DNA from: Bryobacterales bacterium
Lineage (GTDB): Bacteria > Acidobacteriota > Terriglobia > Bryobacterales > UBA6623
Length of the DNA: 64,000 nt
NCBI GenBank assembly: GCA_965216545.1
Contig: OZ244172.1
Coordinates: 3,654,763-3,718,762, forward strand
Direction of reading: 5' to 3'
Shown here: positions 1 through 64,000 of the stretch, in pieces
How the letters are laid out: every line of letters starts with the position of its first letter
Numbering within the stretch: the first letter of the stretch is position 1
The notes under the pieces: model-generated
The model's database searches: none
The model's input: only the letters and a program-made list of their open reading frames with translations
Told to the model about the DNA's origin: nothing
Position numbers and translations under genes: made by a program

Positions 1-216
1 AAGCCTCGGGCGCCGCGCCCGGGGAGATACGAATGGGTCCCACCCCTCCTCGGCCCTGGCAAGGGCCTGGCTGCAACCGAGTCGCGCCTCGGCAGGCGCA
101 TTGGGGAGCTCAGCGCCGTCCCGGGTCCACGGATTCACGCGTAGGCCGTTCCCTACCGCGCGGCCTTGGGAGGTCTCTCGTGCTAGACGAACCCTGGAGA
201 CAGGACGCTCGGCCCG

Positions 217-1329
217 CTACGGCTTCTTCTTTACGTAGCTCGGATCCTGCACCGGCCCGCTCTTTGCCGGCTTGCGCACGTAGTTCGGATCGATCACCAC
301 ATCGGAGGCGTCCGCTTCGTCCTCGCCCGTCTGCGGGATCCTGCGAACGTTGAAGACGTCTGTTCCCAGTGGCAGATCGCTGAGCAACTCGTTGACCCGT
401 CCGTTGAGGGAGCCCAAGAACGCAATGAGATCCTTCCGCTCGGCGTCGTCGAGGTCGATCGGCTCGATCTCGGCCTCGAGCCCGGCGGGAGCGGAGCCGC
501 CTCGCTCGTAGTGGTCGAGCACGGCATCGATCGTCAGCAGGTCGCCGTGGTGCATGAAGGAATAGCGCCGCAGCACGTCGCGCAGGCTTTGCGTCTTGTA
601 TTTCGTACCCGGCGGGTTGTCGCCTTGGTTCTCCCTCACGCCCGTATAGTGCTTTTGATGATCGGTCAGCATCGGTCCGTGATGGCAGCCGATGCAGCCG
701 GCTTTGCCTTCAAACAGCGCCATGCCGCGCTTGGCCGCCTCGCTCAGCGCCGTCTCGTCGCCTTGCAAGTAACGGTCGAGGTCGCTGTCATAGGAGACCA
801 GCGTGCGCTCGTAGGACGAGATAGCCTTTGCGATCAGATCGAACGTGATCGTTTCCCCGGGAAACGCCGCCTCGAACATGCGCCGGTAGCGCGCGCGCGC
901 AGCGACGCGACGCGCTCCCTCGGCTGGATCGAGGCCCATCTCGAACGGGTTCTCGAGCGGCTTGGAGGCTTGGTCCTCGAGCGTTTTCTCGCGTCCGTCG
1001 AAGAACATCGACCGCTGCCAGCCGACGTTGAGCAGGGTGGGCGTCTTGCGCCGCAGCTCGGTCTCGTTGAGCCCCCAGCCGCGCGAGAAGCCGTCGGTGA
1101 AGTAGAGCTCCGGCTTGTGGCAGGTGGAGCAACTGCGCCGGAAGTTCCGCGAGAGCACGTCGTCGAAGAAGAGCTCCTTGCCGAGCGCGACTTTCTCCGC
1201 CGTGGGCGGGTTGTCTGGCGGAAACGGCGGCATGCCGCCGAGCGGCTCGAGCTTCGGTTCGCCCGCCATGAGCAAGGCCGCGCAGGCGGCGCCGGTCAAC
1301 AGGATCCGGGCAACGGCGAAAACTCCCAT
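217..1329 (-). CDS. di-haem cytochrome c peroxidase (CCP/MauG family)
   Basis: ORF 217..1395 carries two CxxCH haem motifs (CSTCH, CIGCH). An internal ATG at 1329 precedes a hydrophobic signal-like segment (MGVFAVARILLTGAACAALL). The start could instead be 1395. Confidence 0.85.
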   Translation of the reverse strand: MGVFAVARILLTGAACAALLMAGEPKLEPLGGMPPFPPDNPPTAEKVALGKELFFDDVLSRNFRRSCSTCHKPELYFTDGFSRGWGLNETELRRKTPTLLNVGWQRSMFFDGREKTLEDQASKPLENPFEMGLDPAEGARRVAARARYRRMFEAAFPGETITFDLIAKAISSYERTLVSYDSDLDRYLQGDETALSEAAKRGMALFEGKAGCIGCHHGPMLTDHQKHYTGVRENQGDNPPGTKYKTQSLRDVLRRYSFMHHGDLLTIDAVLDHYERGGSAPAGLEAEIEPIDLDDAERKDLIAFLGSLNGRVNELLSDLPLGTDVFNVRRIPQTGEDEADASDVVIDPNYVRKPAKSGPVQDPSYVKKKP

Positions 1330-1622
1330 GTTGGGCCTGAGTTTAGCACTGGTCGCGCTCGGCCGGCCATGCCCAGATCCGTTCGGTAAGGGCATAGCGC
1401 GGGCGGAGAAATGCCGAACAAGGCCTGGAGTTGGCGCGCGGGGTCGCGTGAGCGGTCGCGGGACAGCGTAGGCGGGGCGCTGGCGGGAGTCGTGCCGCGA
1501 TCAGACGCAGCTCAACCGTGGCCGCGGCGGCGGCGAGGCCCAGCCAGGCTCCCCAGTCCTTACCCACGGATAAGAGGCGGAGCGGTTGCATCGCGGGCGT
1601 CCGCGTGGCATGCTGATATGGC

Positions 1623-1637
1623 GAACAAAAAGCGAAT
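1623..1637 (+). promoter_or_regulatory. candidate SOS (LexA-type) operator upstream of imuA
   Basis: GAAC-N7-GAAT direct repeat (gaacaaaaagcgaat) ends 7 nt before the imuA ATG. It is one mismatch from the GAAC-N7-GAAC/GTTC-N7-GTTC box reported for Alphaproteobacteria and Acidobacterium capsulatum. Based on motif and position only. Confidence 0.3.
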
Positions 1638-1643
1638 ATCGAG

Positions 1644-2333
1644 ATGGCCGCCTCCGCCAAGCTTCAACAGCTCGAGACTTTGCTCCGCCAGCGCGGGCTT
1701 GGGCGTGCTTTGCCGACGGCGGACAAGCCTGTGTACAAGCCGCTGCCGACCGGCAGAGCGGAGGTCGACCGCCGTCTGGGCGGCGGGTTGCCGCGCGGGG
1801 CGATCAGCGAAGTTGTTGGCCCGGAGTCGTCGGGGCGGACGTCATTGTTGTTCTCGGCGCTAGCCCGGGCGACGCAAGCGGGTGAGGTGGCGGCTTACAT
1901 TGACGCGACCGATTGTTTGGATCCGCGCTCGGCGGAGCAGGCTGGCATCGTGCTGGAGCGGTTGCTGTGGGTGCGCTGCGACTCGCGGGAGAGGCCGCGC
2001 TACGAGCGCCTGCGCGAGCAGCCGGCGGATCAGGCTTGGCAGGCGGTGAACCTAGTCGCGGCGGCGGGCGGCTTCGGGCTGATCGTAGCAGACTTGGGCG
2101 GGCTCTCCCGCCGCAAGCTCGGCGAATGGCAGCGCCGGCCGTGGGTGCGGCTCAGGCAAGCGATCGAGCATACCGCGACCGCGCTGACGGTGCTGGCGGA
2201 GCGGCACGTGGCGCAGGGCGCGGCCACGTTCGGCCTAGGAGGGACAAGGGACGGTTTGGGGACAAGGGACAGGGGTTTGGGGACAAGGGACCGGGGACAA
2301 GGGATAAGAGGACGGTTGTTGGAGGTGGCCTGA
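1644..2333 (+). CDS. imuA: ImuA, RecA-like protein of the imuA-imuB-dnaE2 mutagenesis cassette
   Basis: Degenerate RecA Walker-A-like motif GPESSGRTSLL and synteny with imuB and dnaE2. The C-terminal ~30 aa (GTRDGLGTRDRGLGTRDRGQG...) are encoded by the heptamer array, so the native C-terminus may have been altered. Confidence 0.8.
   Translation: MAASAKLQQLETLLRQRGLGRALPTADKPVYKPLPTGRAEVDRRLGGGLPRGAISEVVGPESSGRTSLLFSALARATQAGEVAAYIDATDCLDPRSAEQAGIVLERLLWVRCDSRERPRYERLREQPADQAWQAVNLVAAAGGFGLIVADLGGLSRRKLGEWQRRPWVRLRQAIEHTATALTVLAERHVAQGAATFGLGGTRDGLGTRDRGLGTRDRGQGIRGRLLEVA
2241..2307 (+). repeat. G-rich heptanucleotide tandem array L1 (GGGACAA family)
   Basis: Seven phased units at 2259-2307: GGGACAA GGGACAG GGGTTTG GGGACAA GGGACCG GGGACAA GGGATAA. 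Two further units lie at 2241-2254 and a stray GACAAGGGA at 2342-2350. The array sits in the imuA 3' end. Confidence 0.9.
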
Positions 2334-2749
2334 TGCTTAGAGACAAGGGACGAGGAGCAGGAGCAGGGGAGAAGGTTCGGAGCTACCGGGATCTCAAGGT
2401 TTGGCAGAGGGCGATGGATTTGGTGGAGCAGAGCTATCGCTTGGCGGCAATGCTGCCCTCACACGAGCTGTATGGATTGGCAACCCAGATTCGCCGTGCT
2501 GCTGTTTCCGTTCCCGCCAACATTGCGGAGGGGAACGGACGCGAGCACGTTGGCGACTACCTGCATCACGTCTCCATCGCTCATGGCTCGCTCATGGAGT
2601 TGGAAACACATTTCCTCATTGCGATTCGTCTTACGTACCTCCAGCCTGATCAAATTGAGCCGGCTTTCGAATTGACTACCGAAGTCGGCCGCATGCTAGG
2701 TGGTCTTCGTAAGAGTCTGAAGACGAAACGAAGCTCCAGGGGGAGGTAG
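2333..2749 (+). CDS. four-helix-bundle protein, 23S rRNA intervening-sequence / Avd family (TIGR02436, PF05635-like), copy 1
   Basis: Family-typical sequence SYRDLKVWQRAMDLV...QIRRAAVSVPANIAEGNGR...GSLMELETH. The ATG overlaps the imuA stop (TGATG) and GGAGG lies at 2321-2325. It corresponds to the C-terminal 138 aa of track ORF 1913..2749. Confidence 0.85.
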   Translation: MLRDKGRGAGAGEKVRSYRDLKVWQRAMDLVEQSYRLAAMLPSHELYGLATQIRRAAVSVPANIAEGNGREHVGDYLHHVSIAHGSLMELETHFLIAIRLTYLQPDQIEPAFELTTEVGRMLGGLRKSLKTKRSSRGR

Positions 2750-2754
2750 CTTCC

Positions 2755-2783
2755 TTGTCCCTTGTCCCCGGTCCCTTGTCCCC
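2755..2783 (-). repeat. C-rich heptamer array R1, inverted copy of L1
   Basis: Four phased units TTGTCCC TTGTCCC CGGTCCC TTGTCCC. Positions 2758-2783 are the exact 26-nt reverse complement of 2279-2304. Confidence 0.9.
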
Positions 2784-4296
2784 AGAGGGACCCTTGCCGC
2801 TCTTTGCAGCTTTGTATGTCGCTGACTTCGCTGTTGCAGCGTTGATCCGCGGCGAAGCGTACAGCCCCGCTACCGGGGTGATCGAGGGCGAGCCGCCCAA
2901 TCAGTTCGTCTGTACGGCCGATGAGGCGGCCCGCGCCGGCGGCGTACAGATCGGCATGCCGCTGGCCGCGGCCACCGCACGTTTCGCCTATGTCACTCGG
3001 GGCGAGGATCTGCGCATCCTCGAGCGCGACCCGGCGGCCGAAGCCCGCGCGCAGCGTGACTTATTGCGAGCAGCCGAAAACGCCACCCCACGCTATGAGG
3101 ATTCCGCGCTGGGGCTGGCGACGCTCGACTTCAGCGGATTGCGTGAGCCGCATGTGGCGGCGCGCAAACTTTATACAGAGGCGGAGGCGCTGGGGTTCAC
3201 GCCTCAGCTTGGGGTTTCGCGCAACCGCTTCGTCGCATTATGCGCCGCGCGCACACAGCCAGGATTGACGCATGTCTACCCCGGAGAAGAGGCAGGCTTT
3301 CTCTCGGTCCAGGGGCTCGACGTGCTGCCAATGGAAGCAGCCGAGATCGAAACGCTCGCACGCTGGGGCGTCCGCACGGTCGGCGAGCTGGCGCGCTTCA
3401 GCGAGAACGACCTGACAGCGCGCTTCGGCGAACGCGGCGCGCGGTTGGCGCGACTGGCGCGTGGCGAAGAAGCGTCGGTGATTGAGGCCTACACCGCGCC
3501 GCTCGAGCTCGAGGAGCGCCAGGAGTTCGACTGGGAAGTCGGAGAGCTCGAGCCGTTGGCGTTTGCGCTCTCGGGGATGCTCGAGCGGCTGTGCTTGAAG
3601 CTGCAGGGTCACAACTTGGCGGCGGCGCGCGTGGAGACCAAGCTCGAGCTTGCGAGCGGGCGGTTGTTCGCTCGCAAGATCGATTTGCCGTATCCGCTGA
3701 CCGACCCGCGCACGCTGCTCAGACTGGTGCGGCTCGATCTCGATGCGCATCCCCCAGGCGACGCCATCGTGGCCGCCCGCGTCGCCGCCGCGCCCACCGA
3801 GCGGCGTCGCGTGCAGTTCTCGCTCTTCGCGCCTGCCGCGCCGAGCCCGGAGAAGCTGGCTGTGACGCTGGCGCGCCTCTCGGGCCTGGTGGGCGCCGAG
3901 CGCGTGGGCGCTCCGGTCGCGCCGGACACGCACAAGCCGGGAGCGGCGGCGTTGGCGCTGTTCGCACCATCGCAAAGGGACAAGGGACAAGGGACAAAGG
4001 GACAAGGGACAGGGGACAAGAGAGGCGGCTCGCGTGAAGAACGCATCTTCCGCGTCTTCCGTCCGCCCTGGCGCGCCAAGGTCGAGACCCAAGCGCACGA
4101 GCCGGCGCATCTGGAGTCGCTCGATGTCGCCGGCCCCATCGAATCCAGCTCCGGCCCCTGGCGTGTTTCCGGCGAGTGGTGGAGCCCGGAGGGCTGGCAA
4201 TACGAGGAATGGGATGTGCTGGTGCAGGGGCGTATGTATCGGGCTTGCTTTGATCGGTTGAGCCGGGAGTGGTTTGTCACGGGGGCGTACGATTAG
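2755..4296 (+). CDS. imuB: ImuB, Y-family-polymerase-like protein
   Basis: N-terminus LFAALYVADFAVAALIR, typical size, and position between imuA and dnaE2. The TTG start at 2755 lies inside the repeat (GGAGG at 2740-2744). An alternative TTG at 2794 would give MPLFAALYV. Confidence 0.8.
   Translation: MSLVPGPLSPEGPLPLFAALYVADFAVAALIRGEAYSPATGVIEGEPPNQFVCTADEAARAGGVQIGMPLAAATARFAYVTRGEDLRILERDPAAEARAQRDLLRAAENATPRYEDSALGLATLDFSGLREPHVAARKLYTEAEALGFTPQLGVSRNRFVALCAARTQPGLTHVYPGEEAGFLSVQGLDVLPMEAAEIETLARWGVRTVGELARFSENDLTARFGERGARLARLARGEEASVIEAYTAPLELEERQEFDWEVGELEPLAFALSGMLERLCLKLQGHNLAAARVETKLELASGRLFARKIDLPYPLTDPRTLLRLVRLDLDAHPPGDAIVAARVAAAPTERRRVQFSLFAPAAPSPEKLAVTLARLSGLVGAERVGAPVAPDTHKPGAAALALFAPSQRDKGQGTKGQGTGDKRGGSREERIFRVFRPPWRAKVETQAHEPAHLESLDVAGPIESSSGPWRVSGEWWSPEGWQYEEWDVLVQGRMYRACFDRLSREWFVTGAYD
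3977..4019 (+). repeat. GGGACAA heptamer array inside imuB (third copy of family 1)
   Basis: Six GGGACAA-type heptamers in tandem (five GGGACAA, one GGGACAG, with one extra A after the third unit), translated in frame as QRDKGQGTKGQGTGDKRG. Positions 3977-3992 are the exact complement of 2753-2768. Confidence 0.9.
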
Positions 4297-4298
4297 CG

Positions 4299-4347
4299 GG
4301 TGCTGGGGGCTAGGTGTTAGGTGCTAGGTGCTAGGTGCTAGGTGCTG
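4299..4347 (+). repeat. G-rich heptanucleotide tandem array L2 (GGTGCTA family)
   Basis: Seven phased units: GGTGCTG GGGGCTA GGTGTTA GGTGCTA GGTGCTA GGTGCTA GGTGCTG. The array starts 3 nt after the imuB stop. Confidence 0.9.
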
Positions 4348-4373
4348 GGCGTTGGCTGATACGGAGGATTGAA

Positions 4374-4724
4374 ATGATTCGGAGTTATCGCGATCTTCAT
4401 GTTTGGCAGCGGGGGATGGATCTTGTTCTTTGCTGCTACGGCTTAGCCAAGAAGCTTCCAAGCGATGAGCTTTACGGATTGACGAGTCAGATTCGCAGAG
4501 CCGCCGTTGCTATACCTGCCAACATCGCCGAGGGGCACGGCAGAGACCACATCGGCGACTACCTGCGCCATCTCTCGATCGCCTCTGGATCGCTCACAGA
4601 GCTGGAAACCCACATCCTGATCACCGAAAGACTCTCGGCTATCTCTCTGAAGCCGACACTTCGATCTTTCATACCCAAGCCACTGAGCTGGGCCGCATGC
4701 TCTCCACTCTGTCAAAGAAGTTGA
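4374..4724 (+). CDS. four-helix-bundle protein, IVS/Avd family, copy 2 (C-terminus disrupted by an apparent +2 frameshift)
   Basis: MIRSYRDLHVWQRGMDLV...QIRRAAVAIPANIAEGHGR...GSLTELETH, with GGAGGA at 4363-4368. After ...ITERL (4634) the family-like sequence GYLSEADTSIFHTQATELGRMLSTLSKKLKARR continues in another frame, 4637-4756. Confidence 0.8.
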   Translation: MIRSYRDLHVWQRGMDLVLCCYGLAKKLPSDELYGLTSQIRRAAVAIPANIAEGHGRDHIGDYLRHLSIASGSLTELETHILITERLSAISLKPTLRSFIPKPLSWAACSPLCQRS

Positions 4725-4746
4725 AGGCCCGAAGAACCTCTTCCCC

Positions 4747-4781
4747 CAGCACCTGACACCTAACACCCAGCACCTAGCACC
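4747..4781 (-). repeat. C-rich heptamer array R2, inverted copy of L2
   Basis: Five phased units CAGCACC TGACACC TAACACC CAGCACC TAGCACC. Positions 4766-4781 are the exact complement of 4334-4349. The array ends 6 nt before the dnaE2 ATG. Confidence 0.9.
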
Positions 4782-4787
4782 ATTTAA

Positions 4788-7700
4788 ATGACCGAAATCC
4801 ACGCAGCCTCCGGTTTCAGCTTCCTCGAAGGCGCCTCCGACCCCGAGGACCTCGTCGCCGAAGCCAAGCGCCTCGAATACGAAGCCGTCGCGCTTTGCGA
4901 TCGCGACTCCGTCTCCGGCGCGCCGCGCTTCTTCAAAGCCGCCAAGCAAGCGCGCATCAAAGCGTTGGTCGGCGCCGAAATCTCGCTCGACCAACCGGGC
5001 GTCAAAAAGGGCGTCCGCAACGCCGAGCTCGACCGCCGCCTCACCGTGCTGGTCGAGAACCGCCGCGGCTACCAGAACCTCTGTCGCCTGCTCACGCGCA
5101 TGAACCTGCGCGCCCCCAAGGGCGAAGGGCGCGTCACTTGGGACGACCTCGACGACTTCTCCTCCGGCCTCGTCGCCCTACTGCACGACCTGCGCGACGA
5201 GGACCCAGTACGCGGCATCTTCGGCTCGCGCAACGTCTACGTCGAGCTGCAACGCCACATGCGCCGCGAGCAGGAGCGCGACAACCAGGCGCGCATCGAG
5301 CTCGCTCGCCGCTACGGGCTGCCGCTGGTCGCCTCGAACGGCGTGCGCTACGCCACCGAGGCGCGCAAGCCGCTCTACGACGTCTTCACCTGCCTGCGCT
5401 ACAAGCGCAAGCTCGATACTGTCGGCCGCTTGCTCGACGCGAACGCCGAGCGCTACCTCAAGCCGCAACGGTCTCTCGAGTATCTCTTCCGCGATCTGCC
5501 CGAAGCGCTCGCCAATGCGAGTGAGCTTGGGCGCCGGCTCGACTTCACGCTCGGCAATCTCGGATACGAGTTCCCGAAGTATCCGTTGCCGCCCGGCGAG
5601 ACAAATACCTCGTTCCTGCGCAAGATCGCCCTGCGCGGCGCCGCCGAACGCTACCGCGATTCGCCACATCGCGAGAAGGCTCTGCGGCAGATCGACCACG
5701 AGCTCGCCGTCATCGAGCGACTCAACCTCGAAGGCTATTTCCTGATCGTGTGGGACATCGTCGAGTTCGCGCGCAAGAACGGCATTCTGTGCCAAGGCCG
5801 CGGCTCGGCGGCGAACTCGGCCGTATGCTACTCCTGCGGCATCACCGCCGTCGACCCGGTCGGCATGGAGCTGCTCTTCGAGAGGTTTCTCTCCGAGGAG
5901 CGCGGCGAGTGGCCCGACATCGACGTCGACTTGCCCTCGGGCGACCAGCGCGAGCAGGTGATCCAACACGTCTACCGCCGCTACGGCGAGCGTGGCGCCG
6001 GCATGACGGCCAACGTCATCACCTACCGCGGCAAGATGGCCGTGCGCGAGGCGGGCAAGGTGCTGGGCTTTCCGGAGGAGATGATTGCGCGCCTGTCGAA
6101 GTGTATCCACAGCTTCGAGTACACCGACGACAATGACAAGCTCGTCTCGCAGGCCGTCGCCGCCGGCTTCGACGCTTCGCACCCGCGCGTCGGCCACCTG
6201 TTGCGCACTTGCATGCAGATGCAGGGGCTGCCGCGGCACCTGGGCCAGCACTCGGGCGGAATGGTGATCTGCCAGGGCGATCTCGACGCCGTCGTGCCGC
6301 TCGAGAATGCGTCGATGCCCGGCCGCGTCGTCGTGCAGTGGGACAAGGAGGACTGCGCTGACCTCGGCGTCATCAAGGTCGACTTGCTCGGCCTCGGCAT
6401 GATGGCGGCGCTCGAGGAGAGCGTCGAGACCATCCGTTCGCGGGGCGGAGACTTCGACTTGGCGCGCATCCCGCCCGATGATCCCGCGACTTACCAGATG
6501 ATCCAGAAGGCGGACACGGTCGGCGTGTTCCAGATCGAGAGCCGCGCGCAAATGGCGACGCTGCCACGCATGCGGCCGGATCATTTCTACGATCTGGTCG
6601 TAGAGGTGGCCATCATCCGCCCCGGGCCGATCACGGGCAACATGGTGCACCCGTATCTGGCGCGGCGGCAGGGCAGGGAGCCGGTGACCTATCCGCACCC
6701 CTCGCTCGAGCCGGTGTTGAAGCGCACGCTCGGGGTGCCGCTGTTCCAGGAGCAGTTGTTGCGCGTGGCTATGGTGGCGGCGAACTTTACCGGCGGCGAG
6801 GCCGAAGAGCTGCGCCGGGCGATGGGCTTCAAGCGCTCGGTCGAGCGCATGGGCTCGATCGAGCGCAAGCTCCGTGAGGGCTTGGCCGAGAACGGCATCG
6901 AGGGCGAGGCGGCGGAGCAGATCGTACGCTCGATTACTTCGTTCGCACTGTATGGATTTCCGGAGTCGCACGCGGCGAGCTTCGCTTTGCTCGCCTACGC
7001 GAGCTCCTATTTGAAGTGCCACTACCCGGCGGAGTTTCTGACAGCGTTGCTCAACTGCCAGCCGATGGGCTTCTACTCGCCGGCCGTGCTCGTCAGAGAT
7101 GCGCAGCGGCACGGCGTGCGGGTGCGGCCGATCGACGTGGCGTTGTCAGGGGCTAGGTGTCAGGTGCTGGGCGCTGGGGAGATGCGGTTGGGGTTGCGGT
7201 TTGTCTCGGGGCTCAGGGCGGAGGCGGCGGAGCGCATTGTGGGGCTGCGGCCGTATCGCTCGATGGAAGACTTCGTGCGACGGACGCGCTTGGCGAAGAC
7301 GGAGCTGGACGTGCTGGCGGAGATTGGGGCGCTGAACTCGCTAGGAGAAGGCGTCCACCGGCGCGAGGCGTTGTGGCAGATCGAGAGGGCGTATCGCCCG
7401 GCGGGGCCGCTGTTCGAGTCCCAAGACGACCGGCTGCCCGAGCCGGGGCCGCTGGCCAAGATGATGCCGCTCGAGCGGCTCGACGCCGACTATCGCGGGG
7501 CGGGCCTGACGACGGGGCCGCACCCGATGCACTACCTGCGGCCGGCGCTAGCCGATCGCAACGTGCACAGCGCGCGCGACCTCGAGTCGATCGCCCACGG
7601 CCGCCGCGTGCGTGTGGCCGGCGCGGTCATCACGCGGCAGCGACCGGGCACGGCCAAGGGCTTCTGCTTCATCACGTTGGAGGATGAAACTGGAGTTTCG

Positions 7701-7877
7701 AATCTGATTCTCACCCCGGACGTGTTTCAGGAGCACCGGCTGGCCGTGCTGCAGGAGTCGTTCCTGATCGGCGAGGGGTCGCTACAGAAGGTCGACGGCA
7801 CGATCGCGGTGAAGACGGACTTCGTCGAGCCGATGGGGGCGATCGAGCTCGAGATGGAGTCGCATGATTTTCATTAG
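4788..7877 (+). CDS. dnaE2: error-prone DNA polymerase DnaE2 (Pol III alpha-like, ImuC)
   Basis: 1029 aa with an N-terminal PHP domain (HAASGFSFLEGAS) and Pol III alpha core motifs (GRGSAANSAVCY, PDIDVD, GMVI, FQIESR). Lies in synteny after imuA and imuB. Confidence 0.92.
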   Translation: MTEIHAASGFSFLEGASDPEDLVAEAKRLEYEAVALCDRDSVSGAPRFFKAAKQARIKALVGAEISLDQPGVKKGVRNAELDRRLTVLVENRRGYQNLCRLLTRMNLRAPKGEGRVTWDDLDDFSSGLVALLHDLRDEDPVRGIFGSRNVYVELQRHMRREQERDNQARIELARRYGLPLVASNGVRYATEARKPLYDVFTCLRYKRKLDTVGRLLDANAERYLKPQRSLEYLFRDLPEALANASELGRRLDFTLGNLGYEFPKYPLPPGETNTSFLRKIALRGAAERYRDSPHREKALRQIDHELAVIERLNLEGYFLIVWDIVEFARKNGILCQGRGSAANSAVCYSCGITAVDPVGMELLFERFLSEERGEWPDIDVDLPSGDQREQVIQHVYRRYGERGAGMTANVITYRGKMAVREAGKVLGFPEEMIARLSKCIHSFEYTDDNDKLVSQAVAAGFDASHPRVGHLLRTCMQMQGLPRHLGQHSGGMVICQGDLDAVVPLENASMPGRVVVQWDKEDCADLGVIKVDLLGLGMMAALEESVETIRSRGGDFDLARIPPDDPATYQMIQKADTVGVFQIESRAQMATLPRMRPDHFYDLVVEVAIIRPGPITGNMVHPYLARRQGREPVTYPHPSLEPVLKRTLGVPLFQEQLLRVAMVAANFTGGEAEELRRAMGFKRSVERMGSIERKLREGLAENGIEGEAAEQIVRSITSFALYGFPESHAASFALLAYASSYLKCHYPAEFLTALLNCQPMGFYSPAVLVRDAQRHGVRVRPIDVALSGARCQVLGAGEMRLGLRFVSGLRAEAAERIVGLRPYRSMEDFVRRTRLAKTELDVLAEIGALNSLGEGVHRREALWQIERAYRPAGPLFESQDDRLPEPGPLAKMMPLERLDADYRGAGLTTGPHPMHYLRPALADRNVHSARDLESIAHGRRVRVAGAVITRQRPGTAKGFCFITLEDETGVSNLILTPDVFQEHRLAVLQESFLIGEGSLQKVDGTIAVKTDFVEPMGAIELEMESHDFH
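7149..7176 (+). repeat. GGTGCTA-family heptamer array inside dnaE2 (third copy of family 2)
   Basis: Four phased units GGGGCTA GGTGTCA GGTGCTG GGCGCTG, translated as GARCQVLGAG. Positions 7154-7171 are the exact 18-nt complement of 4745-4762. Confidence 0.85.
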
Positions 7878-7890
7878 GCTCACGAAAAAG

Positions 7891-10119
7891 TCATGGTCCC
7901 TCGCCTCCCCGGCGCAAGGTGACTCCCTGGTCCTCGACTTCCACGCGGATTCTCTCGAACACGGCCGCCGCTTCTCCCGACTCCATCGACCCTGGGCTGT
8001 TCCACTCAACGACGCTCCCGCGGGCGTACAGCCTCAGCCTCTGGCTCAACGCCGCCGGCGATCGCAGGTCACACCCATCCAAGAGGATCGTCCAACCGCG
8101 ATCCATGGCCGTGCTCGTTTCGAGGGTCAATGGAACTGGACCGACACTTTGACGAGGCTCACACTCAGTACAGATCTTGCGCCATCTCACTTGGTCAGAT
8201 TCCGACCATAGTCGTCCGGGCGCACATCGCAGCGCTCGATGCAGAGCATTGCGCATGGAGCTGTCTGCCTCCCTCTCCAACCGAGTCCAGATCGACCCGC
8301 GCGTCGTATCGGATTCATGGCGGACCAAGGCTCGGGCGGCGTCCAAAGCCGCCTCCGGCGACGGATCGTCGAGCTGACGCAGCGCCAGAGCTTCCAACTG
8401 TGGGCTCCAGGCGACCCTCCCGATCGACGTCAGCAGCCGTCTCCAGCAACCGCGATTCTCCCGGCTACCCAGAGCCTTCTCGACCAGCGTCGCCCCTTCG
8501 GCCGGCCGCACCCGTACGAGATACGCCAGCAAGCTCTGCTCCAGGTTGCAAGGAGCCGGACTCACCGAGCGATAGATCGCCAGCGCCCTGTCCGACACCG
8601 CAGACGAAGCATAGCGCGCTAGAACCGCCGAGTCTCTGCTCGTAGCTCGTCTCTCCAATCTGGCCATTGTAGGCTCGTCGATCTCTGGATAGACGCCATC
8701 CGGCAACACCCTTGCCAGAAGTCGCAGGCTCGCCATTGAAAGCTCCTGCATCAGGTCCGCCAGAACGAGCGACCTGCCTTTGGCGGGATCGAGCTCCGCG
8801 ACGCGCTCCAGCATCGCGCTCCAAGCCAGCGTCTTGCGCAGCGCGGTCGGATCCAGAGAGGGCTTTGCCCGTAGCGCCGGCAAGACCTCGAGCAACGCCG
8901 GCAGGATGTCCGGTCCCCGCAGTCGCTCCCAGCGCCGGCCGTAAAGCCAACCCGTCTGTTCTTCGGTCGAAAGCGCCAGGAACTCCGCGGGCGTGGGCGC
9001 CGGGTCCTCCACCAGCGGACGCAGCGCTTTTGCTTCCTCGGGTAGATACCTCTCTATGATCCGAAAGTCCGCCTTGCGAGCCGCCGGGGTCTTGGTTGGC
9101 GCCAACCTCGCTAGCAAGCGTGCGAAATCCGTTGCGATTTCCTCACGACGCCCCTGGCGCATGCGGGCTTCGGCAATCGCAGCCTCGTCCACTTCCGCCG
9201 GCGCCCAGGGGAGGGTTGAAGGGAACTCTGAAGCGATCTCGTTTACTAGGAGCAAATGAAACAGGCTTCCAGGGAGGCTATAGCGCGGATCCTCGAGGTA
9301 ACGAAGCAGGCGAGCGCGCAGATAGCTACGCTGACCGGATGCTGCTAGCGCCAACGTGATCGCGCCGTCGTACTGGCCGCGCGCTATGCCGTGCGCGTCT
9401 AGCAAGGCGTCGACCGCCGTCGCCGTTCCGAGATACCGCAGTGCTTTCACAGCGCCTCGGACCTGCTCGTCGAGCTCCTGAGGCAGCGGCCGCGGCAGCG
9501 GCCACGGGTCATCGTAGGCTGCGGCTTTCGCCAGAGCAGCCGTCGCCGCGGCCATGACCACCGCGTCGGCTTGCTCGTCCCGCGGCAGAATCTCGAGATG
9601 GAGCATTCCGGATGCCGCCAGCCTTGGACCTGCTTGTCCCTCCGTCGGATCGACTAGACCGACGCGTTTCGAAACAACGAAGACCCGGTAGCGCCCCGGC
9701 CTGGCGAAACGAATCCACTCGTCGAGGTCCGCTTCAATCTCGACCGGCTCGATTCCCAATGTCGGGTAGCCTCGCAGTCCGCCCGCGGACCCTCCCGCTA
9801 CGCCGCTGCCGTAGTACCACTCCAACGGATCGGACGCCTCTGCCGATCTGTCCACGACGAATCGGTCGACGTGCAGCCGACCGCTGCGATCATAGCGGGC
9901 GCCGTTGACCCGGTAGGTCTCCGAGCGATCCGAGGCGAAGGCCAGGGTCACCGTGATCCGCTCGCCGATCCGGTAGGAAGTACGCGGCTCTGCAAAGCGG
10001 GCCTCAAATCGCAACCCAGGCAGGTTCGCGGACCGGAGAGCGGAATGCTCGTCGGAGAACGAGTCTGCGGCCGAGATGCTGCACACCGCAAGAAGCATCG
10101 CATAGAGCCGGGTGGTCAT
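7891..10119 (-). CDS. hypothetical secreted protein (742 aa), helical-repeat rich
   Basis: Long ORF with signal-like N-terminus MTTRLYAMLLAVCSISA and non-shadow amino-acid composition. I recognise no family. Confidence 0.6.
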   Translation of the reverse strand: MTTRLYAMLLAVCSISAADSFSDEHSALRSANLPGLRFEARFAEPRTSYRIGERITVTLAFASDRSETYRVNGARYDRSGRLHVDRFVVDRSAEASDPLEWYYGSGVAGGSAGGLRGYPTLGIEPVEIEADLDEWIRFARPGRYRVFVVSKRVGLVDPTEGQAGPRLAASGMLHLEILPRDEQADAVVMAAATAALAKAAAYDDPWPLPRPLPQELDEQVRGAVKALRYLGTATAVDALLDAHGIARGQYDGAITLALAASGQRSYLRARLLRYLEDPRYSLPGSLFHLLLVNEIASEFPSTLPWAPAEVDEAAIAEARMRQGRREEIATDFARLLARLAPTKTPAARKADFRIIERYLPEEAKALRPLVEDPAPTPAEFLALSTEEQTGWLYGRRWERLRGPDILPALLEVLPALRAKPSLDPTALRKTLAWSAMLERVAELDPAKGRSLVLADLMQELSMASLRLLARVLPDGVYPEIDEPTMARLERRATSRDSAVLARYASSAVSDRALAIYRSVSPAPCNLEQSLLAYLVRVRPAEGATLVEKALGSRENRGCWRRLLTSIGRVAWSPQLEALALRQLDDPSPEAALDAARALVRHESDTTRGSIWTRLEREADSSMRNALHRALRCAPGRLWSESDQVRWRKICTECEPRQSVGPVPLTLETSTAMDRGWTILLDGCDLRSPAALSQRLRLYARGSVVEWNSPGSMESGEAAAVFERIRVEVEDQGVTLRRGGEGP

Positions 10120-10219
10120 GAGGTCATAGACGCCGCCGGGACGCTGAAAGTGCCGGGCTGCCGCCTAACTTGATTTGTTGTACGCTGTGCAGGCGCTTTT
10201 TGCACGGCGCGATCTACCT

Positions 10220-11254
10220 ATGTTCAGCTCGAAACGCCTTCTCATGCTTACGGTCGTTCTAGCCGCCTCCGCCCTAGCCCAGCCCTACCCTAACCCGTAC
10301 CGCATGGTCGAAGGCTGGGCCAAGCTGCCCGACGGCCGGCCGATGGGCGCGGTCGGCGGCGTCCGCATCGACCCCGACGGCAAGCACCTTTGGGCGGTCA
10401 TCCGTTGCGAAACCACCGAGAACACCCGCTTTGGCAGCGAGTGTCTGAGCTCGAACCTCGACTCGGTCATGAAGTTTGAGCTGGCCACGGGCAAAGCGGT
10501 GGCCAGCTTCGGCGGCGGCATGTTCATCTGGCCGCACGGCATCGACGTAGACCGCGAAGGCAACGTCTGGGTGACCGATGCCGTACTCAAAGCGCGCGTC
10601 CCGCCAGGCAAGCGTGGCCATCAAGTCGTCAAGTTCAGCCCCACGGGCAAAGTGCTCATGCGTCTTGGCATGCCAGGCGAGCCTGGCGCCGGAGAGGATC
10701 ACTTCGAGTCTCCCGCCGACGTCGTCATCGCCCCAGACGGCCACATCTTCGTCGCGGACGGCCACAACGAAGACGGCAACAACCGCATCGTCAAGCTGAC
10801 GCCCGACGGCAAGTTCGTCAAGGCCTGGGGGCGAACCGGCTACGGGCCCGGCGAGTTCCGCACCCTGCACGCGTTGGCTTTCGACGAGCGCGGACGCCTC
10901 TTCGTCGCCGACCGCGGCAACAACCGCGTGCAAATCTTCGACCAGGAGGGCGAGCACCTCGCGACATGGACGCAGTTCGGGCGGCCGAGCGGCATCTACT
11001 TCGGCCCCGACGACACCATCTATGTGACGGATTCCGAGTCCGACGACGTCCAAAACCCGGGCTGGGAGATGGGCATCCGCATCGGCGATGCGAAGCTCGG
11101 CTGGGTGCGCTATTTCGTGCGCTTCCCGTGGGGCGATCCGCGCAGCACGGCCGGCAGCGGGGCGGAGTTCGTTGCGGTCGACGGCGAGGGGAATCTGTAT
11201 GCGGGCGAGCCGTTCCGGCGCGTGCTGCAGAAGTATGTGCGGGTGATGCCCTAG
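10220..11254 (+). CDS. NHL-repeat six-bladed beta-propeller protein (secreted)
   Basis: Signal peptide from the ATG at 10220 (MFSSKRLLMLTVVLAASALA). Repeated NHL-like motifs are present: GNVWVTD, IFVADGHN..NNRIVKL, LFVADRGNNRVQIFD, IYVTDSE. Confidence 0.8.
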   Translation: MFSSKRLLMLTVVLAASALAQPYPNPYRMVEGWAKLPDGRPMGAVGGVRIDPDGKHLWAVIRCETTENTRFGSECLSSNLDSVMKFELATGKAVASFGGGMFIWPHGIDVDREGNVWVTDAVLKARVPPGKRGHQVVKFSPTGKVLMRLGMPGEPGAGEDHFESPADVVIAPDGHIFVADGHNEDGNNRIVKLTPDGKFVKAWGRTGYGPGEFRTLHALAFDERGRLFVADRGNNRVQIFDQEGEHLATWTQFGRPSGIYFGPDDTIYVTDSESDDVQNPGWEMGIRIGDAKLGWVRYFVRFPWGDPRSTAGSGAEFVAVDGEGNLYAGEPFRRVLQKYVRVMP

Positions 11255-11925
11255 GCCGAGTGGTCGCGCGCTTCTTCGAGCAAGCGTTGAGCGCGGCTGG
11301 GGTTGTAGACACCGCAAGGGCAGAACCGCGCCAGCGTCGTGACGGCTTGCTCAGGCGATCGACGGCCCTCGCGCACCATGTCGAGCATTTTCCGCGCCAT
11401 GTTGAAGCTCACCATGCCGTGCCCGCACATGGTGGCGAGCTTCAATACTTGCGAGTTGGGCAAGTGATCGTGCGGGTCGTTGAAGCCGAGCGAGTACTCC
11501 ACGCTGTGTCGCTTGAGGCCGCAACTCTCCGCGCATTCCTTGGCGCCGTCCACCGAAGTCGACATGTTGACCGAGAGGCCGAGGTCGGCTTCGATGACGT
11601 CTTGCAGAGCCGCCGCGGCCTTCTCGCGCGTGTTGAAGACAGCCGCGCAGGTCCCCGGCTTGGCGACATCATTGATCACCGAGTCCCAATCCGGGCTGAT
11701 GTCCCGCTTCCAATGCGCGGTCGGGTTCAGGTGGCGCTCGGGCAGGAAGCTGCCGCGGTTGCCGTTGCCCATGTTCGAGGGCCCGTGCTTGGCGCAGATC
11801 CGCAGAAACTGCTTCTGTTTTTCGACCGCGCCTTGGTCGTTGCGGCCCGGCGAAGCGATGCAAAAAAGGATGAAGTCGTCGCGGAAGCTTTCCGAGTCAC
11901 CGTACCGGTGCAAGGTGTTCGTCAT
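11251..11925 (-). CDS. conserved hypothetical protein (Cys-containing, family not recognised)
   Basis: Protein-like composition from the internal ATG at 11925 (MTNTLHRYGDSESF...). Overlaps the upstream ferredoxin-like gene by 29 nt, which suggests translational coupling. Confidence 0.6.
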   Translation of the reverse strand: MTNTLHRYGDSESFRDDFILFCIASPGRNDQGAVEKQKQFLRICAKHGPSNMGNGNRGSFLPERHLNPTAHWKRDISPDWDSVINDVAKPGTCAAVFNTREKAAAALQDVIEADLGLSVNMSTSVDGAKECAESCGLKRHSVEYSLGFNDPHDHLPNSQVLKLATMCGHGMVSFNMARKMLDMVREGRRSPEQAVTTLARFCPCGVYNPSRAQRLLEEARDHSA

Positions 11926-12748
11926 GGACTTCGTCCTTCTTCTCTTCGTTCGTGGCGCGGCCCAGGCCCATGTTGGTCTTGGCGCGGTAGTAACGGAAGC
12001 CGAGCTCGTCGAGGATGGGCGCCAGCAGGCGATCTTCGCCTTCTGCATCGCAGCGGGTCGAGATGCCCACGGCGGTGACCGTGTCGATCTCGAGGTTGAC
12101 GCGGCGAACGGTCTCGAGCACGGAGGCGGCTTGGTCGATCGTGGTCTTGATCTCGACGATCGCGGAGAGGATCTTTTCGTTGAGGATGTCCTCGCGCAGG
12201 TCGCCCGTCGAGGGATCCGTCATGATGTGCGTGATCGGATTCTTTTTCTCGAAGGCGACGCCCATCTTGGCGAGCGCACGCGTCATGGTCTGAATCTGAT
12301 GGAACCGCACGCCAACACCTGGACGTCCGAATTCGATGGTGTAGCCGACCTCGCCGACCTTGACGCGTGGGTAGACGTCGTTGGTCTTCACCTCTTCGGT
12401 GCCGCGTCCCTTGATGCCGGTCGACTTGTGCTCGACGACGGGATCGGAGAAGACCTGGCGCACCAGCCGCGGCATCTCGAGCTCGTTCATCGAGAACGCG
12501 GTCGTGGGGCAGACGTCGGGCTCGGGCTCGAAGCGCAACCGCACGGCTTTGGCGATCTTGCGAATGGTGCGCACGATGGTGGGGTTGAGCTGCTCCTGGC
12601 TCATGCCGCGCAGGCACGTGCCGCACTCGACGCACTCCTCGTCGTTGATGCGGGCGCGGTTGATGGCGGGATCGATGTAGATCGCGCCCATGGGGCAAAC
12701 CGGAATGCAGTTCGCGCAGGCGACGCACTTGTTCGGATCGATACGCAT
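11897..12748 (-). CDS. 4Fe-4S dicluster domain protein with large C-terminal extension
   Basis: CVACANCIPVCP, then CVECGTC with a distal ..DVCP. Start taken at the ATG at 12748 (MRIDPNKC). Confidence 0.7.
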   Translation of the reverse strand: MRIDPNKCVACANCIPVCPMGAIYIDPAINRARINDEECVECGTCLRGMSQEQLNPTIVRTIRKIAKAVRLRFEPEPDVCPTTAFSMNELEMPRLVRQVFSDPVVEHKSTGIKGRGTEEVKTNDVYPRVKVGEVGYTIEFGRPGVGVRFHQIQTMTRALAKMGVAFEKKNPITHIMTDPSTGDLREDILNEKILSAIVEIKTTIDQAASVLETVRRVNLEIDTVTAVGISTRCDAEGEDRLLAPILDELGFRYYRAKTNMGLGRATNEEKKDEVHDEHLAPVR

Positions 12749-12864
12749 GAGCGGTCTGGGCCGAGTCGAGCCAAGTCTAACACAGCAAAGGGCGCGAAAC
12801 GTTATCGAGACGCCGCCTATTCTAGGCGCAAACATAGCGCGCTGAGAGACTTGCAGCTAGCTCG

Positions 12865-13908
12865 CTATTCCGCGCGGTATTGGCTGGTGAGCGCGACGAA
12901 CTGCTCGAGCTTGGCCAGCGCCGCGCCCGAATCGATGGCCCGCCGGGCCAGCGCCGCGCCCTCGCGAAATTCTGCGGCGCGCCCGGCGGCGACCAGCGCC
13001 GCGGCGGCGTTGACGACCACGATGTCCGGGCGCGGTCCGTGGGCGCCTTCGAAGATGCGGCGGATGATCAGAGCGTTCTCTTCCCGACCGCCGCCGGAGA
13101 GATCCCCGCCCGAGGCGACCTCGACGCCGAACTCCGCCGGAGAGAGCTCGCGCTCGGTCATCCCTCCGTCCCGGACCTCCGCCGCCCGGGTCGGACCCGT
13201 AGTGGTGATCTCGTCGAGCCCATCGGCGCCGTGGACGACGAATGCGCGACCAACGCCTAGCCGCCCGAGCGCTTCGGCGACGACCGGGACGAGCGCGCCA
13301 TCGTAAACACCCACGATCTGCGCGCCGGCGCCCGCCGGATTCGTCAGAGGCCCGAGCAGGTTGAACACCGTCCGCATCTCGAGCGCTCGCCGCACCGGCT
13401 GCACGTGCTTCATCGCCGGGTGGATGAGCGGCGCAAACAGGAACCCGACACCCGCCTCGTCGATGGCCTCGGCGGCCTGTTCGGGGGTGAGCTGAACGTT
13501 GGCGCCAAGCGCTTCGAGCACGTCGGCCGAGCCGCATTGACTCGAGATCGAGCGGTTGCCATGCTTGGCCACCGGCGCGCCGGCGCCGGCGACCACGAAC
13601 GCGCCGGCGGTCGAGATGTTGAAGGTTTGCGCGCCGTCGCCCCCCGTCCCGCAGGTGTCGACCATCTGCTCGGGCCGGACGGATTTGCAGACGATCGGCG
13701 CGGCGTGCGCGCGCATGGCGCGGGCGAAGCCGACGATCTCGTCGACGGTCTCGCCCTTCATGCGCAGCGCGGTCAGCAAACCCCCGACCACGCCCGGCTC
13801 GACCTCTCCGGCAAGGATCTCCTCGAGCGCCTCCGCGGCCTCGTTTTCCCTCAGATGCTCGCCTTCGACAGCCTTGTGGAGCGCCTGCTGAACGGCTCCT
13901 CTAATCAT
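12865..13908 (-). CDS. trpD: anthranilate phosphoribosyltransferase
   Basis: Motifs DTCGTGGDG and KHGNRSISSQCGSADVLEALG. Start taken at the ATG at 13908. Confidence 0.9.
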   Translation of the reverse strand: MIRGAVQQALHKAVEGEHLRENEAAEALEEILAGEVEPGVVGGLLTALRMKGETVDEIVGFARAMRAHAAPIVCKSVRPEQMVDTCGTGGDGAQTFNISTAGAFVVAGAGAPVAKHGNRSISSQCGSADVLEALGANVQLTPEQAAEAIDEAGVGFLFAPLIHPAMKHVQPVRRALEMRTVFNLLGPLTNPAGAGAQIVGVYDGALVPVVAEALGRLGVGRAFVVHGADGLDEITTTGPTRAAEVRDGGMTERELSPAEFGVEVASGGDLSGGGREENALIIRRIFEGAHGPRPDIVVVNAAAALVAAGRAAEFREGAALARRAIDSGAALAKLEQFVALTSQYRAE

Positions 13909-13987
13909 TGCGTTCTTTTCCAACGATACCGTATATTGGGCATTACGACCGCGCTCGGCCCCGGACGCGGCGCCACCCCGCAATTTC

Positions 13988-15145
13988 ATGAAAATTCACG
14001 AGTATCAGGCGAAGGAGATCCTGCGCCGTTACGGCGTTCCAACTCCGCGCGGCGAAGTCGCCTACACTGCCGACGAAGCCAAAGAAGTCGCGGACGGGCT
14101 GGGCGGCAAGGTGGTCGTCAAGGCTCAGATCCACGCCGGAGGACGCGGCAAGGGCGGCGGCGTGAAGCTTGCCGACGGCGCGGACGAAGCCCGCGAGACG
14201 GCATCGAAAATCCTGGGCATGAAACTGGTCACCCACCAGACCGGTCCCGAGGGTCGCATCGTCAAACGCGTGCTGGTCGAAGAGACGCTGCCGATCGCGC
14301 GCGAGATCTACCTGGGCGTCACGCTCGACCGCGCCACGGGCAAGCCGGTATTCATGGCGTCCTCGGAGGGCGGCATGGAGATCGAAGAGGTGGCGGCGAA
14401 CACGCCCGAGCTGATTCTCAAAGAGACGATCGAGCCGGGCCTAGGCCTGCGGGCCTATCAAGCGCGCCGAATGGCTTTCCGGATGGGGATCGAGGGCGAC
14501 GCCTTCAAGCCCGCCGTGAAGGCCATGCTCGCGTTGGCCAAGGCCTACCGCGAGGTCGACGCGAACCTGCTTGAGATCAACCCCTTCGTGCTGACCTCCG
14601 ACGGCCGCGCCGTCGCGCTCGACGCCAAGCTCGACGTGGACGACAACTCGCTGTATCGTCACGCCGATATCGTCAAGTTGCGCGATCTCGACGAAGAAGA
14701 GCCGCTCGAGACTGACGCCATCGACCACGGACTGAACTACATCAAGCTCGACGGCAACGTGGGCTGCATGGTCAACGGCGCCGGGCTCGCCATGGCGACA
14801 ATGGACATCATCCAGTACGCCGGCGGCATGCCCGCGAACTTCCTCGACGTGGGCGGCGGCGCCAACGCGGATCAGATCAAGAACGGATTCCGCATCATCC
14901 TCTCCGACCCGAACGTCAAGGCGATCCTGATCAACATCTTCGGCGGCATCCTGCGGGTCGACGTGCTGGCCGAAGGCGTCATCGCCGCTGCCAAAGAGCT
15001 CGATATCAAGGTTCCGATGGTGTTGCGCCTGGAAGGGACGAAGGTGAACGAAGGGCGCAAGCTGCTCGAAGAGTCCGGGTTGGACTTCACCGTTGCTCCG
15101 AACATGAAGGAAGCGGCGGAAAAGGTCGTCGCTGCGGCGCAGTAG
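13988..15145 (+). CDS. sucC: succinyl-CoA synthetase beta subunit
   Basis: MKIHEYQAKEILRRYGVP... ATP-grasp N-terminus, with full-length similarity recognisable by eye. Confidence 0.95.
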   Translation: MKIHEYQAKEILRRYGVPTPRGEVAYTADEAKEVADGLGGKVVVKAQIHAGGRGKGGGVKLADGADEARETASKILGMKLVTHQTGPEGRIVKRVLVEETLPIAREIYLGVTLDRATGKPVFMASSEGGMEIEEVAANTPELILKETIEPGLGLRAYQARRMAFRMGIEGDAFKPAVKAMLALAKAYREVDANLLEINPFVLTSDGRAVALDAKLDVDDNSLYRHADIVKLRDLDEEEPLETDAIDHGLNYIKLDGNVGCMVNGAGLAMATMDIIQYAGGMPANFLDVGGGANADQIKNGFRIILSDPNVKAILINIFGGILRVDVLAEGVIAAAKELDIKVPMVLRLEGTKVNEGRKLLEESGLDFTVAPNMKEAAEKVVAAAQ

Positions 15146-15157
15146 GGGAACGAGACG

Positions 15158-16021
15158 ATGAGCGTTCTGGTCAACCACGACACGCGAATCCTGGTGCAGG
15201 GCTTCGGCCGCGCCGGGCAGTTTCACGCCGAGCAGTGCATCGCCTACGGCTCCAAGGTCGTCGCCGGCGTCACGCCGGGCAAGGGCGGACAGGAGGCGCT
15301 GGGCGTGCCAATCTTCAGCACCGTTGCCGAGGCGGTCGAGCAGACCGGCGCGAACGCCACGATGATCTTCGTGCCGCCTCCTGGCGCCGCCGATGCGATT
15401 CTCGAGGCCATCGACGCCGAGTTGCCGCTTGCCGTCTGTATCACCGAGGGCATTCCGGCGCGCGACATGGTCGAGCTCTACCCCTACCTGCAAGCTTCGA
15501 AGACGCGGCTGGTGGGGCCGAACTGCCCTGGAGTGATCTCGCCCGGCGCGTGCAAGATGGGCATCATGCCCGGCCACATCCACAAGGAGGGCAAGGTCGG
15601 CGTGGTGTCGCGGTCGGGAACGCTGACCTACGAGGTCGTCGGCCAGCTCACGGGCATGGACATCGGGCAGTCGACCTGTATCGGCATCGGCGGCGACCCC
15701 ATCATCGGCACGACGTTCATCGACGCCGTGCAACTGTTCCAGGACGACCCCGAAACCGAGGCGATCATGATGATCGGCGAGATCGGCGGTACGGCCGAGG
15801 AGTCGGCGGCGGAGTTCATCAAGGCGAACGTGACTAAGCCCGTGGCGGCGTTCATCGCCGGCGCCACCGCGCCTCCGGGGCGCCGTATGGGCCACGCCGG
15901 CGCGATCATCTCCGGCGGCAAGGGTACGGCCGCGGACAAGAAAGCGGCACTCGAAGCCGCCGGCATCAAGGTCGCCGCGTCACCCGCCGAGATGGGCTCG
16001 ACGCTGGCAAGCTTGCTGTAG
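15158..16021 (+). CDS. sucD: succinyl-CoA synthetase alpha subunit
   Basis: Motifs SRSGTLTYE and GHAGAII (phosphohistidine loop). Directly follows sucC. Confidence 0.95.
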
Positions 16022-16092
16022 CTCACAGGCCCGCGCCCGTTCCCTCACGCTCGCGGCTCCACTAGAAATAGTCATAAGGAATACTCAACACG

Positions 16093-16515
16093 ATGGCCAC
16101 CGAACGTACGCTGACCATGATCAAGCCGGACGCCACCGCGGCCGGCAATACCGGAAACATCCTCGCTCTGCTCGAGAAAGAGGGCTTCAAGATCGTCGGA
16201 ATGAAGAAGGTGCGGCTGACTCGCGAGCTGGCCGAGGGCTTCTACGCCGTGCACAAGGAGCGCCCGTTCTTCGGCGACCTGGTGAAGTTCATGACCGAAG
16301 GACCGATCACCGCCGCCTGCCTTGAGCGTGAGGACGCGATCGCAAAGCTGCGCCAGGTGATGGGCGCCACCAACTCCAAAGAGGCCGAGCCGGGGACGGT
16401 CCGCAACCTCTACGGGACCGACATCGAGCGCAACGCGATCCACGGCTCGGACTCCCCCGAGAACGCCGCGATCGAGATTGCCTTTCACTTCAATCAGTCG
16501 GAATTGGCGGGCTAG
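16093..16515 (+). CDS. ndk: nucleoside diphosphate kinase
   Basis: [10 protein letters not shown] and NAIHGSDS active-site region; 140 aa. Confidence 0.95.
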
Positions 16516-18725
16516 TCCACCGCGATCGTGACGCCCGCCGGGCTGCGGGCCTGGCCCGCGGTGAATGACAACGGCGTCTGCGGCCCTCCCAGGACGCTCA
16601 CCGGCACGCGCGCGTTGATCTGCAACACGCCCGAGACCAGCCCCGGCGCCGGTCCCGCATAGAGAATTTCGGCGTCCGCGGCGCCGATACGTACGGTGAT
16701 CTCCGCGCGCGGGCTCGGTAGCGGGGCTGCGCTAACGGCGCCGTCGAGCGCGGACGGTTCGAGCGCGCCCTCGCCTGTTCCGAACAGCACGATCACCTCG
16801 CCGCGGCGAACCGGGTTGGCGGCGCTGTTCAGAGTTCCGTCCTGGTTGAGCGCCGCCGCCGGGCCGGCGCCCGAACCCGACACAGTGAACAACGCCGGCG
16901 CGGTGGCGCTGGTGAGCAAGGTGACGGCCGAGGACGAGGCGCCGTCGTTCTCGATGGTGAGCTGCGCGACCGGCAGCGCGCCAGCCGAGTAGGGAACAAC
17001 CGCGTTGATCTGACCAGCGCTGGCGAAGGTCAACGGCGCCGCCGCTCCGTTGAGGAGCAGCCGCACGCCGGCGAGATCCCTCGTCACCCGGCCGTCTTCC
17101 CCTACCGCGAGCGCGGCCGGCGTTTCCGGCCCGATCGCGCGCCCGAAGACTGAGATGACCTCGCCGGGGGCAATCGTCCCGCTGCGGAAGCTCGCCGCGT
17201 TGACCACGCCCGCGGCCGAGAACCGCGGCACGGGCTGAAAGTCGAGCTTGGCGATGAACGCGTCGCCGCCCTCGTTGCGAATCCGCACCAACTCGGGCTG
17301 CACCACGCCCGGGGTCGCGGGAAAGGTGCGCGAGCCCGTCTCGCCCGCAACGACGATCGTGCGGCGGTTGTCGCTCGCGATGGCGTAGCCGCGGTCGCCG
17401 TCCGCGCCGCCCAGCAGGCCGGCGTAGAGCAACTCGCCCTCGACGGGATCGATCTGAACCAAGAATCCCTCGTCGAGGCCGCGCTCGGCCGGGGCCAAGC
17501 CGTTGGGCGTCGCGGGGAAGTCGTCCGAGCCGGTCGTACCGACGGCGAAGATGTCACCGGAGGAATTGGTGAGTAGCGCGTTGATCTGGTCTTCGTCCCG
17601 CCCGCCCAGATAGGTCGCCCATTGCAGTGTCGAGAGGTCCGGGCTGAAGCTTGCGGCAAAGGCGTCTCCAAAAGCGACTCCGCCACCGAAGCTCTCCTGG
17701 ATCGCCGGACCGGCCAGCGGAAAGTCCGGCGCGAGCGTGTCGCCGCCGACGATGACCCGCCCGCCGTCCAGATGCAGCGCTCGCACCTGGTCGCACGGCA
17801 CGCCGCCAAAGGGCCGGACGCAGATTGCGCCGCCGAGCAAGGTCGCGGCCTCCAGAGTCGAGCCATCGGCTGAGAAACGCGCTACGAAGGCGTCGTCCGG
17901 GCCGTTGAGCTCGCTCTGGAAGGCCCCGGGCGTTGCCGGGAAGCCCGACGACGCCGTGTAGCCGGCGACCCAGGCCACACCGGCGTCGAGGGCGAGCGCG
18001 AATGCTTCCTCGCGCCCTCCGCCCGAGAGTAGGGTGGAATAGCTCAAGCCCGCGCCGTCGGGAGTCAGCTTCGCCACGAAGGCCGCCCGCTGCGCGCCCT
18101 CGGGCAACGCCTCTTGGTGGGCCCCGGCCGTTGCCGGAAAGTCCGCCGACGCGGTCGCGCCTGCCACGTAGACGGCGCCGGTCGTGTCCACCTGCAAAGC
18201 GTTGCCGTCTTCGAAGGCGATGCCGCCCAGGTAGGTCGAATATTCGAGCCGTGAGCCGTCCGGCGAGAGCTTGGCTACGAAGGCGTCGCGAGTGCCGCCG
18301 CCGAAGCTCGGTTGCACCGCGTCTGGCGTCGTGGGAAAGTCCTCCGAGAAAGCCAGCCCGGTGACGTATGCCGCGCCCTGGGCGTCGACCGCAATGGCCG
18401 AGCCGCGTTCACGCGCCGAGCCGCCAAAGACCGCGAAGTAGAGAACCTCGGAGAGCGTCGAGTCGAGCTTGAGTACGAAGATGTCCTCGCTGGTTCCGGT
18501 CGTCGAGGTGAACGAGCGCGGAGCGGCGACGAGGTCGCGGGTCTGCCCGACAATGTAGACGTTGCCTTCGCCGTCCTGGGCTACCCCGTTGGCTTGTTCG
18601 GCAAACTCGCCGCCGAAGAAGGTTGCGTGCTCGAGCCGCTGGGCCGGAAGACCCGCGGAGAGGAGAAGGAACCCGAGACCCGCCAGCCATGGCGGGGTCC
18701 CCGTTCGGCCAAGCGAATCAGCCAT
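16512..18725 (-). CDS. secreted SBBP beta-propeller repeat protein with Solibacter-type C-terminal domain (TIGR03437-like)
   Basis: Repeated DAFVAKL.PDGS.L.YSTYLGG units. The C-terminus reads VVNAASFRSGTIAPGEVISVFG...LLLNGAAAPLTFASAGQINAVVPY. Start taken at the ATG at 18725. Confidence 0.75.
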   Translation of the reverse strand: MADSLGRTGTPPWLAGLGFLLLSAGLPAQRLEHATFFGGEFAEQANGVAQDGEGNVYIVGQTRDLVAAPRSFTSTTGTSEDIFVLKLDSTLSEVLYFAVFGGSARERGSAIAVDAQGAAYVTGLAFSEDFPTTPDAVQPSFGGGTRDAFVAKLSPDGSRLEYSTYLGGIAFEDGNALQVDTTGAVYVAGATASADFPATAGAHQEALPEGAQRAAFVAKLTPDGAGLSYSTLLSGGGREEAFALALDAGVAWVAGYTASSGFPATPGAFQSELNGPDDAFVARFSADGSTLEAATLLGGAICVRPFGGVPCDQVRALHLDGGRVIVGGDTLAPDFPLAGPAIQESFGGGVAFGDAFAASFSPDLSTLQWATYLGGRDEDQINALLTNSSGDIFAVGTTGSDDFPATPNGLAPAERGLDEGFLVQIDPVEGELLYAGLLGGADGDRGYAIASDNRRTIVVAGETGSRTFPATPGVVQPELVRIRNEGGDAFIAKLDFQPVPRFSAAGVVNAASFRSGTIAPGEVISVFGRAIGPETPAALAVGEDGRVTRDLAGVRLLLNGAAAPLTFASAGQINAVVPYSAGALPVAQLTIENDGASSSAVTLLTSATAPALFTVSGSGAGPAAALNQDGTLNSAANPVRRGEVIVLFGTGEGALEPSALDGAVSAAPLPSPRAEITVRIGAADAEILYAGPAPGLVSGVLQINARVPVSVLGGPQTPLSFTAGQARSPAGVTIAVD

Positions 18726-20235
18726 CTTCCCCAGGGTAGTTGGGCGAATAGGTCTGCCGCTCGGGACGGGGAACCAGCCTGCCGCCTTTGACGAACACAT
18801 CGCCGCGGCCTTCGCGCTCGAACTGATCCAGCAGCCGCGAGCGCCAGACGCCCAGGCTTGCGGCATGGGCCGTGTCGCCGGAGAGGTTCCTCGTCTCGAG
18901 CGGGTCCCGGGTCAGATCGAAGAGTTGCTCTTCGCCGTCGAGCGCATGGTAGATGTACTTCTGCTTGCCGTCAGTCAGAGCGGACCAGTGATTGCGCTCG
19001 CTGTAGCAGACGTCGTGCTCGAGGTCGATCCACTCGCGCCAGTCCGCAGTCTTCCCGCGTACGACATCGAGCAGGGAGCGCCCATCAAGCTCGCGCTGCG
19101 GCTCGACGCCCGCCGCGTCGAGAAACGTCGGCAGGATGTCGCGCAGCTCGACCGGCTGATCGCAGACTTGCCCGCGCTCGCCCGAGGCCAGCCCGGCGGG
19201 CCAGCGAACGATCATCGGGATGCGCGCCGACGATTCATGGGCGTAGCACTTGCGCCACATGTGGTGGTCGCCCAACATGTCGCCGTGATCGGAGAAGAAC
19301 ACGATCAGCGTTTCGTCGTACCAGCCGCGGCGTTGGAGGGCTTCGACGATGCGGCCGATCTGCTCGTCAACGAATGCAACGTTGCCGTAGTAGCCCTGCC
19401 GCGAATGGCGGACCTGATCCGCGCCGAGGTCGCCGTGCCACAGATCGTCGCGGTCGGAAGAGTGTTTGCGGTTGCGGTCCGCCCAATCGCCGATAGCGGC
19501 CTCGGGGATGTCGGCGTGATCGTAGCGGCGCATGAAGCGCGCGGGCGGGTCGTAGGGCGAGTGCGGGCGTGCGAACGAGACCTTCAGGAAGAAGGGCTCT
19601 AAGCGATTGTAGGTCTCGAGGAATCGGACGGCGGCGTCGCCGGTCCAGGCGGTGGGGTGCAGCTCCTCGGGCAGCGCGTATTCCTTGGCTGGGTAGTCGT
19701 TGAAGCCCAGCCCGGTGGCGTCGGGGTCGAGGTTCGGCGCGAGAGAGTAGAACCACGAGCGGTAGTCGGACCGGAAGTCGGGCGACTGCGACCGGCCCGA
19801 CTCGTCGAGCAGCGTGAAGTGGTAGCCGTGAGGGTTGCGCTGGTTCGAGAAATGGTTCTTGCCGATGGCGTAGGCGTGGTAGCCGGCCTCGGCGAGCGCG
19901 CGAGGCTTCTCGTAGGGGTATTGTTCGGCGATGCGTCCGTAGCCGAGCATGCCGTGGTTCCAGGGCGAGAGACCAGTGAGCAGGGCGGCGCGGGCGGGCG
20001 TGCAAGAGGGCGTAGAGGTGTAGGCGTGGCGGAAACGCGCGCCTCCGGCTGCGAGGTGGTCGAGGTTTGGCGTCAGGATGGCGCGGTTCCCGTCGACGCC
20101 CAGGCAGTCGCCGCGATGCTGGTCGTCCATCAGGAACAGGATGTTGGGCCGGCTCGCGCGGCGGCGCTGGGGCAGCGCGGGGACCGGAGCGGCAGAGGCG
20201 GCGGCAAGGCGTAGGATGTCGCGACGGCTGGGCAT
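18718..20235 (-). CDS. arylsulfatase-family sulfatase, Tat-type signal
   Basis: MPSRRDILRLAAASA twin-arginine-like leader and formylglycine motif CTPARAALLTG. Confidence 0.9.
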   Translation of the reverse strand: MPSRRDILRLAAASAAPVPALPQRRRASRPNILFLMDDQHRGDCLGVDGNRAILTPNLDHLAAGGARFRHAYTSTPSCTPARAALLTGLSPWNHGMLGYGRIAEQYPYEKPRALAEAGYHAYAIGKNHFSNQRNPHGYHFTLLDESGRSQSPDFRSDYRSWFYSLAPNLDPDATGLGFNDYPAKEYALPEELHPTAWTGDAAVRFLETYNRLEPFFLKVSFARPHSPYDPPARFMRRYDHADIPEAAIGDWADRNRKHSSDRDDLWHGDLGADQVRHSRQGYYGNVAFVDEQIGRIVEALQRRGWYDETLIVFFSDHGDMLGDHHMWRKCYAHESSARIPMIVRWPAGLASGERGQVCDQPVELRDILPTFLDAAGVEPQRELDGRSLLDVVRGKTADWREWIDLEHDVCYSERNHWSALTDGKQKYIYHALDGEEQLFDLTRDPLETRNLSGDTAHAASLGVWRSRLLDQFEREGRGDVFVKGGRLVPRPERQTYSPNYPGEDG

Positions 20236-20279
20236 GCTCCTGACAGTCTAGGGGAAGCGAGTCACAGCGCTAGGGAACT

Positions 20280-20549
20280 TCAACGAAACTCAGGCGGCAC
20301 GTCGGCCAACTGCGCTTCACAATCCCAATCCGAGGGACGCTCGGAAGGGCGGAACCAAGCGCAGCCTTGCGCGATCCACTGTTCCCTGTAGCGCTTGGTC
20401 GAATCAACGCCACAGTCTTCGTAACCGAACTCGACACCGCAGCAAGGACAGATCTCGTAAAGAGGCGTCCGCCCGTCGGCGCCCCAAGGCGGTCCGTCGT
20501 ATCGCAGACCGCAGACGCGGCACACGAGTTGATCGTCCGTCACAGACAA
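20280..20549 (-). CDS. small Cys-rich (zinc-ribbon-like) hypothetical protein
   Basis: 89 aa with CRVC...CPCC pairs and non-shadow composition. Confidence 0.5.
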   Translation of the reverse strand: MSVTDDQLVCRVCGLRYDGPPWGADGRTPLYEICPCCGVEFGYEDCGVDSTKRYREQWIAQGCAWFRPSERPSDWDCEAQLADVPPEFR

Positions 20550-20595
20550 ACCGAGTGCTATCGTCGCAGAGACGATCTGATTCGCAGCATGGCGG

Positions 20596-22263
20596 TTAGG
20601 CCCAGTTGTGCCGCTCCAAGATCGTCGGCGGCTCCAGCGTCAAGCCGGCGGCTAACCGCAGCTCCTCCCGCCCGGCCGACCACGCTAGGAACGGTCCCAG
20701 CGCCCTGCCAACCAGCTTCGTCGACAGGCCGAGCTCACGCTCGATTTCGCGGCGAACCGCGTCGATGCGGTCTGCCACCGCTTGGTTCGTGTCCGCAAGC
20801 TTGCGGCTCATCGCCCACAGCATGCCGCTGTAGGCGTGCTTGAGTCGACGGGCCTCCCACTCAAACCGCCGCCGCACGCGTTCGTCGGCGTCATTGCGGT
20901 AGCGCTTCCAGCCTTCGAGCGTGGTCCGGCAGATACGGAACAGGCTCGGCCCATTGCGCTCGTAGTCGAGCCGGAAGGCCGAGTCGAGAAAGGTCTTCGA
21001 CTGCTCGCGCGTGATAGCCGCGTGGGCGAAGTTGAATTGGTGCTGACCGTGGATGTCGGCCAAGTTGGCATCGAGCAAACGGCCTTCGTCCTGGATGCGC
21101 CGGTAGAGCGGCGTACCGGGCACGGGCGTGTAGAGCATGAACTGGTGGAAGTCGGCGTCGTGCGCAACGGCTTCCTCGATCTCCTCACCGATGTTTTCCG
21201 GCGTGTGGTGATCGAGCCCGATGATCGTGGAGCCAAGCGTCTTGATGCCGTGGGAACGCAGCTCCTGGACGAGCGCGCGCGTGTCGGCGCCCTTGAGCTT
21301 GGCGTACTTGGCGCGGGCCGATTCGAGCCCCAGCCAGATCCACGAAATCCCGAGCTCCACTAGTTCGCGCATGGAGTAGCGCTTGATCGCGTTGGCGGAG
21401 GAGAAGACATAGAGCGCCCAGCTCTTGTTCTCTTGCTTCATACGCTCGAGGAGTCCGAGCGCGCGATTGCGGTCGAGCAGAAAGTTCTCGTCCATCATGA
21501 AGAACGCCGGGGTGTCGATGCGCTCCGCGGCGCCGCGCATGACCTCAAACAGCTCGTCGGCACTTTTGTAGAAGCTCGTCATGCGCCCCTTGCCGCCGAA
21601 GAAGGCGGACGTGGTGCAGAAGTCGCAGCCCATGGGGCAGCCGACGGAGGTAATGATGGTGGCGGCGGTGTCGCCTCCGTCCATGCCGGACACTCCGAGG
21701 GCGCGCAGGCCGAAGCCGGAGACGATGTCCGGGTGCCGGATAGGCTGCGTGTCGTCCTCGCCCAGGAAGCGTCGCATCCAGGTGACGCCCTCGCCGCGGA
21801 CGATGTTGTCGGCGTCGATACGTCTGGCGAGATCGGGAATGGCAGCAACGTGTCCGCCGACGACAATCCTTGAGCGTGGCGAGATTTCCCGGATCATGCG
21901 GCACATCTCTTCGACTTTGCCCACGTTGACGACGATCGAGCTGATGCCGACGACGTCGTAGTCGCCGGTGCGCAGCTCTTCGGCGAAACGCTCGCGAGAA
22001 GGGAAGTCGAGCACGGCGCAGGGCGCCTGGATGTTGGCCTGGATGAGCATGATGCCCCAGGAACGATGAAACATCCGAAGGGAGAACGCGCCCTGCTCGC
22101 GCGTAACTTGGTTGTGGTAGAGCTCCATCGGGTTGATGGCGCGGCTACCGAATTGGTCATCTTGGGCGTAGGGGCCGAAAACGGAGCTGAGCAGGATGCG
22201 GGCCCGCGAGCGCAGGGGATGACGAGGGTGGCGGGAAGGGAAGGGAGCGTCGGGGGGCTGCAT
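20596..22263 (-). CDS. B12-binding-domain radical SAM protein (class B)
   Basis: CxxxCxxC motif CPMGCDFC preceded by a Rossmann-like cobalamin-binding region (DVVGISSIV...VVGG). GGAGG lies upstream of the ATG. Confidence 0.85.
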   Translation of the reverse strand: MQPPDAPFPSRHPRHPLRSRARILLSSVFGPYAQDDQFGSRAINPMELYHNQVTREQGAFSLRMFHRSWGIMLIQANIQAPCAVLDFPSRERFAEELRTGDYDVVGISSIVVNVGKVEEMCRMIREISPRSRIVVGGHVAAIPDLARRIDADNIVRGEGVTWMRRFLGEDDTQPIRHPDIVSGFGLRALGVSGMDGGDTAATIITSVGCPMGCDFCTTSAFFGGKGRMTSFYKSADELFEVMRGAAERIDTPAFFMMDENFLLDRNRALGLLERMKQENKSWALYVFSSANAIKRYSMRELVELGISWIWLGLESARAKYAKLKGADTRALVQELRSHGIKTLGSTIIGLDHHTPENIGEEIEEAVAHDADFHQFMLYTPVPGTPLYRRIQDEGRLLDANLADIHGQHQFNFAHAAITREQSKTFLDSAFRLDYERNGPSLFRICRTTLEGWKRYRNDADERVRRRFEWEARRLKHAYSGMLWAMSRKLADTNQAVADRIDAVRREIERELGLSTKLVGRALGPFLAWSAGREELRLAAGLTLEPPTILERHNWA

Positions 22264-22397
22264 TTGCCTCCGACTGTGGCACGGGCGGGCGGGCGGCGGA
22301 GAAGATCGCGTGTAAGAGTTCGGTAATAGTCGGGCGTTGACCGCGCCGAGCCACCCGCATCAACGGCTGACTCTAGGGCGGATGAAAGGGTGCACGT

Positions 22398-23573
22398 TCA
22401 TGTAGCTCGCGTCGGCGCCATGCCCAACCGTCGTCCGATCTTATAGGCCGTCGAGGAGTACAGCTCGGCCAGCTCGGCCCGGGTCGCTTCCAGCTCGCGA
22501 TCGAGCGATTTGGCCCATTCCGAGCGCTCTACCACGCGCGCTTCGAGCTCGTCGATCTTCGCGATCGAGGCTTTGAGCTCCGCCAGCCGCTGCTCGGAGA
22601 CCGCCTCGAGCTTGTCATAGTTTGTCAGGGCATCCCGGTAGTCCCGTTCGACCTTTTTCGCCCACTCGGCGAGCTCGGCGTGCTCCTCGTCGAGCTGCCG
22701 CGCCCAGGCCGTCTTCTCCTCCACCTCGCGCTCCATCCGGTCGAGCGTCTCTTGCGCGCGTCTCTGCTCTGCGGCGTTGATCGCCGCCATCTTCTCGAGC
22801 TCTCGCTTGGTCTCCTCGAGCCAGGCGGTCTTCTTGGCCAGCTCGCCTTCGAGCAAGCCGATGTGCTCCTCGCGGTCGCGCAGCACGTTGCCCGAGGCTG
22901 GTACGAAGACGAACGCCGGGGAGCCGAACTGCGGCAGCGCCGAGCACACGGCCAGAAAGAAATGCGCCTCTTCGGGCCTTGGCGAGCCGCTCTCGACGCT
23001 GGTACGCAGCCCCTGCACGTTCTCCGGGGTAAACGCAATGGCGTTGGTGTGGTTCTCGAGAAAGATCGTCGTGTGCGGAAAGATCGCCTCGAGCTCGGCG
23101 CGAAACTCGGCGTAGTCGAACTCGTGGACGTGGTAGGGGTTCGGCTCCGCCCGCGTCTCGCCGTAGTAGAGCCGGTTGGGTGTTGAGACCAGCAGTTGGC
23201 CGTCTGCTTTGAGCGCGCGCCGGGCTTCGGCGAGCAGGCCGCGCCAGTCTTCGAGATGCTCGATCACCTCGAAGGCGACGACCACGTCGAGCGAGGCGTC
23301 CTGGAAGGGCAGCCGCGTGCAGCTTCCCTGCACGAAGCGGACTTCCGCGTAGTCTCGCGCGCCGGCCGAGACCGCCTCCGCCGCCAGGTCGACCGCATAG
23401 ACCCGGGCGGCTTTTCGAGCGAGAATTTCCGAGCCGTAGCCCACGCCGCAGCCCGCGTCGAGGACCGTCCGCCCGCCCGTCAGCGCCTCGGCGAAGCGGT
23501 AGCGAGCGATGTGCTCGTTGAGCAGATCCGGATCCGTTTGGCCCGGTATCACGCGTTCGCCGGTAAACTCCAT
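22398..23573 (-). CDS. class I SAM-dependent methyltransferase with C-terminal coiled coil
   Basis: SAM motif VLDAGCGVGYG. The C-terminal ~170 aa form a heptad-rich region with repeated TAWLEE / TAWARQL / SEWAKSL units. Confidence 0.8.
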   Translation of the reverse strand: MEFTGERVIPGQTDPDLLNEHIARYRFAEALTGGRTVLDAGCGVGYGSEILARKAARVYAVDLAAEAVSAGARDYAEVRFVQGSCTRLPFQDASLDVVVAFEVIEHLEDWRGLLAEARRALKADGQLLVSTPNRLYYGETRAEPNPYHVHEFDYAEFRAELEAIFPHTTIFLENHTNAIAFTPENVQGLRTSVESGSPRPEEAHFFLAVCSALPQFGSPAFVFVPASGNVLRDREEHIGLLEGELAKKTAWLEETKRELEKMAAINAAEQRRAQETLDRMEREVEEKTAWARQLDEEHAELAEWAKKVERDYRDALTNYDKLEAVSEQRLAELKASIAKIDELEARVVERSEWAKSLDRELEATRAELAELYSSTAYKIGRRLGMAPTRAT

Positions 23574-23576
23574 CGG

Positions 23577-25010
23577 TCAGGTCGCGATCTTGCGGGCGAT
23601 GATTGCGTAGTCCAGCCCGCCGAAGAATCGCTTGCGGAAGCCCTCGAGACCCTCGACCCCATCCAGTTTCGCAAGCTCGGGATAGACTTCGGGGGCCGGC
23701 CGCCGCTCATGCACCTCGATCCGCCCGAAACCAGCCTCGCGCAGGTGGAAGTCGAGCTGCGCCGACGGCACGGGTCGGCGGTGGGTCGGGTCGAGGTAGA
23801 AGTCGCCAGCGAAGATTGCCAGACAGGCCGGATTCGGCGTCTCGAGCGCGAATACGCCGTCCGGCCGCAGAGCCCGGTGCGCGCCCTCCATCAGCTCGGG
23901 AATGCGCCGCCACGGCAGGTGCTCGACGACGTGGGCGCACAGGATTGCTCCGCAGGATGCCTCGGGCTGGTCGGCGAGGAATGCGAACAGGTCGCCCTCG
24001 ACGGCATCGAGGCCCTTCTCGCGGCAGGCCGCCAGGGCGTCAGCGTCCAAGTCGACCCCCTGCGCGTCGATCCCGCGGCCAGCCAGCAACTCCAGCGCCT
24101 CGCCCCGTCCGCAGCCCAGATCGAGCACGCGCCCCGCGCCCTCGAACAAGGGCAGGTAGAACGCCAGGCTCTCCGCCACGTAGGCTTCGTCGCCGCGGAA
24201 GCGCTCTTCGAAGCGGGCGTAGTCGAACGCCGGCGTCTCCGGCGCTGCGCTGGGGGTTGTCGGCCTCCCTTGCTCCGGCGGGGCCGTCGTCGTCGTCGCT
24301 CTGCGCCGTAGCAGGCGCAGCTCGGCGTGCAATTGGCGTTCGTGCTCGTTTCTGAGCTTCTCGAGATCGGCCCAGAATCTTTCCTGCAGCTCGGCGACCG
24401 CCTTGTCGAGCGAGCGCAAGTAGTCGCGGTGAACGTCTTGGAGGCCGTCGCGATAGGACGTCTCTCTGTCCCGGCCCAGCGATTCGAGCTCACGGACGCG
24501 ATGCAGGAAGCGAATCTCGGCCTGCTCCAGGCGCGCTTCGAGGGCCGGCTTCCACTCGGCGATGTGGCTGAGCGAATCGGCTTGTGTTTGCGCCACCACA
24601 TCGAGCTGCGGTCCCATCGCGTCCAGGCGCGCGGCCGCGTCCGCGCGGAAGGCGGCGAATTCGCGCGCGATGCGCAGAACGTTGTAGTTCTGCTCGGTCA
24701 TCGCCTCGATGTTGCGATCCATGTAGGCGATGGCGGCTCGATTGAACTCGATCTGGTCGCGGACGAGCCAATTCAGGCCGCGCGCGACCATGCGCTTGGC
24801 GCCTTGGATCGCGCTGTTGACCAGCCCCTTGGGGCGCGGGTTGACGGTCCCGATGGCGGCGGTTTTGCCGTCGGCGCGGTCGCGTGCGTGTCCGAGCGGC
24901 TCGAGCGGCGGCAGCTCGAAATCGCTGATCTGCTCCACGGTCTTGCCGTGGCGCTCGCGGACGCGCTCGCGAATCTCGGCCACCGCCGCCGCCACTTCCT
25001 CGGGAGACAC
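23577..25010 (-). CDS. class I SAM-dependent methyltransferase with N-terminal coiled coil
   Basis: Long helical N-terminal half, then SAM motif VLDLGCGRGE in the C-terminal half. Its stop lies 3 nt upstream of the next methyltransferase start. Confidence 0.8.
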   Translation of the reverse strand: MSPEEVAAAVAEIRERVRERHGKTVEQISDFELPPLEPLGHARDRADGKTAAIGTVNPRPKGLVNSAIQGAKRMVARGLNWLVRDQIEFNRAAIAYMDRNIEAMTEQNYNVLRIAREFAAFRADAAARLDAMGPQLDVVAQTQADSLSHIAEWKPALEARLEQAEIRFLHRVRELESLGRDRETSYRDGLQDVHRDYLRSLDKAVAELQERFWADLEKLRNEHERQLHAELRLLRRRATTTTAPPEQGRPTTPSAAPETPAFDYARFEERFRGDEAYVAESLAFYLPLFEGAGRVLDLGCGRGEALELLAGRGIDAQGVDLDADALAACREKGLDAVEGDLFAFLADQPEASCGAILCAHVVEHLPWRRIPELMEGAHRALRPDGVFALETPNPACLAIFAGDFYLDPTHRRPVPSAQLDFHLREAGFGRIEVHERRPAPEVYPELAKLDGVEGLEGFRKRFFGGLDYAIIARKIAT

Positions 25011-25042
25011 TTCTACTAAGGTACAGGTCTTGGAGGCGGGGG

Positions 25043-25606
25043 ATGAGGAGCAAACCGATGCGGCTGCCCATCGTGGGCGTGATGGGTGGATCGATGGACG
25101 CAGCGGCGGGCAGGGCCGCTGAGCTCGGCCGGATGCTGGCCGGGCTCGGAGTGCATCTGCTGACCGGCGGAGGGGCGGGCGCGATGGCGGCCGTCAGCCG
25201 CGGCTTCGCGGACGTCGAGGATCGCCGTGGCGCGATCATCGGCGTTCTGCCCGCCGGCTGCGGCGCGGCCTACCCGAATCGCTGGGTCGAGATCCCAATC
25301 CGGACACACTTGCCGCTGAGCGGCGAGCGCGGCGAGGAGCCCATGTCGCGCAACCACATCAACGTGCTCAGCTCAGACGCCGTGGTGGCGCTGCCCGGCG
25401 GGTCCGGCACACTCAGCGAAGCCCGACTGGCGCTGCGCTACGGCAAGCCGCTGGTCGCCTACTTGGAGAATCGAAACGAGATTCCCGGGTTGCCGCGGGA
25501 AGTCGAGGCCCTCGCCGAGCTCGCCCAAGTGCGATCGTGGCTGGCCAACGCGCTCGGGATTCCTCGAAGCGCCGACGGCGTCAGTCCCGCTGCGCCAGAC
25601 CGATGA
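25043..25606 (+). CDS. TIGR00725 / LOG-like (SLOG Rossmann) family protein
   Basis: PIVGVMGGS...LLTGGGAGAMAAVSRGF...ALPGGSGTLSE pattern. Confidence 0.7.
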   Translation: MRSKPMRLPIVGVMGGSMDAAAGRAAELGRMLAGLGVHLLTGGGAGAMAAVSRGFADVEDRRGAIIGVLPAGCGAAYPNRWVEIPIRTHLPLSGERGEEPMSRNHINVLSSDAVVALPGGSGTLSEARLALRYGKPLVAYLENRNEIPGLPREVEALAELAQVRSWLANALGIPRSADGVSPAAPDR

Positions 25607-26078
25607 CCGCCACGGCGACGCCGGCGGTGATGGGGACCCAGATCTTCGGGCCGAAGCGACGCTTCTTCTTCGGCATCTCTGGAGCGACGTTGACGCGAGA
25701 GGCTTCCGCGGAGCCCGTCATCCCCTCGTGCCGCGCCTCGACGGCGATGGTGTAGGCGCCAGGGGTCTGGTTCGGGGTCAGCGCCGCCGCTTGCGCCCGG
25801 CCGTTCTCGTCGGTCCAGGCCTTGGAATCGTGCGCAGCGCCGAAAAACGTCGCGCTTGGGCCATCGACGGGGGAGCGGAAGGTCACCTCGGCGCGAGGAA
25901 CCGGGGCGCCGGCGTCATCGCGCACCTCGATGATCAACGCCGGCGCAACGCTCTGCTCGATCGAGCTTTGCGCCCCGTCGCCCTCGACGACCGCGATTTG
26001 GAGGCCTTGCTGGGCCGAGGCGGCGGCGATTGCGCATAGAGCGCCCAACAAGACCGGTAGACGGCGGTGAAAGCTCAT
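25581..26078 (-). CDS. hypothetical secreted Ig-like protein with C-terminal membrane anchor
   Basis: Signal peptide (LPVLLGALCAIAAASA), a beta-rich body, and C-terminal KKKRRFGPKIWVPITAGVAVAVIGL. Confidence 0.55.
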   Translation of the reverse strand: MSFHRRLPVLLGALCAIAAASAQQGLQIAVVEGDGAQSSIEQSVAPALIIEVRDDAGAPVPRAEVTFRSPVDGPSATFFGAAHDSKAWTDENGRAQAAALTPNQTPGAYTIAVEARHEGMTGSAEASRVNVAPEMPKKKRRFGPKIWVPITAGVAVAVIGLAQRD

Positions 26079-26274
26079 GGGTTCAGCAGTATCGGCGCGG
26101 GGCCGGGGCGGGCGGTTACAGCTTCGGCGCCCCGGGAGCGGCTTCGGGCGGGATAAGGCGAATTCCCCACCAGAATCCTACGAAAAGCGGAGGGTGTAAG
26201 GGGGTTGAGCTGTCGTTTCCTATTCGATGAGGGAGGCCGTCCCCCGGCCCTGGCCTGGGCTTCCCCGCAACACA

Positions 26275-28047
26275 ATGCTTATGCGCACTCCCCTGGTCCT
26301 GTTTCGGCGGCCCTGCCCGCTGCTGTTGACCCTCGTACTGTGCTTTGCAGCCGGCGCCCCGGCGCAGAGTCTTGGTCAGCCTCCGTTCGAGGCCTGCAAG
26401 CCGGGCGGCTTCACCGTCATCGGGTATCCGGACGAGTTCGCCCCTCGTGCGACTCCCCAGTTCGACGTCTTCGTCGACGAGCGCTTCCAGGGTCAGTTCG
26501 TCACCACGCAGCGCATTTGGCTCGAAGGAATCAACAACACCATCATCAAGTGGAATGGCATCCCGGGCTCGAAGTGGAAGTTCAACAACCTGGGCTTGAC
26601 GAGCTCGGACTGGAGCCCGAACGACAACAAGGTCCACATCGCCGCTTGCGGCGGCCTGTTCGCCTGTCCCGAGGGTACGCCGCCGGCGCCGCCGGCCGGC
26701 CCCGGGGGCGACGTGCTCGACTTCTTCGCCGCCTATCAGACCACGCTCGCCGTCACGCTGATCTGGGAGGACAACACTCCCGGCCGGCGCATTCGCAACT
26801 CCGACATTTTCTTCAACCCGGCCATCCCGTTCAACAGCGACCCCAACGACGGCCAAATCGACTTCGAGAGCGTGCTGCTGCACGAGCTCGGCCACGCGCT
26901 CGGTCTCGACCACAACGACAATTGCCACGTCGGACCGACCGTGATGGAATCGCTGATCGACCTCAGTGATCGTCGCCGCGACACCTCCAGTCCTGAAATC
27001 GAGGGCGTCAAGTTCCTCTACCCGACCGACGATTCGTCGGCAATCCGGCTCTTCGACCGCGACCGCGAAGCCTCGTTCGATGCGCTCCGCGGCGGCGACC
27101 TGCCGTTCGGAAAAGACCTGACCTTCTACGGGCACAGCTTCAATCGCTGGACGGCGGCCACCGACGCCGGTTGGCTCTCGGTCGAGCCGCCCGCCGGCCG
27201 CTTCGCCCCAGACGGCAACCTCGAAATCCTCGTCGACCAGAGCGGACTGGACGCCGGGACCTATGAAGGAACGATCACGATCTCCGACGAAGCCCATCCG
27301 GGCCCGCCGGTGACCGTCGCGGTCACGCTCAACGTCACCGAAGCCGGCCCCGGCGGCGAGCCGCCGCTGTTGACACGAGAGGGCGTAGTGAACGGCGCGA
27401 ACCTGCTCTCGGGCAGGATCGCCCCGGGCTCCTTCGTCACCCTCTTCGGCCAGAGCTTGGCAACCACGACCGAACAGGCCGACGGCTTTCCGCTGCCCAC
27501 CAAGCTCGGCGGCGCCGAGGTGATCTTTAACGGCGTGGCGGCGCCGTTGCTCTACGCCTCGCCCACGCAAATCAACTTCCAGGCGCCGGCGGAGACCTAC
27601 ACCGGGCGCGGCGGCGTGATCGTGCGCACCGGCTACGGCCAAACCTTGAGTCTGCCGCTCGACGTGCTCGTCACCGCTCCCGAGATGTTCATGACGGGCG
27701 AGCGCAGCGCCATCGCGCTCAACCAGGACGGATCGCTGAACGGTCCCGACAACCCAGCCTCAATCGGCTCGTTCGTCACGCTGTTCCTGACCGGCCAGGG
27801 ACCGACCCAGCCCCATGGGCCGAGCGGGTTGCCCGCTCCGACCGATCCGCTAGCCCGCGTGGTTTCGAGCCATACCGCTTTCGTAGCCGGCAGGGAAGCC
27901 GAGGTGCAGTACCTCGGGCTCGCGCCCGGCTTCGCCGGCCTCGCGCAGGCCAACATCGTGGTGCCTCCCGGCCTCACCGGCGAGCTTGCGGTGAAGATCC
28001 GCATCGACGGCCGGGACAGCAACACGGGATTTATTTGGGTGCAATAG
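26275..28047 (+). CDS. secreted metzincin-type zinc metalloprotease with TIGR03437-like C-terminal domain
   Basis: HELGHALGLDH zinc motif. The C-terminus reads VVNGANLLSGRIAPGSFVTLFG...VIFNGVAAPLLYASPTQINFQAP. Start at the ATG at 26275 or 26281. Confidence 0.8.
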   Translation: MLMRTPLVLFRRPCPLLLTLVLCFAAGAPAQSLGQPPFEACKPGGFTVIGYPDEFAPRATPQFDVFVDERFQGQFVTTQRIWLEGINNTIIKWNGIPGSKWKFNNLGLTSSDWSPNDNKVHIAACGGLFACPEGTPPAPPAGPGGDVLDFFAAYQTTLAVTLIWEDNTPGRRIRNSDIFFNPAIPFNSDPNDGQIDFESVLLHELGHALGLDHNDNCHVGPTVMESLIDLSDRRRDTSSPEIEGVKFLYPTDDSSAIRLFDRDREASFDALRGGDLPFGKDLTFYGHSFNRWTAATDAGWLSVEPPAGRFAPDGNLEILVDQSGLDAGTYEGTITISDEAHPGPPVTVAVTLNVTEAGPGGEPPLLTREGVVNGANLLSGRIAPGSFVTLFGQSLATTTEQADGFPLPTKLGGAEVIFNGVAAPLLYASPTQINFQAPAETYTGRGGVIVRTGYGQTLSLPLDVLVTAPEMFMTGERSAIALNQDGSLNGPDNPASIGSFVTLFLTGQGPTQPHGPSGLPAPTDPLARVVSSHTAFVAGREAEVQYLGLAPGFAGLAQANIVVPPGLTGELAVKIRIDGRDSNTGFIWVQ

Positions 28048-28061
28048 GCAGGACCACGGCG

Positions 28062-28667
28062 ATGACGCGCAACTTCTCGAAACTCGTTCTACTGGCGCTG
28101 CTCTGCGGCGCCCCGCTCGCGGCCTCTTCGGTGCGCGAGATCTCGTTCGACTCGCTGAGCCGCGCCGCCAAACGCGTAATCGGCGGCGAAGTCGTGCGGG
28201 TGATCTCCGAGTTTGGCGACAACGGCTTTATCTATACCGATGTGACCGTCCTGGTGCGCAACGCCGCGCCGCGCTCGCTCGAAGGCCGGCCCTATACCTT
28301 CCGTACGATTGGCGGCGAGGTGGACGGCCAACGGCTCTTGATCCAAGGCATGCCGCGCTTCGAGGTCGGCCAGCAGGTCGCACTGTTCTTGCATGACACG
28401 CCGGAGACGGCTCTGGGGCCGACGGTCGGCCTGTGGCAGGGCGTCTTCTTCGTCGAACGTGACGGCGAGACAGGCGAGCACTTCATGCTCGACTCCAGGC
28501 GCCGCCCCGTGCTCGGCCTAGAGGGCCAAGAGCTGGTCCGCGGCCGCCCAGGAGTCCAAACGCGCCAGAGCCCGGATCTGAGCATTGGCGATGCGCCCCA
28601 GAAGGCGATGGCCGTCGACGCTTTCTTCGAGCGCGTGCGCGCCTATCGCGGCGCGGAAGGTTTCTAA
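28062..28667 (+). CDS. hypothetical secreted protein
   Basis: Signal peptide MTRNFSKLVLLALLCGAPLAA. Family not recognised. Confidence 0.55.
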   Translation: MTRNFSKLVLLALLCGAPLAASSVREISFDSLSRAAKRVIGGEVVRVISEFGDNGFIYTDVTVLVRNAAPRSLEGRPYTFRTIGGEVDGQRLLIQGMPRFEVGQQVALFLHDTPETALGPTVGLWQGVFFVERDGETGEHFMLDSRRRPVLGLEGQELVRGRPGVQTRQSPDLSIGDAPQKAMAVDAFFERVRAYRGAEGF

Positions 28668-28712
28668 GACGAGCTACTCGGGCCGACACGGACCCGTGTG
28701 GAGCAGAGAGTT

Positions 28713-28743
28713 GGCCGCGCTGTGGGGGCGCGGCCGTTTTTTT
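28713..28743 (+). terminator. rho-independent terminator candidate
   Basis: Stem GGCCGCGC (28713-28720) pairs with GCGCGGCC (28728-28735), followed by a T7 run at 28737-28743. Confidence 0.6.
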
Positions 28744-29386
28744 ATTTCTCCGGCAACCGATGGATGCTGATCTCGCGGAACAGCACCGTCGAGCGCTCGT
28801 CGTGGTTCTGCAGCCCGATGTAGCCCGCGTCGGGGCGCGGCCCGCGCTGCGGCTCGTAGTAGCGGACGCGCTCGGGCACGGGCTGGTCGCCCTGGAAAGT
28901 GTTGACGACCTCGCCGTTCACGCTCACGGTGGTGGTCTGGCCTTCGAGCGCGATCTCGAGCGTATTCCAGCCGTCGGCGGACGGAGGAAACGTGTCGGCC
29001 TTCGAGAGCGAATAGATCGAGCCGGTGCGATGAAACTCATCCGCGTCGTCTTGGATCTGCACTTCGTATCCCTTGTGAACGGCATACCAAGGATCTTGCG
29101 GCTTCTCGGGCGCACGAATAAACACGCCCGCGTTCGATAGCGGGTTCTCGGGCTTGTAGACGACGCGCAGCACCGCATCGCCGATCGGCTTGCCGTCGTA
29201 GACGAGCAATCCCATCCCGCCGACGGTCTTCAGCGCGCCCTCCTCCACCACGAACTCGCCTGGCCCAACGTGCCGCCAGCCGGCGAGGTTCTCGCCGTTG
29301 AAGAGCTGCTCGCCCGGCTCGGGCGCGGGCGCGCAACCAAGTGCGGCGCCGAGGAGGGCGGCGAGGGCTAGGGAACGCTTCAGCAT
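28742..29386 (-). CDS. DUF1080 (3-keto-disaccharide hydrolase-like) lipoprotein/secreted protein
   Basis: LFNGENLAGWRHVGPGEFVVEEGALKT...GYIGLQNH pattern with a signal/lipobox-like LLGAALGC. Confidence 0.75.
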   Translation of the reverse strand: MLKRSLALAALLGAALGCAPAPEPGEQLFNGENLAGWRHVGPGEFVVEEGALKTVGGMGLLVYDGKPIGDAVLRVVYKPENPLSNAGVFIRAPEKPQDPWYAVHKGYEVQIQDDADEFHRTGSIYSLSKADTFPPSADGWNTLEIALEGQTTTVSVNGEVVNTFQGDQPVPERVRYYEPQRGPRPDAGYIGLQNHDERSTVLFREISIHRLPEK

Positions 29387-29433
29387 GGTCGACCGCCTCC
29401 AGAATAGCGAACGGCGTGTGCTCTAATGCGGGC

Positions 29434-30861
29434 GTGTCTTCGCCCCTGACCTCGTTTGGCGCCGTCGCGCTCGCCCGCAAGATCCGCTCCGGTCAGGTTT
29501 CGTCTCGCGAGGTCGTCCAAGCGCATCTCGAGCGCACGGCGCTGTGGAACCCTCGCTTGAACGCCATCGTGCACCTCGACGCGGAAGGGGCGCTCGAGCA
29601 GGCCGCCGCGGCGGACCAGGCGCAGGCGGCGGGACAGCCCCTCGGACGGCTCCACGGCGTACCGCTGACGATGAAGGCCTCGATCGACGTCCAAGGCCTG
29701 CGCTGCGAATGCGGCTCGCGATTCCGCGAGGGCTACGTTGCCGAGCGGGACGCCACGCTGGTCGCCCGTCTGCGCGCCGCGGGCGCGGTCTTCCTCGGTA
29801 CGACCAATACCCCGGACATGCTGATGGCCTACGAGACGGACAACTTCCTCTATGGCCGCAGCAACAATCCCTGGGACCTCGAGCGTACGCCGGGCGGCTC
29901 GAGCGGCGGCGAGGCGGCGGCGATCGCCTCGGGCTGCTCGCCGGCGGGCTTCGGCTCCGACGGCGGCGGCTCGGTGCGGGTCCCTTCGCATTTCTGCGGC
30001 ATCGCCGGGCTCAAGCCCACGCCCGGGGTGATCCCGCGCACCGGCCATTGGCCCTCTTGCGTGGGCCCGTCGACCTATTTGGGGCTGGTCGGGCCCATGG
30101 CGCGGGAAGCTGAAGATCTGCAATTGCTGCTCGAGATCACCGCCGGCCCAGAACGCCACGACCCCTCGTCCGCGCCCGTCTCCGTCACTGCGCCAGGGTT
30201 GGAGCAGCTCAAAGCGCGACGCATTGGCTGGTGCGTGAGCGACGGACGCACGCCGGTGAGCGAGGAGACCGCCGCGGCCGTCGAAACCGCCGCGAAGGCG
30301 CTGGAACGACAGGGATTTCGCCTGGAGCCCTTCTCGTTGGACGGCCTGGAGGACGCCATCCGCGTCTGGTGGACGCTGTTCGGAGTCGCCGGCGCCACAC
30401 TGACCAAACCGCTTGTCGAGGGCCGCGAGGAAGACGTGCATCCGCTCTCGCACGGCCTGTTCGCGAGCCAAGACGAGGCGCGTGAGATGACCTACGAGCG
30501 GTTCCTCGAGGCCTGGGTGGAGCGCGACCGCATCCGCTCCAAGCTGCTCGGCAGAATGGAAGGATTGACGGCCTTTCTCTGCCCGGTCGCATCGATTCCC
30601 GCCTTGCGCCACGGCGAGCGGGAATGGAGCGTCGCGGGAAAGACCGTGCGTTACCCCCAGATCTTCCGCTACAGCCAGATCTTCAATCTCACCGGCAACC
30701 CCGCCGCGGTCGCCCCGGTCGGGCTCTCCGCCGAAGGCCTTCCGATCGGCGTGCAGATCGTCGGCCACCCCTTCGAGGACGCCTTGGCGGCGGGGCTCGC
30801 AGGTCTACTTCAGCGGGAGCTTGGTCGTCCGTCGCTTCCCTCAGGCGAGCGAGCGCGGTGA
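29434..30861 (+). CDS. amidase (amidase-signature family)
   Basis: GGSSGGEAAAIASG signature with a Ser-cisSer-Lys context. Start uncertain: GTG at 29434 or 29416 avoids overlap with the convergent upstream gene, while the track ORF starts at 29341. Confidence 0.85.
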   Translation: MSSPLTSFGAVALARKIRSGQVSSREVVQAHLERTALWNPRLNAIVHLDAEGALEQAAAADQAQAAGQPLGRLHGVPLTMKASIDVQGLRCECGSRFREGYVAERDATLVARLRAAGAVFLGTTNTPDMLMAYETDNFLYGRSNNPWDLERTPGGSSGGEAAAIASGCSPAGFGSDGGGSVRVPSHFCGIAGLKPTPGVIPRTGHWPSCVGPSTYLGLVGPMAREAEDLQLLLEITAGPERHDPSSAPVSVTAPGLEQLKARRIGWCVSDGRTPVSEETAAAVETAAKALERQGFRLEPFSLDGLEDAIRVWWTLFGVAGATLTKPLVEGREEDVHPLSHGLFASQDEAREMTYERFLEAWVERDRIRSKLLGRMEGLTAFLCPVASIPALRHGEREWSVAGKTVRYPQIFRYSQIFNLTGNPAAVAPVGLSAEGLPIGVQIVGHPFEDALAAGLAGLLQRELGRPSLPSGERAR

Positions 30862-30968
30862 GAGGCTCTGAGCGCCTACGCAGACCGCTTCCTCAGACCT
30901 TTTTGTGTAGTCCGCGTCGGCTGCTAGGATAGATACGGCGAGAAGCGCCAACGCTCGTCGCCGCGCCC

Positions 30969-31232
30969 GTGATGATGACCGAGACGCAAGACGTCGAAGC
31001 CTTGGACCGGCTCGAGGGCCGTGTCCTGGAGATTGTGGAACAGTTGCGCGAGGCCAAACGCCGGCTCGCGGCGGCCGAACAGGAAACGGAGCGGCTGCGC
31101 GAGAGGTTGCGCGAGGCGGAGAGACGTGCACGGACGATCGACTCCAATCGAACCAAGACGCGCGCGGACCAGGACGAGATTCGGCGGCGCATCGAGGCTT
31201 TGATCGGCAAGATCGAGTCCATGGAACATTAA
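30969..31232 (+). CDS. short coiled-coil protein (ZapB-like), upstream of zapA
   Basis: 87 aa of almost pure heptad coiled coil, sitting next to zapA. Confidence 0.5.
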   Translation: MMMTETQDVEALDRLEGRVLEIVEQLREAKRRLAAAEQETERLRERLREAERRARTIDSNRTKTRADQDEIRRRIEALIGKIESMEH

Positions 31233-31271
31233 CCTCCAACCGCGCTCGAGCGGGTCGAGAAGGAAAGGCGC

Positions 31272-31595
31272 ATGCGGTCACACCAGGGCACACAGGTTCA
31301 CATTTTTGGGCAGGTCTACACATTGCGCACCCGCGACGACGCAGAGCGCGTTCGTCGAGTGGCGGCGCGGGTCGATCAGAAGATGAACGAGGTCGCCGAC
31401 CGCGGCTCCGGCGCCGATAGCTATCGCGTGGCCGTTCTGGCGGCGCTCGAGTTGGCCGACGAGCTTGTCCGCGTCGAGGAGGATTCGGAGAACCTTCGCG
31501 CGCGGGTGGCCGAGAGGAGCCGGCGCATCGAATCGATCCTCGATGAAGCGGCCGAGCCGGCGGCGCTCGAAGCGCTGCGTCCGGCAGCGGACTAA
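31272..31595 (+). CDS. zapA: cell division protein ZapA
   Basis: VHIFGQVYTLRT...YRVAVLAALELADEL pattern; about 107 aa. Confidence 0.75.
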   Translation: MRSHQGTQVHIFGQVYTLRTRDDAERVRRVAARVDQKMNEVADRGSGADSYRVAVLAALELADELVRVEEDSENLRARVAERSRRIESILDEAAEPAALEALRPAAD

Positions 31596-31682
31596 GAGGA
31601 AAGGAAAGACGCCTTCTGGCACGGACTGCCAAGGCTTTGGTGCATTCGAGCCTCGTGCAGGTGAAGGCAGCTTTACTCCCTC

Positions 31683-33485
31683 ATGACCCCTGACGCCTGG
31701 CTCTGCACGGCCACACTGCTGGTCCTGCTCTGCGTGCTCGGGGCCGGCGTTGCACCGCTCGAGATTGCGATGCTGGCGGCCCTGGCCGCTCAAACGCTCT
31801 TCGGGATCCTTCCTCTCACCGACGCTCTGGCCGGGTTCGCTCACCCGGCTCTGATGATGATCGCAGCGCTGTTCGTCGTCGCGGCGGGCCTCACCGAGAC
31901 CGGTGCTACGCAGGCGATCGCGCAACGTCTTCTGGGGCGCCCCACGAGCGTGGCCGCGGCCCAGCTTCGCCTGATGGGGCCGGTCGCCGCGCTCTCGGCA
32001 TTTCTCAACAATACTCCGATCGTCGCGATGTACTTGCCCATCGTCAGCGACTGGGCGCGCAAGATTCGCGTCAGCCCGTCGAAGCTGTACCTGCCGCTCA
32101 GCTTCGCCGCCATCCTGGGCGGACGTCTCACGCTCATCGGCAGCTCTTCGAACCTGGTGGTGATGGGCCAGTACCGGCGCTTGTGGGAGAGCTCGCCGGG
32201 TGTCGCGCCTTTGAGCGGAGCGATGGAGCTGTGGGGCCCGGCGACGCTCGGCCTGCCCGCGCTCGTGCTTGGGGGCGCTTACCTGCTAGCGACCTCGAAA
32301 TGGCTGTTGCCCGAGCGCAAGCCCGCACAGGTCTCTACGCTAGACGCGCGCCGGTACACGGTGCAGATGGAGGTTCGCCCCGATTCGCCCGTGGCGGGTC
32401 GCAGCATCGAGCAGGCCGGATTGCGCCACCTGCCGGGCCTGTACCTCTCCGAGATCGAGCGCGACGGGCAATCCTTGCCCGCTCCGCCGCCCACGGCCGT
32501 GTTGCAAGCCGGCGACGTGCTCTCTTTCGCCGGGATCCTCGAATCCGTCGTGGATTTGCGCAAGGTCCGCGGCTTGGTTCCCGCCACCAATCAGGTCGAC
32601 AAGCTCGCCGCGCGCGAGGGCGATCGCTCGCTCGTCGAAGCCGTCGTCTCGCACAACTCCCCATTGGCGGGCCGCACGGTTCGCGAAAGCCGTTTTCGCA
32701 CGGCCTACAACGCGGCCATCATCGCGGTCCATCGCAACGGCGAGCAGATTCACGCCAAGGTGGGCGACATCCGTCTGCGCGCCGGCGACACGCTGTTGCT
32801 CGATACCCACCGCGGGTTCGTAGACGGCTATCGCAACAGCGATCACTTCTACCTCGTGTCTGCAGTCGAGGGCGCGACGCATCCGCGGCATGAGAAAGCT
32901 GGTCGCGCAATCGCGATCTTCGTCGCTGTGGTGGCGCTGTTGGCGTTCTCGGGTCAACCGCCGGCGCTGGTCGCGTTGTTGGGTGCGATCGCGATGGTCG
33001 GGAGCGGCTGCGTCACCGCGGGCGTGGCGCGTGCGAGCGTGAACCTGCAAGTTCTGGTCGTGATCGCGAGCGCGCTGGGCCTAGGCGCGGCGCTGGAGAG
33101 ATCCGGTGCGGCCGAGGCGTTCGCGGGGACGATCCTCGGGGCCGCCGCGAGCTTTGGCTTGGGTTCGAGCGCCATGCTGTTCGTGGTGGCGGTTCTAACG
33201 GCGGCGTTGGCGCAGGTGCTGACCAACAACGGCGCCGCGGCGTTGATGTTTCCCATCGCGATCGCGGCGGCCCACGATCTGGGCGTTCGCGAGACTCCGT
33301 TCGTCTTCGTCTTGCTGATGGCTTGCGGCCTCACCTTCCTCACCCCTATCGGCTACCCGACGAACTTGATGGTCTACGGCCCGGGCGGCTATCGCTTTCT
33401 CGACTTCACCCGAATCGGCGCGCCGCTGGCGCTGTTGCTGGCAGCCATGGCGGCCCTGCTCGCGCCGCTGGTCTTTCCTTTCTAG
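31683..33485 (+). CDS. SLC13/DASS-type anion permease with two central TrkA-C (RCK_C) domains
   Basis: Polytopic membrane halves flank two soluble repeats (VRPDSPVAGRSIEQ..., VVSHNSPLAGRTVRE...). Confidence 0.75.
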   Translation: MTPDAWLCTATLLVLLCVLGAGVAPLEIAMLAALAAQTLFGILPLTDALAGFAHPALMMIAALFVVAAGLTETGATQAIAQRLLGRPTSVAAAQLRLMGPVAALSAFLNNTPIVAMYLPIVSDWARKIRVSPSKLYLPLSFAAILGGRLTLIGSSSNLVVMGQYRRLWESSPGVAPLSGAMELWGPATLGLPALVLGGAYLLATSKWLLPERKPAQVSTLDARRYTVQMEVRPDSPVAGRSIEQAGLRHLPGLYLSEIERDGQSLPAPPPTAVLQAGDVLSFAGILESVVDLRKVRGLVPATNQVDKLAAREGDRSLVEAVVSHNSPLAGRTVRESRFRTAYNAAIIAVHRNGEQIHAKVGDIRLRAGDTLLLDTHRGFVDGYRNSDHFYLVSAVEGATHPRHEKAGRAIAIFVAVVALLAFSGQPPALVALLGAIAMVGSGCVTAGVARASVNLQVLVVIASALGLGAALERSGAAEAFAGTILGAAASFGLGSSAMLFVVAVLTAALAQVLTNNGAAALMFPIAIAAAHDLGVRETPFVFVLLMACGLTFLTPIGYPTNLMVYGPGGYRFLDFTRIGAPLALLLAAMAALLAPLVFPF

Positions 33486-33518
33486 CGAGAGATGCCCTTT
33501 CCCCGGCGCGCTGCTAGC

Positions 33519-33980
33519 ATGGAGGCCTTGTCCACCGGCCGTCTTCAGCTTCGAATCCAGAAGTTGCACCCCGATGCGCGGCTGCCCGCCTATGCCCACG
33601 GCGCCGACGAAGACTCCGGGCTGGACCTCTACGCCGTCGAAAGCCTGACGCTGCCGGCGGGGAAATGGGCCGCTGCGCCCACCGGTCTGGCCGTCGAGAT
33701 CCCCCCCGGATACGAAGGACAGGTGCGTCCGCGTAGCGGGCTGGCCGCCCGCCACGGCATTGCCCTGCTCAACGCGCCCGGCACCATCGATCCCGGCTAC
33801 CGGGGCGAGCTCCGAATCCTGCTCATCAATCATTCCGAGCAGGATTTTCGGATCGAGGCAGGCGACCGGATCGCGCAGCTCGTCATCGCCGCCTACGCTC
33901 GGGTGGAATGTCGTTGGGCCGAGAGCGAGTTGGCCGCTTCAGCGAGAGCCGGCGGCGGATTCGGCTCGACCGGCCGTTGA
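33519..33980 (+). CDS. dut: dUTP diphosphatase
   Basis: Motifs SGLDLYA, RPRSGLA, GTIDPGYRGEL, GDRIAQLVI, GGFGSTG. Start at the ATG at 33519 or 33492. Confidence 0.92.
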   Translation: MEALSTGRLQLRIQKLHPDARLPAYAHGADEDSGLDLYAVESLTLPAGKWAAAPTGLAVEIPPGYEGQVRPRSGLAARHGIALLNAPGTIDPGYRGELRILLINHSEQDFRIEAGDRIAQLVIAAYARVECRWAESELAASARAGGGFGSTGR

Positions 33981-35834
33981 GCTTCCCGCGACCGGCCGGC
34001 TCAGCCGTCGACCCTCGGCACGCAGCCAGGTGGCGGCGCTCCACAGGCGTCCCCAGCAGCTCAGCAGCTCGCCCAGGCGCGCCGTTACGCTCTGCGTCAG
34101 CGCCAGCGTGGGATCGGCGAGGTCGCGCGGCAGCAGGTACGCGTCGTCGGTCACCGCCTCGTGCATCGTGCGGATGTAGCGTCGTTGCAGGCTCGCGAAG
34201 AACTCCGGGACGCCGCTCGTGTCCGCGCGCCTGAGCTGCGCTAAACGCGAGGCCTCGCGCGCCACGATGCGCGCCTGCAGCTCCTCGCGAAACTTCTCGC
34301 GCGGACCTCGCCCGAGCCGCGCGAGTCGTTGCCCGATCTGGGCAAGGGCGCCGGCCGGATCGACAGTCGCACCGCCCCCGGCCGAGTCGTGCATCAACAC
34401 CGTCAACACATCGGCGAAGCGGATGCTGCGGATGTCTGCAAACCACGCCTCGATCGACTGTGTGCGTTGGGCCGCCGGGTCGTGCAGCACGGCCCAGTTC
34501 AGGTATCCGCGGCAGGACTCGGGGAAGCAATGCTGTAGGAAGCGTCCCATGATGCCGTCCGAGTTGCGTTGCACCGGCGGAAACGGCGGGAAGAGCTCGC
34601 TGGCATCGACGCCCAGGTTGCCCGCCATCGTCAGAAAGCCCTCGGAGAGCGTCGTGCGCTGCGGTGCCCGTAGCATCTGCCGGCTCTCCACCGCCGCCCG
34701 GTAGAACTGCTCGGAAGCGAGCAGCCGTTGCCGCGAGCGGCGCTCGACTCCGATATAGGTGGTCGAGGCGACCCCGGAGTCTCCCACCACGCCCGCCATC
34801 GTCGTGCGCACACGCGCCCCATGGCGTCGCAAGCGCCCTTCGAAGGCTGGGGCGGCGCCGTCTAGATCGGCGTCGCCGCCGGCAACTTGCGCCACCGGGC
34901 GGCCGAGCAGCGACTCGTGGAGTGCGAACAGATCGACGTCGTCGCGCAACTCGACCTGCTCGTGCAGCGCTTCGCGATTCTCATAGAACCAAAACTGCGT
35001 CGGGTCGTTGCGCGAGACGATGTCGAGCTCGTGCTCGGCTTCGGGGGCCTGGGTCATCCGGCACATCCCGTCGTCGTCGGCTAGCACGTAGCGGCTGGCC
35101 GCGCCGTCGAGCAGCAGCGCGTTGCGCGCCGACCCGGTCGTGATCGGGCAGCGCTCGTCGCCCAGCAGCGCGAACCGCGCCACTGCCGGGTCGACTCCAG
35201 CTTCCCTGGCGAGGACCTCCGCGTAGGCCTCGCGCTCGGTCACGCCGCAGATGCGCATTCGCAGGCCGCAGCTCTGTTGCAACTCCTCGAGCAGATCCTC
35301 CGTTACCGATTCATCGGCCTGGTTGCGCGAATCGTCGATGACGACGACCTCGGGCGAGCGCTCGAAGCGGCGGAAGTTGGCCGCATAGCTCTCGATCGCG
35401 CGGCGCAGCTCCGCGGGGCGCCGGCGCGTGGTAAAGCCGAGTGCGGCGATGGGTTCGGTCTGCTCGGCGGGTCGCTCATCGGGGAAGCTCGAGCGGTCCG
35501 TCAATAGCCCGTTGCGTGCGAGCTCCTCGAGAGTCGCCCGTGACGAAGCGACCAACTTCTCCGCCGGCTCCGGCACGGCCTTGGCGGTGGCGTCGAGCAC
35601 GCGAGCAAGCCATTTGGGGCTGTGCTGTCCGGCCGCTTGGAGGCGACGCTGCTCGAGATGGGCCGCCCACGACCTGGCGTGCTCGTCGAGCGAGCGGTAG
35701 TCCACGCACGAGGCCAGCAGTCGAGCGTCGCTCTCGCGGATGGTCCGCGGCGGCCCGCCGAACGGCCGCACCAGACATTGATCCTCGCCGACGGCATAGA
35801 TCTCGACATCGGCGATGCGGAAACGCTCGCTCAT
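33939..35834 (-). CDS. hypothetical protein (631 aa), possible GT-A-like central domain
   Basis: Protein-like composition. The segment TTRRRPAELRRAIESY...PEVVVIDDS resembles a glycosyltransferase-2 N-terminal motif. This is a weak assignment. Confidence 0.5.
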   Translation of the reverse strand: MSERFRIADVEIYAVGEDQCLVRPFGGPPRTIRESDARLLASCVDYRSLDEHARSWAAHLEQRRLQAAGQHSPKWLARVLDATAKAVPEPAEKLVASSRATLEELARNGLLTDRSSFPDERPAEQTEPIAALGFTTRRRPAELRRAIESYAANFRRFERSPEVVVIDDSRNQADESVTEDLLEELQQSCGLRMRICGVTEREAYAEVLAREAGVDPAVARFALLGDERCPITTGSARNALLLDGAASRYVLADDDGMCRMTQAPEAEHELDIVSRNDPTQFWFYENREALHEQVELRDDVDLFALHESLLGRPVAQVAGGDADLDGAAPAFEGRLRRHGARVRTTMAGVVGDSGVASTTYIGVERRSRQRLLASEQFYRAAVESRQMLRAPQRTTLSEGFLTMAGNLGVDASELFPPFPPVQRNSDGIMGRFLQHCFPESCRGYLNWAVLHDPAAQRTQSIEAWFADIRSIRFADVLTVLMHDSAGGGATVDPAGALAQIGQRLARLGRGPREKFREELQARIVAREASRLAQLRRADTSGVPEFFASLQRRYIRTMHEAVTDDAYLLPRDLADPTLALTQSVTARLGELLSCWGRLWSAATWLRAEGRRLSRPVAGSSTAGRAESAAGSR

Positions 35835-35879
35835 GGGCTCGACTAATCTACCAGAGTACGGCTGTTAGAATCGTACGCG

Positions 35880-36965
35880 GTGAAGCCACTGTTCTCGCTC
35901 GTCCGAGCCGTCGCGCTGTTGGCCTTGATTGCGCTGTCGCCTTCCGCCACGGCGCAGAACCGGCTGGATCGCGCCTTGCAACGAGCCGTCGAGGACGGCG
36001 TCATCATCGGCGCGCAAGCCTACGTCGGCCAAGGCGACGAAGCGCTCCTCGACGAGGTCTACGGCCGTGTGCGTCCGGACCGGGAGGCGAAGGTCGACGC
36101 GGAGACGCTGTTCTGCATTGGCTCGGTCTCGAAGCCGCTGGTCTCGGCCATGGCCCTCGGTCTGGCGCACGAGGGCAAGCTCGACCTCGTCGCGCCGATC
36201 AGCCGTTACCTTGCGGCGTTCGAGCATTTATCCCCAGCGCCCACGGCGGCGCAACTGCTCGCTCACCGCGGCGGGATCTACACCCAGCGCCGCAAGCTCA
36301 CCCAGAGCCAGCTCCGCTGGATTCGCGATTTCCGTTTGAGCCTTGCCGAAGCTGTCGAGGGCATTGCCGGCGAGGAACTGATCGCCAAACCCGGCGAGCT
36401 CTACGCCTATAGCGGCGCCGGCTATTGCGTGCTGGGGCGAGCGCTCGAGGCGGCTGGCCAAGCGGACCTCGACGCCCTGCTGCAGGCACGCTTGGGCGAG
36501 CCGCTGGGCTGGCGGCGCACTTCCTATTTCCCCTCGCCCAGAGATCGCAACGTGGCCGCCGGAGCCGACGCCGCGGGGCAAGCTCACCCCGCGACGCCGC
36601 ATTTGCTAGGCACAGAGCTCCGCTTCGCCCTGGCGGGCGGCAGCGTCTACTCCACTGCGCGTGAGCTGGCTCGGTTCGCCCGCTCGATGGCCCAGGGCGG
36701 CGCCGGGTTGCTTGCGCCCGAGGCGTTCGCGCAAGTCGTCCGCCGGCCTTTTCGGGGTCAGCCCTACGGCTACGGCTGGTCGCTTGTCTTGGTCGAGGGT
36801 TCCGACAGCGCTGTTGGGCTTCGCCACAACGGCGCGCTCGCGGCAAGCCGGGCTTCGCTGGTGATCAACCTCGAGAGCGGACGCTATGACGTCGTGCTGT
36901 ATTCGGTTGCCGGCCCGGCGGAGGAGGCCGAGAAGCACGTGCGCGGAGCGATGGGATCTCCGTAG
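35880..36965 (+). CDS. serine hydrolase / beta-lactamase-family protein
   Basis: Signal peptide plus SxxK motif (GSVSKPL). Confidence 0.8.
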   Translation: MKPLFSLVRAVALLALIALSPSATAQNRLDRALQRAVEDGVIIGAQAYVGQGDEALLDEVYGRVRPDREAKVDAETLFCIGSVSKPLVSAMALGLAHEGKLDLVAPISRYLAAFEHLSPAPTAAQLLAHRGGIYTQRRKLTQSQLRWIRDFRLSLAEAVEGIAGEELIAKPGELYAYSGAGYCVLGRALEAAGQADLDALLQARLGEPLGWRRTSYFPSPRDRNVAAGADAAGQAHPATPHLLGTELRFALAGGSVYSTARELARFARSMAQGGAGLLAPEAFAQVVRRPFRGQPYGYGWSLVLVEGSDSAVGLRHNGALAASRASLVINLESGRYDVVLYSVAGPAEEAEKHVRGAMGSP

Positions 36966-36969
36966 GCCG

Positions 36970-37740
36970 TCATCCTTCCTTCTCGGCCCGCGGTCCCAGC
37001 TCGGTTCGCCCGCAGTCCACCAGAATCGTCGAGCCGGTGATCGCCGTGGCGTCGACCGCCAGGAACAGGGCCGTCTTGGCGACCTCTTCCGGCGTCGCGA
37101 TCCGCTCGAGCGGCGAGGACGCCTTGGCCTTGACGAACACATCGGGCTTCCAGCCGGCGAAGCGCGTCTCGACCAGACCCGGCGCCAGGGCGTTGACTCG
37201 GATCTCCGGCGCCAAGGCCCGCGCGAGCGCCTTGGTCATGTTGACCATCCCGGCCTTGGCCGCCGAGTAGACGATGGAACTGCCGGCGGCGTGCCAAGCC
37301 GAGGCGGAAGCGTTGTTGACCATGGCGCCGCCGCCGCCCTTGCGCATCAGCGGTACGCACTGGCGCACGCAGTAGAACGCCCCGCGAAGGTTGGTGTCGA
37401 GGGTGCGATCCCAAATTTCATCGGTGAGTGCGTCGAGGTTGTCGTGCGGCGTTACCTGGCTCCAGCCGGCGTTGTTGACCAGCACGTCGAGCCGGCCCCA
37501 GCGTTGTTCGACCTGCGCGACCATCCCGCGCACCTGATCCTCGTCTACTACCGACGCCTGAACTGCCTCCGCTTCGCCGCCGGCTGAGCGGATGCCCTCG
37601 ACGACCTCCGCCGCTTGCTCGGCGGAGACGCGGTAGTTCACGGCCACGCGGGCGCCCTCGGCTGCGAACAGCTCCGCGATGGCGCGACCCATGCCGGTCC
37701 CGGCGCCGGTCACCAGTGCAACTTTCCCCTGTAGTTTCAT
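36970..37740 (-). CDS. SDR-family oxidoreductase (FabG-like)
   Basis: TGAGTGMGRAIA cofactor motif and YSAAK catalytic motif. Confidence 0.9.
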   Translation of the reverse strand: MKLQGKVALVTGAGTGMGRAIAELFAAEGARVAVNYRVSAEQAAEVVEGIRSAGGEAEAVQASVVDEDQVRGMVAQVEQRWGRLDVLVNNAGWSQVTPHDNLDALTDEIWDRTLDTNLRGAFYCVRQCVPLMRKGGGGAMVNNASASAWHAAGSSIVYSAAKAGMVNMTKALARALAPEIRVNALAPGLVETRFAGWKPDVFVKAKASSPLERIATPEEVAKTALFLAVDATAITGSTILVDCGRTELGPRAEKEG

Positions 37741-37871
37741 CGCTTGGATCGCTCCATTGTAGTGGACCCGGCCGCGGTCGCTCGCCGCCTTGACTTTGCC
37801 GAAAGTGGTGTGCGATCTTGCAACATCGTCGCCGAATCTGGCGATTCAACGGCCGCAGATCGCCCGGGCGC

Positions 37872-38321
37872 ATGTCGGAGAGCAGAAGCATCGAGCTCCG
37901 GCTCGAAAGCAAGATCGACAGCGTCGACGCCGCGGAGCTGATCGTGCAGGGTTTGGCGCGCGACGCAGGTTACGAGCCCGAGGAGATCGATCATCTCGGG
38001 ATGGCAGTCCGGGAATCGATGGTCAATGCGGTTACGCACGGCAATGGGTACAGCAAGGACAAGTTCGTGCACTTTGGCGTGCTCTTGGAGGGGCGGCGAC
38101 TGACGATTTCCATCCGTGACGAAGGCGAAGGCTTCGACCCGCAGGGCGTGCCCGATCCGACGGCGCCGGAGAATCTTCTCAAAACATCCGGGCGGGGGCT
38201 GCTGCTGATGGACGCTCTCGTGGACGAATTTCATGTGGGGCCCGTCGAGCCGTGCGGAACCCTCGTGAAGCTGGTCAAAAGCGGTCCCGGGCGCGAGAGC
38301 GAAAGTAAGGAGGACATCTAG
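37872..38321 (+). CDS. anti-sigma regulatory factor, RsbW/SpoIIAB-type Ser kinase
   Basis: HATPase-like motifs NAVTHGN, IRDEGEGFDP, GRGLLLMDALVDE. Start at the ATG at 37872. Confidence 0.8.
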   Translation: MSESRSIELRLESKIDSVDAAELIVQGLARDAGYEPEEIDHLGMAVRESMVNAVTHGNGYSKDKFVHFGVLLEGRRLTISIRDEGEGFDPQGVPDPTAPENLLKTSGRGLLLMDALVDEFHVGPVEPCGTLVKLVKSGPGRESESKEDI

Positions 38322-38669
38322 ATGAGTTTGACAGTTGGAGTGCGTGAAGTAGACGGCGTGACGATCGTCGATCTCGGCGGGCGCATCACGCTCGGCGATA
38401 CCTCGTCCGGCAAGCTGCGCGAGACGGTGCGGGATATTCTGGGCCGCGGCTCCAAGAAGATCCTGCTCAACCTCGGCGAGGTGAGCTATATCGACAGCTC
38501 GGGGCTCGGCGAGCTGGTCTCGAGCTACACCACCGCTTCGAACCAAGGCAGCACGGTCAAGTTGCTCAACCTGCAGAAGAAGGTGCAAGACCTGCTGCAG
38601 ATCACCAAGCTGTACACGGTATTTGACACCTTCGAGAGCGAAGCGGATGCGGTCTTGAGCTTCTCCTAA
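38322..38669 (+). CDS. STAS-domain anti-sigma-factor antagonist
   Basis: LLNLGEVSYIDSSGLGELV with the conserved phospho-Ser context. Directly follows the kinase. Confidence 0.85.
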   Translation: MSLTVGVREVDGVTIVDLGGRITLGDTSSGKLRETVRDILGRGSKKILLNLGEVSYIDSSGLGELVSSYTTASNQGSTVKLLNLQKKVQDLLQITKLYTVFDTFESEADAVLSFS

Positions 38670-38696
38670 GAAGCGACCTGACGCCAAGCCTTCCCA

Positions 38697-38717
38697 GGGC
38701 GGCCCATCGGGCCGCCC
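38697..38717. terminator. GC hairpin between convergent genes (weak terminator candidate)
   Basis: GGGCGGCCC (38697-38705) pairs with GGGCCGCCC (38709-38717) around a 3-nt loop. Only a broken T-tract follows. Confidence 0.3.
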
Positions 38718-38742
38718 TTCCGCTGTTTGGCGCAACGGACGC

Positions 38743-39348
38743 TCAAAACAGGAAGGAGAACGTCGCCGAGGTCTCGATGTTGTGGAGCCTTCCGTCGAGA
38801 TCTCGGAAGAACGGCTTGCCGGTGACGTGGTCCCGTACGTCGAAACGCAGTCCGTAGCGGTCCGAGAGCAGAAACTTGATTCCCGCGCCGTAGTTGTAGC
38901 CGAACTTCGTGTCGCCCTGGCCCGATAGCGCCGACGCTCCCGGCGGCACGAAGCTCGAAAACCCGCCGCCGCCGGTCACGAACGGCCGCACGCGCGAATC
39001 GCGCGGCGTGGCGTGTGCGACGAGATTGTAGTAATAGTTGTGGATCGACGAGCTGCTTTGCTGCGTCCCGAGCGTGGCGCCGGTGTCCGCCACGGTGGCG
39101 ATTCGGAAGCCCGCTCGCTGCCAGCTGTAGGCCAGCTCATGGGCGAAGTAGCTCCTCAGATCGAACGACATGCGGAAGCCGATGCGGACGCCGCCGTCGA
39201 GCTCGAATCTTTCGCTGCCGCCGCCGAACTGCCCAAAGCTCGCGAGCTCGCCGTCGCGGAACCGTCCGTAGCCCCCGGTGATCCCCATTTCGGCGTATTG
39301 CGCCGGCAGAGCCGCGGCGATCACGAGCAAGAGCAGGGCGGGGCGCAT
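38743..39348 (-). CDS. outer-membrane beta-barrel protein (OmpA-like barrel/porin family)
   Basis: Signal peptide, alternating aromatic beta-strand pattern, and a C-terminal ...ATFSFLF. Confidence 0.75.
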   Translation of the reverse strand: MRPALLLLVIAAALPAQYAEMGITGGYGRFRDGELASFGQFGGGSERFELDGGVRIGFRMSFDLRSYFAHELAYSWQRAGFRIATVADTGATLGTQQSSSSIHNYYYNLVAHATPRDSRVRPFVTGGGGFSSFVPPGASALSGQGDTKFGYNYGAGIKFLLSDRYGLRFDVRDHVTGKPFFRDLDGRLHNIETSATFSFLF

Positions 39349-39390
39349 GCCTTGGATGACGCCGCGATCCCGAGCCCGGTTTCCAGCTCT

Positions 39391-39765
39391 TCAGAAGTAA
39401 CGTACGAATTCGATCGTATGGCCGTCGGGATCCGAGCAAAACACTTGCGAAAAGCCGAGGTGATCGTTGCCGCCCCGAGCGTACTCAATGCCCTCTTGCT
39501 CGAGCTTGGCTTTGACCTGGTCCAAGTCCTCGACTTCGAGCGCCATGTGATCGGAGCGGCTGATACGGTCGGCGACCTCCCGCCCGGCGTCGGCCTGCTC
39601 GATCAGGTGCAGTTGCCGGTCCCCGATCGCATACCAAGCACCGCGAAAGTCGAATGCCGGCCGGTCGAGCTCCTCGAAGCCGATGACGCCGCCGAAGAAC
39701 CGTTTCGAGGCGTCGATATCTTTCACCGCGAAGGAGACGTGATGCAGCCGTACGACATCGATCAT
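39391..39765 (-). CDS. VOC/glyoxalase-family protein
   Basis: LHHVSFAVKDIDAS..FY...HMALEVEDLD...DPDGHTIEF. It corresponds to the last 124 aa of the track ORF. Confidence 0.85.
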   Translation of the reverse strand: MIDVVRLHHVSFAVKDIDASKRFFGGVIGFEELDRPAFDFRGAWYAIGDRQLHLIEQADAGREVADRISRSDHMALEVEDLDQVKAKLEQEGIEYARGGNDHLGFSQVFCSDPDGHTIEFVRYF

Positions 39766-41138
39766 GGGCTCTCCAGCATAGCGCTCTCGCGCTTCCAAGC
39801 GGCGGGCCCAAGCAGCGCCGCGGTGAGGACCAGCCCGATGACCAATCCGGTGAACGTCGAAAAGAACAGAATCGCCACGGCCGCAAGCATCGCCACTCCA
39901 CGCTCGGTTCGCTCGCGCAACATACCTAGCGCCACGTAGCCGCAAGCGAACCCTGTGAGGATGAGCGTGAGCGAAAACGCAATGTCGAGCGCCGGTCGCA
40001 GCAACTCCAGCGCCGGCCCGAAAAAGTAGAGCAACGGTAGGCCGAAGAAGTAGTAGCTCGCGACCCCGTCGAGGATGCTGCGCATGGCCTTTGGGCCGCG
40101 GCGCCAGCGCTCGGCCACCACCACCGTCGCCCCCGTCCACAGCGGGCCTTGTAGCGGAAAGAACGGTCCGCCCACGAGCGCGATGCCGGCGTTGCGCAGC
40201 CCGATGGAGAGATGCGTGCGGCGCGGGTCAAGCGGCAGCGGATCGTCGGGACGGTCGCGGCCGGCCTCTTCGAGCACGGCGGTTCCGGTGATGATGTCGC
40301 CGAACCCGATGATGTAGGCGGCAAGCGCCAGCGGAGCTGCCTGGATCAGCAGTTCGGCCGACGGCGCGCCGCGGCCCAGCACGCTGAAGTCCCGCGCCAA
40401 GCCTCCAAAGTCGGGCAGGAACAAAAGCGGCCCGGCGTACTGGAAGAAGCCCGAATAGTCAATCTCTCCCAGCCACGGACCGACTACCATCGCCAGAAAG
40501 AAGCCCGGCGCAATCCCCAGAGCGGCCAGGTTCGCCAGCCAAGGCCGCGTCTTCTTCCACTCCTCGACGGGTTTGGAGAAAACCAGCAGCAACGTGACGC
40601 CGGTCGCCAGCGCAATCGAGATGGTGTAGGCGTCGATGCGAGACGGACGCCCGCCCGAGCGCGGAACGAGCTCGCCGTAGAGAGCGCTGAGGCCGGCGCC
40701 CAGAATGACGCCCGCCTTGACGACCCGCGGAATCATCCGCAAGAAGAGCCGGCCCAGGCCGGTCGCGCCGAAGACGAGGAAAACGGCCGCCGTCGTCAGC
40801 ACCACGGCATTGACGAAATCGATGCGCATGGCCGGCTCTTCCAACGCGACTGCTTCGCGCAACACCAGCGGCAGGGCCGGCGTGAGCCAGCCCGGGCAGA
40901 ATGGTTCGCCAAAGAGCAGAAACGAGGAGCAGATGATCAGGCTCTGCAACACCACCAACGCCACCGCCGTCTCGAACGCCATGCCGAAGTGCTCGGCGTA
41001 GAGCGGCACGATGGCCAGCCCGGTGGCGCTCGCCACCAACAACCCTTGCACGAGCTCCGGCGTCTCCGGCTTGAGGTGCAACAGAGGGACGCGCGCGGTG
41101 AACGGTCCCCATCTCCACCCTGCTGGGCGCGTCGACAT
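39762..41138 (-). CDS. polytopic membrane permease, family unresolved
   Basis: At least 10 hydrophobic segments. Start taken at the ATG at 41138 to avoid the divergent lacI-type gene. Confidence 0.6.
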   Translation of the reverse strand: MSTRPAGWRWGPFTARVPLLHLKPETPELVQGLLVASATGLAIVPLYAEHFGMAFETAVALVVLQSLIICSSFLLFGEPFCPGWLTPALPLVLREAVALEEPAMRIDFVNAVVLTTAAVFLVFGATGLGRLFLRMIPRVVKAGVILGAGLSALYGELVPRSGGRPSRIDAYTISIALATGVTLLLVFSKPVEEWKKTRPWLANLAALGIAPGFFLAMVVGPWLGEIDYSGFFQYAGPLLFLPDFGGLARDFSVLGRGAPSAELLIQAAPLALAAYIIGFGDIITGTAVLEEAGRDRPDDPLPLDPRRTHLSIGLRNAGIALVGGPFFPLQGPLWTGATVVVAERWRRGPKAMRSILDGVASYYFFGLPLLYFFGPALELLRPALDIAFSLTLILTGFACGYVALGMLRERTERGVAMLAAVAILFFSTFTGLVIGLVLTAALLGPAAWKRESAMLESP

Positions 41139-41223
41139 CGGGCCGATTGTACTGGATCGCGCAGCGGGCTTTGCTTGTAATCGCAGCGCGTCTGAGCCTA
41201 CACTTGCCCGCAGGCGTGGGCGC

Positions 41224-42216
41224 ATGACACTCGAACAAGTAGCCAAGCGAGCCGGTGTTTCGACGGCGACCGTTTCGCGCGTCATGAACAATCCCGCGCT
41301 CGTCAAACAAGCCACGCGGGAGCGCGTCCTCGCCGCCGCTAAAGAGCTCAAGTATCGTCCTAACCGCTACGCCCAGAGCCTCGCCGGCGGTCGCAGCCGT
41401 ACCATCGGCGTCATCGTCTCCAACATCGAGAATCCGTTCTTTCTCGACATCCTACACAGCCTGGAAGAGATCGCCACCGAGCGCGGCTACGAAGTCGTCT
41501 ACGAGAATACCGACTACCGCCCCGCGCGTCTGGCGGCGGCGGTGGACCTGATGTTGGCGCGCCCACTGGCCGGCTTGGCCGTCATTGGCTCCGAGCGCGA
41601 TCAGCATGCGGTCGAGCGCCTCGTCGGGTGGGGGCGGCCCGTGATCGTCTCCGATTTGTGCCCGCCTGGCGGCAACATTTCGCAGATCCACATCCGTTAC
41701 GAGAAGGCCATGCAGCGAACGGTCGAGTACCTCTATTCGCTGGGCCATCGCCGCATGGCCTTCGTGGGCCACCACGGTATGCTCGACCCGCTGCGCGAGC
41801 GCGAGAACGCGTTCGAAGCGACCGTCAAGCGCTACGACGACGTCCAATGGCGCGTGGCGATCTCCTCGGACAGCCTGCGCGGCGGACGCCAAGCCGTGAA
41901 TGAGGTCCTGGAATCCGGTTTTCAGCCGACAGCCGTTCTCTGTGTGAACGACTTCATGGCAGTCGGCGCGCTTCGCGAGCTCCACGACGCGAAGCTCGCG
42001 ACTCCGCGCGACGTCTCGGTCACCGGGTTCGACAACATCGAGCTGTCCGAGTACCTCAACCCCGCCCTCACCACCGTCAACATCCCGCGTAAGCAGATTG
42101 GCAGGATCATCTTCGACGCACTGGCGTCAACCAGCGATCCGGTCGCGCGAGACGCCGAGGTGCTCATCGAGCCCGAGCTCGTCGTGCGGGAATCGACCGC
42201 TCCGGCCAGAAGCTAG
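41224..42216 (+). CDS. LacI-family transcriptional regulator
   Basis: N-terminal HTH MTLEQVAKRAGVSTATVSRVMNN plus a periplasmic-binding-fold body. Confidence 0.9.
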   Translation: MTLEQVAKRAGVSTATVSRVMNNPALVKQATRERVLAAAKELKYRPNRYAQSLAGGRSRTIGVIVSNIENPFFLDILHSLEEIATERGYEVVYENTDYRPARLAAAVDLMLARPLAGLAVIGSERDQHAVERLVGWGRPVIVSDLCPPGGNISQIHIRYEKAMQRTVEYLYSLGHRRMAFVGHHGMLDPLRERENAFEATVKRYDDVQWRVAISSDSLRGGRQAVNEVLESGFQPTAVLCVNDFMAVGALRELHDAKLATPRDVSVTGFDNIELSEYLNPALTTVNIPRKQIGRIIFDALASTSDPVARDAEVLIEPELVVRESTAPARS

Positions 42217-42239
42217 CTGCGGCGCCAGAGCAAGAGGGT

Positions 42240-43940
42240 TCATCGGCCCGCCGCGGCAAGCAGTTGCTTGGCGTTCTCGAGCGCCGCCGGCGTCACTTTC
42301 GCCCCGGACAACATGCGGGCGAGCTCCTCCACCCGGTCCGGCCCGTTCAGCTCGGTCAGCGAAGCGAAGGTCTGCCCGTTCTTCTCTTGCTTTGCCACCG
42401 AGTAGTGCGCGTCGGCGAAGCCGGCGATTTGCGGCAGGTGGGTCACGCACAGCACCTGACTGCCGGCTGCTAGCCCCTGCAGGCGTTGTCCGATCGCTTC
42501 GGCCACGCGCCCGCCCACGCCCGTGTCGATCTCGTCGAAGACGAGCGTGCGCGGAGCCCGGCTGCGCGCGGTCGTCTTGCCGGCGGCGGCGAGCAGGCGG
42601 CTCTTCAGCGCCAGCGCGACCCGCGAGAGCTCGCCGCCGGAAGCCACCTGCGCCAGCGGCCGAAGCGGCTGCCCCGGGTTGGCCGAGAAATCGAAGCGCA
42701 CGCGATCGAACCCGTCCGCGGTCCAATGCTCCTGCTCGGGGCCGCCTTCGATGGCGATCGCGAGCTTGGCCTTCTCCATTGCGAGCGCCACCAACTCCCC
42801 CTCGACGCCCTTTTGCAGCTTCTTGGCGGCCTGTTTGCGTTTCTTCGACAGCGCTTGGGCCGCCTCGCGGTAGCGCGCCGCGGCCTCGGCGCGCCGCTTC
42901 TCGACCTTCGCTGCGCTCTCCTCCGCGTTGTCCAGCTCGGCGACCTTGCGGGCCACTTCTTCGCCGTAGGCCAGCACGTCGGCCAGCGTCTTGCCGTACT
43001 TGCGTTTGAGCTTCTCGATCGACGCCATCCGCCCCTCGATCGCGTCGAGGCGGTTCGGGTCGGCGTCGAGCCCGTCGAGGTAGCGCTGCAGCTCGAAGCC
43101 GGCGTCCTCGACCGTGGCTCGCGCCGCCTCGAGCTGAGCCGGCCAGGGCGCCAGCTCGGGCTCGAACTGCGTCAGCTCTTCCATGGCGCGTAAGGCCGCC
43201 TTGAGCTGCGCCGCGACCGAGGAGGCGTCCCCCGCGAGCGCCCCGGCGGCTCTGGCCGCCGACTCCTGCACCTGTGCGACGTTGCGCAGCTTGTGGCGCT
43301 GCTGCTCGAGCTCGACGTCTTCGCCGGGCTTCAGCTCCGCCGCGCGAATCTCTTCGTCCTGGAAGCGGTAGAGGTCGAGCAGCCGCAGCCGTTCCTGCTC
43401 GTTGCCGCGCAGTTCGGCGAGCTCGCGCTCACAGGCTCGCCATTCGCGGTAGTGCTTTCCCGTCCGCTCGAGCAGAGCCTCGGTCTTGGCGAAGACGTCC
43501 AGCATGCGCATCTGATGCCGCGCGACGAACAGATTCTGCTGCTCATGCTGGCCGTGGATGTCGCCCAGGTGCTCGGCGAGCTCGCGCAGCAGCGCGATGG
43601 TCGCCGGCCGCCCGTTCACGTAGGCGCGGCTCTTGCCTCCGGCGAGCACGTGGCGCTCCAAGATCAGCTCGTCCTGCTCTGGCTCCACGCCGGCGGCTTC
43701 CAGCGCGGTCTGCAACTCGGTCGAGGCCGGCGCCTCGAACACCCCGGAGACGCGCGCTCTCTGCGCCCCGGCGCGTACCGCGTCCGCCCCGGCTCTCGCG
43801 CCGAACAGCAGCGACAGCGCGTCCACCACGATCGACTTGCCGCTGCCGGTCTCGCCCGTCAGCAAATTCAAGCCTGCGTGGAAGCCGACCCTCAGCTTCG
43901 CCACCACGGCGTAGTTCTCGATGTCGAGCTCGTGTAGCAT
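42240..43940 (-). CDS. recN: DNA repair protein RecN
   Basis: MLHELDIENYAVV...LTGETGSGKSI Walker A, long coiled coil, C-terminal ASGGELSR signature and LVFDEID Walker B. Confidence 0.93.
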   Translation of the reverse strand: MLHELDIENYAVVAKLRVGFHAGLNLLTGETGSGKSIVVDALSLLFGARAGADAVRAGAQRARVSGVFEAPASTELQTALEAAGVEPEQDELILERHVLAGGKSRAYVNGRPATIALLRELAEHLGDIHGQHEQQNLFVARHQMRMLDVFAKTEALLERTGKHYREWRACERELAELRGNEQERLRLLDLYRFQDEEIRAAELKPGEDVELEQQRHKLRNVAQVQESAARAAGALAGDASSVAAQLKAALRAMEELTQFEPELAPWPAQLEAARATVEDAGFELQRYLDGLDADPNRLDAIEGRMASIEKLKRKYGKTLADVLAYGEEVARKVAELDNAEESAAKVEKRRAEAAARYREAAQALSKKRKQAAKKLQKGVEGELVALAMEKAKLAIAIEGGPEQEHWTADGFDRVRFDFSANPGQPLRPLAQVASGGELSRVALALKSRLLAAAGKTTARSRAPRTLVFDEIDTGVGGRVAEAIGQRLQGLAAGSQVLCVTHLPQIAGFADAHYSVAKQEKNGQTFASLTELNGPDRVEELARMLSGAKVTPAALENAKQLLAAAGR

Positions 43941-44047
43941 CGCTCAGGGGCCGGGGGGAAGACCGGCCGTGCAAAACATTCTTCGAAACCCTCGTGCGCG
44001 GTCGACGCGTCTCACTCTGACAACGAAGACACTATCTATTGTGCTAG

Positions 44048-44065
44048 ATTCGTGGGTATTGTTCG
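44048..44065 (-). promoter_or_regulatory. candidate operator upstream of recN sharing half-sites with the imuA site
   Basis: On the recN sense strand: CGAACAA-TACCCA-CGAAT, about 110 nt upstream of the ATG. The imuA site reads CGAACAA-AAAG-CGAAT. The half-sites match but the spacing differs by 2 nt. Confidence 0.2.
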
Positions 44066-44153
44066 AGCGCGAAAAGCGCACAGGGTGGGGCGTTGCGACG
44101 TCCGCCGTCGCGAGGATCGAGGCGTCGGCGCTTGAATGCTTGAGTAGGTCAAC

Positions 44154-44951
44154 TTGAACGTAGCGACCCTGTTTGCCTTGCTTCTTCAAGCCGCTCCCGC
44201 CCCCGAAGAGGCCCCAACCGAAGAAATGATCGACGAGGCGCTCTCGTCGAGCGTGGTCGAAACCGGCCTGCTCGACATGGTGCTCGATGCCAGTCTGCTC
44301 TCGCAGGTTGTGCTCGTCGTGTTGCTCGGCTTCTCAGTGCTCTCTTGGGCGATCGCGTTCTCCAAGAGCGGGCTGCTCAAGAAGGCGCGGCGCCAGGACG
44401 TGCTGTTCCTCAAGGCCTTTCGCCGGGTGGGCAAACTGGCCGAGATGAATGCGGCCGCCGAGCGCTACCGTCCCGCGCCGCTGGTCTCGATGTTCGAGTA
44501 CGGCTACGAGGAGCTCGCCCGGCAAGTCAACAAGTACGGTCGCATTCGCTCGGGCGACGCCATCGAGCGCGTCATGCGTTTGGCGGCGAACGAGGAAACC
44601 TCGCGGCTGAGCAAGCACATGGGCTGGCTGGCGACCACCGCTTCCGCGACCCCGTTTATCGGGCTCTTCGGGACGGTTTGGGGCGTGCTCGAGTCCTTCC
44701 GCGGGCTCGGCGCCGCCGGCGGGGCCACGCTGCGAGCCGTCGCGCCGGGCATCGCCGAGGCGCTGATCGCGACGGCGTTCGGTCTGTTCGCGGCCATTCC
44801 GGCCCTGATTTTCTACAACCACTTCTCGCAGCAGATCCGCGAGATCCGCTCCCGCATGGAAGACTTCGGCCTGGAGTTCTACAACTTGGCCGAACGCGAC
44901 TACGGCGAAGACGATGGCGTTTACGAACAAACACGATCTGTCCGCCAATGA
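44154..44951 (+). CDS. tolQ: MotA/TolQ/ExbB proton-channel protein
   Basis: ATTASATPFIGLFGTVWGV motif; first gene of the tol-pal cluster. Start uncertain (TTG at 44154). Confidence 0.85.
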   Translation: MNVATLFALLLQAAPAPEEAPTEEMIDEALSSSVVETGLLDMVLDASLLSQVVLVVLLGFSVLSWAIAFSKSGLLKKARRQDVLFLKAFRRVGKLAEMNAAAERYRPAPLVSMFEYGYEELARQVNKYGRIRSGDAIERVMRLAANEETSRLSKHMGWLATTASATPFIGLFGTVWGVLESFRGLGAAGGATLRAVAPGIAEALIATAFGLFAAIPALIFYNHFSQQIREIRSRMEDFGLEFYNLAERDYGEDDGVYEQTRSVRQ

Positions 44952-45342
44952 CGACCCGCTGGCCGAGATCAACGTCACGCCGTTCGTCGACGTCGTGCTC
45001 GTGCTGCTGATCATCTTCATGATTACCGCCGCGGTGGTCGAGCTCGGTCTGCGCGTCGACGTGCCGCCCACGACCGCCCGCGTCGCGCAGCAGCAGGATC
45101 CCAAGGTCCAACGGCTCGAGCTGGGCGACGACGGCCGCATGGTCCTCGACGGCAAGTCGGTCAGCTTGTATGACATCGTTCCCGCCGCCAAGCAGGCCAA
45201 CCCGGAAAAGCCCGCGCTCTACATTCGCATTCACAAGAGCGCCCGCTGGGAAGACGTGGCGCAGGTGATGGCCGAGTGCCGCGCCGGCGGCGTGGAGATC
45301 AACCTCATCCCGCGCCCGCTCACCAGGAATCCGCGAGGATGA
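44914..45342 (+). CDS. tolR: ExbD/TolR family protein, copy 1
   Basis: [22 protein letters not shown]. Confidence 0.85.
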
Positions 45343-45353
45343 GAAGCGACTAG

Positions 45354-45800
45354 ATGGCGTTTTCGATCAATGGAGGGTCCGACCGCAACGAGCCGATGTC
45401 GGCGATCAACGTCACGCCGTTCGTCGACGTCGTGCTGGTGCTGCTGATCATCTTCATGATCACCGCCGGCGTGTTCGATTTCGGCCTCGAGATCGACGTA
45501 CCGCAGACGCGCGAGATCGCCGCCTCGCAGCTCGAGTACCCCTTCGTCAACATCACCGGCACGGGCGAGATGTACTTCAATACCGAACCCGTCTCGTTCG
45601 ACGATCTCACCGATCGCATCCTCGAAGAGCAGCCGGTGCTGCTCGAGGGCCAGGACCCCGGCGTCTACATCCGCGCGCACCGCACCACGCCTTGGGAGGT
45701 GATCGCTCCCATCGTCGATCGCTGTGGCCGCGCCAAGATCGCGGTCAACATGGTGACGAAACCGCTCGAGAAGAACCCGAATCCAACTCCTGAGGAATGA
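45354..45800 (+). CDS. ExbD/TolR family protein, copy 2
   Basis: [22 protein letters not shown]; paralog of the preceding gene. Confidence 0.85.
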
Positions 45801-46591
45801 GAATCCATCTCGAGCCGGAAGAAGCGAAGGAGCGCCTGGGACGTCCCGTGGCGGTCTCGCTGTCGTGCCACACGGCTCTGTTCGTGATCATCATGGCCTG
45901 GGCGCTGCTGGAGCCGGCGCCGCTGATGCTGGGCGACCCGGAGGGGAAGGCCGGCAGCTCCGTGTCGGTGAACGTGGTGCAGGGGATCGCGATTCCCGCC
46001 CCGACCTCGCGTCCCAACCCGGTCGCAAACGACGTGCGGCACGAAGTTCCCGCGCCGCCCGAGCCGGTCAAGCAGGTCGAGCCCGAACCGGCGCCCGAGC
46101 CCGAGGCGATCCCCATCGAAGAGCCGAAGAAGACGCCCAAGAAGGAGCCGCCTAAGGAAGCGGCCAAGCCCAAGCAGAGCGAACCCGAGAAGCCCGACAA
46201 CCAAGTCACCTCCACAACCGGCGCGCAGGCGTCGAGCCCGCTGTTCAACCAACAGCAAACCGCCGGCGCCGGCGTCGGCATGGAGCGGGGGAACCCGTTC
46301 GGAATTGGCTTCGCGTGGTACGCCGAGCTGTTGCAGAAGCGGCTGTCGGAGGAATGGACGAAAACCCTGGGACAAGTCTCTGGTACGGCGGCTCGCCCCG
46401 TCGTGATCCGCTTCCAGATCGTGCGCAATGGGAGCATAGAAGACATCCGCGTTGTCGAGTCGAGCGGAAATCGCTCGTTCGACTACTCGGCCCATCGCGC
46501 CGTGCAGTTCATCAACCCATTTCGCGCCCTTCCACCAGCATTGCGTCGCAACGCCATCGCAATCGAGATGACGTTCAGGAAGAACCAATGA
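45797..46591 (+). CDS. TolA/TonB-like energy transducer (TonB C-terminal domain)
   Basis: N-terminal TM segment, a Pro/Glu/Lys-rich linker, and a C-terminal TonB_C-like [26 protein letters not shown]. Confidence 0.75.
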
Positions 46592-47952
46592 AGCTCCGAG
46601 ATATCTTACTCTTCTTCTCCGTGTCCGTCGGTTTGGCCGTGGCACAGCGCCCCGACTACATAGGCGTAGTCGATCCGTTGGGTCAAGCCGCCCCGCGCAT
46701 CGCCGTCCCCGACCTGCCCGGCATCGTCGGCACGGAGAATCTCCGCGCCTTCAATACCACGCTCTGGAACGACCTCGAAGCCTCCGGCCAGCTCGACATT
46801 GTCGCCAAGAGCTTCTACCCGCGCACCGCGCCCACCAAGCCTGAGGACGTCAAGTTTGGCCCCGAAGGCCTGCCGACCGACCCGAGCGCGCGCGGGCTGT
46901 GGCTGATGGGTTGGTCCGAGCCGCCGGTCACCACGCGCAATCTCGTCTTCGGCGAGCTTGAGACCGTCAACGAGCGTCTCGCGCTCAATGGCTATCTCTA
47001 CGACGTCACCGCCCCCAACGGCGCGGCCGCGTTCATGCTCGGCAAGCGCTACTACGCCGAGCTAAGCGAAGAAGGCGCGCGACAGATCGCCCACGACTTC
47101 TCGCGCGACATCCTCGAAGCGCTCGCCCTCGGTCCCGGCCTCGCTGGCACCCGCATCTACTTCGTCTCCGACCGCACCGGGACGTCCGAGATCTGGTCGA
47201 TGGACTACGACGGCCAGAACCTCAAACAGCACACCGGCTACGACGTGATCACCATCACGCCGGCCGTTTCCGCCGACGGTACGCGGCTCGCGATCACCAC
47301 CTATGCCGAGGGGTTGCCCAAGATCTACATCCACTCTCTCGAGACCGGCCGCAAGCTGACCTTCTACAACCAGGACGCCTCCCTCAACACCACCCCCGAC
47401 TTCGCCCCCGACGGCAGGTCGATCGTCTACGCCAGCTCCATCACCGGCCGGTCGCAGATCTACGGCGCCGATCTTGACGGCCGGAATCTGCGCAGGATAT
47501 CGTATTCACGTTCGATCGATGTAGACCCGGTCGTAAACCCTAAGACCGGCGCCCAGATCGCTTTCGTGTCCGATCGCCCCGGCACTCCACAGGTTTACCT
47601 GATGGACATGGACGGGGCGAACGTGCGAAGACTGTCACTTGGAGGCGGAGACGCCGTGCAGCCGGCCTGGCATCCCGAGGGCGAGAACGTCGCCTTCTCG
47701 TGGACGCGGGGTTTCGAGCCGGGCAACTACAACGTATTTATCATCAACGTCGCCACCCAAGAGCTCGTCCAATTGACCCACGGTGCGGGCCGCAACGAGA
47801 ACCCCGTTTTCTCTCCCAGCGGCACCCACCTCGCGTTCACTTCGGACCGCTCCGGGGGCACGCAGATTTGGACGATGCGAGCGGACGGAACGCAGCTCAA
47901 GAGGTTGACGACCCGAGGACGCAACCGGATGCCCGTGTGGGCCGCGCGCTGA
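46588..47952 (+). CDS. tolB: Tol-Pal system beta-propeller protein TolB
   Basis: The ATG overlaps the upstream stop (ATGA). Signal peptide present, with repeated P.(F/W)SPDG-type blades (PAVSADGTRLA, PDFAPDGRSIVY, PVFSPSGTHLAF). Confidence 0.85.
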   Translation: MKLRDILLFFSVSVGLAVAQRPDYIGVVDPLGQAAPRIAVPDLPGIVGTENLRAFNTTLWNDLEASGQLDIVAKSFYPRTAPTKPEDVKFGPEGLPTDPSARGLWLMGWSEPPVTTRNLVFGELETVNERLALNGYLYDVTAPNGAAAFMLGKRYYAELSEEGARQIAHDFSRDILEALALGPGLAGTRIYFVSDRTGTSEIWSMDYDGQNLKQHTGYDVITITPAVSADGTRLAITTYAEGLPKIYIHSLETGRKLTFYNQDASLNTTPDFAPDGRSIVYASSITGRSQIYGADLDGRNLRRISYSRSIDVDPVVNPKTGAQIAFVSDRPGTPQVYLMDMDGANVRRLSLGGGDAVQPAWHPEGENVAFSWTRGFEPGNYNVFIINVATQELVQLTHGAGRNENPVFSPSGTHLAFTSDRSGGTQIWTMRADGTQLKRLTTRGRNRMPVWAAR

Positions 47953-48064
47953 CGCGGCAAACCGCCAAAAAAAAGAGCATTCGGGCGGTAAAATGGTTGC
48001 GGCGAAGCTGTCTGCATTCGTATCGTAGTGATTCGCAGAAGATTGAGGAGGCCCTAGAGATCTC

Positions 48065-48835
48065 ATGGAACCCAAGCGTCACCTAGCGCTGATCACCCTC
48101 AGCCTCAGCCTCGTGCTCCTGGCCGCGGGCTGCAAGAAGAAAGAACCGCCGCCGCCCCCCCCGCCGCCGCCGCCCCCGCCGGCTGCGAAGCCCGCGCCGC
48201 CGCGGCCGACCATCACGCTCTCCGCCGAGCCCAGCTCGATCGAGCGCGGCAAGTCCGCCACCCTCAAGTGGACTTCGGCCAACGCCGACTCGGCCTCGCT
48301 GAACCAGGGCATCGGCACGGTGCCGACCAGCGGCCAACGCGAAGTCTTCCCGACCCAGACCACCGAGTACCGCATCGAGGTCAAGGGCGAAGGCGGAACG
48401 GCCTCGGCCACCGCGACGGTCACCGTCCGGACGCCGCCGCCGCCGCCCCCGCCGGCGCCGCCAAAGACGACTCTGAGCCAAGAGGTGTCCAGACGCGTTC
48501 GCGACGCCTATTTCGACTACGACAAGTCGAGCATCCGTCCCGACGCCGAGGACGCCCTACGCTCGAACGCTTCGGCGCTGAAGGACATCTTCAACCAGTT
48601 CCCCAGCGGCCGGGTGATGATCGAGGGTCACTGCGACGAGCGCGGGACCAACGAGTACAACCTGGCGCTGGGCGATCGTCGCTCCACCGCCGCCCGGGAC
48701 TTCCTGGTCAACCTGGGCGTGCCGGCCAGCAAGCTCTCCACGGTTAGCTACGGCGAAGAACGCCCGCAATGCACCGAGGAGAACGAGAGCTGCTGGCAGC
48801 GCAACCGTCGCGCGCATTTCGCTGCGGCTAACTAG
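48065..48835 (+). CDS. pal: peptidoglycan-associated lipoprotein Pal (OmpA-C domain) with poly-Pro linkers and an extra Ig-like module
   Basis: Lipobox LLAAGC and OmpA-like C-terminus (IEGHCDERGTNEYNLALGDRR). Confidence 0.85.
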   Translation: MEPKRHLALITLSLSLVLLAAGCKKKEPPPPPPPPPPPPAAKPAPPRPTITLSAEPSSIERGKSATLKWTSANADSASLNQGIGTVPTSGQREVFPTQTTEYRIEVKGEGGTASATATVTVRTPPPPPPPAPPKTTLSQEVSRRVRDAYFDYDKSSIRPDAEDALRSNASALKDIFNQFPSGRVMIEGHCDERGTNEYNLALGDRRSTAARDFLVNLGVPASKLSTVSYGEERPQCTEENESCWQRNRRAHFAAAN

Positions 48836-49028
48836 CCAAGCTCGGCATTCGGCGCCTTCTCGCGCGGGCCGGTCGCACTACGCGGCCGGCCCGCGTTCGC
48901 GCGCCCGGAAGGTTTGTTAAGCTAGCTAGAGCCTTGGAGATAGCTCCGATCGCGCAACCGGAGCGGTGCGCGAGCCGTCCATAAAGGTTGCCGTCCATAA
49001 CGGTTACGGAGCGGAGGTTCCCGTCGTG

Positions 49029-49922
49029 ATGCAGAATCGCTGGATACGCTGGTCTTTCCTGTCAGTCTTGGGGGCGACGTTCTGGCTCGCTTCGCCCCGC
49101 GCCGCGGCGCAAAGCACAAAGGACATGATCCTCGAGACGCAGCGCCAAATCGCGGTCTTGCAGGAAGCGCTCCGCCAGCAGGATCGCGAGGAAGCCCAGC
49201 GTTACGCCGCTCTCGAAGCGCTGCTCAAGCAGAACATGGAGTCGACCACGCGGCTCAACCAGGCCATCGCCGTGATCGAGCGCGCGGTGAACAAGCAGAG
49301 CGACGCCATCCTGCCGCCCGTCACCCGCACCGCCGCCAAGGCCGATGCGCTCTCCAACGAGTTTGGCGGCCTGCGCGACGCCGTGGAAGAGACCAACGCC
49401 ATGCTGGCGAAGCTGATGACCGAGGTGGAGGACATCAAGACTCAGCTGACCACCCTGCCGCCGCCTTCGATGGGCGTTCCCGGCTCGGAAGGAGAAGGCG
49501 GCGCCGGCTTTGGCGAGAGCTTTCTAACGAACGCGATCAACGACTTCAACCGCGGCAGCTACGACTTGGCTCAGGCGCAGTTCGAAGACTTTCTCGAGTA
49601 CTCCCCCGCCAGCCCGCGCGCCGCCGAGGCGCAGTACTACCTCGGGCAGATCGCCTACAACAAAGGCGACTACGAGCGCGCCATCCAAGACTTGGACGTC
49701 GTCATCGAGCGCTACTCGGCGAGCTTCTTCAGCGCCGAGGCGCAGTATAAGAAGGCTGTCGCCCTCGAGCGGCTAGGCCGCACCATGGAAGCCCAGCGCG
49801 AGCTCGATTCGCTGATCGCGCGCTACCCCAACGCATCGGTCGCCGAGAACGCCCGCGGCATGCTCGAGCAGTTGCAGGCGCCCGGCGCCGCCGCGGGCAA
49901 GCCGTCCCCGCTGCGGCCCTGA
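49029..49922 (+). CDS. cpoB: tol-pal system protein CpoB/YbgF (coiled coil + TPR)
   Basis: Signal peptide, N-terminal coiled coil and C-terminal TPRs (AQYYLGQIAYNKGDYERA). Lies after pal. Confidence 0.75.
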   Translation: MQNRWIRWSFLSVLGATFWLASPRAAAQSTKDMILETQRQIAVLQEALRQQDREEAQRYAALEALLKQNMESTTRLNQAIAVIERAVNKQSDAILPPVTRTAAKADALSNEFGGLRDAVEETNAMLAKLMTEVEDIKTQLTTLPPPSMGVPGSEGEGGAGFGESFLTNAINDFNRGSYDLAQAQFEDFLEYSPASPRAAEAQYYLGQIAYNKGDYERAIQDLDVVIERYSASFFSAEAQYKKAVALERLGRTMEAQRELDSLIARYPNASVAENARGMLEQLQAPGAAAGKPSPLRP

Positions 49923-49930
49923 CCCGCTGC

Positions 49931-51634
49931 TCAATACCCCGCAGCCAGCCCTTCCGAGCGCGCGTCCGCCGCTCCGGTCAACCCATCCTCGGATACTCCG
50001 ATCGCCATGGCCCGCCCCATCGGCGTCACCAGCCCGACCGCGTGCCCGCGCTGCTCGAGCAGCCGCACCGTGTCCGGCGAGAAACCCTCGTCGTCCAGGC
50101 GTAACTCGTCCGGCATCCACTGGTGGTGGAAGCGCGGCGCGTCGATCGCCTGCTGTACATCCATTTCGAAGTCGACTACGTTGAGGATGGTTTGCAGCAC
50201 GGTGGAGATGATGGTCGGCCCGCCTGGGGAGCCGGTGACGAGCCTGGTCTTGCCGTCGCGGCTCACGATCGTCGGGGTCATGGCGGAGAGCGGCCGCTTG
50301 CCCGGCTCGATGGCGTTGCGCGCGCTCTGCAGTAGCCCGAACATGTTCGGCTCGCCGGGCTTGGCGGTGAAGTCGTCCATCTCGTTGTTGAGCAGCACGC
50401 CCGTGCCCTTGGCCGTGACGCCCGAGCCGAACGCGCCGTTGAGCGTGTAGGTCACCGCCACGGCGTTGCCATCTTCGTCGACCACCGAGTAGTGCGTCGT
50501 TTGCGTCGCCTCCGGCCGCGTCGCCAGCCCCGGCGCCACATCGCCCGACGGTGTTGCTCTGCCCAGGTCGATCGTGGCCGCGCGCCGGCGTGCATAGTCG
50601 CGCGAAAGCAGCTCGTCCAACGGTACTTCCGCGAAGTCCGCGTCGCCGAAGTACTCCGCTCGATCAGCGAAATACCGTCGCATGCATTCGGCGACGTAGT
50701 GGATCGCCGCCGCCGACCCGAACCCCGCTGCGTAGTAGCTCGAGTCTTCGAGCATATGCAGCATCTGAATCACGCCGGCGCCGCCCGAGCTCGGCGGAGG
50801 CGCCGAGAGCACGTCGTAGCCGCGGTAAGCGCTGCGCAGCGGCTCGCGTTCCTCGGCCTCGTAGGAAGCCAAGTCGTCCATCGTGATCAGCCCGCCGTTT
50901 CGCCGCATGTCGTCCGCAATCCGACGGGCTGTTTCGCCGCTGTAGAATTCGCCCGGTCCTTTGCGCTCCATGCGTCTGAGCGTCGCCGCCAGATCGGGTT
51001 GCCGGAACAGCTCGCCAAAGGCGAAGAAGCGTCCGCCGCGCTGGAAGATCCGGCGCGACTCGGCAAACTGCGCCATGCGCTCGCTGCCGCGCAGCGCGCG
51101 CGCCGCCCTCCACATCAGCGGGAAGCCGTCCGCGGCGAGCCTGCGCGCCGGCTTTACCAAGTCCCGCCAGCGCTTCGTGCCGTACTTCGCTAGCGCCAAC
51201 TCGAAACCGCGCGCCGTACCCGGCACGCCAACCGCCCGGTAGCCCACGACGCTCTCGTTCGTCGTCTTACCCCCCGGGCCGACATACATATCCCGCGTCG
51301 CGGACGTCGGCGCTTTCTCGCGGAAGTCCACGAACGTCGCGCGGCCATCGGCGAAGCGGATCAGCATGAAGCCGCCGCCGCCCAGGTTCCCGGCCGCCGG
51401 ATGCGTTACCGCCAGCGCCAACCCCACTGCGACGGCGGCGTCGACGGCATTGCCGCCCTCGCGCAACACGTCCACGCCAATCCGGGTCGCATGCGGCTCG
51501 GCCGAAACCACCATTGCGCGGCGCGTATGCACCGGCTCTCGCGTCGCCCCCGCACAAAGCAGCGCCGCAACGAAGACAACCGCGCCAGAGAGGATGCGCC
51601 CGCATGGGCGCGCGCCGCCGCCTTCCGTCGTCAC
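49931..51634 (-). CDS. ggt: gamma-glutamyltransferase
   Basis: Autoprocessing site ...QTTHYSVVDEDGNAVA and SGGAG motifs. A GTG start at 51634 overlaps the aroA stop (GTGA). The track ORF extends to 51709. Confidence 0.9.
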   Translation of the reverse strand: MTTEGGGARPCGRILSGAVVFVAALLCAGATREPVHTRRAMVVSAEPHATRIGVDVLREGGNAVDAAVAVGLALAVTHPAAGNLGGGGFMLIRFADGRATFVDFREKAPTSATRDMYVGPGGKTTNESVVGYRAVGVPGTARGFELALAKYGTKRWRDLVKPARRLAADGFPLMWRAARALRGSERMAQFAESRRIFQRGGRFFAFGELFRQPDLAATLRRMERKGPGEFYSGETARRIADDMRRNGGLITMDDLASYEAEEREPLRSAYRGYDVLSAPPPSSGGAGVIQMLHMLEDSSYYAAGFGSAAAIHYVAECMRRYFADRAEYFGDADFAEVPLDELLSRDYARRRAATIDLGRATPSGDVAPGLATRPEATQTTHYSVVDEDGNAVAVTYTLNGAFGSGVTAKGTGVLLNNEMDDFTAKPGEPNMFGLLQSARNAIEPGKRPLSAMTPTIVSRDGKTRLVTGSPGGPTIISTVLQTILNVVDFEMDVQQAIDAPRFHHQWMPDELRLDDEGFSPDTVRLLEQRGHAVGLVTPMGRAMAIGVSEDGLTGAADARSEGLAAGY

Positions 51635-52914
51635 CGCGCCACCGCCGCCAATGCGTCGTAGAACTCCGGGAACGATACCGAAGCCGCCTCCGCGTTGCGG
51701 ATCGTGCAAGGCCCGTCCGCCGCCAGGGCTGCGACCGAGAACGCCATCGCGATGCGATGATCCCCGAACGAGTCGAGCTCGGCCGCTCTCAGCTTTACGC
51801 CGCCGGCGACGTGCATGCCGTTTTCGAATTCCTCGACACGCGCGCCCATGCTGCGCAGGTTCTCCGCGGTCGTCGCGATGCGATCCGTCTCCTTGACGCG
51901 TAGCTCCCTGGCGTCACGAATCGTCAACCCGTCGCGGCTCGCCGCGCCCAGCACGGCCAGCACCGGAATCTCGTCGATGACTCCGGCGACGGCGGCGCCC
52001 TCGATCACCCCGCCAGCCAGCGGCGCTGCGCCGCGCACCCTCAACGTCCCGGTCGGCTCTCCGCCATCGTCGGGGTCCGGCTCCACCTCAATCGCCGCGC
52101 CCATGCCCCGCAACACCTCCAGCAGCTCGGCGCGTGTCGGATTCAACCCCACGCCTTCGATGCACAGCTCCGATCCGTCTCGCAGCAGCGCCGCCGCGAG
52201 AAAGAACGCCGCCGAGGAGATGTCGGAAGGGATGCGCACGTCACGCGCCGCCAGGCGGGGCCGGCCGCGCAGCGTCACGTTCAGCCCATCGACGGTCAGG
52301 TCAGCGCCCAGCGCTCGCAGGGCAATCTCGGAGTGGTCGCGCGTGCGCACTTTCTCCCTCACCGTCGTCACGCCCTCGGCGTAGAGGCCGCCGAAGAGCA
52401 CCGCGGTCTTGACCTGTGCGCTCGCCACCGGCGGCGCGTAGTCGATTCCGCGGAGCTTCGTGCCTTGGATACGAAGCGGCGCCAACCCGCCCTCGCGAGC
52501 CTCGATGCGCGCCCCCATCTGCTCGAGCGGCGTAATGACGCGTCGCATCGGCCGCCGTGCAATCGACTCGTCGCCGGCAATCTCGCTCGTGAACGCCTGA
52601 CCGGCGAGAATGCCGGAGAGCATGCGGATGGTCGAACCCGAGTTGCCGCAGTCGAGCCGGCGCTCGGGAGCGCGCAGGCCGTCCAGCCCGACGCCCCGGA
52701 TCCGTACGCGGTCACCTTCGCGATCGACCTCCACGCCCAGCGCGCGCATGCAGGCCAGCGTCGAGGCGCAGTCGGCGCCGGAGGAGTAGTTCGTAATCTC
52801 GCTTACGCCCTCGGCGATCGAGGCCAGCATCCCGTAGCGGTGCGAGACGGACTTGTCGCCAGGCAGTCGGATCGCGCCCCGCACGCCCGCCGTGGGAGAG
52901 ATGGTCCTGTCCAT
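51631..52914 (-). CDS. aroA: 3-phosphoshikimate 1-carboxyvinyltransferase (EPSP synthase)
   Basis: LPGDKSVSHR, NSGSTIRML and ETDRI motifs. Confidence 0.93.
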   Translation of the reverse strand: MDRTISPTAGVRGAIRLPGDKSVSHRYGMLASIAEGVSEITNYSSGADCASTLACMRALGVEVDREGDRVRIRGVGLDGLRAPERRLDCGNSGSTIRMLSGILAGQAFTSEIAGDESIARRPMRRVITPLEQMGARIEAREGGLAPLRIQGTKLRGIDYAPPVASAQVKTAVLFGGLYAEGVTTVREKVRTRDHSEIALRALGADLTVDGLNVTLRGRPRLAARDVRIPSDISSAAFFLAAALLRDGSELCIEGVGLNPTRAELLEVLRGMGAAIEVEPDPDDGGEPTGTLRVRGAAPLAGGVIEGAAVAGVIDEIPVLAVLGAASRDGLTIRDARELRVKETDRIATTAENLRSMGARVEEFENGMHVAGGVKLRAAELDSFGDHRIAMAFSVAALAADGPCTIRNAEAASVSFPEFYDALAAVAR

Positions 52915-52926
52915 GAATCTCCCATT

Positions 52927-53577
52927 CTACGAAGCGCCCGATCTCACCAGCTCGAGGAAAGCTTCCGCGATCGTCTCCGGGTCCGCCTTCTTGCTCAGCC
53001 CGTGCACGCCGCTCGTCACCTCGAGCAGAGACTGGCGAGCCGGGATGAGCTCGAGCGCGGCCTGCATCTCCTCGAGCGAGCCAAATGCGTCCCGCGAGCC
53101 ATGGACGAACAGGCACGGCGTCTCGAGCGCGGGGAAGTGCTCGGTCCGCAGGCGCTCCGGCTTGCCCGGCGGATGTAGCGGGTAGGAGAGCAACAGCAGC
53201 CCTTCCGCAACGCCCGGATGCTCGCTCGCCAGCATCGTCGACTGACGCCCGCCGTAGGAAGAGCCTCCCAGGTAGAGCCTGTGCGCCCGCGCCCGCAACG
53301 ACTCGACGGCGGCTCTCAAGCCGTCCCGGTCGCGCGCCGCGCCGGACGGCGACGGCGGCCCCTTCGGGCGCTTCTGCCGGTACGGCATGTCGCAACGCAA
53401 CGCGAGCACGCCGCGCGCCGCGAAAGCGTCGGCGAGCGCAACCAGCAGCGGAGCGTCGCGGTTCGACCCCGCGCCATGCGTCAGCACGATCGCTGCACCG
53501 CAAGGCTCCTCCGGCTCGTGGAGAACCCCGCTCACCGCCGGCGTCTCGCTTCCTGCTGTCGTCCACTGGCGAGTCAT
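52927..53577 (-). CDS. alpha/beta hydrolase (dienelactone-hydrolase-like)
   Basis: LTHGAGSNRD..., nucleophile elbow GGSSYGG, and a C-terminal VHGSRD...H pattern. Confidence 0.7.
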   Translation of the reverse strand: MTRQWTTAGSETPAVSGVLHEPEEPCGAAIVLTHGAGSNRDAPLLVALADAFAARGVLALRCDMPYRQKRPKGPPSPSGAARDRDGLRAAVESLRARAHRLYLGGSSYGGRQSTMLASEHPGVAEGLLLLSYPLHPPGKPERLRTEHFPALETPCLFVHGSRDAFGSLEEMQAALELIPARQSLLEVTSGVHGLSKKADPETIAEAFLELVRSGAS

Positions 53578-53670
53578 GCGGCCAAGCTTAGCAATCCGCA
53601 TGGAACATCGAAGAGCTCTGTCGGGTCGGAGGGTCGTTTTGCGCAAAGGCTCGGCAGGAGGGGTAAATCG

Positions 53671-54258
53671 ATGACAAGCTCCCTCGAATCTGAACCAGTC
53701 GCCGCCGGGGCGATCTGCTGTGAGGCGGCCGACAATCTACGCGAGCTCCGCCGGCTTCGCGGCGAGATCGAGTCCCTGGCGGAGAGCCTCGACGAAGAGG
53801 CGTTCCTGCGCAAGCAAGCCCCGCAGAAGTGGAGCGTGGGAGAGTGCATTGCGCACTTGAACGCGACTGCCCGGCCCTATCTCGACAAGCTGCCCGCGGC
53901 CATCGAGGCAGCCCGCAGCGACGGCCTGACCGGCGAGGGTCCCATCAAGCGCGGCCTGCCGGGCCGGTTGTTTCTGTGGCTGATCGAACCGCCTTCGCGC
54001 CTCAGGTTCAAAGCGCCGCAACCTTTCCAGCCGCAGCCCAACCAGAGCAAGGACGAGATCATGAGAGAGTTCCGTCAGATCCGCGACGAGCTCGCCCAAG
54101 TCATCGAGTCCGGCGGAGACCTGGATTGGTCGCGGGCGAAGATGGGACTGCCCACGCTCCCCGGCTTCAAGCTGCGCCAGGGAGAGATCTTTGCGGTACT
54201 GCTGGCGCACGAGCGGCGCCATCTGTTGCAGGCAAACAAGGCGGCCGCGGCGGGCTAA
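53671..54258 (+). CDS. DinB-family (DinB_2) four-helix metalloprotein
   Basis: KWSVGECIAHL...LLAHERRHL histidine pattern. Confidence 0.7.
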   Translation: MTSSLESEPVAAGAICCEAADNLRELRRLRGEIESLAESLDEEAFLRKQAPQKWSVGECIAHLNATARPYLDKLPAAIEAARSDGLTGEGPIKRGLPGRLFLWLIEPPSRLRFKAPQPFQPQPNQSKDEIMREFRQIRDELAQVIESGGDLDWSRAKMGLPTLPGFKLRQGEIFAVLLAHERRHLLQANKAAAAG

Positions 54259-55457
54259 CGCGATCCAACCGGGGCATTGCTGTCCGGCCTCAACCGCAGC
54301 GCCGCTCCCGTGACCGCATCTTCCCACCCATCGCCGCCCGGCTGGAGCCGGCCGATCAGCCGCACCACGCCATCCGCGTCGACGATCCACAACTGCGCCG
54401 CCGTGTAGAGCGGATTTCTTGCGCGGACCGTCTCGAGCGGCGCCGCGACCAGCCGCACGACCCGGACCTCCGCGCTGCCCTCCAGGCGCTCGACCGCACG
54501 TTCGATCCCGGCCGAGTCGCCGTCCCAAACCGCGACGACCGCCGGCCGCCCGTCCAGCTCGAAGCCCGGCAGGCGCTGCGCCGTCGGCAGCCAGTGCGGC
54601 CCCGCGCTGTGCGCCGGAGGCAGCGGCGTCCCCTCTCCCGCCGCCACGCCGAGCTCGGCGGCTTCGGCGATCAGCGGCCCGTGCTCCAGCGGCTCTTGGC
54701 CGCCCGGCTGAACCGGCCGCGCCCGCAACGCCCAGCGGTAGAGCCCGCGTGCCGACTCGGAGTCTCCCTCCAGCCGCGCCAGCCGCGCCCGCCAAGCGAA
54801 CAAACTCATCCGTCTGCGCGCGCGTTCCGCCGCGGCAACGCGGTCGGCTGGATCGAGGACCGCAACGACGCTGTGTGCGGTCAGCTCAATGACCTGGTTT
54901 GCCAGCGTGGCGGCGTCCCCCTGCTGCCAGGCCAGCTCAGCCAGCACGCGGTGGATGCGCCAGCGCACCGTCTTCAGCTCTTCCCGCCGGTAGGCCGCGA
55001 CTAGCGGATGCTCGCCGGCCGGCAACGCCGCCAACGCCGTCTGCTCTGCCATTTCCAGCCATTGCGCGACATCGACGCTGCGCACCCCCGCTTGCACCGC
55101 CGCTTCCGCCATGAGGAACCGCGTGTCGACGGGGAACCGCAGCTCCGGCCGCGTTCCCAACGTCCTTTCCGCGCCGGCCAGCGCTGCCCGAGTCCGTTGC
55201 CGATCGGCCTCCGTCCGCGTGAGCGCTCGTAACCTCTCCCGCCAGGCGAGCTCCTCATCGGGCCAGCGGCGTACCCACTCCGCCGTCGCTTGCTCTCGAG
55301 CTTGCTCGAGAGCCGCCAGCGCTTCCGGGTTCTCAGGCCGGCGCAGTCGCCGCCAACTTCGCATTTCGGCGTCGAGCTCGGCCAGCGGGCTTTGGGCCTG
55401 CAGTACCGCCGCCAAAAGAAAAACGACCGGCCAGGCCGGTCGTTGCGCGATTTGCAT
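54255..55457 (-). CDS. hypothetical secreted protein (400 aa)
   Basis: Signal peptide (WPVVFLLAAVLQAQS) and AGGAG 7 nt upstream of the ATG. Family not recognised. Confidence 0.6.
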   Translation of the reverse strand: MQIAQRPAWPVVFLLAAVLQAQSPLAELDAEMRSWRRLRRPENPEALAALEQAREQATAEWVRRWPDEELAWRERLRALTRTEADRQRTRAALAGAERTLGTRPELRFPVDTRFLMAEAAVQAGVRSVDVAQWLEMAEQTALAALPAGEHPLVAAYRREELKTVRWRIHRVLAELAWQQGDAATLANQVIELTAHSVVAVLDPADRVAAAERARRRMSLFAWRARLARLEGDSESARGLYRWALRARPVQPGGQEPLEHGPLIAEAAELGVAAGEGTPLPPAHSAGPHWLPTAQRLPGFELDGRPAVVAVWDGDSAGIERAVERLEGSAEVRVVRLVAAPLETVRARNPLYTAAQLWIVDADGVVRLIGRLQPGGDGWEDAVTGAALRLRPDSNAPVGSR

Positions 55458-55757
55458 GGAGATGCTCCTGACCCCATTCTCGCACGCGCCGCCAATCAGC
55501 TTCGCGCGCGGGCAACGGGGTCAGGGCCAAGCCTGCCGGCGACGTTGGTCGTCCCGGTAGGGACCCGCACAAGCGGGTTGGGGACTCGCGACGCAGCCGG
55601 TCGAGCGGGAGTGCGCTCGACGGTGGAGATGCTCGCGCCGAACCGACGTAAGCGCCCGCTTCCGCCCTTCGGCCCCGTCCGCGTCAGAAGAAGCGCCGAA
55701 GGGCTCGCGGTTCGCGCGAGGGCTCCGATCCGCCAGGGAAGGGAAACCCAAGCTCCG

Positions 55758-55830
55758 AAAAAACTCCCGCCGGCCGCCGTCCGCCCAACCGAGCCTTGCG
55801 AGCTCGTCGTCGGACGCCGGCCAGCGAGAG
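55758..55830 (-). terminator. long GC hairpin followed by U6 (intrinsic terminator candidate) inside a 557-bp gap
   Basis: On the minus strand, CUCUCGCUGGCC (55830-55819) pairs with GGCCGGCGGGAG (55775-55764): 12 bp including 2 G-U pairs. Inner helices CGUCCG/CGGACG and CGAGC/GCUCG are present. UUUUUU follows immediately (55763-55758). Confidence 0.5.
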
Positions 55831-56014
55831 AGTTGTCGGAATAAGGTGTGATGACTCACTCGAACGGGAGCCCTGGATGCACGTCGCCAGCCACCGCCGG
55901 GGCGCCCGTGAAAGTGGCGTCAAATCAGCGTGTTGGACAATTCTTACGCATGCCGCCGCCGTGTCGGCTGGGCGGCTGGCCGTGTCAGGGCGACCCGTCG
56001 CGGCCGCCGGCGGG

Positions 56015-56572
56015 CTAGCGTTGTGAGCGCACCGGCACGGTCTCGCCCAGGCTCAAGTCGTCCAGATCCGCCCAAGTCTCGTCCGCGCGTTGCTGTACGA
56101 ACGTCAGCGTATCGACCCAGTGCTCGGCCGCGCCCCCGAACGATCGCCAGCGCTCCTCGGCCAGCTCGAGAATCTCACCGGCACGCGCCGGGTCATCCTC
56201 GGTGCACAAGGTAATGTGCGGCGTGTAAGGGAACCGGTCCTCGCCCTCGAACGGCCCCGTGCTCAACAGATCGTGCAGCGTCCGCAGCTCCGCCACACCC
56301 TGTTCGATCTCGAGCTTCAGCACGTTCGTCGAGGCAAACAGGTTGACTCTGCGGATGCGCAGCAAGAACGGATGGAAGATCGAGACGATCTGGCGGCACT
56401 TTTCGATGGCGCGGCCTGCTGAGACCGTAAGCGAGCGCGGCGGCAAGACCGTGACGTGCGCCTTATGCGGGCAGCCCGGCGTCAGCTCACATCGCAAGCC
56501 GTCTACGAAGCGCGCAAGGGGGCCGTGCGCATAAGAGACAACCGCAAACTGGTTTAGCATATCCGTCGGCAT
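56015..56572 (-). CDS. 2H phosphoesterase superfamily protein (LigT / 2'-5' RNA ligase-like)
   Basis: Two H-x-T-x motifs (HVTV, HITL) at the expected spacing. Confidence 0.75.
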   Translation of the reverse strand: MPTDMLNQFAVVSYAHGPLARFVDGLRCELTPGCPHKAHVTVLPPRSLTVSAGRAIEKCRQIVSIFHPFLLRIRRVNLFASTNVLKLEIEQGVAELRTLHDLLSTGPFEGEDRFPYTPHITLCTEDDPARAGEILELAEERWRSFGGAAEHWVDTLTFVQQRADETWADLDDLSLGETVPVRSQR

Positions 56573-56647
56573 GGCCGCTCTCCCTGTCTTCTCGGACAGG
56601 CGGTCCCCAACGACGAAGGCGAGCGCGACTCGCGCCCGCCATCCCTC

Positions 56648-56974
56648 TCATGATAGCGCTTGCAGAGCCTCTTCGGACGCCTCCGCTTTGTCCACGTCAA
56701 TCCAGGCTGCCGGTTCGAAGCCCCAGTAGCGGCAGATGAGCAGCCGATCGTCCTCGCCTAGCAGCACGTCGCCCACCCCGAATGCGCGTCGCTCGCCCCT
56801 CTCCGGAGCGTCTCCCTGCAGTCGCAACCAGGCGTCATAGGCGCTCACGGCGTCAATCGAGCCGTCTTCCTCGTAGTGCTTGATGCGGATGGGTTCCGGG
56901 CCGTTTCGGGGCGGCTTGTCCCGGAATTTGTCCAACTGCGCGTCGGTCAGCCAGAAAATCTGGAAGCGCGGCAT
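56648..56974 (-). CDS. small hypothetical protein
   Basis: 108 aa from the ATG at 56974 (MPRFQIFWLTDAQLDKF...) with protein-like composition. Confidence 0.5.
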   Translation of the reverse strand: MPRFQIFWLTDAQLDKFRDKPPRNGPEPIRIKHYEEDGSIDAVSAYDAWLRLQGDAPERGERRAFGVGDVLLGEDDRLLICRYWGFEPAAWIDVDKAEASEEALQALS

Positions 56975-57041
56975 CAGAGGTCCATTATGCACCAAACCGG
57001 CCGTACGGGAACAGAGTACCGTCGTTCTGTTGCGGCCTAAG

Positions 57042-58580
57042 TCAAGAGGCCGAGGAGCGCGCCGGCTGGCGGCCGACACCTGGGTAGGTGGGCCGCTCCA
57101 GGCTCTGCATGATCGAGACCGCGCCCGTGTACCCGAAGCCGGCGACGAACAGGCTCACGAACGGCGCCGAGGGCCAGGCGGCGATCTCCAGCAGCTCGAA
57201 CAGGCCCAGCGCCATCGCGCCCGCAGCCGCTAGGTTCGCCCACGGGACCCAGCCGAGCCGCGCGCCATACAGCGCCCTCGCCAATCGCGCCCGCTCCGAG
57301 CATTCACTCAGCTTCGCGGTCCGCTCGAATGGAGTCTGCATGGCGGCTAGAGCTTCCACCACCGCGCGCGAGTTGCTCCAGATCAGCCCGATCCCGCAAG
57401 CCAAGGTCGCCGGGAACAGCACTACATCTCGCAGAGCCAGGCCGCCGCGCAACGCCGCGCGCGGGATCAAATAGTAAGCCGCAAGCGAGCCGAACGTTGC
57501 GAGGAAGATCGGCGCATCCAAAGCCAGCATCCACGGCGCCATCTGTTGGGAGCGCACCACCGCCGCCGGCACGATCGCCACCGCCAGCAACGCCATCAGC
57601 GGATAGCTCGCGTTGGCCCCGAAGTGCAGCAGCGCTTCCGCTTTGACGCGCCACGGCAGCCGCGCTCGCAGGATGCGCGGCAACAGAGAGAGCCCAGTCT
57701 GCACCAGCCCTTTCGCCCACCGCGCTTGTTGCGTCTGGAACGACGCCATGTCGGCCGGCAACTCCGACTCCACCGCCACCTCGGGCAGGTAGACGAACCG
57801 CCAGCCCGCGAGCTGAGCGCGATAGCTCAGATCGGTGTCCTCGGTGAGCGTGTCGTGAGGCCACCCTCCGACGTCCTCGATCGCCTCCCGTCGCAATACC
57901 CCGGCAGTGCCATTGAAGTTGAAGAACAGGCCGGAGCGGCTGCGCGCCACCTGTTCGATCACGAAGTGGGCGTCGAGCAGCATGCCCTGGATGCGCGTCA
58001 GCAGCGACTGCTCGCGGTTGCGATACTCCCAGCGCGCTTGCACGCAGCCCACGCGAGGGTCGGCAAAGTGCGGAACCGTGCGGCGCAGGAAGTCCGGGGC
58101 GGGGGAGAAGTCGGCGTCGAACAGCGCCACCATCTCGCCGTTCGCGCATTGCAGCCCGGCCTGCAATGCACCCGCTTTGTACCCGGTACGGCGCGTGCGG
58201 TGCAGATACTGGATAGGATGTCCGGCCGCGGCCAGCCGCAACACCGCGTGGCGCGCCACGCGCGCCGTCTCGTCGGTCGAATCATCGAGCACTTGGATCT
58301 CGAGCTTCTCGCGGGGGTAGTCCAGCCGGCAGACCGCCTCGAGCAGGCCCTCAACCACGAAACGCTCGTTGTACACGGGCAACTGCACGGTCACGCGCGG
58401 CCAGTCCTCGGGCGTTGGAGGCTCGGGCGAGGGCCGGTCGCGCAGCCGCCGGAAGAGCCGGATCAGATGCATCCGGTGCGCTCCGTGCACGCTCAGGGCC
58501 GCCATCACTAGAAAATAGAGGCTGACCGCCGCCCAGTCGGCCGGCGCCGCGAGCAAGGATGCAGGATCGAGTGGAAACAT
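57042..58580 (-). CDS. membrane-bound family-2 glycosyltransferase (processive, CesA/CelA-like)
   Basis: QVLDDSTDET, DADF and QQARWAKG (QxxRW) motifs with flanking TM segments. Confidence 0.85.
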   Translation of the reverse strand: MFPLDPASLLAAPADWAAVSLYFLVMAALSVHGAHRMHLIRLFRRLRDRPSPEPPTPEDWPRVTVQLPVYNERFVVEGLLEAVCRLDYPREKLEIQVLDDSTDETARVARHAVLRLAAAGHPIQYLHRTRRTGYKAGALQAGLQCANGEMVALFDADFSPAPDFLRRTVPHFADPRVGCVQARWEYRNREQSLLTRIQGMLLDAHFVIEQVARSRSGLFFNFNGTAGVLRREAIEDVGGWPHDTLTEDTDLSYRAQLAGWRFVYLPEVAVESELPADMASFQTQQARWAKGLVQTGLSLLPRILRARLPWRVKAEALLHFGANASYPLMALLAVAIVPAAVVRSQQMAPWMLALDAPIFLATFGSLAAYYLIPRAALRGGLALRDVVLFPATLACGIGLIWSNSRAVVEALAAMQTPFERTAKLSECSERARLARALYGARLGWVPWANLAAAGAMALGLFELLEIAAWPSAPFVSLFVAGFGYTGAVSIMQSLERPTYPGVGRQPARSSAS

Positions 58581-58610
58581 TGGGGTCGCTAGGCTCCCCG
58601 GCCGCCGCGC

Positions 58611-59960
58611 ATGAGTGAAGGCAATCGATTTCGCCTCATCGTCCTGCTCGGACTGCTCATGCTGGGCGGCTTCGTCGCGCTCGCCAGCCTCGGATCATTC
58701 TCCCAGAGCATCGGCGAGCTGGTCTTTGGCTTTCTAGCTCTGTCTCTATTGTACCTTGGGGCCTGTTGGGCGGCCCTGGCCGGGCCGTGGCGTTACGAAG
58801 GTCAACGGCTGCGCATGGCGACGATCGTCGGCCTGGCCGTGCTGTTTCGCCTCTCCGTCGTCTCACTCTCTCCGGGGCTCTCCGAGGACCTTTACCGCTA
58901 CCGTTGGCAGGGCAAGCTGCAGAGCGCCGGCGGAAACCCCTACACGGAGGTCCCGGCCGATCCCAAATGGTCCGGGCTCCAAGATTCGACCTGGGAGCGC
59001 GTCAATCGCAAGGATCTGCCCTCGGTCTACGGCCCGGTTTACGAGCTCCTCCACGCCGGGTGGTATCGCGCGGCGGTGGCTTGGACCCCCGATGAACACG
59101 CCCAGGCCTGGAGCTTCAAGCTCCCCTTTGCCGTCCTCGAGCTCGGCGTTGGAGCGGCGCTGCTGTGGCTGCTGACCCTGTGGCGCATGGCGCCCGAGCG
59201 CGCTCTGCTCTACCTGTGGTCGCCGCTGATGGTGCTGGAGCTCTGGGCGCAAGGCCACAACGATTCGCTAACGGTCCTCTTGGTCCTGCTGGCGCTATGC
59301 CTGGCGAAGAAGCAGCGCTGGGGCTGGGCCTTCGCGGCGCTCGGCGCGGCGACGATGGCCAAGTTCTGGCCTGCCGCGCTGTTCCCGTTCTGCCTCTTGC
59401 AGCGCGTCGAGGGCCGCTGGCATTTCCGCTGGCGGGCGGCCCTGGCAGCCGTGCCGGTCATGGTCATTCTGAGCCTGCCCTACTGGGGCTCGCTCGCCAA
59501 CGTCACCGAGGTGCTCGAGGGCTTCGTGGGCGGCTGGCGCAACAACGACAGCCTGTTCGGCTGGATCTACGCCTGGGCCGAGGAAGACTTCGACCGGGCG
59601 ACCTTGCTCGTCGGCCGCTTCATCGTCGTTGCGCTGGCCGGCCTTTGGGCGCTCCAGCTCTCCTTGCCGCGGGCGGCGTTGTGGACGCCTGTCGTTCTGC
59701 TGTTTCTCTCCGCCAACTGTTTCCCGTGGTATTTGAGCTGGTTCTTGCCGTTGCTAGCCTTGTTTCCTAACGCCGCGCTGCTGTTGTGGACCTCGACGGT
59801 CATCCTCGCCTACCACGTGGTTGCGCCCTATGCCTTGCTCGGCGAGTGGCGTTACGACCCGTTTCTGCTCGAGCTCGAGTACTGGCCGGTCTTCGGTTTG
59901 CTGATCGGCTCCGCGGTGGTGCGTCTGCTCTGGCGGAAGTCTCGCCGCGGACGCGCGTAG
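58611..59960 (+). CDS. polytopic GT-C-like membrane protein (DUF2029 / GT87-like mannosyltransferase fold)
   Basis: SEDLYRYRWQGKL..GGNPY loop motif after the first TM segments, then about 10 further TM segments. Confidence 0.6.
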   Translation: MSEGNRFRLIVLLGLLMLGGFVALASLGSFSQSIGELVFGFLALSLLYLGACWAALAGPWRYEGQRLRMATIVGLAVLFRLSVVSLSPGLSEDLYRYRWQGKLQSAGGNPYTEVPADPKWSGLQDSTWERVNRKDLPSVYGPVYELLHAGWYRAAVAWTPDEHAQAWSFKLPFAVLELGVGAALLWLLTLWRMAPERALLYLWSPLMVLELWAQGHNDSLTVLLVLLALCLAKKQRWGWAFAALGAATMAKFWPAALFPFCLLQRVEGRWHFRWRAALAAVPVMVILSLPYWGSLANVTEVLEGFVGGWRNNDSLFGWIYAWAEEDFDRATLLVGRFIVVALAGLWALQLSLPRAALWTPVVLLFLSANCFPWYLSWFLPLLALFPNAALLLWTSTVILAYHVVAPYALLGEWRYDPFLLELEYWPVFGLLIGSAVVRLLWRKSRRGRA

Positions 59961-61595
59961 TTACCGGCCCTGCAAGCTCCGAAGCGCCTCGGCCGCTTGC
60001 GGATCCCCATAGGGCCAGCTCGCAAGATACAGCTCGAGCGCCGCCCGCGCCCGCGCCGCGTCGCCGGCTTGCAGGTAGAGATAGCCCAGCGTCCGGGCGC
60101 ATCGGGACAGCTCCCGGTCGTGCTCGACCGACAGTCGGCAAGACGCCTCCAAGTGCTCGGTCACGCCCGACTTCGCGAGCTCGCGCCCCTCCAGCGCACC
60201 GCTGCCCTGTCGCACGAACACCACCGCCTGCGCGTCCTGGTGCGCCAGCCGCCAATCGTGATTTCCCGGATCGCCTAGCCTCAGGATCAACGGATACACG
60301 ACCCCCGAGACGTACTCGAAGCCGTTCATCACCACGATGTCGACGGCGTACTGCCCCAGCAGCCTGTCCGAGGCGCCCGGGTCGCCCTCGGCGCCGTAGA
60401 GAATCGTGCGGTAGTCCCCGTACACCGACTCGTTGAGCGCGCGACCGTCGATGAACACCTTGCGCTCGGGGCCGACGGCCCACATCAGGTAGCCGCCGTA
60501 CTCGTAGGTGTTAAACAGCTTCCGCTCCGGCGAGGCTTCCGCCAGCAGGTGTGCGGCGGCCTTGGGAAACTTCCATTCCGCCGCCCGCAGGTGGAACAAC
60601 TTGGCTTGTGCGGACCGCCACGCCAACAGTGCGACCACCAGCGCCAGCAAGCCCCCCACGGCGTTACGCGAGTCGAGCCGCCCGACGCCCGGCGTGTAGG
60701 CCGCCAAGAAGATCGGCGCGAAGAATGCGACGAACGGCAGATTGCGGAACGCCAGCAGTGAAGCCGCGCCGAATGCGACGAACAGCAGCGCATCGGCGAG
60801 CCGCACCCGTCGCCACTGCCACAACATCACCGCCGCGGTCGCATAGAGCAGCAGTTGAAACACGTACGGCGGGCCCCACAACGGGGGCCGCGACCACTCG
60901 ATCAGCGTCGTCGTCAAGTAGCTCTGGCGGTAGCCCGCGAGCACCGAGAAGATCCCGTACCCGCTCGGGTTGAGCCCGGAGAGCAGCAACGCCGCGCCCG
61001 CCGCGATCCACAGCGGCTTGCGGCGCTCTGCAATAGCGTAGGCCCCCAGCACCACGAAGCCCATGAAGAAACCGCCGTGCGCATTCGCCCACAGCAGTTG
61101 CAGCAGCGGCAGCGCATACAGGAGCCTGTCCTCGCCGCTCTCGAGAATCAGCACGTAGACCGCCGCCATCGCAAAGGTGACCAGCGCCGGACGGTCCGCC
61201 GCGAACAGTAGTAGAAACGGCACGCCCGCCAGCGCCGCCAACACGCCCGCCGCCAGCGACTCCGAACGCCGCCAGGCCAACCAGCCCGCCGTTCCGCAGA
61301 AGAACGTCAACAGCAGCGTCTTGAGCAGCACAACCCCCGGAAATCCCGCGCCGACCCACACCGCGTACCACGCCAGCTGCGCCAGCCACTCGTGCGTCAG
61401 GTTGAAGCGCCGCACCCGCGCCTCGCCCGGGTAGGCTTCCTCGCCCAGACCCGCCGTGTACGAGAACGGGTCGGGAACCGGCAACGCACGCTCCTGCGCC
61501 AGGTAGCGCCCCGTGGCCAAGTTCCACCAGAAGTCGGTATCGGCGATCGGGGTAGCGAACGAGCCGAGCAGGAACAGCAACGTAGCCGCGATCAA
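59961..61595 (-). CDS. polytopic membrane protein with C-terminal TPR-like soluble domain
   Basis: About 11 TM segments, then a soluble tail ending in TPR-like YLYLQAGDAARARAALELYL. Confidence 0.6.
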   Translation of the reverse strand: MIAATLLFLLGSFATPIADTDFWWNLATGRYLAQERALPVPDPFSYTAGLGEEAYPGEARVRRFNLTHEWLAQLAWYAVWVGAGFPGVVLLKTLLLTFFCGTAGWLAWRRSESLAAGVLAALAGVPFLLLFAADRPALVTFAMAAVYVLILESGEDRLLYALPLLQLLWANAHGGFFMGFVVLGAYAIAERRKPLWIAAGAALLLSGLNPSGYGIFSVLAGYRQSYLTTTLIEWSRPPLWGPPYVFQLLLYATAAVMLWQWRRVRLADALLFVAFGAASLLAFRNLPFVAFFAPIFLAAYTPGVGRLDSRNAVGGLLALVVALLAWRSAQAKLFHLRAAEWKFPKAAAHLLAEASPERKLFNTYEYGGYLMWAVGPERKVFIDGRALNESVYGDYRTILYGAEGDPGASDRLLGQYAVDIVVMNGFEYVSGVVYPLILRLGDPGNHDWRLAHQDAQAVVFVRQGSGALEGRELAKSGVTEHLEASCRLSVEHDRELSRCARTLGYLYLQAGDAARARAALELYLASWPYGDPQAAEALRSLQGR

Positions 61596-61713
61596 GGCCT
61601 TTGCCGCAGGCCCCAGGGCAGGCGTCGCCGGCGGCGTTTTCGCTGCTGACGCGGTCTTCGACAGAACGATCAGGCTAGCATGGGGCGTCGCCGGCCTCCC
61701 CGCAATTTCTCCG

Positions 61714-62724
61714 TCAAACGACAGCCGTCTCGAGCAGCCTCAGCGTCCCCGCGTCTGCGTCCAACTCCGCCTCGCAGCCAATCGGGATGACCGCCTGATC
61801 CTCGATGTGCCCGATCATCAAGCCCCGCAACGCCGGCTTGCCCAGCGGCTCGAAGCGGTCGCGGAGAATCCGCTCGATCGAGCGGCTGCTGCCGCGTTCC
61901 GGTTGCGACTCGGTAAACTTGCCGATCGCAAAGCCCGCGGCTCCCTCGAGCGCTCCCGCCAACCACAGATGCGTCAGCATGCGGTCGATGCGGTAGGGCG
62001 ACTCGTCGGTGTCTTCGAAGAACAAGATGCCGCCGTCGAAGCTCGGCGCGTAGGGCGTCCCGAGCATCCCCGACAGCAACGTCAGGTTCCCGCCGATGAG
62101 CCGCCCGCGCGCTTTGCCGCCCACGATTGGCGTCAGGCGGTTTTCGCGCTCTACCCGGCCCGGCCGGGCTTCGAATCGCGGCGGCGAGGCGAGCCTCAGC
62201 GGAGCTCGCGGCTCCTGCAGCACGCTGCGGAACGCCTCGACCGAATACTCGCTCCAGCTCTGCCTAGCGATCGGCCCGTGAAACCCGACCAGCCCGGTGT
62301 TCGCGTAGATGCCGTTGAGCAGCGCCGTCACGTCGCTGTAGCCGATCAGCGCCTTGGGGTTGCGCGCGATCGTCCGGTAGTCGAGGTAGGGCAGAATGCG
62401 CTGCGCCCCGTATCCCCCGCGCAGCGCGATCAGCCCGTCCACCGAGTCGTCGGCGAACAGTGCGTTCACGCCGGCCGCCCTGTCCCGGTCTTCGCCAGCC
62501 AAATAGGCGCTCCGGTCGAACAGGTTCGCGGCGTGTTGGACGCGGAAGCCCAGCGACTCCACCGTTTCTGCCGCGAACCGCACGTCTTCGTCTTCCCACG
62601 CTCCGCTCGAGGGCGCGCAGATTCCGATCGTGTCGCCGGGCCGCAGCCGCTTCGGCTTGACGAGCCCGCGCGCCTTCGCCAACGGCGCGACCGCCAGGCT
62701 TGCCAGTAGACTGCGCCGTGTCAT
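61714..62724 (-). CDS. LD-carboxypeptidase (peptidase S66, LdcA/MccF-like)
   Basis: GDTIGICAPSS, LIGYSDVTAL and a C-terminal GH.E pattern. Signal-like MTRRSLLASLAVAPLA. Confidence 0.8.
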   Translation of the reverse strand: MTRRSLLASLAVAPLAKARGLVKPKRLRPGDTIGICAPSSGAWEDEDVRFAAETVESLGFRVQHAANLFDRSAYLAGEDRDRAAGVNALFADDSVDGLIALRGGYGAQRILPYLDYRTIARNPKALIGYSDVTALLNGIYANTGLVGFHGPIARQSWSEYSVEAFRSVLQEPRAPLRLASPPRFEARPGRVERENRLTPIVGGKARGRLIGGNLTLLSGMLGTPYAPSFDGGILFFEDTDESPYRIDRMLTHLWLAGALEGAAGFAIGKFTESQPERGSSRSIERILRDRFEPLGKPALRGLMIGHIEDQAVIPIGCEAELDADAGTLRLLETAVV

Positions 62725-62734
62725 CCCCCGCATC

Positions 62735-63943
62735 CTACAGCACGCCGTACGCCCGCCCCATCCAGTAGGGCAGCAGGAAGTCCACCCCCGCCGTTTCGAT
62801 GAACCCGTCTCCGCCGCCAAAGAGCAAGAACGGGCTGCGCTGCCACAGGAAGTCGGTGTTGACCCGCCGCTCCACCGGAATCGCCTCGCAAGCCCGGTCC
62901 TCGCCGCAAGCTTGCACCTCGCCACGCAGGTCGACGAAGAAGTCTCGCCGCGGCCGGCGCGTCCACGCTGTGAGCAGTTCTGTCACCCGCAGGTCGCGCC
63001 GCGCATCGGGTCCCTGGAGCGCCCGGTCGATCACGTCGAAGTGGGCGTTGCCGTGGTCGTCCACCGTGCGCCGAAAAAGCCGGTAGGCATCCAAGTAGCG
63101 TTCGCGGTGCGTCGCCGAGAGCTCGCCGCGAATCAAGCAGAACATCCCGATCGCCACCAAGTTCAGCTTGAAGTACGACTCGTGCGGCTCCGCCACCTCG
63201 AACGCCACCGGCGCCATCACGCCCAACGAGCCCAGGAAGCGCTCATTCCGGTAGGGCGAGCTGAAGCGCTCGTCGTTGACCTGCCTGCCCACTTGCAGCA
63301 GCGCAAGCCGCTGATCAACCCGCTGCCAGAACACCGTGCTCGCTTCGCCGTCGGGCATCCGCACCGCCCAACCCCTGTCGAGCAAGAGCTCGAGCGCCCG
63401 CGTCGCGATCGTGCGGATCTCCGCCCGAACCTCCGCATCCGCAATCCATTCGTAGGCGACGCTCAGCCCAAAGAACACCCCCATGTATTGGTCCCGCGAG
63501 GTGTTGCCGAACCACACCGCGGGCTTGCCTTCCAACGTCGACTCGTAGATCCCGTGGTGCGCCTCTTCGGCCGCCACCGCATTGAGCCACGGCGAGTCCG
63601 CTGGCATCCAAAGCCGCGCCAGCAGGTTCGTACCCGTCACCTCGATCAGCCGGCGCAACCCGCGAATCGCTCCGCGCGCCTGCGCAAGCGCCGCCGGATC
63701 GCCGGTCGCAACGAAACGGTAGGTCTGCGCCGCCAAGTAGTGCCCGGTCCAGATGGCCGAGTCGCCTCCGCGCGTATATGCGCGGATCTGGCGGCTCCAG
63801 GGTGCGACGAAGATGGGATCGAGAATCGTGCCGTGCGGCAGGTGCCGAGCCTCGATGTCGCGCTGCACCTGAGCGGCGATGCGCTCGAACGAGAGGCGCG
63901 TCCGATCGATACGGGCGCGCAAAGGCGGGGAAAACGTGCTCAT
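62735..63943 (-). CDS. hypothetical protein (402 aa), possibly alpha/alpha-toroid fold
   Basis: Protein-like composition, co-directional with the carboxypeptidase and 10 nt upstream of it. Family not recognised. Confidence 0.5.
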   Translation of the reverse strand: MSTFSPPLRARIDRTRLSFERIAAQVQRDIEARHLPHGTILDPIFVAPWSRQIRAYTRGGDSAIWTGHYLAAQTYRFVATGDPAALAQARGAIRGLRRLIEVTGTNLLARLWMPADSPWLNAVAAEEAHHGIYESTLEGKPAVWFGNTSRDQYMGVFFGLSVAYEWIADAEVRAEIRTIATRALELLLDRGWAVRMPDGEASTVFWQRVDQRLALLQVGRQVNDERFSSPYRNERFLGSLGVMAPVAFEVAEPHESYFKLNLVAIGMFCLIRGELSATHRERYLDAYRLFRRTVDDHGNAHFDVIDRALQGPDARRDLRVTELLTAWTRRPRRDFFVDLRGEVQACGEDRACEAIPVERRVNTDFLWQRSPFLLFGGGDGFIETAGVDFLLPYWMGRAYGVL

Positions 63944-64000
63944 TCGCGCTGGCCTCGGGCGGGCGCCCTCTCATTCTCGGGCGCCCGCCCCGCCTGCGCA

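Follow-up and report, generated by a model that had tools for sequence, protein, structure and literature searches.

The origin and function of intervening sequences (IVSs) and of the S23p proteins associated with them have been an open question since about 1990. The 23S IVS of Coxiella is 428 nt long and carries an S23p ORF in the loop of a 28-bp terminal stem, with two to three tandem heptamers at its 5' end whose copy number varies among strains (PMC4990558). RNase III cuts this IVS at the first repeat, its GC content is 36% versus 42.5% for the genome, and its S23p is reported to be probably not expressed (PMC4990558). Avd, which accompanies the error-prone reverse transcriptase of diversity-generating retroelements as an accessory protein, scaffolds that enzyme on RNA (PDB 8UB7/4DWL; PMC10053308), and 23S_rRNA_IVP genes have been reported in cas loci (PMC3936711). 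Heptameric tandem repeats of unknown function have been described in bacteria, including GGGAATC in Xanthomonas, GGGGA(C/T)T in Nostoc and TAACTGA in Beggiatoaceae, Cyanobacteria and Bacteroidetes; in Xanthomonas, 70-75 are arranged in convergent inverted pairs, which are potential stem-loops and are mostly transcribed (PMC4692102, PMC4679880).

The window analyzed here, a 64 kb stretch of DNA, contains an operon in which elements of comparable anatomy occupy both junctions between the mutasome genes imuA, imuB and dnaE2. As described in the initial annotation, imuA, 4HB-1, imuB, 4HB-2 and dnaE2 are co-directional and tightly packed, and all five ORFs were recovered at the coordinates it gave, where 4HB denotes a gene for a four-helix-bundle protein. 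The features of the locus are as follows.

1586-1636, + strand: conserved upstream block (alignment of the window, L003, L001, L130 and L132)
1586-1591, + strand: TTGCAT, part of the conserved upstream block
1614-1619, + strand: TGATAT, part of the conserved upstream block
1621-1636, + strand: direct repeat GCGAACAAAAAGCGAA, of the form GAAC-N7-GAAT, in the conserved upstream block
1644-2333, + strand: imuA-like RecA-fold gene (ORF translation, PF00154 match)
2241-2313, + strand: left arm of cassette 1, tandem (GGGACAA)n (TRF period 7, MFE stem)
2333-2749, + strand: 4HB-1, 138 aa, PF05635/TIGR02436 (S23p / 23S rRNA IVS protein; profile search)
2749-2790, + strand: right arm of cassette 1, (CCTTGTC)n, reverse complement of the left arm (TRF, MFE stem)
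2755-4296, + strand: imuB, Y-family polymerase-like (PF00817 and PF11799 matches)
3975-4020, + strand: solo (GGGACAA)n array, 6.4 copies with 90% matches (TRF), in frame in a variable linker of ImuB
4299-4349, + strand: left arm of cassette 2, (GGTGCTA)n (TRF, MFE stem)
4374-4756, + strand: 4HB-2, PF05635 gene with a frameshift, annotated ORF end at 4724 (alignment with the L003 ortholog)
4745-4781, + strand: right arm of cassette 2, (TAGCACC)-type, reverse complement of the left arm (TRF, MFE stem)
4788-7877, + strand: dnaE2 (imuC), error-prone C-family polymerase (NF004225, Pfam domains)

The host genes form a mutasome cassette, with a DnaE2-type polymerase preceded in the same operon by ImuB and a RecA-like ImuA. 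DnaE2 matches NF004225 ('error-prone DNA polymerase') with 1237 bits (cut-off 939) and the Pfam families PHP, DNA_pol3_alpha, finger and HHH_6, and is 93% identical to its L003 ortholog, with a dN/dS of 0.07. ImuB matches PF00817 with 34.3 bits (cut-off 23.2), and several of its homologs carry the JGI name 'protein ImuB'. In profile searches, the imuA product matches PF00154 with 62.5 bits and the NCBIfam model NF033429 (ImuA) with 44.9 bits, the latter under the cut-off of 150; dN/dS between imuA and its orthologs is 0.07-0.18. The outer neighbours of the operon encode a cytochrome c peroxidase, a hypothetical protein and an NHL-repeat protein. Judging from the upstream block, the imuA-imuB-dnaE2 operon may be under LexA control. 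In five lineages the GAAC-N7-GAAT repeat is found downstream of a putative -10 element and ahead of the imuA start; a single mismatch separates it from LexA boxes of the GTTC-N7-GTTC type. The repeat at 1621-1636 is a putative LexA box by comparison with the box of Acidobacterium and Alphaproteobacteria, which may not be the consensus of this order. With one mismatch allowed, the LexA-type pattern was not enriched across the window (50 found versus 47 expected), so the block is supported by its position and conservation instead. No consensus sigma-70 promoter was found.

Profile searches bore out the initial assignment of both 4HB proteins to PF05635/TIGR02436, with 4HB-1 scoring 121.8 bits on PF05635 (E=1.7e-35, cut-off 33.8) and 118.5 bits on TIGR02436 (cut-off 24), and 4HB-2 scoring 103.7 bits (E=7.8e-30) and 97.4 bits, respectively. 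The AF2 model of 4HB-1 has four helices (pLDDT 89.7), and its best PDB match by Foldseek is 2GSC (target TM-score 0.90, rmsd 0.7, 44% identity), which the family profile finds at E=1.9e-30. 2GSC and 2RLD share this fold, and Avd lies farther off. An identification of 4HB-1 as Avd was rejected, as it scored 40.1 on NF033474 (cut-off 80) and 25.7 on the bAvd model PF22296 (cut-off 40); 4HB-2 gave no match to either of these Avd models. Substitution rates in 4HB-1 (dN/dS 0.115-0.133, comparable to ImuA and ImuB) show purifying selection on the protein. The profile match of 4HB-2 breaks off at PF05635 position 86 of 106 (86-87 across both models). Its extension to 4756 upon frame correction, as initially proposed, agrees with the intact L003 ortholog (124 aa, 93% amino acid identity), relative to which 2 nt are inserted near 4631-4633 in the window; as annotated, the ORF runs out of frame to its end at 4724, and helix 4 is lost. 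4HB-2 is probably a pseudogene, unless the 2-nt insertion is a sequencing error.

Each 4HB ORF lies between inverted arrays of tandem heptamers. In cassette 1, positions 2267-2308 pair with 2749-2790 over ~40 bp (MFE z=-4.05), and in cassette 2, ~4299-4336 pair with ~4745-4781 over ~37 bp (MFE z=-5.26). The arms of cassette 1 extend into the host genes, with the left arm encoding the final ~30 codons of imuA (GLGGTRDGLGTRDRGLGTRDRGQGIRG...) and the right arm the first ~13 codons of the annotated imuB ORF. The annotated imuB start, a TTG at 2755, lies within this right arm, which holds an SD-TAG-N5-TTG junction arranged likewise in L003 and L001; an alternative in-frame TTG at 2794 coincides with the start position of relatives in an alignment of 28 ImuB sequences. 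The start of 4HB-1 overlaps the imuA stop, and the letters of the TGATG overlap (2331-2335) and of the preceding GGAGG (2321-2325) are as the initial annotation had read them. The left arm of cassette 2 starts 3 nt past the imuB stop and its right arm stops 6 nt short of the dnaE2 ATG. The inverted heptamer arrays and the solo tract in imuB were absent from the initial annotation.

The cassettes measure 483 and ~545 nt, and their inner GC contents are 0.564 and 0.544 versus 0.707 for imuA, 0.677 for imuB and 0.666 for dnaE2, ~11-15 points under the host genes. The pattern GGGACAAGGGAC has 11 matches versus 0.24 expected, and GGTGCTAGGTGCT has 12 versus 1.12 expected. Arm copy numbers vary between the window, L003 and L001. 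Rfam gave no match in window positions 1-9000 and the cassettes lie between protein-coding genes, indicating an IVS-like anatomy in elements that are not rRNA IVSs. No target-site duplication was seen at the cassettes, and no transposase or nuclease fold is recognisable in the 4HB protein.

4HB-1 and 4HB-2 are the only 4HB genes in the window. Their identity, initially estimated by manual alignment at roughly 60-65%, is 71% over the first 89 residues, and the proteins at the corresponding two positions in L003 are 61% identical over ~125 residues. 4HB-2 groups apart from 4HB-1, and their identity equals the family background. The different arm heptamers, together with 4HB proteins that are no closer than this background, indicate that 4HB-2 is an independent acquisition and not a duplicate of 4HB-1. 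Cassette 1 is old, predating the split of the window lineage, L003 and L004 and possibly the divergence of L132 as well; it has kept its place at a single junction during the divergence of ImuB to 81-85% identity, perhaps 64%. Cassette 2, found in the window and L003 only, is younger, and is decaying in this genome.

In Bryobacterales, 45 of the 46 imu loci taken from GTDB species representatives lack 4HB genes within 6 kb. Both 4HB genes and both cassettes are missing from L130, which is syntenic and closely related (ImuB 80%), the empty site of L133 shows a plain ATGA overlap of imuA and imuB, and L004 carries 4HB-1 with no adjacent dnaE2. None of 80 metagenome loci centred on a 4HB gene has ImuA, ImuB or DnaE2 within 4 kb; next to them lie housekeeping genes, among them those for MacB/FtsX, NuoC, PEPCK, YchF and aminoacyl-tRNA synthetases, and the closest family members (60-75% identical) adjoin transporters, nuo genes and tRNA synthetases. 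One close homolog lies between polA and ruvAB. Flanking inverted repeats, called at a score of at least 36, occur at 60 of the 75 testable 4HB loci (59 with period 7) versus 0 of 132 shifted controls. Arm mismatches comprise 87 G.U and 102 A.C, with no sense-strand excess of G.U, and hence do not demonstrate selection for an RNA stem as opposed to DNA complementarity. Family-wide, the median cassette is 498 nt long with an arm of 34.5 nt, 37 of 38 cassettes have an inner GC below that of the remaining locus, and 36 of 43 follow a co-directional upstream neighbour, as determined with a crude gene caller. The flanked architecture recurs in named genomes of two further phyla (Anabaena, Calothrix, Gemmatirosa): pANA02 of Anabaena sp. 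90 carries a 4HB gene between cas6 and cas4, its arms being inverted (AGGTGAC)n arrays, and flanked 4HB genes also occur on plasmids of Calothrix and Gemmatirosa. Across genomes, similarly flanked paralogs are found at numerous unrelated loci, and 4HB genes are missing from related imu operons, a situation in which the initial annotation would have regarded the association as incidental.

The 4HB genes are likely two independently acquired IVS-type selfish cassettes, one per imu junction, without a role in the mutasome. Of the two possibilities raised initially, the stem-ORF-stem units, low GC and distinct arm heptamers favor an IVS-like selfish cassette that colonised the operon twice, and the counts of 45/46 and 0/80 speak against a new accessory or targeting role in mutagenesis. 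The cassette would be a promoter-less element of ~480-550 nt, consisting of a PF05635 ORF inside inverted tandem heptamer arrays and presumably relying for its transcription on read-through from the operon promoter. Once transcribed, the arms would pair into stems of ~37-40 bp, putative RNase III substrates by analogy with 23S rRNA IVSs. The 4HB ORFs may be translated by coupling, through the TGATG overlap with imuA and through SD-TAG-N5-TTG into imuB, so that imuB and dnaE2 would still be expressed and the insertions tolerated. The putative 4HB pentamer would serve the element and not the mutasome, and probably binds structured nucleic acid as Avd does.

Long retention of cassette 1 and constraint on its protein are also expected of a domesticated function. 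In such a scenario, cassettes of selfish origin would have been recruited so that the stem, RNase III cleavage and 4HB-1 coupling gate ImuB and DnaE2 after SOS induction. The persistence of cassette 1 at an unchanged position in the window, L003, L004 and possibly L132 fits this idea, as do the conserved TGATG and SD-TAG-N5-TTG signals, the imuB start inside the right arm, and a 4HB-1 dN/dS (0.12-0.13) like those of ImuA and ImuB. However, the operon runs without the cassette in L130 and in L133 with its plain ATGA overlap, as do 45 of 46 related operons, and 4HB-2 is broken in the window. The same cassettes occur in many unrelated operons, so any regulation would be generic and not imu-specific, and retention is also explicable if an insert now carrying the imuB start is hard to remove. 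Domestication is quite unlikely.

The distribution of the heptamer arrays themselves raises a further possibility. The solo array in imuB encodes RDKGQGTKGQGTGDKRG and is also present in L003 and L130, with a degenerate form in L004. TRF detected five substantial period-7 arrays in the window, all in the operon. Over 50 Bryobacterales loci, a count of period-7 arrays, whether or not a 4HB gene accompanied them, gave 60 inside imu spans versus 2 in the flanks, a ~40-fold difference in density (18 loci versus 2; P=5e-20, a value that overstates independence because orthologous arrays were counted repeatedly). The arrays in imu spans use at least five different units, and in relatives they lie within the coding frames of imuA, imuB and dnaE2. 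Such a concentration in imu operons is not predicted by plain hitchhiking. In addition, 4HB cassettes at unrelated loci are accompanied by 43 extra arrays in ~200 kb, and the repeats of a 4HB locus also occur nearby as ORF-less pairs and solo copies.

Since one 7-base unit shifts the frame, the arrays could be slippage-prone frame switches; the relevant units would then be contingency tracts of a phase-variable mutasome, with 4HB cassettes as one carrier. This very unlikely reading would account for the 60-versus-2 enrichment with its at least five units, for arrays inside the imuA, imuB and dnaE2 frames, for the confinement of the window's five substantial arrays to the operon, and for copy numbers that vary among orthologs. 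Yet the host frame is open across the array in nearly all cases, no array-linked OFF allele was found among the arrays checked, and the frame changes in imuA and imuB of L047 both lie away from any detected array. The arrays are also short (3-10 units) and imperfect, reversion is unlikely with many arrays per operon, and array clusters around unrelated 4HB cassettes imply that local spread may suffice without a phenotype. That the 4HB proteins are Avd-like subunits binding ImuB or DnaE2 and targeting or modulating error-prone synthesis, as a new mutagenesis system, is extremely improbable and largely refuted by the censuses (45/46 imu operons and 80/80 4HB loci without the association): co-directional, translationally coupled genes, a fold family that includes Avd, the long persistence of cassette 1 and the homolog between polA and ruvAB are outweighed by missed Avd model thresholds, an identity to Avd of 17-18%, closest relatives beside transporters, nuo genes and tRNA synthetases, a frameshifted 4HB-2, and an L004 that carries 4HB-1 without adjacent dnaE2.

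A broader proposal, which we consider unlikely, is that heptamer arrays and PF05635 proteins together constitute a widespread, undescribed repeat-propagating system for which the Bryobacterales mutasome operon is a preferred array site. If so, it would comprise cassettes with a 4HB gene, inverted pairs that lack an ORF, and solo arrays, and the 4HB genes of the window would represent the autonomous form of what riddles imuA, imuB and dnaE2 in relatives. The preference might then reflect arrays acting as frameshift-prone mutasome switches, scars of the mutasome's error-prone synthesis on a damage-induced locus, or targeting of the operon by the element.

Under the preferred interpretation as selfish cassettes, a false lead is removed, as Avd-like genes in a mutasome operon mimic a targeted-mutagenesis system and are likely passengers. 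This correction probably extends to the association of 23S_rRNA_IVP with cas operons, whose reported cases look like the same hitchhiking. IVS-type elements could be defined generally as an ORF within inverted 7-nt (rarely 8-nt) tandem arrays, ~500 nt long and GC-poor, typically just downstream of a co-directional gene, and occurring in at least three phyla well outside rRNA. The orphan heptamers of Xanthomonas and cyanobacteria would, hypothetically, gain a first connection to a protein family. The concentration of arrays in the operon of an error-prone polymerase is the remaining puzzle.

Among known systems, REP/REPIN-RAYT and the Rickettsia palindromic elements offer an analogy only, namely a small gene with a short repeat in inverted copies on either side. 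The occurrence of the repeat as ORF-less pairs and solo copies and the in-frame insertions in coding genes of relatives are RAYT-like traits, whereas a transposase or nuclease fold is not recognisable in the 4HB protein, the tandem arrays differ in sequence from locus to locus, and mobility is putative. The orphan heptamers resemble the cassette arms in being 7-nt tandem arrays that are often G-rich, and the papers describing them made no link to a 4HB gene (PMC4692102, PMC4679880). The stand-alone TIGR02436 genes Xcc0516 (2GSC, 44% identity) and BT_0352 (2RLD) belong to the same family, and the literature searched on stand-alone 4HB genes describes the protein or its neighbours without the cassette architecture. 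Avd shares a four-helix-bundle superfamily with 4HB-1 (Foldseek probability 1.0 and target TM-scores of 0.79-0.88 for 8UB7 and 4DWL); it is likewise small and basic, and in its own system has an error-prone polymerase as partner. However, identity is 17-18%, and no reverse transcriptase is found among the immediate neighbours of the operon. To our knowledge, no Avd gene is bracketed by inverted heptamer arrays.

The closest counterparts are the rRNA IVSs with an S23p ORF (Leptospira and Coxiella burnetii; 23S/16S), with which the cassettes have PF05635 in common. Both have terminal inverted repeats forming a ~28-40 bp stem with the ORF in the loop, and both are distributed sporadically and then persist vertically (PMC4990558). 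The Coxiella IVS (428 nt) and the cassettes (483 and ~545 nt, family median 498) fall in the same size class and have tandem heptamers of variable copy number in their arms, and the GC deficit relative to the host is ~6-7 points in Coxiella and the metagenome cassettes versus 11-15 here. Unlike rRNA IVSs, the cassettes sit in a protein-coding operon and not in an rRNA helix, and their arms reach into host coding sequence, at the tail of imuA and the head of imuB as annotated. Whereas S23p of Coxiella is probably not expressed, the cassette ORF appears to be translationally coupled to the host genes and evolves under purifying selection.

Both four-helix-bundle (4HB) genes of the mutasome operon are enclosed by inverted tandem-heptamer arrays, and the resulting cassettes have an anatomy that recurs throughout the PF05635 family and is not specific to imu genes. 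The five co-directional genes described in the initial annotation (imuA, 4HB-1, imuB, 4HB-2 and dnaE2) were recovered by ORF listing and profile searches, both 4HB genes matched PF05635 in agreement with their proposed PF05635/TIGR02436 membership, and the TGATG overlap and GGAGG motif are present in the sequence as reported. No other 4HB genes lie in the 64 kb window. The genes, all in the same direction, and the repeat arrays are arranged as follows.

Genes and heptamer arrays of the operon
1644-2333, imuA-like gene, RecA fold (PF00154, 62.5 bits), under the NCBIfam ImuA cut-off
2241-2313, left arm of cassette 1, (GGGACAA)n
2333-2749, 4HB-1 (PF05635, E=1.7e-35; TIGR02436, 118.5 bits)
2749-2790, right arm of cassette 1, reverse complement of the left-arm unit
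2755-4296, imuB (PF00817 and PF11799 matches)
3975-4020, solo (GGGACAA)n tract, in frame in the ImuB linker, third GGGACAA array
4299-4349, left arm of cassette 2, (GGTGCTA)n
4374-4724, 4HB-2 (PF05635, E=7.8e-30; match stops at profile position 86 of 106)
4745-4781, right arm of cassette 2, reverse complement of the left-arm unit
4788-7877, dnaE2 (NF004225 'error-prone DNA polymerase', 1237 bits versus a cut-off of 939)

The four arms and the solo tract are the five substantial period-7 arrays of the window. In the predicted RNA fold, a terminal stem of ~37-40 bp closes each cassette, with minimum free energies of -252.8 kcal/mol for cassette 1 and -200.5 kcal/mol for cassette 2 (z = -4.05 and -5.26), and the interiors have a GC content of 0.56 and 0.54, respectively, versus 0.67-0.71 in the imu genes. 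Cassette 2 occupies almost exactly the space from the imuB stop to the dnaE2 start. Cassette 1 shares sequence with the host genes on both sides: its left arm encodes the imuA tail (GLGTRDRGLGTRDRGQG), and the annotated imuB start (TTG at 2755), preceded by SD-TAG-N5, lies inside its right arm, a coupling arrangement seen again in the comparison loci L003 and L001. The solo tract has the unit of the cassette 1 arms, in the orientation opposite to that of the right arm lying 1.2 kb upstream; L003 and L130 share it, and L004 has a degenerate version. The suspected frame disruption of 4HB-2 was traced to two extra nucleotides near 4631-4633 that the intact 124-aa ortholog of L003 does not have; mapped on the AlphaFold model of 4HB-1 (helices 18-38, 43-67, 73-99 and 105-137; pLDDT 89.7), this insertion removes helix 4, and 4HB-2 appears to be decaying in the window. 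Neither 4HB-1 nor ImuA matched a PADLOC defence-system model, and an Rfam scan of 1-9000 (E<=1) returned no known RNA family. A scan of 1300-8300 gave no consensus sigma-70 promoter, terminator-like sites at chance level and no T-runs after the cassette stems. Directly before the imuA start, a conserved block (1586-1636) is common to five lineages; within it, a LexA-box-like GAAC-N7-GAAT direct repeat (1621-1636) may represent the LexA operator of this order.

The closest homologs of 4HB-1 are positional orthologs, with the gene order imuA-4HB-imuB-4HB-dnaE2 in L003 and imuA-4HB-imuB without adjoining dnaE2 in L001, L002 and L004, and their arms consist of identical heptamers in differing copy numbers. 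In the latter three MAGs, the region after imuB (~9905-10000 in L001) leads into a PQQ-repeat gene in the place of dnaE2, so the mutasome operon is split or incomplete there. dN/dS among the 4HB-1 orthologs is 0.115-0.133 (for the same pairs, 0.07-0.18 in ImuA and 0.09-0.13 in ImuB), indicating purifying selection on 4HB-1. Three further contigs, L130, L132 and L133, provide a natural presence/absence series. L130, a close relative (ImuB 80% by alignment), has unchanged synteny and neither cassette; a relic, GGGGACAAGGGAG, persists at its imuA tail, and its imuB-dnaE2 spacer is a repeat-free 63 nt. At the cassette 1 site of its relatives (L130 5745-6000), the imuA-imuB gap contains, beside the relic, a small reverse-strand ORF (~55 aa, VQSSAPKDQKPVPLRKVLLTEDEADLILALRR...) that is unrelated and matches nothing in Pfam. 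L132 (ImuB 64%) carries a 4HB gene with (GGGACCA)n arms at the imuA|imuB junction, and in its sister L133 (ImuB 83% to L132) imuA and imuB simply overlap at an ATGA. On the ImuB neighbour-joining tree, two sister clades contain cassette 1, and the L132 4HB is the closest outgroup to the 4HB-1 orthologs, a pattern that would fit one old insertion with later losses. With the L132 4HB at only 70% identity and the family background at 66%, two gains may instead account for this distribution. Comparison of filled with empty sites (L132/L133; window/L130) gave no recognisable target-site duplications, and with the left arm positioned ahead of the conserved imuA 3' end and SD, the insertion is not a simple block. 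The 4HB-2 genes of the window and L003 are 93% identical, their next relatives reach 63-68%, and the pair groups elsewhere in the family; 4HB-2 was acquired independently. A tandem duplication of 4HB-1 is rejected on background-level identity, different clades and different arm heptamers.

Beyond the operon, a 4HB-centred metagenome scan covered 80 loci out of >591 candidates. A flanking inverted repeat (score >=36) was present at 60 of 75 testable loci, with a period of exactly 7 in 59 of the 60, versus 0/132 among pseudo-cassettes shifted by 1.5-2.5 kb within the same loci. The arm heptamer varies by locus (GGTGTCA, GATTCCA, GGGGTCC, GAGTGGC, AGATGTC, GGCGACG and others), 5' arms have a G-rich sense strand (43% G, 16% C), median cassette and arm lengths are 498 and 34.5 nt, and interior GC is lower than that of the surroundings in 37 of 38 cassettes. 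Mean column identity among 25 homologs from unrelated contigs is 61%. A crude GC-frame gene caller, whose counts are approximate, placed 36 of 43 upstream neighbours in the same direction as the cassette; of the downstream neighbours, 12 run in that direction and 20 against it. The 71 flanking ORFs belong to diverse housekeeping Pfam families (MacB/FtsX 7, NuoC 5, PEPCK 3, YchF 3, tRNA synthetases and others), with no enrichment of repair or mutagenesis families, and contexts with called genes include MacB-MacB-4HB and polA-4HB-ruvA-ruvB. The latter is the arrangement in L135 (1256-6032), whose 4HB cassette, 71% identical and with arms of (AGGTGTC)n, lies co-directionally between polA and ruvA-ruvB; it is a second DNA-repair setting and, as a single case, may reflect chance. 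Cassettes and arrays cluster locally, as in L050, where two cassettes (3907-4395 and 5812-6157) separated by 1.5 kb differ in their arm heptamers, and in L086, where an inverted array pair without an ORF (AAGGATG / ATCCTTC, ~120 nt apart) occupies 6683-6870.

The inverted-array architecture also occurs in named genomes of other phyla. On plasmid pANA02 of Anabaena sp. 90 (L139, 1280-1971), the order cas6-4HB-cas4 is found in a type I-D CRISPR-Cas operon, and the cassette has long (AGGTGAC)n / (GTCACCT)n arms with a left array of ~130 nt. 23S_rRNA_IVP genes have been noted in cas loci with no description of the cassette architecture (PMC3936711), and the Anabaena locus suggests that this association reflects cassette hitchhiking. 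A Calothrix plasmid carries a 4HB cassette with (GGGTGTA)n arms, and in plasmid 1 of Gemmatirosa kalamazoonensis (L141, 1327-1888) the arms consist of 8-nt units, (GGGCAGGA)n, so the repeat period is not strictly fixed. None of the 80 metagenomic 4HB loci (out of >591 candidates) has ImuA, ImuB or DnaE2 within 4 kb, and an imuB-centred scan of GTDB species representatives, yielding 46 loci, all Bryobacterales, found a 4HB gene within 6 kb of imuB only in L004, the remaining 45 having contiguous imuA-imuB-dnaE2 or other insertions. These two counts do not support the new accessory role in mutagenesis that the initial annotation had considered. Its other suggestion, that an IVS-like selfish cassette colonised the operon twice, is probably correct given the family-wide anatomy and the two independent acquisitions.

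A separate pattern concerns the arrays themselves. TRF was run on 50 Bryobacterales imu loci (L003, L004-L049, L130, L132 and L133) and found 60 period-7 arrays within imuA-dnaE2 spans (285 kb summed) versus 2 in the flanks (381 kb; binomial P = 5e-20, with counts inflated by shared ancestry); by locus, arrays lie inside imu in 18 and in the flanks in 2, and most of these imu loci lack any 4HB gene. The imu-operon arrays comprise at least five different heptamer units, and at least about 15 independent positions are estimated from where they lie. In subclade L030-L047, up to eight single-unit arrays (ACGGCTC or TCACGAA) are in frame in imuA, imuB and dnaE2, all sense-oriented, and GGGACAA arrays reappear in distant operons (L006, L034, L037, L041, L130 and the window). 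The L039 arrays lie at the 3' ends of ~400-500-nt composite insertions made of hairpin modules. Such insertions, located at 5560-6060, 6960-7500, 11080-11520 and 4660-4910 in L039 and also present in L034, L037, L038, L040, L041 and L047, are in frame at at least five positions across imuA, imuB and dnaE2, with a degenerate GGGACAA-like start, short palindromic modules (e.g. GACCGGCAYTCCTGCCG) and an (ACGGCTC)n end; ImuB proteins carrying them reach 700-800 aa, and the pattern recalls Rickettsia palindromic elements. At unrelated loci, 43 extra arrays, ORF-less inverted pairs included, cluster in ~200 kb near 4HB cassettes, so local spread is part of the explanation. That the imu operon was seeded repeatedly, and with different units, goes beyond what local spread explains and leaves room for a low-probability connection of the repeat system with the mutasome operon.

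The element is an IVS-type cassette that resides in mRNA operons and has the inverted-heptamer frame found across the family. The operon would be driven from the conserved upstream block with its LexA-box-like repeat, and the promoter-less cassettes would be transcribed via read-through, with the arms pairing in the transcript and RNase III probably cutting there, by analogy with rRNA. Translational coupling via 4HB-1 would keep imuB expressed, which would account for both the tolerance of the insertion and the difficulty of losing it. The 4HB protein, a putative pentamer, would act for the element, probably as a binder of structured nucleic acid. A sense-strand wobble test of arm mismatches (G.U 87 versus A.C 102) revealed no asymmetry or G.U excess and speaks neither for nor against an RNA stem; RNA-level selection on the stem is therefore hypothetical. 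The original mutasome claim deflates, and the general cassette definition and the array enrichment in imu operons are worth following up.

Among known systems, Avd is only a distant relative (17-18% identity), 4HB-1 falling below both Avd model cut-offs, and Xcc0516 (2GSC) is a close one (44% identity, target TM-score 0.90). Arrays of heptamers with unknown function have been reported from Xanthomonas, Nostoc and Beggiatoaceae, including 70-75 convergent inverted pairs in Xanthomonas, in papers that contain no link to 4HB genes (PMC4692102, PMC4679880). A search of mostly open-access literature found no paper on PF05635 genes with inverted heptamer arrays as a general frame, and none connecting heptamer repeats with imu genes. 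The Coxiella burnetii 23S rRNA IVS has been described as a 428-nt selfish element with a 28-bp terminal stem, a loop that contains the S23p ORF, two or three tandem copies of the heptamer GACAGAT at its 5' end (the number varies by strain), cleavage by RNase III at the first repeat, and a GC content of 36% versus 42.5% in the genome (PMC4990558). Apart from location and RNase III cleavage, the latter predicted by analogy only, the cassettes of the window match all of these published features.

Follow-up and report, generated by a model that had tools for sequence, protein, structure and literature searches.

A 23S rRNA intervening-sequence-type cassette with inverted heptamer arms in the imuA-imuB-dnaE2 operon of a Bryobacterales bacterium

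Introduction

In the 64,000-nt stretch of Bryobacterales DNA analysed here (the window), the imuA-imuB-dnaE2 operon carries two small genes of the four-helix-bundle (4HB) S23p family, each enclosed by inverted arrays of 7-nt units. What are such genes in a mutagenesis operon, and what keeps their two arms complementary? The question touches on three matters that stand unexplained in bacterial genomics, namely the function of the widespread 4HB/S23p genes, the origin of rRNA intervening sequences (IVSs) and the abundance of heptamer repeats. Intervening sequences of 23S rRNA that bear an ORF were reportedly described by Ralph and McClelland in 1993. An earlier note on the window had compared the insertion between imuA and imuB with such elements on account of its topology; our analysis leads to the conclusion that the region 2239-2802 is an IVS-type cassette outside rRNA, of a reported kind and here situated in an mRNA operon.

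Results

All features described below lie on the forward strand. The operon consists of imuA (1644-2333, RecA-fold, ImuA-like, with Pfam RecA and NCBIfam ImuA matches), imuB (2755-4296, Y-family polymerase-like, Pfam IMS/IMS_C, first codons from TTG 2755) and, as its last gene, dnaE2 (4788-7877), an ORF call for an error-prone DNA polymerase III alpha paralogue, whose orthologues in the related loci L082 and L083 match Pfam PHP and DNA_pol3_alpha. A motif upstream of imuA (1586-1640, TTGCAT ... TGGCATGCTGATATGGCGAACAAAAAGCGAAT) is near-invariant in six loci with ImuB identity of 61-85%; it is probably the promoter/operator region of the operon and the only obvious transcription signal before the cassettes. 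No sigma-70-like promoter and no convincing terminator were detected in 1350-4900, the cassettes included, and an Rfam scan of 1400-5200 returned no family and no rRNA.

The first 4HB gene (2333-2749, S23p / 23S_rRNA_IVP / Avd-like) encodes 138 aa. Its ATG (2333-2335) overlaps the imuA stop codon TGA (2331-2333), and a Shine-Dalgarno-like GGAGGTG, read from the sequence at 2321-2327 and situated inside the loop of the predicted stem, belongs to a block (GGAGGTGGCYTGATG) conserved in L001 and L082. The product matches PF05635 (E 1.7e-35, 121.8 bits, cut-off 33.8) and TIGR02436 (E 1.5e-34, 118.5 bits, cut-off 24), so that the IVS likeness proposed earlier extends to the protein, which is of the same family as the ORFs of 23S rRNA IVSs. 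It also matches PDB 2GSC (Xcc0516; E 9.5e-23), an entry with five chains deposited, and this 4HB homologue is a reported homopentamer (PMC4990558). Against its orthologues, dN/dS of the first gene is 0.08-0.12 (0.005-0.12 overall), which indicates that the 4HB proteins are under purifying selection; selection of this strength implies that the protein does something, on which the cassette model is silent. A search of viral contigs gave no close relatives of the protein and PADLOC no defence-system match.

The left arm of cassette 1 (2239-2313) is built of G-rich GGGACAA-type heptamers and annotated with a perfectly complementary core at 2278-2308, the right arm (2753-2784) of C-rich TTGTCCC-type heptamers, with weaker complementarity out to 2802. 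Tandem Repeats Finder (TRF) called period 7 at 2259-2313 (7.7 copies) and 2753-2782 (4.3 copies), in agreement with the phased arrays described earlier, and in addition a period-21 array starting at 2241; the reported stray unit is real and supplies heptamer-derived codons of the 4HB gene at 2339-2351. The 26-nt exact complement stands: 2279-2304 (GGGGACAAGGGACCGGGGACAAGGGA) is the perfect reverse complement of 2758-2783, and complementarity reaches 31 nt (2278-2308 / 2754-2784, 97%) if one mismatch is allowed. Exact GGGACAA occurs 16 times in the 64-kb window against 4.6 +/- 2.1 in shuffled sequences, none of 100 shuffles reaching 16, and 12 of these copies fall within 2241-4019. When 2200-2820 was folded as RNA, a closing stem around the whole ORF 2333-2749 was predicted (z = -4.2), as the earlier note had expected, and the 31-bp pairing was retained in the longer fold of 2200-4060. 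Alternative pairing registers, likewise foreseen, are present among the inverted repeats.

Cassette 2 (4299-4781) has the same layout with a different heptamer. Its left arm (4299-4355) consists of GGTGCTA heptamers, found by TRF and by inverted-repeat search, and its right arm (4745-4781), separated by 6 nt from the dnaE2 ATG at 4788, of TAGCACC-type heptamers; the predicted fold of 4286-4800 closes the ORF. The enclosed 4HB gene (4374-4757; PF05635 E 7.8e-30, profile positions 1-86 of 106) stops as written at 4724, owing to two extra nucleotides (TC) near 4631-4636 relative to the intact L082 orthologue, and conservation continues in the shifted frame as far as about 4757 (compared with L082 6626-7000).

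The arms of cassette 1 also encode the ends of its neighbours, as had been claimed. The last ~31 codons of imuA (2239-2333) are the left array followed by a short conserved tail, LLEVA, and the right array spans the first codons of imuB from TTG 2755. The view that both neighbours were remodelled is borne out by relatives with an empty site (L085 and L087), in which ImuA has a different, longer C-terminus and the imuB start is at the position of window TTG 2794; comparison of the L083, L085 and L087 junctions places the ancestral imuB start there. Since both arms lie inside translated sequence, coupled translation would often hold the stem open. Cassette 1 is atypical in this respect: of 52 loci, only 7 have the arm wholly within the preceding CDS. 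The right arm contains two candidate imuB starts, TTG 2755 and TTG 2776.

Alignment of orthologous imuA/imuB junctions, which the earlier note had proposed, showed that more distant relatives are empty at this site and closer ones carry the same cassette. Both cassettes are present in L082, cassette 1 without cassette 2 in L001, and a two-unit remnant with no ORF in L083 and L084, which keep imuA-imuB-dnaE2; the junctions of L085 and L087 are empty. These patterns indicate that the insertion is old and common to the relatives, that L083 and L084 have lost both cassettes and that L085 and L087 never had any. Array copy number differs among the relatives of the window, the arms varying in the manner of microsatellites.

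We then looked at homologues in general. Inverted flanking repeats, defined by a score above the 95th percentile of a cross-locus control, were found in 61 of 74 metagenomic homologue loci, with a median score of 42 versus 16 in the control, and 55 of these 61 had period 7. The arms were paired by local alignment; RNAduplex on 170-nt flanks discriminated poorly and was discarded. The heptamer unit varies from locus to locus and yet agrees between the two arms of each locus: the downstream unit was the reverse complement of the upstream unit with 0-1 mismatch in 45 of 51 loci, against a cross-locus null of ~10%. On the coding strand, the ORF is almost invariably preceded by the G-rich arm; arrays range from 2 to more than 16 units, and octamer variants occur in Gemmatirosa and Picosynechococcus. 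These two genomes share the layout with Anabaena sp. 90, Calothrix, four Nostoc strains, Geminocystis and Stanieria, and the cassettes of such named genomes often lie within cas, nrd or tra operons. Unit types in the sample include the STRR-like GGGACTG (L039) and GGGAATC (L062). G-quadruplex formation was rejected as a general explanation, many units (AGATGTC, GCGAATG, AGGTGTC, GATATCA) being without a GGG run. Across loci the distance between units rises with protein divergence, an indication that the unit drifts together with the protein. Beside the cassettes of four loci (L064, L038, L071, L067) we found ORF-less inverted heptamer pairs of 58-177 bp, and the pair in L064 shares its unit with the nearby cassette. 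Taken across the family, the data indicate a mobile architecture and not a peculiarity of the imu operon. Neighbouring genes were co-directional in ~75% of cases on each side, a proportion not clearly above genomic background and not used as evidence.

Over the cassette with both its arms, L002 and L004 share 83% identity, while their flanks are unrelated, the same element thus occupying non-orthologous sites, and in L048 the cassette is inverted relative to its flanks in comparison with L040 and L065, with the breakpoints inside the arrays. From these alignments we conclude that cassette and arms form one evolutionary unit found in unrelated contexts, and that a cassette was inverted between its arms at least once. 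No direct repeats indicating a target-site duplication were present at the outer arm ends of 45 loci, though changes in the arrays could have removed such a trace, and neither a transposase nor a recombinase was found for the cassettes; hence the word mobile is used here on comparative evidence only. Mismatches between arms, counted in 68 arm pairs, were strand-symmetric, with 76 of G·U type versus 75 of A·C type. Without a G·U excess over A·C, complementarity is not visibly maintained by selection on the sense RNA, which argues against the RNA duplex as the object of selection. The arms remain complementary nucleotide for nucleotide, and a variant unit in one arm has its mirror image at the corresponding position in the other; arm complementarity seems to be kept at the DNA level.

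Discussion

ORF-bearing IVSs in helix 45 of 23S rRNA are described for Leptospira, Coxiella burnetii and Brucella (Warrier et al. 2016, PMC4990558). In Coxiella, one arm of the 28-bp IVS stem contains 2-3 GACAGAT heptamers in tandem; RNase III cuts have been mapped in this stem, and heptamer copy number differs between strains (PMC4990558). Among the relatives of the window proteins, L035 is a true 23S rRNA IVS, with a 54% identical homologue, of the same protein subfamily, inside a 23S rRNA gene and heptamer arms of GGGGCGA units; an rRNA location was seen in only 1 of 80 related loci. The shared protein family, L035 and the Coxiella heptamers together make the IVS comparison one of homology, not of topology alone. 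Cassette 1 resembles the IVSs in its PF05635/S23p protein, in an ORF placed within terminal inverted repeats with a stem of more than 25 bp and, as in Coxiella, in an upstream arm made up of tandem heptamers whose copy number varies. It differs in that it is flanked by imuA and imuB and not inserted in helix 25 or 45, and in that its host is a protein-coding operon, where parts of the arms are translated as the end of imuA and the beginning of imuB. Its excision would break an mRNA, not fragment an rRNA, and RNase III cleavage of the imu operon mRNA is what we infer by analogy with the rRNA members.

We consider it likely that 2239-2802 is a selfish cassette akin to the ORF-bearing 23S rRNA IVSs, lodged in an imuA-4HB-imuB-4HB-dnaE2 mRNA operon. 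Such a cassette would comprise a promoterless 4HB gene with its own ribosome-binding site and two inverted tandem-heptamer arrays, and would owe its transcription to read-through from the one conserved promoter region, that of imuA. Wherever ribosomes leave the arms uncovered, the transcript could fold into a perfect 26-31 bp duplex, a presumed substrate of RNase III as in the rRNA members, so that the operon mRNA would be cut and a 4HB message released. Complementarity would be kept up mainly by concerted evolution of the DNA, with recombination, gene conversion or template switching acting between the two arrays, and not by selection on the RNA.

The arrays might instead matter as DNA alone, where a cassette that moves or inverts would use them as terminal inverted repeats and as substrates for recombination; the mRNA stem would then be incidental, rarely formed in vivo and unprocessed. 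The strand-symmetric mismatches, the inversion with breakpoints in the arrays, the position of the cassette 1 arms within translated sequence and the mirrored variant units, which are expected from inter-arm copying, all speak for this DNA-level reading. Nevertheless, we hold it to be somewhat unlikely: formation of the stem and its cleavage by RNase III are established for the rRNA members (PMC4990558), this enzyme would hardly miss a perfect 26-31 bp duplex in a transcript, and a purely DNA-level role leaves the polarity of the arms, G-rich upstream, unexplained. A further proposal concerns the protein, which as a pentamer could bind its own heptamers in RNA or DNA, one unit per subunit, for autoregulation or for mobilisation or protection of the cassette, with unit and protein co-evolving. 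The homologous Avd, to which a PHROG match points, is a nucleic-acid- and reverse-transcriptase-binding accessory protein of diversity-generating retroelements (DGRs). Growth of unit distance with protein divergence fits such binding, as do the strong purifying selection on the 4HB protein and the same-unit ORF-less pair near the L064 cassette, which looks like a non-autonomous derivative. Arrays are of ~4-6 units, and the homologue Xcc0516 (2GSC) has five chains and is a homopentamer (PMC4990558). Co-inheritance would however explain the unit-protein correlation equally well, and with octamer variants in Gemmatirosa and Picosynechococcus and array lengths from 2 to more than 16 units we regard a one-unit-per-subunit ring as quite doubtful.

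Two explanations refer to the imu operon itself. The stem might be a regulatory structure that arose locally in an SOS mutagenesis operon, or the 4HB proteins might, by analogy with Avd and the error-prone reverse transcriptase of DGRs, be accessory factors of an ImuA-ImuB-DnaE2 mutasome. Two cassettes in one three-gene operon, kept over dS of ~1 or more at dN/dS 0.005-0.12, and the Avd-like fold would suit a local role, which is nonetheless very improbable given that the architecture recurs in dozens of unrelated settings, among them cas, nrd, tra and rRNA, that L083 and L084 retain imuA-imuB-dnaE2 after losing both cassettes, that L001 is without cassette 2 and that L085 and L087 never had any. 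We give just as little credence to phase variation, in which, 7 not being a multiple of 3, a unit added to or removed from the coding left array would switch the imuA frame and one additional unit would fuse ImuA to 4HB in frame. The left array is indeed coding, ORF 1913-2749 reads through it into the 4HB gene without a stop, relatives vary in their number of units, and a strain-level difference in copy number is reported for the Coxiella IVS (PMC4990558). On the other hand, although unit numbers differ among the window, L082 and L001, imuA is in frame in all three and ends in an identical LEVA tail, which indicates selection against frameshifts, and the arrays of most cassettes lie outside coding sequence.

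Several known systems share single features with the cassettes. The homologous four-helix-bundle fold gives weak matches to bAvd (PF22296), NCBIfam DivGenRetAVD and PHROG 3206; identity with a DGR Avd was rejected at 40.1 bits against the DivGenRetAVD equivalog cut-off of 80, and a DGR was rejected for want of a reverse transcriptase among the neighbours imuA, imuB and dnaE2. Self-BLAST of the window revealed no TR/VR pair, its only repeats being the two copies of the 4HB gene and two tolR/exbD paralogues. An integron gene cassette was likewise dismissed, as repeats stand on both sides of the ORF in place of a single 3' attC, and no integrase was among the neighbours. ORF-less IVSs and MITE/REP hairpins are similarly short, with two inverted arms, and lie in transcribed spacers, whereas the cassettes differ from MITE/REP hairpins in lacking a target-site duplication and in having tandem arrays as arms, not a unique terminal inverted repeat. 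To our knowledge, no transposase has been described for elements with inverted heptamer arms. Genes annotated 23S_rRNA_IVP were noticed inside cas loci, for example between cmr3 and cmr2 (Zhang & Ye 2013, PMC3936711); they are of the same gene family, likewise between operon genes, and we found cas6/cas4 and cmr2/cmr3 examples, but Zhang & Ye 2013 (PMC3936711) read them as having a Cas-associated function and the flanking arrays are undescribed there. The imuABC context of the present cassettes implies that the host operon is incidental.

The arrays themselves resemble heptameric simple sequence repeats (SSRs), known as STRR and GGGGA(C/T)T in cyanobacteria and GGGAATC in Xanthomonas (Rehm 2015, PMC4692102), TAACTGA in Beggiatoaceae (MacGregor 2015, PMC4679880) and GGGACCG and MTYCTGA in Geobacter metallireducens (PMC2700814). 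Those are tandem 7-nt units, usually in 3-6 copies, often G-rich and mostly intergenic, with frequent convergent inverted pairs (70-75 pairs in Xanthomonas). The five arrays of the window, at 7.7, 4.3, 6.4, 6.9 and 4.6 copies (TRF), each contain at least three tandem 7-nt units. The cited papers interpret their arrays as forming G-quadruplexes or as sites bound by regulators, with no mention of 4HB genes, whereas the arrays described here bracket a gene and co-evolve with it. Searches of the open-access literature turned up no report of a general connection between 4HB/S23p genes and heptamer arrays at their flanks.

The cassette finding joins the 4HB/S23p genes to the origin of rRNA IVSs and suggests a link to heptamer abundance. 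A 4HB gene and its inverted heptamer arrays appear to travel together and to settle both in helices of rRNA and in the spacers between genes of operons such as cas, nrd, tra and imuABC; the cassette can evidently invert, and it may decay to ORF-less hairpins or solo arrays. It follows that 4HB genes within cas or repair operons should not be taken for functional partners, that the arms mark places where processing of operon mRNAs by RNase III is predicted, and that the arrays are hotspots of length variation able to remodel the ends of neighbouring proteins, such as ImuA and ImuB.

A broader idea, which we put forward tentatively and think unlikely as a whole, is that 4HB cassettes, ORF-less heptamer hairpins (ORF-less rRNA IVSs included) and solo arrays could be the autonomous-like, non-autonomous and relic members, respectively, of a single widespread family of elements whose arrays are recognised by the pentameric 4HB protein. 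If it were true, the bacterial heptamer excess (cyanobacterial STRR, Xanthomonas GGGAATC, Geobacter GGGACCG, Beggiatoaceae TAACTGA) would be the footprint of a single element family, and the two imuABC copies would be hitch-hikers expressed upon DNA damage from an SOS-type operon. The window also contains a solo GGGACAA array with no ORF of its own (3975-4020, 6.4 units), which lies within imuB and codes for a low-complexity ImuB linker. It too is complementary to the right arm of cassette 1, with a weaker pairing (-68.8 versus -88.7 kcal/mol), and is present in L082 and L083 and degenerate in L001.

Operon context and the stem of cassette 1

In the window, a four-helix-bundle (4HB) gene of PF05635/TIGR02436 (4HB gene 1, ORF 2333-2749) lies between imuA, encoding an ImuA-like RecA-fold protein (1644-2333), and imuB, encoding an ImuB-like Y-family protein (2755-4296), with dnaE2, encoding DnaE2, at 4788-7877. 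The family takes its name from ORFs of 23S rRNA intervening sequences (IVSs). The closest solved relative of 4HB protein 1 is Xcc0516 (PDB 2GSC). A GGAGGTG ribosome-binding site stands between the left heptamer array and the start of 4HB gene 1, which overlaps the imuA stop (TGATG), and 5 nt separate its stop from TTG 2755. Cassette 2 (4299-4781), laid out like cassette 1 (2239-2802) with GGTGCTA/TAGCACC heptamers, fills the imuB-dnaE2 spacer. Since no promoter-like or convincing terminator-like site was found within 1350-4900 and a conserved motif precedes imuA (TTGCAT...TGGCATGCTGATATGGCGAACAAAAAGCGAAT, 1586-1640; almost unchanged across six loci whose ImuB identity goes as low as 61%), one read-through transcript would be the simplest expectation. 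This motif may serve as the operon's SOS operator/promoter. A GAAC-N7-GAAT direct repeat inside it recalls direct-repeat LexA boxes.

The earlier note had described phased heptamer arrays bracketing 4HB gene 1, a perfect 26-nt complement between them and a multi-register stem around the ORF, all of which we recovered. Tandem Repeats Finder reported period 7 at 2259-2313 and 2753-2782, with a period-21 superstructure on the left array starting at 2241, and the window contains 16 copies of GGGACAA (4.6 ± 2.1 in shuffles). Positions 2279-2304 are the exact reverse complement of 2758-2783, within 31 nt of complementarity broken by one mismatch (2278-2308/2754-2784). Folding of 2200-2820 as RNA gave one long stem enclosing the entire ORF (z = -4.2), a pairing retained on the longer segment 2200-4060; the repeats also allow several alternative registers. 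Besides the two 4HB genes, the window has a single long internal repeat (44913-45067 and 45353-45504, 80% identity over 157 nt), which was rejected as a DGR TR/VR pair: it represents adjacent tolR/exbD paralogues in a tolQ-tolR-tolR-tolA/tonB-tolB cluster.

History of the imuA/imuB junction

We ranked relatives of the locus by ImuB identity to the window. The closest (L082, 85%) carries both cassettes, with different array copy numbers and an intact 4HB gene 2, while a Bryobacterales MAG (L001, 80%) has cassette 1 at the same junction and neither cassette 2 nor an adjacent dnaE2. Two loci at 78% (L083/L084) lack a 4HB gene: some two units (GGGGACAAGGGAG) are left at the imuA end, followed by unrelated filler, and imuB starts with ATG and has no right arm. 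In L085 (65%) and L087 (61%), imuA and imuB overlap or abut free of heptamers, a junction that by comparison represents the empty site. The comparison supports the earlier note's proposal that imuA and imuB were both reshaped by the insertion. In the clade that carries the cassette, ImuA has lost its ancestral C-terminus and instead finishes with residues encoded by the array, followed by LEVA, and the ancestral imuB start aligns with TTG 2794. L001 has no start codon at that position, so the arm-encoded codons must be translated there.

The dN/dS values of 4HB gene 1 (0.08-0.12) and of the first 86 codons of 4HB gene 2 (0.005), compared with 0.05-0.13 for imuA and imuB, indicate that the 4HB genes are under purifying selection. 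Those 86 codons are 99% identical to L082 at dS ~1. Relative to this intact orthologue, 4HB gene 2 has 2 extra bases (TC in a CTCTC run, ~4631-4636), with which the ORF stops early, at 4724. Conservation of the shifted frame continues up to ~4757, and the extra bases reflect either a sequencing error or a frameshift of very recent date.

Several smaller features accompany these sites. In L083, REP-like hairpins (ACAGAGCCGTGGG[A/T]GTAA[T/A]CCCACGGTCC; 4750-4790 and 6228-6266) adjoin both heptamer remnants, one by the end of imuA and the other by the solo array within imuB, and an antisense ORF of ~55 codons occupies the site that the cassette once held; other small elements may be drawn to heptamer sites. 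In the window the solo array, a third, ORF-less GGGACAA array (3975-4020), codes for a variable low-complexity linker of ImuB. Its counterpart in L001 (7227-7253) reads GGGGACAGTCCCAAGGGACAGTCCCCG, two small palindromes each combining a left-type and a right-type half unit, which could be the scar of an arm-to-arm collapse.

A family-wide, mobile layout

Among 80 metagenomic loci with homologues 46-66% identical, 74 had enough flank for comparison. With the threshold set at the 95th percentile of a cross-locus control, 61 of the 74 had an inverted repeat between upstream and downstream sides (median score 42, control 16), including a period-7 arm in 55 of the 61. The unit varies among loci (AGGTGTC, AGATGTC, GAGTGGC, AGGATTG, GGGACTG, GCGAATG, others); within a locus, the units on the two sides are reverse complements of each other (0-1 mismatch) in 45 of 51 cases, against ~10% between different loci by the same criterion. 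A variant unit in one arm has its mirror image at the matching position of the other, and the upstream side of the ORF carries the G-rich strand. The same layout was seen in Anabaena sp. 90 (between cas6 and cas4), Nostoc edaphicum (antisense, within an nrd operon), Calothrix brevissima, Nostoc sp. C052, N. punctiforme, Geminocystis and Stanieria, and with octamer units in a Gemmatirosa plasmid (L094) and Picosynechococcus PCC 7003 (L100) (CTCCTGCC; GGAGATAA). Very long arrays occur in Pseudanabaena galeata (L099), with 16 x AAAGCTA upstream and about 10 x AAAAGCC downstream in the same polarity and an inverted copy further upstream.

Loci L002 and L004 are 83% identical over a stretch that begins inside the left array and runs through the right array to its end, between unrelated flanks, and unit distance rises smoothly with protein divergence. 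In L048 (2406-2954) the entire cassette lies between its flanks in the opposite orientation to that in L040 (2406-2955) and L065, on contigs 94-95% identical, with breakpoints within the AGATGTC arrays. On these comparisons the cassette behaves as a unit that moves and flips; no target-site duplication was visible at the cassettes. The stop codon of the upstream co-directional gene lies within 50 nt of the cassette in all 52 cases, and the arm falls wholly within that coding sequence in only 7, three of them the orthologous imuA/imuB locus. Outside the cassettes, too, period 7 leads among the tandem repeats of these contigs (55 rows in 200 kb; runner-up period 9, 27 rows). Cassette flanks contain ORF-less inverted heptamer pairs of 58-177 bp (L064 1233-1360, unit identical to the neighbouring cassette's; L038 5183-5359; L071 54-207; L067 2267-2324), and a truncated cassette with GATTCCA arms, belonging to a divergent 4HB subfamily, lies at L002 4312-4657. 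As a general feature of the family, inverted lineage-specific heptamer arrays co-evolve with the 4HB gene, move with it and can invert it.

Arm maintenance and kinship with IVSs

A selected stem in the sense RNA would bias transition mismatches to G·U. Over 68 arm pairs we counted 76 G·U-type and 75 A·C-type mismatches, and this balance, together with the L048 inversion, points to a strand-symmetric DNA-level process that keeps the arms alike. The inverted arrays could be homogenised by recombination, by gene conversion or by template switching between them, and the RNA duplex would be a by-product left for RNase III to handle. Given this signal and the translation of the cassette 1 arms, which further limits folding, an RNase III step in the imuA-4HB-imuB mRNA seems about equally likely to occur or not.

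Much firmer is the assignment to IVS-type cassettes. Among the 80 loci, L035 lies within a 23S rRNA gene and is itself a true IVS, flanked by arms of GGGGCGA type. The Coxiella burnetii IVS has 2-3 GACAGAT heptamers, variable in number among strains, upstream of its S23p ORF and within a 28-bp stem; RNase III cuts this stem in vitro, and RACE located the ends (PMC4990558). Given the family-wide layout and these examples, the window cassettes are homologous to ORF-bearing IVSs, so that the likeness proposed in the earlier note extends beyond shape. Unlike such IVSs, the window cassettes sit in an mRNA operon, in two copies, with remodelled neighbours; this context and the generality of the layout are what is new.

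Published accounts treat the heptamer repeats of Xanthomonas and Nostoc, 70-75 convergent pairs among them, as sequences that form G-quadruplexes (PMC4692102), see possible translational signals in those of Beggiatoaceae (PMC4679880) and use the term 'global regulator sites' for those of Geobacter metallireducens (PMC2700814). Likewise, 23S_rRNA_IVP genes have been noted in CPR rRNA insertions (PMC11270868) and, in cas loci, interpreted as Cas-associated (PMC3936711). None of these five papers links the 4HB gene to flanking arrays, and we found no description of the combination in the open-access literature, although one may exist elsewhere. Three cyanobacterial plasmids (L089, L099, L100) carry 4HB cassettes within CRISPR-Cas operons, twice at cas6/cas4 and once at cmr2/cmr3. 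In contrast to the Cas-associated reading, their flanking arrays suggest repeated cassette insertion into these operons.

Follow-up and report, generated by a model that had tools for sequence, protein, structure and literature searches.

Short tandemly repeated repetitive (STRR) heptanucleotide arrays were reportedly described by Mazel et al. in 1990 in heterocystous cyanobacteria. The term STRR is in use in PMC2670836. [quoted passage not shown] Rickettsia palindromic elements (RPEs) and in-frame MITEs place repeat DNA in frame at permissive sites, where it adds a peptide segment (PMC10969869). In contingency loci, such as the hmw heptanucleotide repeats of Haemophilus influenzae, the repeat unit is not a multiple of three, and a change in length alters expression (PMC8262952, PMC12721329). 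Here, we compare with these systems a heptanucleotide tract located within the imuB gene of a Bryobacterales bacterium.

Repeat tract and 4HB cassettes in the mutasome operon

A 64,000-nt stretch of DNA (the window) was analyzed, and the identities of an imuA-like gene with a RecA fold, a PF05635 four-helix-bundle (4HB) gene, imuB, and dnaE2 were confirmed. The imuB product matched PF00817 and PF11799, and its homologues are named ImuB by JGI. It has a Y-family polymerase fold and is encoded between imuA and dnaE2, with this synteny found in at least 40 loci. The sequence QFSLF in the Y-family-polymerase-like body was read as a putative clamp-binding motif. Promoter and terminator scans within the operon returned nothing above the shuffled background. 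The features of the region are listed in Table 1.

Table 1 Repeat arrays and genes of the imuA-imuB-dnaE2 region, in window coordinates
Feature	Position	Strand	Details
imuA-like gene, RecA fold	1644..2333	+	tail passes through left arm of cassette 1; ends ...RLLEVA-stop
Left arm of 4HB cassette 1, G-rich	2241..2313	+	GGGACAA/GGGACCG/GGGATAA units, 21-nt higher-order period
4HB gene 1 ("23S rRNA intervening-sequence protein", PF05635/TIGR02436)	2333..2749	+	E=1.7e-35; TIGR02436 E=1.5e-34
Right arm of cassette 1, C-rich	2753..2794	+	TTGTCCC units
imuB	2794..4296	+	public record start TTG 2794 (500 aa); ORF open from TTG 2755
Solo heptamer array, G-rich	3977..4019	+	5x GGGACAA, 1x GGGACAG, 1 spacer A; ImuB hinge, in frame as RDKGQGTKGQGTGDK
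Left arm of 4HB cassette 2	4299..4346	+	GGTGCTA units, directly 3' of imuB stop codon
4HB gene 2	4374..4724	+	PF05635 profile matched only to position 86/106
Right arm of cassette 2, C-rich	4745..4781	+	directly 5' of dnaE2 start codon
Family-2-like solo array within dnaE2, same-sense, in frame	7149..7178	+	units GGGGCTA, GGTGTCA, GGTGCTG, GGCGCTG; encodes GARCQVLGAG

Both PF05635 ORFs are enclosed by long-stem inverted repeats, of 31 bp with 97% complementarity in cassette 1 (2754-2784 against 2278-2308) and of 37 bp with 86% in cassette 2. The C-terminal tail of ImuA is encoded by the left arm of cassette 1, which is read in frame, and further units are found at 2339-2356, just within the 4HB ORF, whose ATG overlaps the imuA stop codon. 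The right arm holds in-frame TTG codons at 2755, 2776, and 2794, with GGAGG 7-8 nt upstream of 2755. In cassette 2, the 4HB gene is frameshifted, and its C-terminal helix runs on in another frame. The array within dnaE2 has 2 mismatches to the complement of the cassette 2 right arm, and the arrangement of cassette 2 with the dnaE2 loop array parallels that of cassette 1 with the imuB hinge array.

The sequence-only reading had counted six GGGACAA units, in frame in the C-terminal third of ImuB. The array and its frame were upheld, whereas the count was slightly generous: three GGGACAA units are followed by a 1-nt spacer (A at 3998) and then by GGGACAA, the variant GGGACAG, and GGGACAA. TRF reported a repeat at 3975-4020 with period 7, 6.4 copies, and 90% matches, that is, 7-nt units placed head to tail as in STRR arrays, and the longest perfect run comprised 3 units (23 nt, 3975-3997). 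The tract is translated within the imuB ORF as ...SQRDKGQGTKGQGTGDKRGG... and starts at residue 408 of 513 when counted from TTG 2755, or at about residue 395 of 500 when the start in the public record (2794) is used.

The two-unit pattern GGGACAAGGGACA, with at most 1 mismatch, gave 10 matches in the window, all confined to 2241-2306, 2756-2782, and 3977-4018. In the shuffled window, 0.05 matches were expected, and none of 100 shuffles reached 10. The window holds three arrays of this GGGACAA family (family 1), all inside a span of 1.8 kb; the remaining 62 kb contain no such array and only 4 single GGGACAA heptamers, all isolated. The tract had been described as a third, same-sense member of the family, which was confirmed, and its unit type follows that of the cassette arms between clades. 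The exact complementarity claimed between 3977-3992 and 2753-2768 also held (16 nt, reverse complement, 1208 nt between), and a second complementarity of the tract to the right arm extends over 25 nt at 92%.

Orthologous arrays at the ImuB hinge

In the AlphaFold model, residues 352-425 of ImuB had pLDDT <50; they follow an N-terminal body modeled with confidence and precede a beta-rich domain at 432-512. Among 101 ImuB homologues, the distance from the PG anchor to the FRxFRPP anchor ranged from 27 to 218 aa, and this interval was packed with repeat-derived peptides. In L037 and L041, the hinge harbors complete heptamer hairpins, and with partial palindromes included, the same applies to L004. 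A search for relatives whose imuB is interrupted at the hinge by a 4HB cassette found none; in L029, the hinge is instead split by a transposase gene of the IS110 family.

The array was located at the same junction, right after ...LFAP-xx-, and in the same phase in all nine members of the closest Bryobacterales clade, which are 78-85% identical. Differences in unit number among relatives were observed: the counts were 6, 6, 4-5, 4, about 2, 1-2, and 1 (the last in L164), with every copy in frame. The orthologous hinge lengths were 145, 145, 127, 127, 157, 199, and 133 nt, and their differences were multiples of 3, not of 7. The GGGACAA-flanked cassette 1 was absent from four clade members that carry the array (L162, L002, L163, and L164), and perfect units remained in two of these, L162 (4-5 units) and L002. 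The first reading had named an insert in cassette-less genomes as evidence against its interpretation; the same DKGQGT-type insert is indeed present at this junction in these four cassette-less members, and therefore the array does not depend on the cassette. In L165 and L166, which belong to a distant ImuB subclade without a GGGACAA cassette, a similar decayed array was seen at the same hinge position. Possible remnants of a lost C-rich arm were seen beside the hinge array in L001 (TTGTCTC), L002 (CCCTTGTG), and L004 (GTCCC); the flank in L001 resembles the 3' flank of the imuA-tail array equally well.

The hinge array evolves along with the arms of the cassette. The sister-clade loci L167 and L168 have cassette arms of GGGACCA/GGGACCG/GGTGCAA units, and GGGACC[A/G] is found in both the arms and the hinge. 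The hinge array of L167 reads GGGGCCA, GGTTCAA, GGGACCG, GGGACCC, that of L168 includes GGGACCA, and neither contains a GGGACAA unit. The L167 hinge had 16 nt in common with the L167 left arm, compared with 8 nt for the corresponding arms of L001 and L004; in L001, the hinge and its own left arm had an exact stretch of 21 nt in common. This covariation holds at the clade level only, and within the clade, the arms of another member can resemble a hinge array more than its own arms do. The window hinge had 20 nt in common with the left arm of L001 compared with 17 nt with its own left arm, which also contains GGGACCG units, and the L167 hinge had 15 nt in common with the window left arm.

Heptamer arrays across mutasome loci and around 4HB genes

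Across 43 loci, 60 period-7 arrays were found inside and 4 outside imuA-imuB-dnaE2, an approximately 15-fold enrichment in the mutasome operon. The numbers inside and outside the operon were 14 and 15 for period 6, 24 and 29 for period 9, and 13 and 20 for period 12. The period-7 arrays recurred at the same ImuB hinge and DnaE2 loops. The concentration of period-7 arrays in the acidobacterial SOS mutagenesis operon is sharp and specific.

All six 4HB genes sampled from cyanobacterial (Nostoc, Anabaena, Calothrix, and Stanieria) and Gemmatimonadota plasmids had heptamer arrays, five with both arms and one with the downstream arm only. Extra same-family arrays were found near 4HB genes in 3 of 4 wider plasmid regions, and layouts in which one arm has two possible partners recurred in unrelated 4HB cassettes of Anabaena, Nostoc, and Gemmatirosa. 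In 9 of 9 cassettes with both arms, the polarity was fixed, with the G-rich arm 5' and the C-rich arm 3' of the ORF.

(GGGACAA)3 was detected in at least 120 metagenome contigs with GC contents from 34 to 71%, and a 4HB gene was nearby in only 1 of 120. The idea that GGGACAA arrays are always cassette remnants was rejected on this count. Several copies of (GGGACAA)3 were in frame in unrelated genes, for example, gatB in L087. All six frames of GGGACAA are free of stop codons; the same is true of about 50% of heptamers, and six-frame openness was accordingly rejected as what makes GGGACAA special, being permissive rather than explanatory. GGTGCTA is not stop-free in six frames, and intact GGTGCTA arrays stay outside ORFs. 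In the full-text literature, no description of arrays of this kind in mutasome genes was found, the only relevant paper being the Coxiella IVS study; in the literature searched, no description of a link of STRRs to 4HB genes or mutasome operons was found either.

Explanations for the tract and comparison with known systems

The tract is, on balance, probably a passenger array of the STRR/IVS type that is tolerated and translated and has been shaped by slippage and local gene conversion. It would be a short tandem heptanucleotide array like those that form inverted arms around 4HB (S23p/"IVS protein") genes, and the left arm of cassette 1, the G-rich array at the tail of imuA, would be its direct-repeat paralogue. 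The site is a predicted disordered hinge that connects the Y-family-polymerase-like body to the C-terminal beta domain, the only part of ImuB in which nearly any insertion is tolerated. The array dates back to the ancestor of this Bryobacterales clade. Later changes would have arisen by replication slippage and small indels, with frame-preserving outcomes alone surviving, while short-patch sequence exchange with the neighboring arms may keep one unit type at three sites per lineage. We propose that the array survives in a coding region because GGGACAA is stop-free in six frames and the flexible linker merely becomes about 15 residues longer. A dedicated function is probably lacking, and a fragile frameshift site at which the C-terminal domain is lost, a G-quadruplex potential, and a weak potential for pairing or recombination with the inverted arm 1.2 kb upstream are likely unselected side effects. 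The comparisons establish where the array lies, that it is orthologous across the clade, varies in length, and is independent of the cassette, that its unit type covaries at the clade level, and that the hinge is tolerant; slippage and gene conversion as mechanisms and the lack of a dedicated function are inferred.

A slippage-prone switch, in which a frameshift just before the C-terminal domain of ImuB turns the mutasome off and on, is unlikely. The C-terminus of ImuB is the region bound to ImuA and DnaE2 in mycobacteria and Myxococcus. The 7-nt unit is not a multiple of 3 and lies inside the ORF, and a shift of frame on gain or loss of one unit had been predicted from the sequence alone. In simulations, adding or removing 1 or 2 units abolished the C-terminal domain (ImuB truncated at 409-416 aa or given an out-of-frame tail), with 3 units restoring the frame. 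Unit number varies among relatives, and the near-identical MAGs L004 and L169, which differ at only 3 positions in the first roughly 6 kb, include among these a -1 C in the hinge repeat by which ImuB is frameshifted in L169. However, the array is interrupted and holds only 3 contiguous perfect units rather than a long uninterrupted tract, the reading frame is intact in the window and in each of the nine orthologues, and the orthologous hinges differ by whole codons, not by units. The L169 change is a 1-nt homopolymer change in a MAG with an indel cluster about 2 kb away, and a sequencing error is plausible. The proposed slippage site is supported with regard to frame and unit variation among relatives; programmed phase variation of the tract is conjectural. 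The sequence-only reading had also suggested that the C-rich arm at the imuB start pairs either upstream, enclosing the 4HB gene, or with 3977-4019, enclosing 1.2 kb of imuB; a switch of this kind, controlling imuB translation or RNase III cleavage, is decidedly improbable. The complementarities of 16 nt and 25 nt are real, the duplex with the third array was calculated at -74.6 kcal/mol (shuffles, -39.7 +/- 5.5), and when the left arm was barred from pairing, the MFE structure paired 2753-2794 with 3976-4014. The same layout is found in cassette 2 with dnaE2 and, as one arm with two partners, in the Anabaena, Nostoc, and Gemmatirosa cassettes, and in the Coxiella IVS, RNase III cleavage takes place inside the heptamer repeats (PMC4990558). 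However, the left-arm duplex reached -91.8 kcal/mol, the alternative carried a penalty of 50 kcal/mol, and in the ensemble the C-rich arm formed 37.0 expected bp with the left arm compared with 0.0002 with the third array. The left arm is also transcribed first and is nearer. L004 keeps the cassette, yet the match between its hinge repeat and the right-arm complement is at most 10 nt, and the array is kept in the four cassette-less relatives. An Rfam search gave no match at E<=1. Among 16 hairpins/cassettes, the sense strand was more stable in 7 and the antisense strand in 9, which is no strand-specific RNA-level signature, and RNA-level selection on the hairpins was rejected. The downstream pairing is possible as a duplex, but it was nearly absent from the ensemble and has little complementarity in L004.

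An independent microsatellite, that is, a local hinge expansion unrelated to the cassette, with the heptamer shared by coincidence or as a generally favored motif, is quite unlikely. The wide metagenomic distribution of (GGGACAA)3, with one 4HB neighbor in 120 contigs and some copies in frame elsewhere, is in line with it, as is the decayed array at the hinge of L165 and L166. It is opposed by the three same-family arrays within 1.8 kb and none in the rest of the window, the joint change of unit type in the arms and hinge of the sister clade, the 21-nt exact match in L001, and the repetition of the pattern by the family-2 cassette with dnaE2. We consider it very improbable that a G-quadruplex, formed in the mRNA or the non-template DNA strand by the six G3 tracts with 4-nt loops, modulates imuB translation or transcription. 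With the G-quadruplex model of ViennaRNA, the local MFE structure contained a three-tetrad G4 in the tract and was 5.7-5.8 kcal/mol more stable; other heptamers without G3 tracts occupy the same hinge or loops (AAGTTTC in L037, CACGGTT in L165, and GGTGCTA-like units in dnaE2), and units are freely lost among relatives, down to one in L164. Scarcely credible is a DGR-like diversification, in which the in-frame repeat would act as a variable region rewritten by an Avd-like 4HB protein and a reverse transcriptase from another locus. In its favor, the 4HB protein shows a distant relationship to Avd (NCBIfam DivGenRetAVD E=3.5e-10; Pfam bAvd E=1.7e-5), a repeat copy is in frame in a neighboring gene, and, by inspection, unit variants are mostly at A positions. 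However, the scores were 40.1 bits against a curated cut-off of 80 for DivGenRetAVD and 25.7 bits against 40 for bAvd, and a YxDD motif scan (not a profile search) of all long ORFs of the 64-kb window found no reverse-transcriptase-like context. Moreover, the arrays are 7-nt tandem arrays and not a TR/VR pair of about 100 nt, and the target is a hinge and not a ligand-binding fold. The DGR reading was rejected on the reverse-transcriptase scan and the Avd scores.

The passenger reading has difficulties of its own. The perfect units kept in L162 and L002 after cassette loss could mean selection instead of recent loss or self-homogenization, the recurrent three-array layouts in unrelated 4HB cassettes could point to an alternative-pairing function, and a purely neutral passenger leaves the approximately 15-fold operon enrichment unexplained. 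A broader proposal, which we regard as possible but doubtful, is that heptamer-array palindromes of the STRR/IVS type, with or without a 4HB loop gene, are a self-propagating class favoring the Acidobacteriota imuA-imuB-dnaE2 operon and inserting in frame at a few permissive sites (ImuA tail, ImuB hinge, and two loops of DnaE2). The window tract would then be a decayed half, and the bias would result either from selection of the elements as RNase III-type brakes on mutasome expression or from cis-acting, mutasome-linked slippage or template switching.

Taken alone, the tract is a tolerated low-complexity insert that changes little, and its value is as an entry point. Heptamer arrays can live inside coding sequence, and in four phyla, 4HB/S23p genes consistently have tandem-heptamer arms, for which documentation was found only for the Coxiella IVS. 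If the operon bias reflects function, it would point to a new level of control over the error-prone polymerase system or to a by-product of that system, and would provide a testable context for the long-unexplained 4HB "IVS protein" family.

Compared with contingency loci, the tract likewise has a unit that is not a multiple of three, but those loci are long, uninterrupted, and variable within populations, whereas only three perfect units are contiguous here. Like RPEs and in-frame MITEs, the tract keeps the frame at a permissive site, a low-confidence hinge of variable length, and adds a peptide segment. RPEs differ in having a fixed consensus of about 150 bp, whereas here each element has its own heptamer, the window hinge has only the G-rich half of the two inverted arms of a palindrome, and the arrays are concentrated in one operon. 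With STRRs, the locus shares tandem 7-nt units, several local copies of one unit type, and often inverted arrays that bracket genes; the host is an acidobacterium, and the ImuB array is coding and translated, unlike the sampled cyanobacterial arrays, which lie between genes. With regard to the IVS, the host RNA here is the mRNA of an operon and not 23S rRNA, RNase III excision is shown for Coxiella only (PMC4990558), and the ImuB tract is a lone, translated half-stem with neither an ORF nor an adjacent inverted partner. As in the IVS with its S23p/PF05635 ORF (PMC4990558), the window cassettes consist of a PF05635 ORF within long inverted repeats and with heptamers 5' of the ORF, and the ImuB tract is built from the arm repeat of cassette 1.

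The heptamer array in the ImuB hinge

The tract within imuB consists of three GGGACAA units, a single A, and then GGGACAA, GGGACAG, and GGGACAA. TRF reported 6.4 copies with 90% matches, and the tract read in the imuB frame encodes the peptide RDKGQGTKGQGTGDK. A two-unit pattern matched the window 10 times, every time within three arrays, whereas 0.05 matches were expected by chance, and positions 3977-3992 were the exact complement of 2753-2768. These results confirmed the in-frame third array and the complementarity described in a sequence-only reading; its six GGGACAA units were also found, one of them as a variant, with a 1-nt spacer interrupting the series. The tract is real and belongs to the repeat family of the cassette arms.

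Homologues placed the host in Bryobacterales, Acidobacteriota. When 23 ImuB sequences were aligned, the tract fell in an unconserved block bounded by the invariant ...PG-AAA..FAP and R..FR.FRPPW, and the invariant QFSLF, probably the clamp-binding motif, lay ~50 residues N-terminal of this block. An AlphaFold model built on this alignment had pLDDT values below 50 at residues 352-425, which separate a confident Y-family-like body from a beta-rich C-terminal domain (432-512). Among 101 homologues, the segment was 27-218 residues long and crowded with repeat-derived peptides. The low pLDDT, lack of conservation, and variable length place the tract in a flexible hinge, N-terminal to the part of ImuB needed for mutasome assembly. 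In another locus (L029), ~2 kb (5410-7481) with an oppositely oriented IS110-family transposase gene interrupts the imuB hinge.

The hinge arrays were compared using DNA for seven of the nine closest relatives (ImuB 78-85% identical). GGGACAA-type units occurred at the identical junction and phase in all of them, and their number varied: six in the window and, interrupted, in L001; four to five in L162; four in L002; two, interleaved with inverted GTCCC, in L004; one to two in L163; and one in L164. All compared arrays were in frame, and total hinge lengths differed by multiples of 3, not 7. Because L004 was basal in the neighbour-joining tree, the hinge array is ancestral to the clade. The window, L001, and L004 had cassette 1, and L162, L002, L163, and L164 lacked it; the presence pattern of cassette 2 was different. 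The sequence-only reading had listed presence of the same peptide insert in cassette-free genomes among the results that would refute it, and the insert was found in all four relatives without cassette 1.

Shared repeat families in the operon

Both four-helix-bundle (4HB; 23S rRNA intervening-sequence protein, S23p) genes of the window were enclosed by inverted tandem-heptamer arrays, forming cassettes 1 and 2. The profile match to 4HB gene 2 ended at position 86 of 106, with the last helix (ELGRMLSTLSKKLKARR) resuming in another frame; an intact counterpart is present in L001.

Genes, heptamer arrays, and hairpins in the window and in the compared loci (L-numbers)
Locus	Feature	Position	Description
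Window	imuA-like gene, 4HB gene 1, imuB, 4HB gene 2, dnaE2	1644-7877	co-oriented gene set
Window	imuA-like gene		RecA fold
Window	Cassette 1 left arm	2241-2313	GGGACAA-type units
Window	4HB gene 1		PF05635/TIGR02436; between imuA-like gene and imuB
Window	Cassette 1 right arm (C-rich)	2753-2794	TTGTCCC-type units
Window	Hinge tract	3977-4019	GGGACAA-type units, in frame in imuB
Window	Cassette 2 left arm	4299-4346	GGTGCTA-type units
Window	4HB gene 2	4374-4724	frameshifted (around 4650-4680)
Window	Cassette 2 right arm	4745-4781	complement of GGTGCTA-type units
Window	dnaE2 loop array	7149-7178	degenerate GGTGCTA-like (family-2); solo, same-sense, in frame
L037	Heptamer hairpins	4930-5009, 5297-5367, 6089-6163, 8394-8462, 8645-8800	
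L041	Heptamer hairpins	1958-2110, 3393-3545, 3836-4112, 4975-5137	
L002	REP-like hairpins	4755-4790, 6235-6265	
L162, L163, L164	REP-like hairpins		
L165	REP-like hairpin	5770-5800	
L030, L031	REP-like hairpins		dnaE2

The 3'-terminal part of 4HB gene 1 contributes a GGAGG 7-8 nt upstream of TTG 2755 in the C-rich arm (window 2741-2800), an arrangement kept in L001 and L004. Translation of imuB may therefore begin at TTG 2755 with an arm-encoded extension (MSLVPGPLSPEGP), and not at TTG 2794 as annotated. In the same way, the G-rich arm of cassette 1 encodes the imuA tail. A GAAC-N7-GAAT sequence (1623-1637) lies 7 nt 5' of the imuA ATG and resembles direct-repeat GAAC-N7-GAAC SOS boxes.

In a sister clade (L167 and L168; ImuB 61-64% identical), the interval from imuA to imuB again contained a 4HB cassette, degenerate in L168 but intact in L167, with arms of GGGACCA, GGGACCG, and GGTGCAA units. 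The L167 hinge reads GGGGCCA GGTTCAA GGGACCG GGGACCC and the L168 hinge includes GGGACCA; no GGGACAA unit was found in either. The L167 hinge had 16 nt in common with the left arm of its own locus versus 8 nt with the L001 and L004 left arms; in L001, the hinge and left arm were identical over 21 nt. The array in the dnaE2 loop parallels the imuB tract one gene downstream; with two mismatches, it is closer to the complement of the right arm of cassette 2 than is that cassette's own left arm (three mismatches). At the equivalent site, L002, which lacks the cassette, carries GGCGTCA AATGTCA GGTGATC GGTGATC. The simplest account of the shared unit types would be local copying of arrays followed by ongoing short-patch exchange within one array family.

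Pairing and slippage of the tract

The sequence-only reading had proposed that the C-rich arm could pair either with its left arm or downstream with the tract, and that gain or loss of units could cause phase variation. The arm-tract duplex was indeed physically possible (-74.6 kcal/mol versus -39.7 ± 5.5 in shuffles), but the duplex with the left arm reached -91.8 kcal/mol, and in the partition function (2200-4100) the C-rich arm was expected to form 37.0 base pairs with the left arm versus 0.0002 with the tract. Only when the left arm was kept unpaired, at a cost of 50 kcal/mol, did 2753-2794 pair with 3976-4014. Furthermore, L004 retained the cassette with the complementarity of its hinge repeat nearly gone, sense and antisense stability were equal (7 versus 9 among 16 heptamer hairpins and cassettes), and Rfam returned no family match. 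Alternative pairing is therefore possible but unsupported as a conserved function. The tract also matched a G3N4 x6 pattern, and the ViennaRNA G-quadruplex model placed a three-tetrad G4 in it, 5.7-5.8 kcal/mol below the best G4-free structure.

With regard to slippage, a change of one or two units would truncate ImuB at 409-416 residues or give an out-of-frame tail, whereas three units preserve the frame. However, only three perfect units are contiguous, and no out-of-frame orthologue was seen except in the L169 MAG. Its ImuB (P0125) lacks one C in the hinge repeat (L169 4147 versus L004 6150), shifting the frame and removing the C-terminal domain. L169 and L004, two near-identical Bryobacterales MAGs, differ at only three positions over the first ~6 kb, and a dense indel cluster (L169 6170-7251) lies about 2 kb from the frameshift; because this indel-rich stretch is in the same assembly, the missing C may be either biological or a sequencing error. 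The tract is plausibly a fragile site, and the regulatory readings, a pairing switch and phase variation, so far lack support. On balance, the tract is probably a translated passenger that the disordered hinge tolerates and that slippage and local gene conversion have shaped.

Period-7 arrays in mutasome operons and elsewhere

Forty-three mutasome loci chosen by ImuB homology alone (the window, L001, L002, L005-L041, and L165-L167) were compared, covering 236 kb of operon and 224 kb of flanks. TRF period-7 arrays numbered 60 inside imuA-imuB-dnaE2 and 4 in the flanks, an enrichment of ~15-fold; the counts were 19 and 2 for period 14, and 6 and 1 for period 21. Periods 6 (14 inside, 15 in flanks), 9 (24, 29), and 12 (13, 20) showed no operon enrichment in these loci. 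Strong period-7 arrays (≥3.5 copies) numbered 39 inside the operon, from 12 loci, and 1 outside. L037 (a Candidatus Korobacter MAG) and L041 (subdivision 13) carried complete in-frame heptamer hairpins (~4 units, a loop, and ~4 inverted units) in imuA, imuB, and dnaE2, at sites coinciding with the ImuB hinge and DnaE2 loop of the window arrays. The heptamer changes between hairpins in L037, and L041 has a composite element, a nested two-heptamer palindrome of ~150 nt, at at least four sites. The DnaE2 loops of L007, L030, and L031 contained GGGACAA-like or CACGAAT arrays.

L165 and L166 have CACGGTT heptamers in frame in ImuA (~3368-3390, 3507-3530) and the ImuB hinge (6001-6043), and dnaE2 broken into several ORFs; L166 also has, between imuA and imuB, a ~15-codon 4HB gene remnant with a GGTGTCA-type array. 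Hairpins of a REP-like family (ACAGAGCC-stem-GTAA-stem-GGTCC, or GAGCCGTGACCGTAAGGGAGCGGTC; peptides RAVGVNPRSG or SRDRKGAV) occur in frame in the ImuA tail, the ImuB hinge, and a DnaE2 loop, often adjoining GGGACAA units; none was found in the window.

(GGGACAA)3 occurred in at least 120 metagenome contigs (GC 34 to 71%), including 13 short inverted pairs (empty hairpins) and copies in frame in unrelated genes, such as gatB, and only one contig had a 4HB gene nearby. In L087 (4031-4381, 4823-4842), a metagenome contig of 54% GC, octamer-like arrays of the CATACTAA type flank a 4HB gene, and the adjoining gatB contains an in-frame (GGGACAA)3 encoding GDKGQGTRDK. Tandem heptamer or octamer arrays were present at all six 4HB genes sampled on plasmids of Nostoc, Anabaena, Calothrix, Stanieria, and Gemmatirosa. 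The unit differed per cassette, polarity was constant (G-rich arm 5' of the 4HB ORF, C-rich arm 3'), one cassette had the downstream arm alone, and three of four wider regions had additional same-family arrays close by. In Anabaena sp. 90 pANA02 (L178; 4632-5474, 6108-6137), a type I-D CRISPR operon has a 4HB cassette between its cas6 and cas4 genes. A 273-nt GGTGACA/GGGAACA array lies upstream, and CTGTCAC x4.3 arrays flank cas4; one G-rich arm therefore has two possible partners.

In the Coxiella 23S rRNA intervening sequence (IVS), two to three tandem GACAGAT units lie 5' of the S23p ORF, and the RNase III site is at the first of them (PMC4990558). Based on these heptamers and the plasmid arrays, the window cassettes are read as IVS-type elements, but hosted in an mRNA operon, and their arrays are of the same kind as the short tandemly repeated repetitive (STRR) sequences of cyanobacteria. 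The tract is a variant of the same kind as these IVS and STRR heptamer arrays and, like the Rickettsia palindromic elements (PMC10969869), is an in-frame repeat element.
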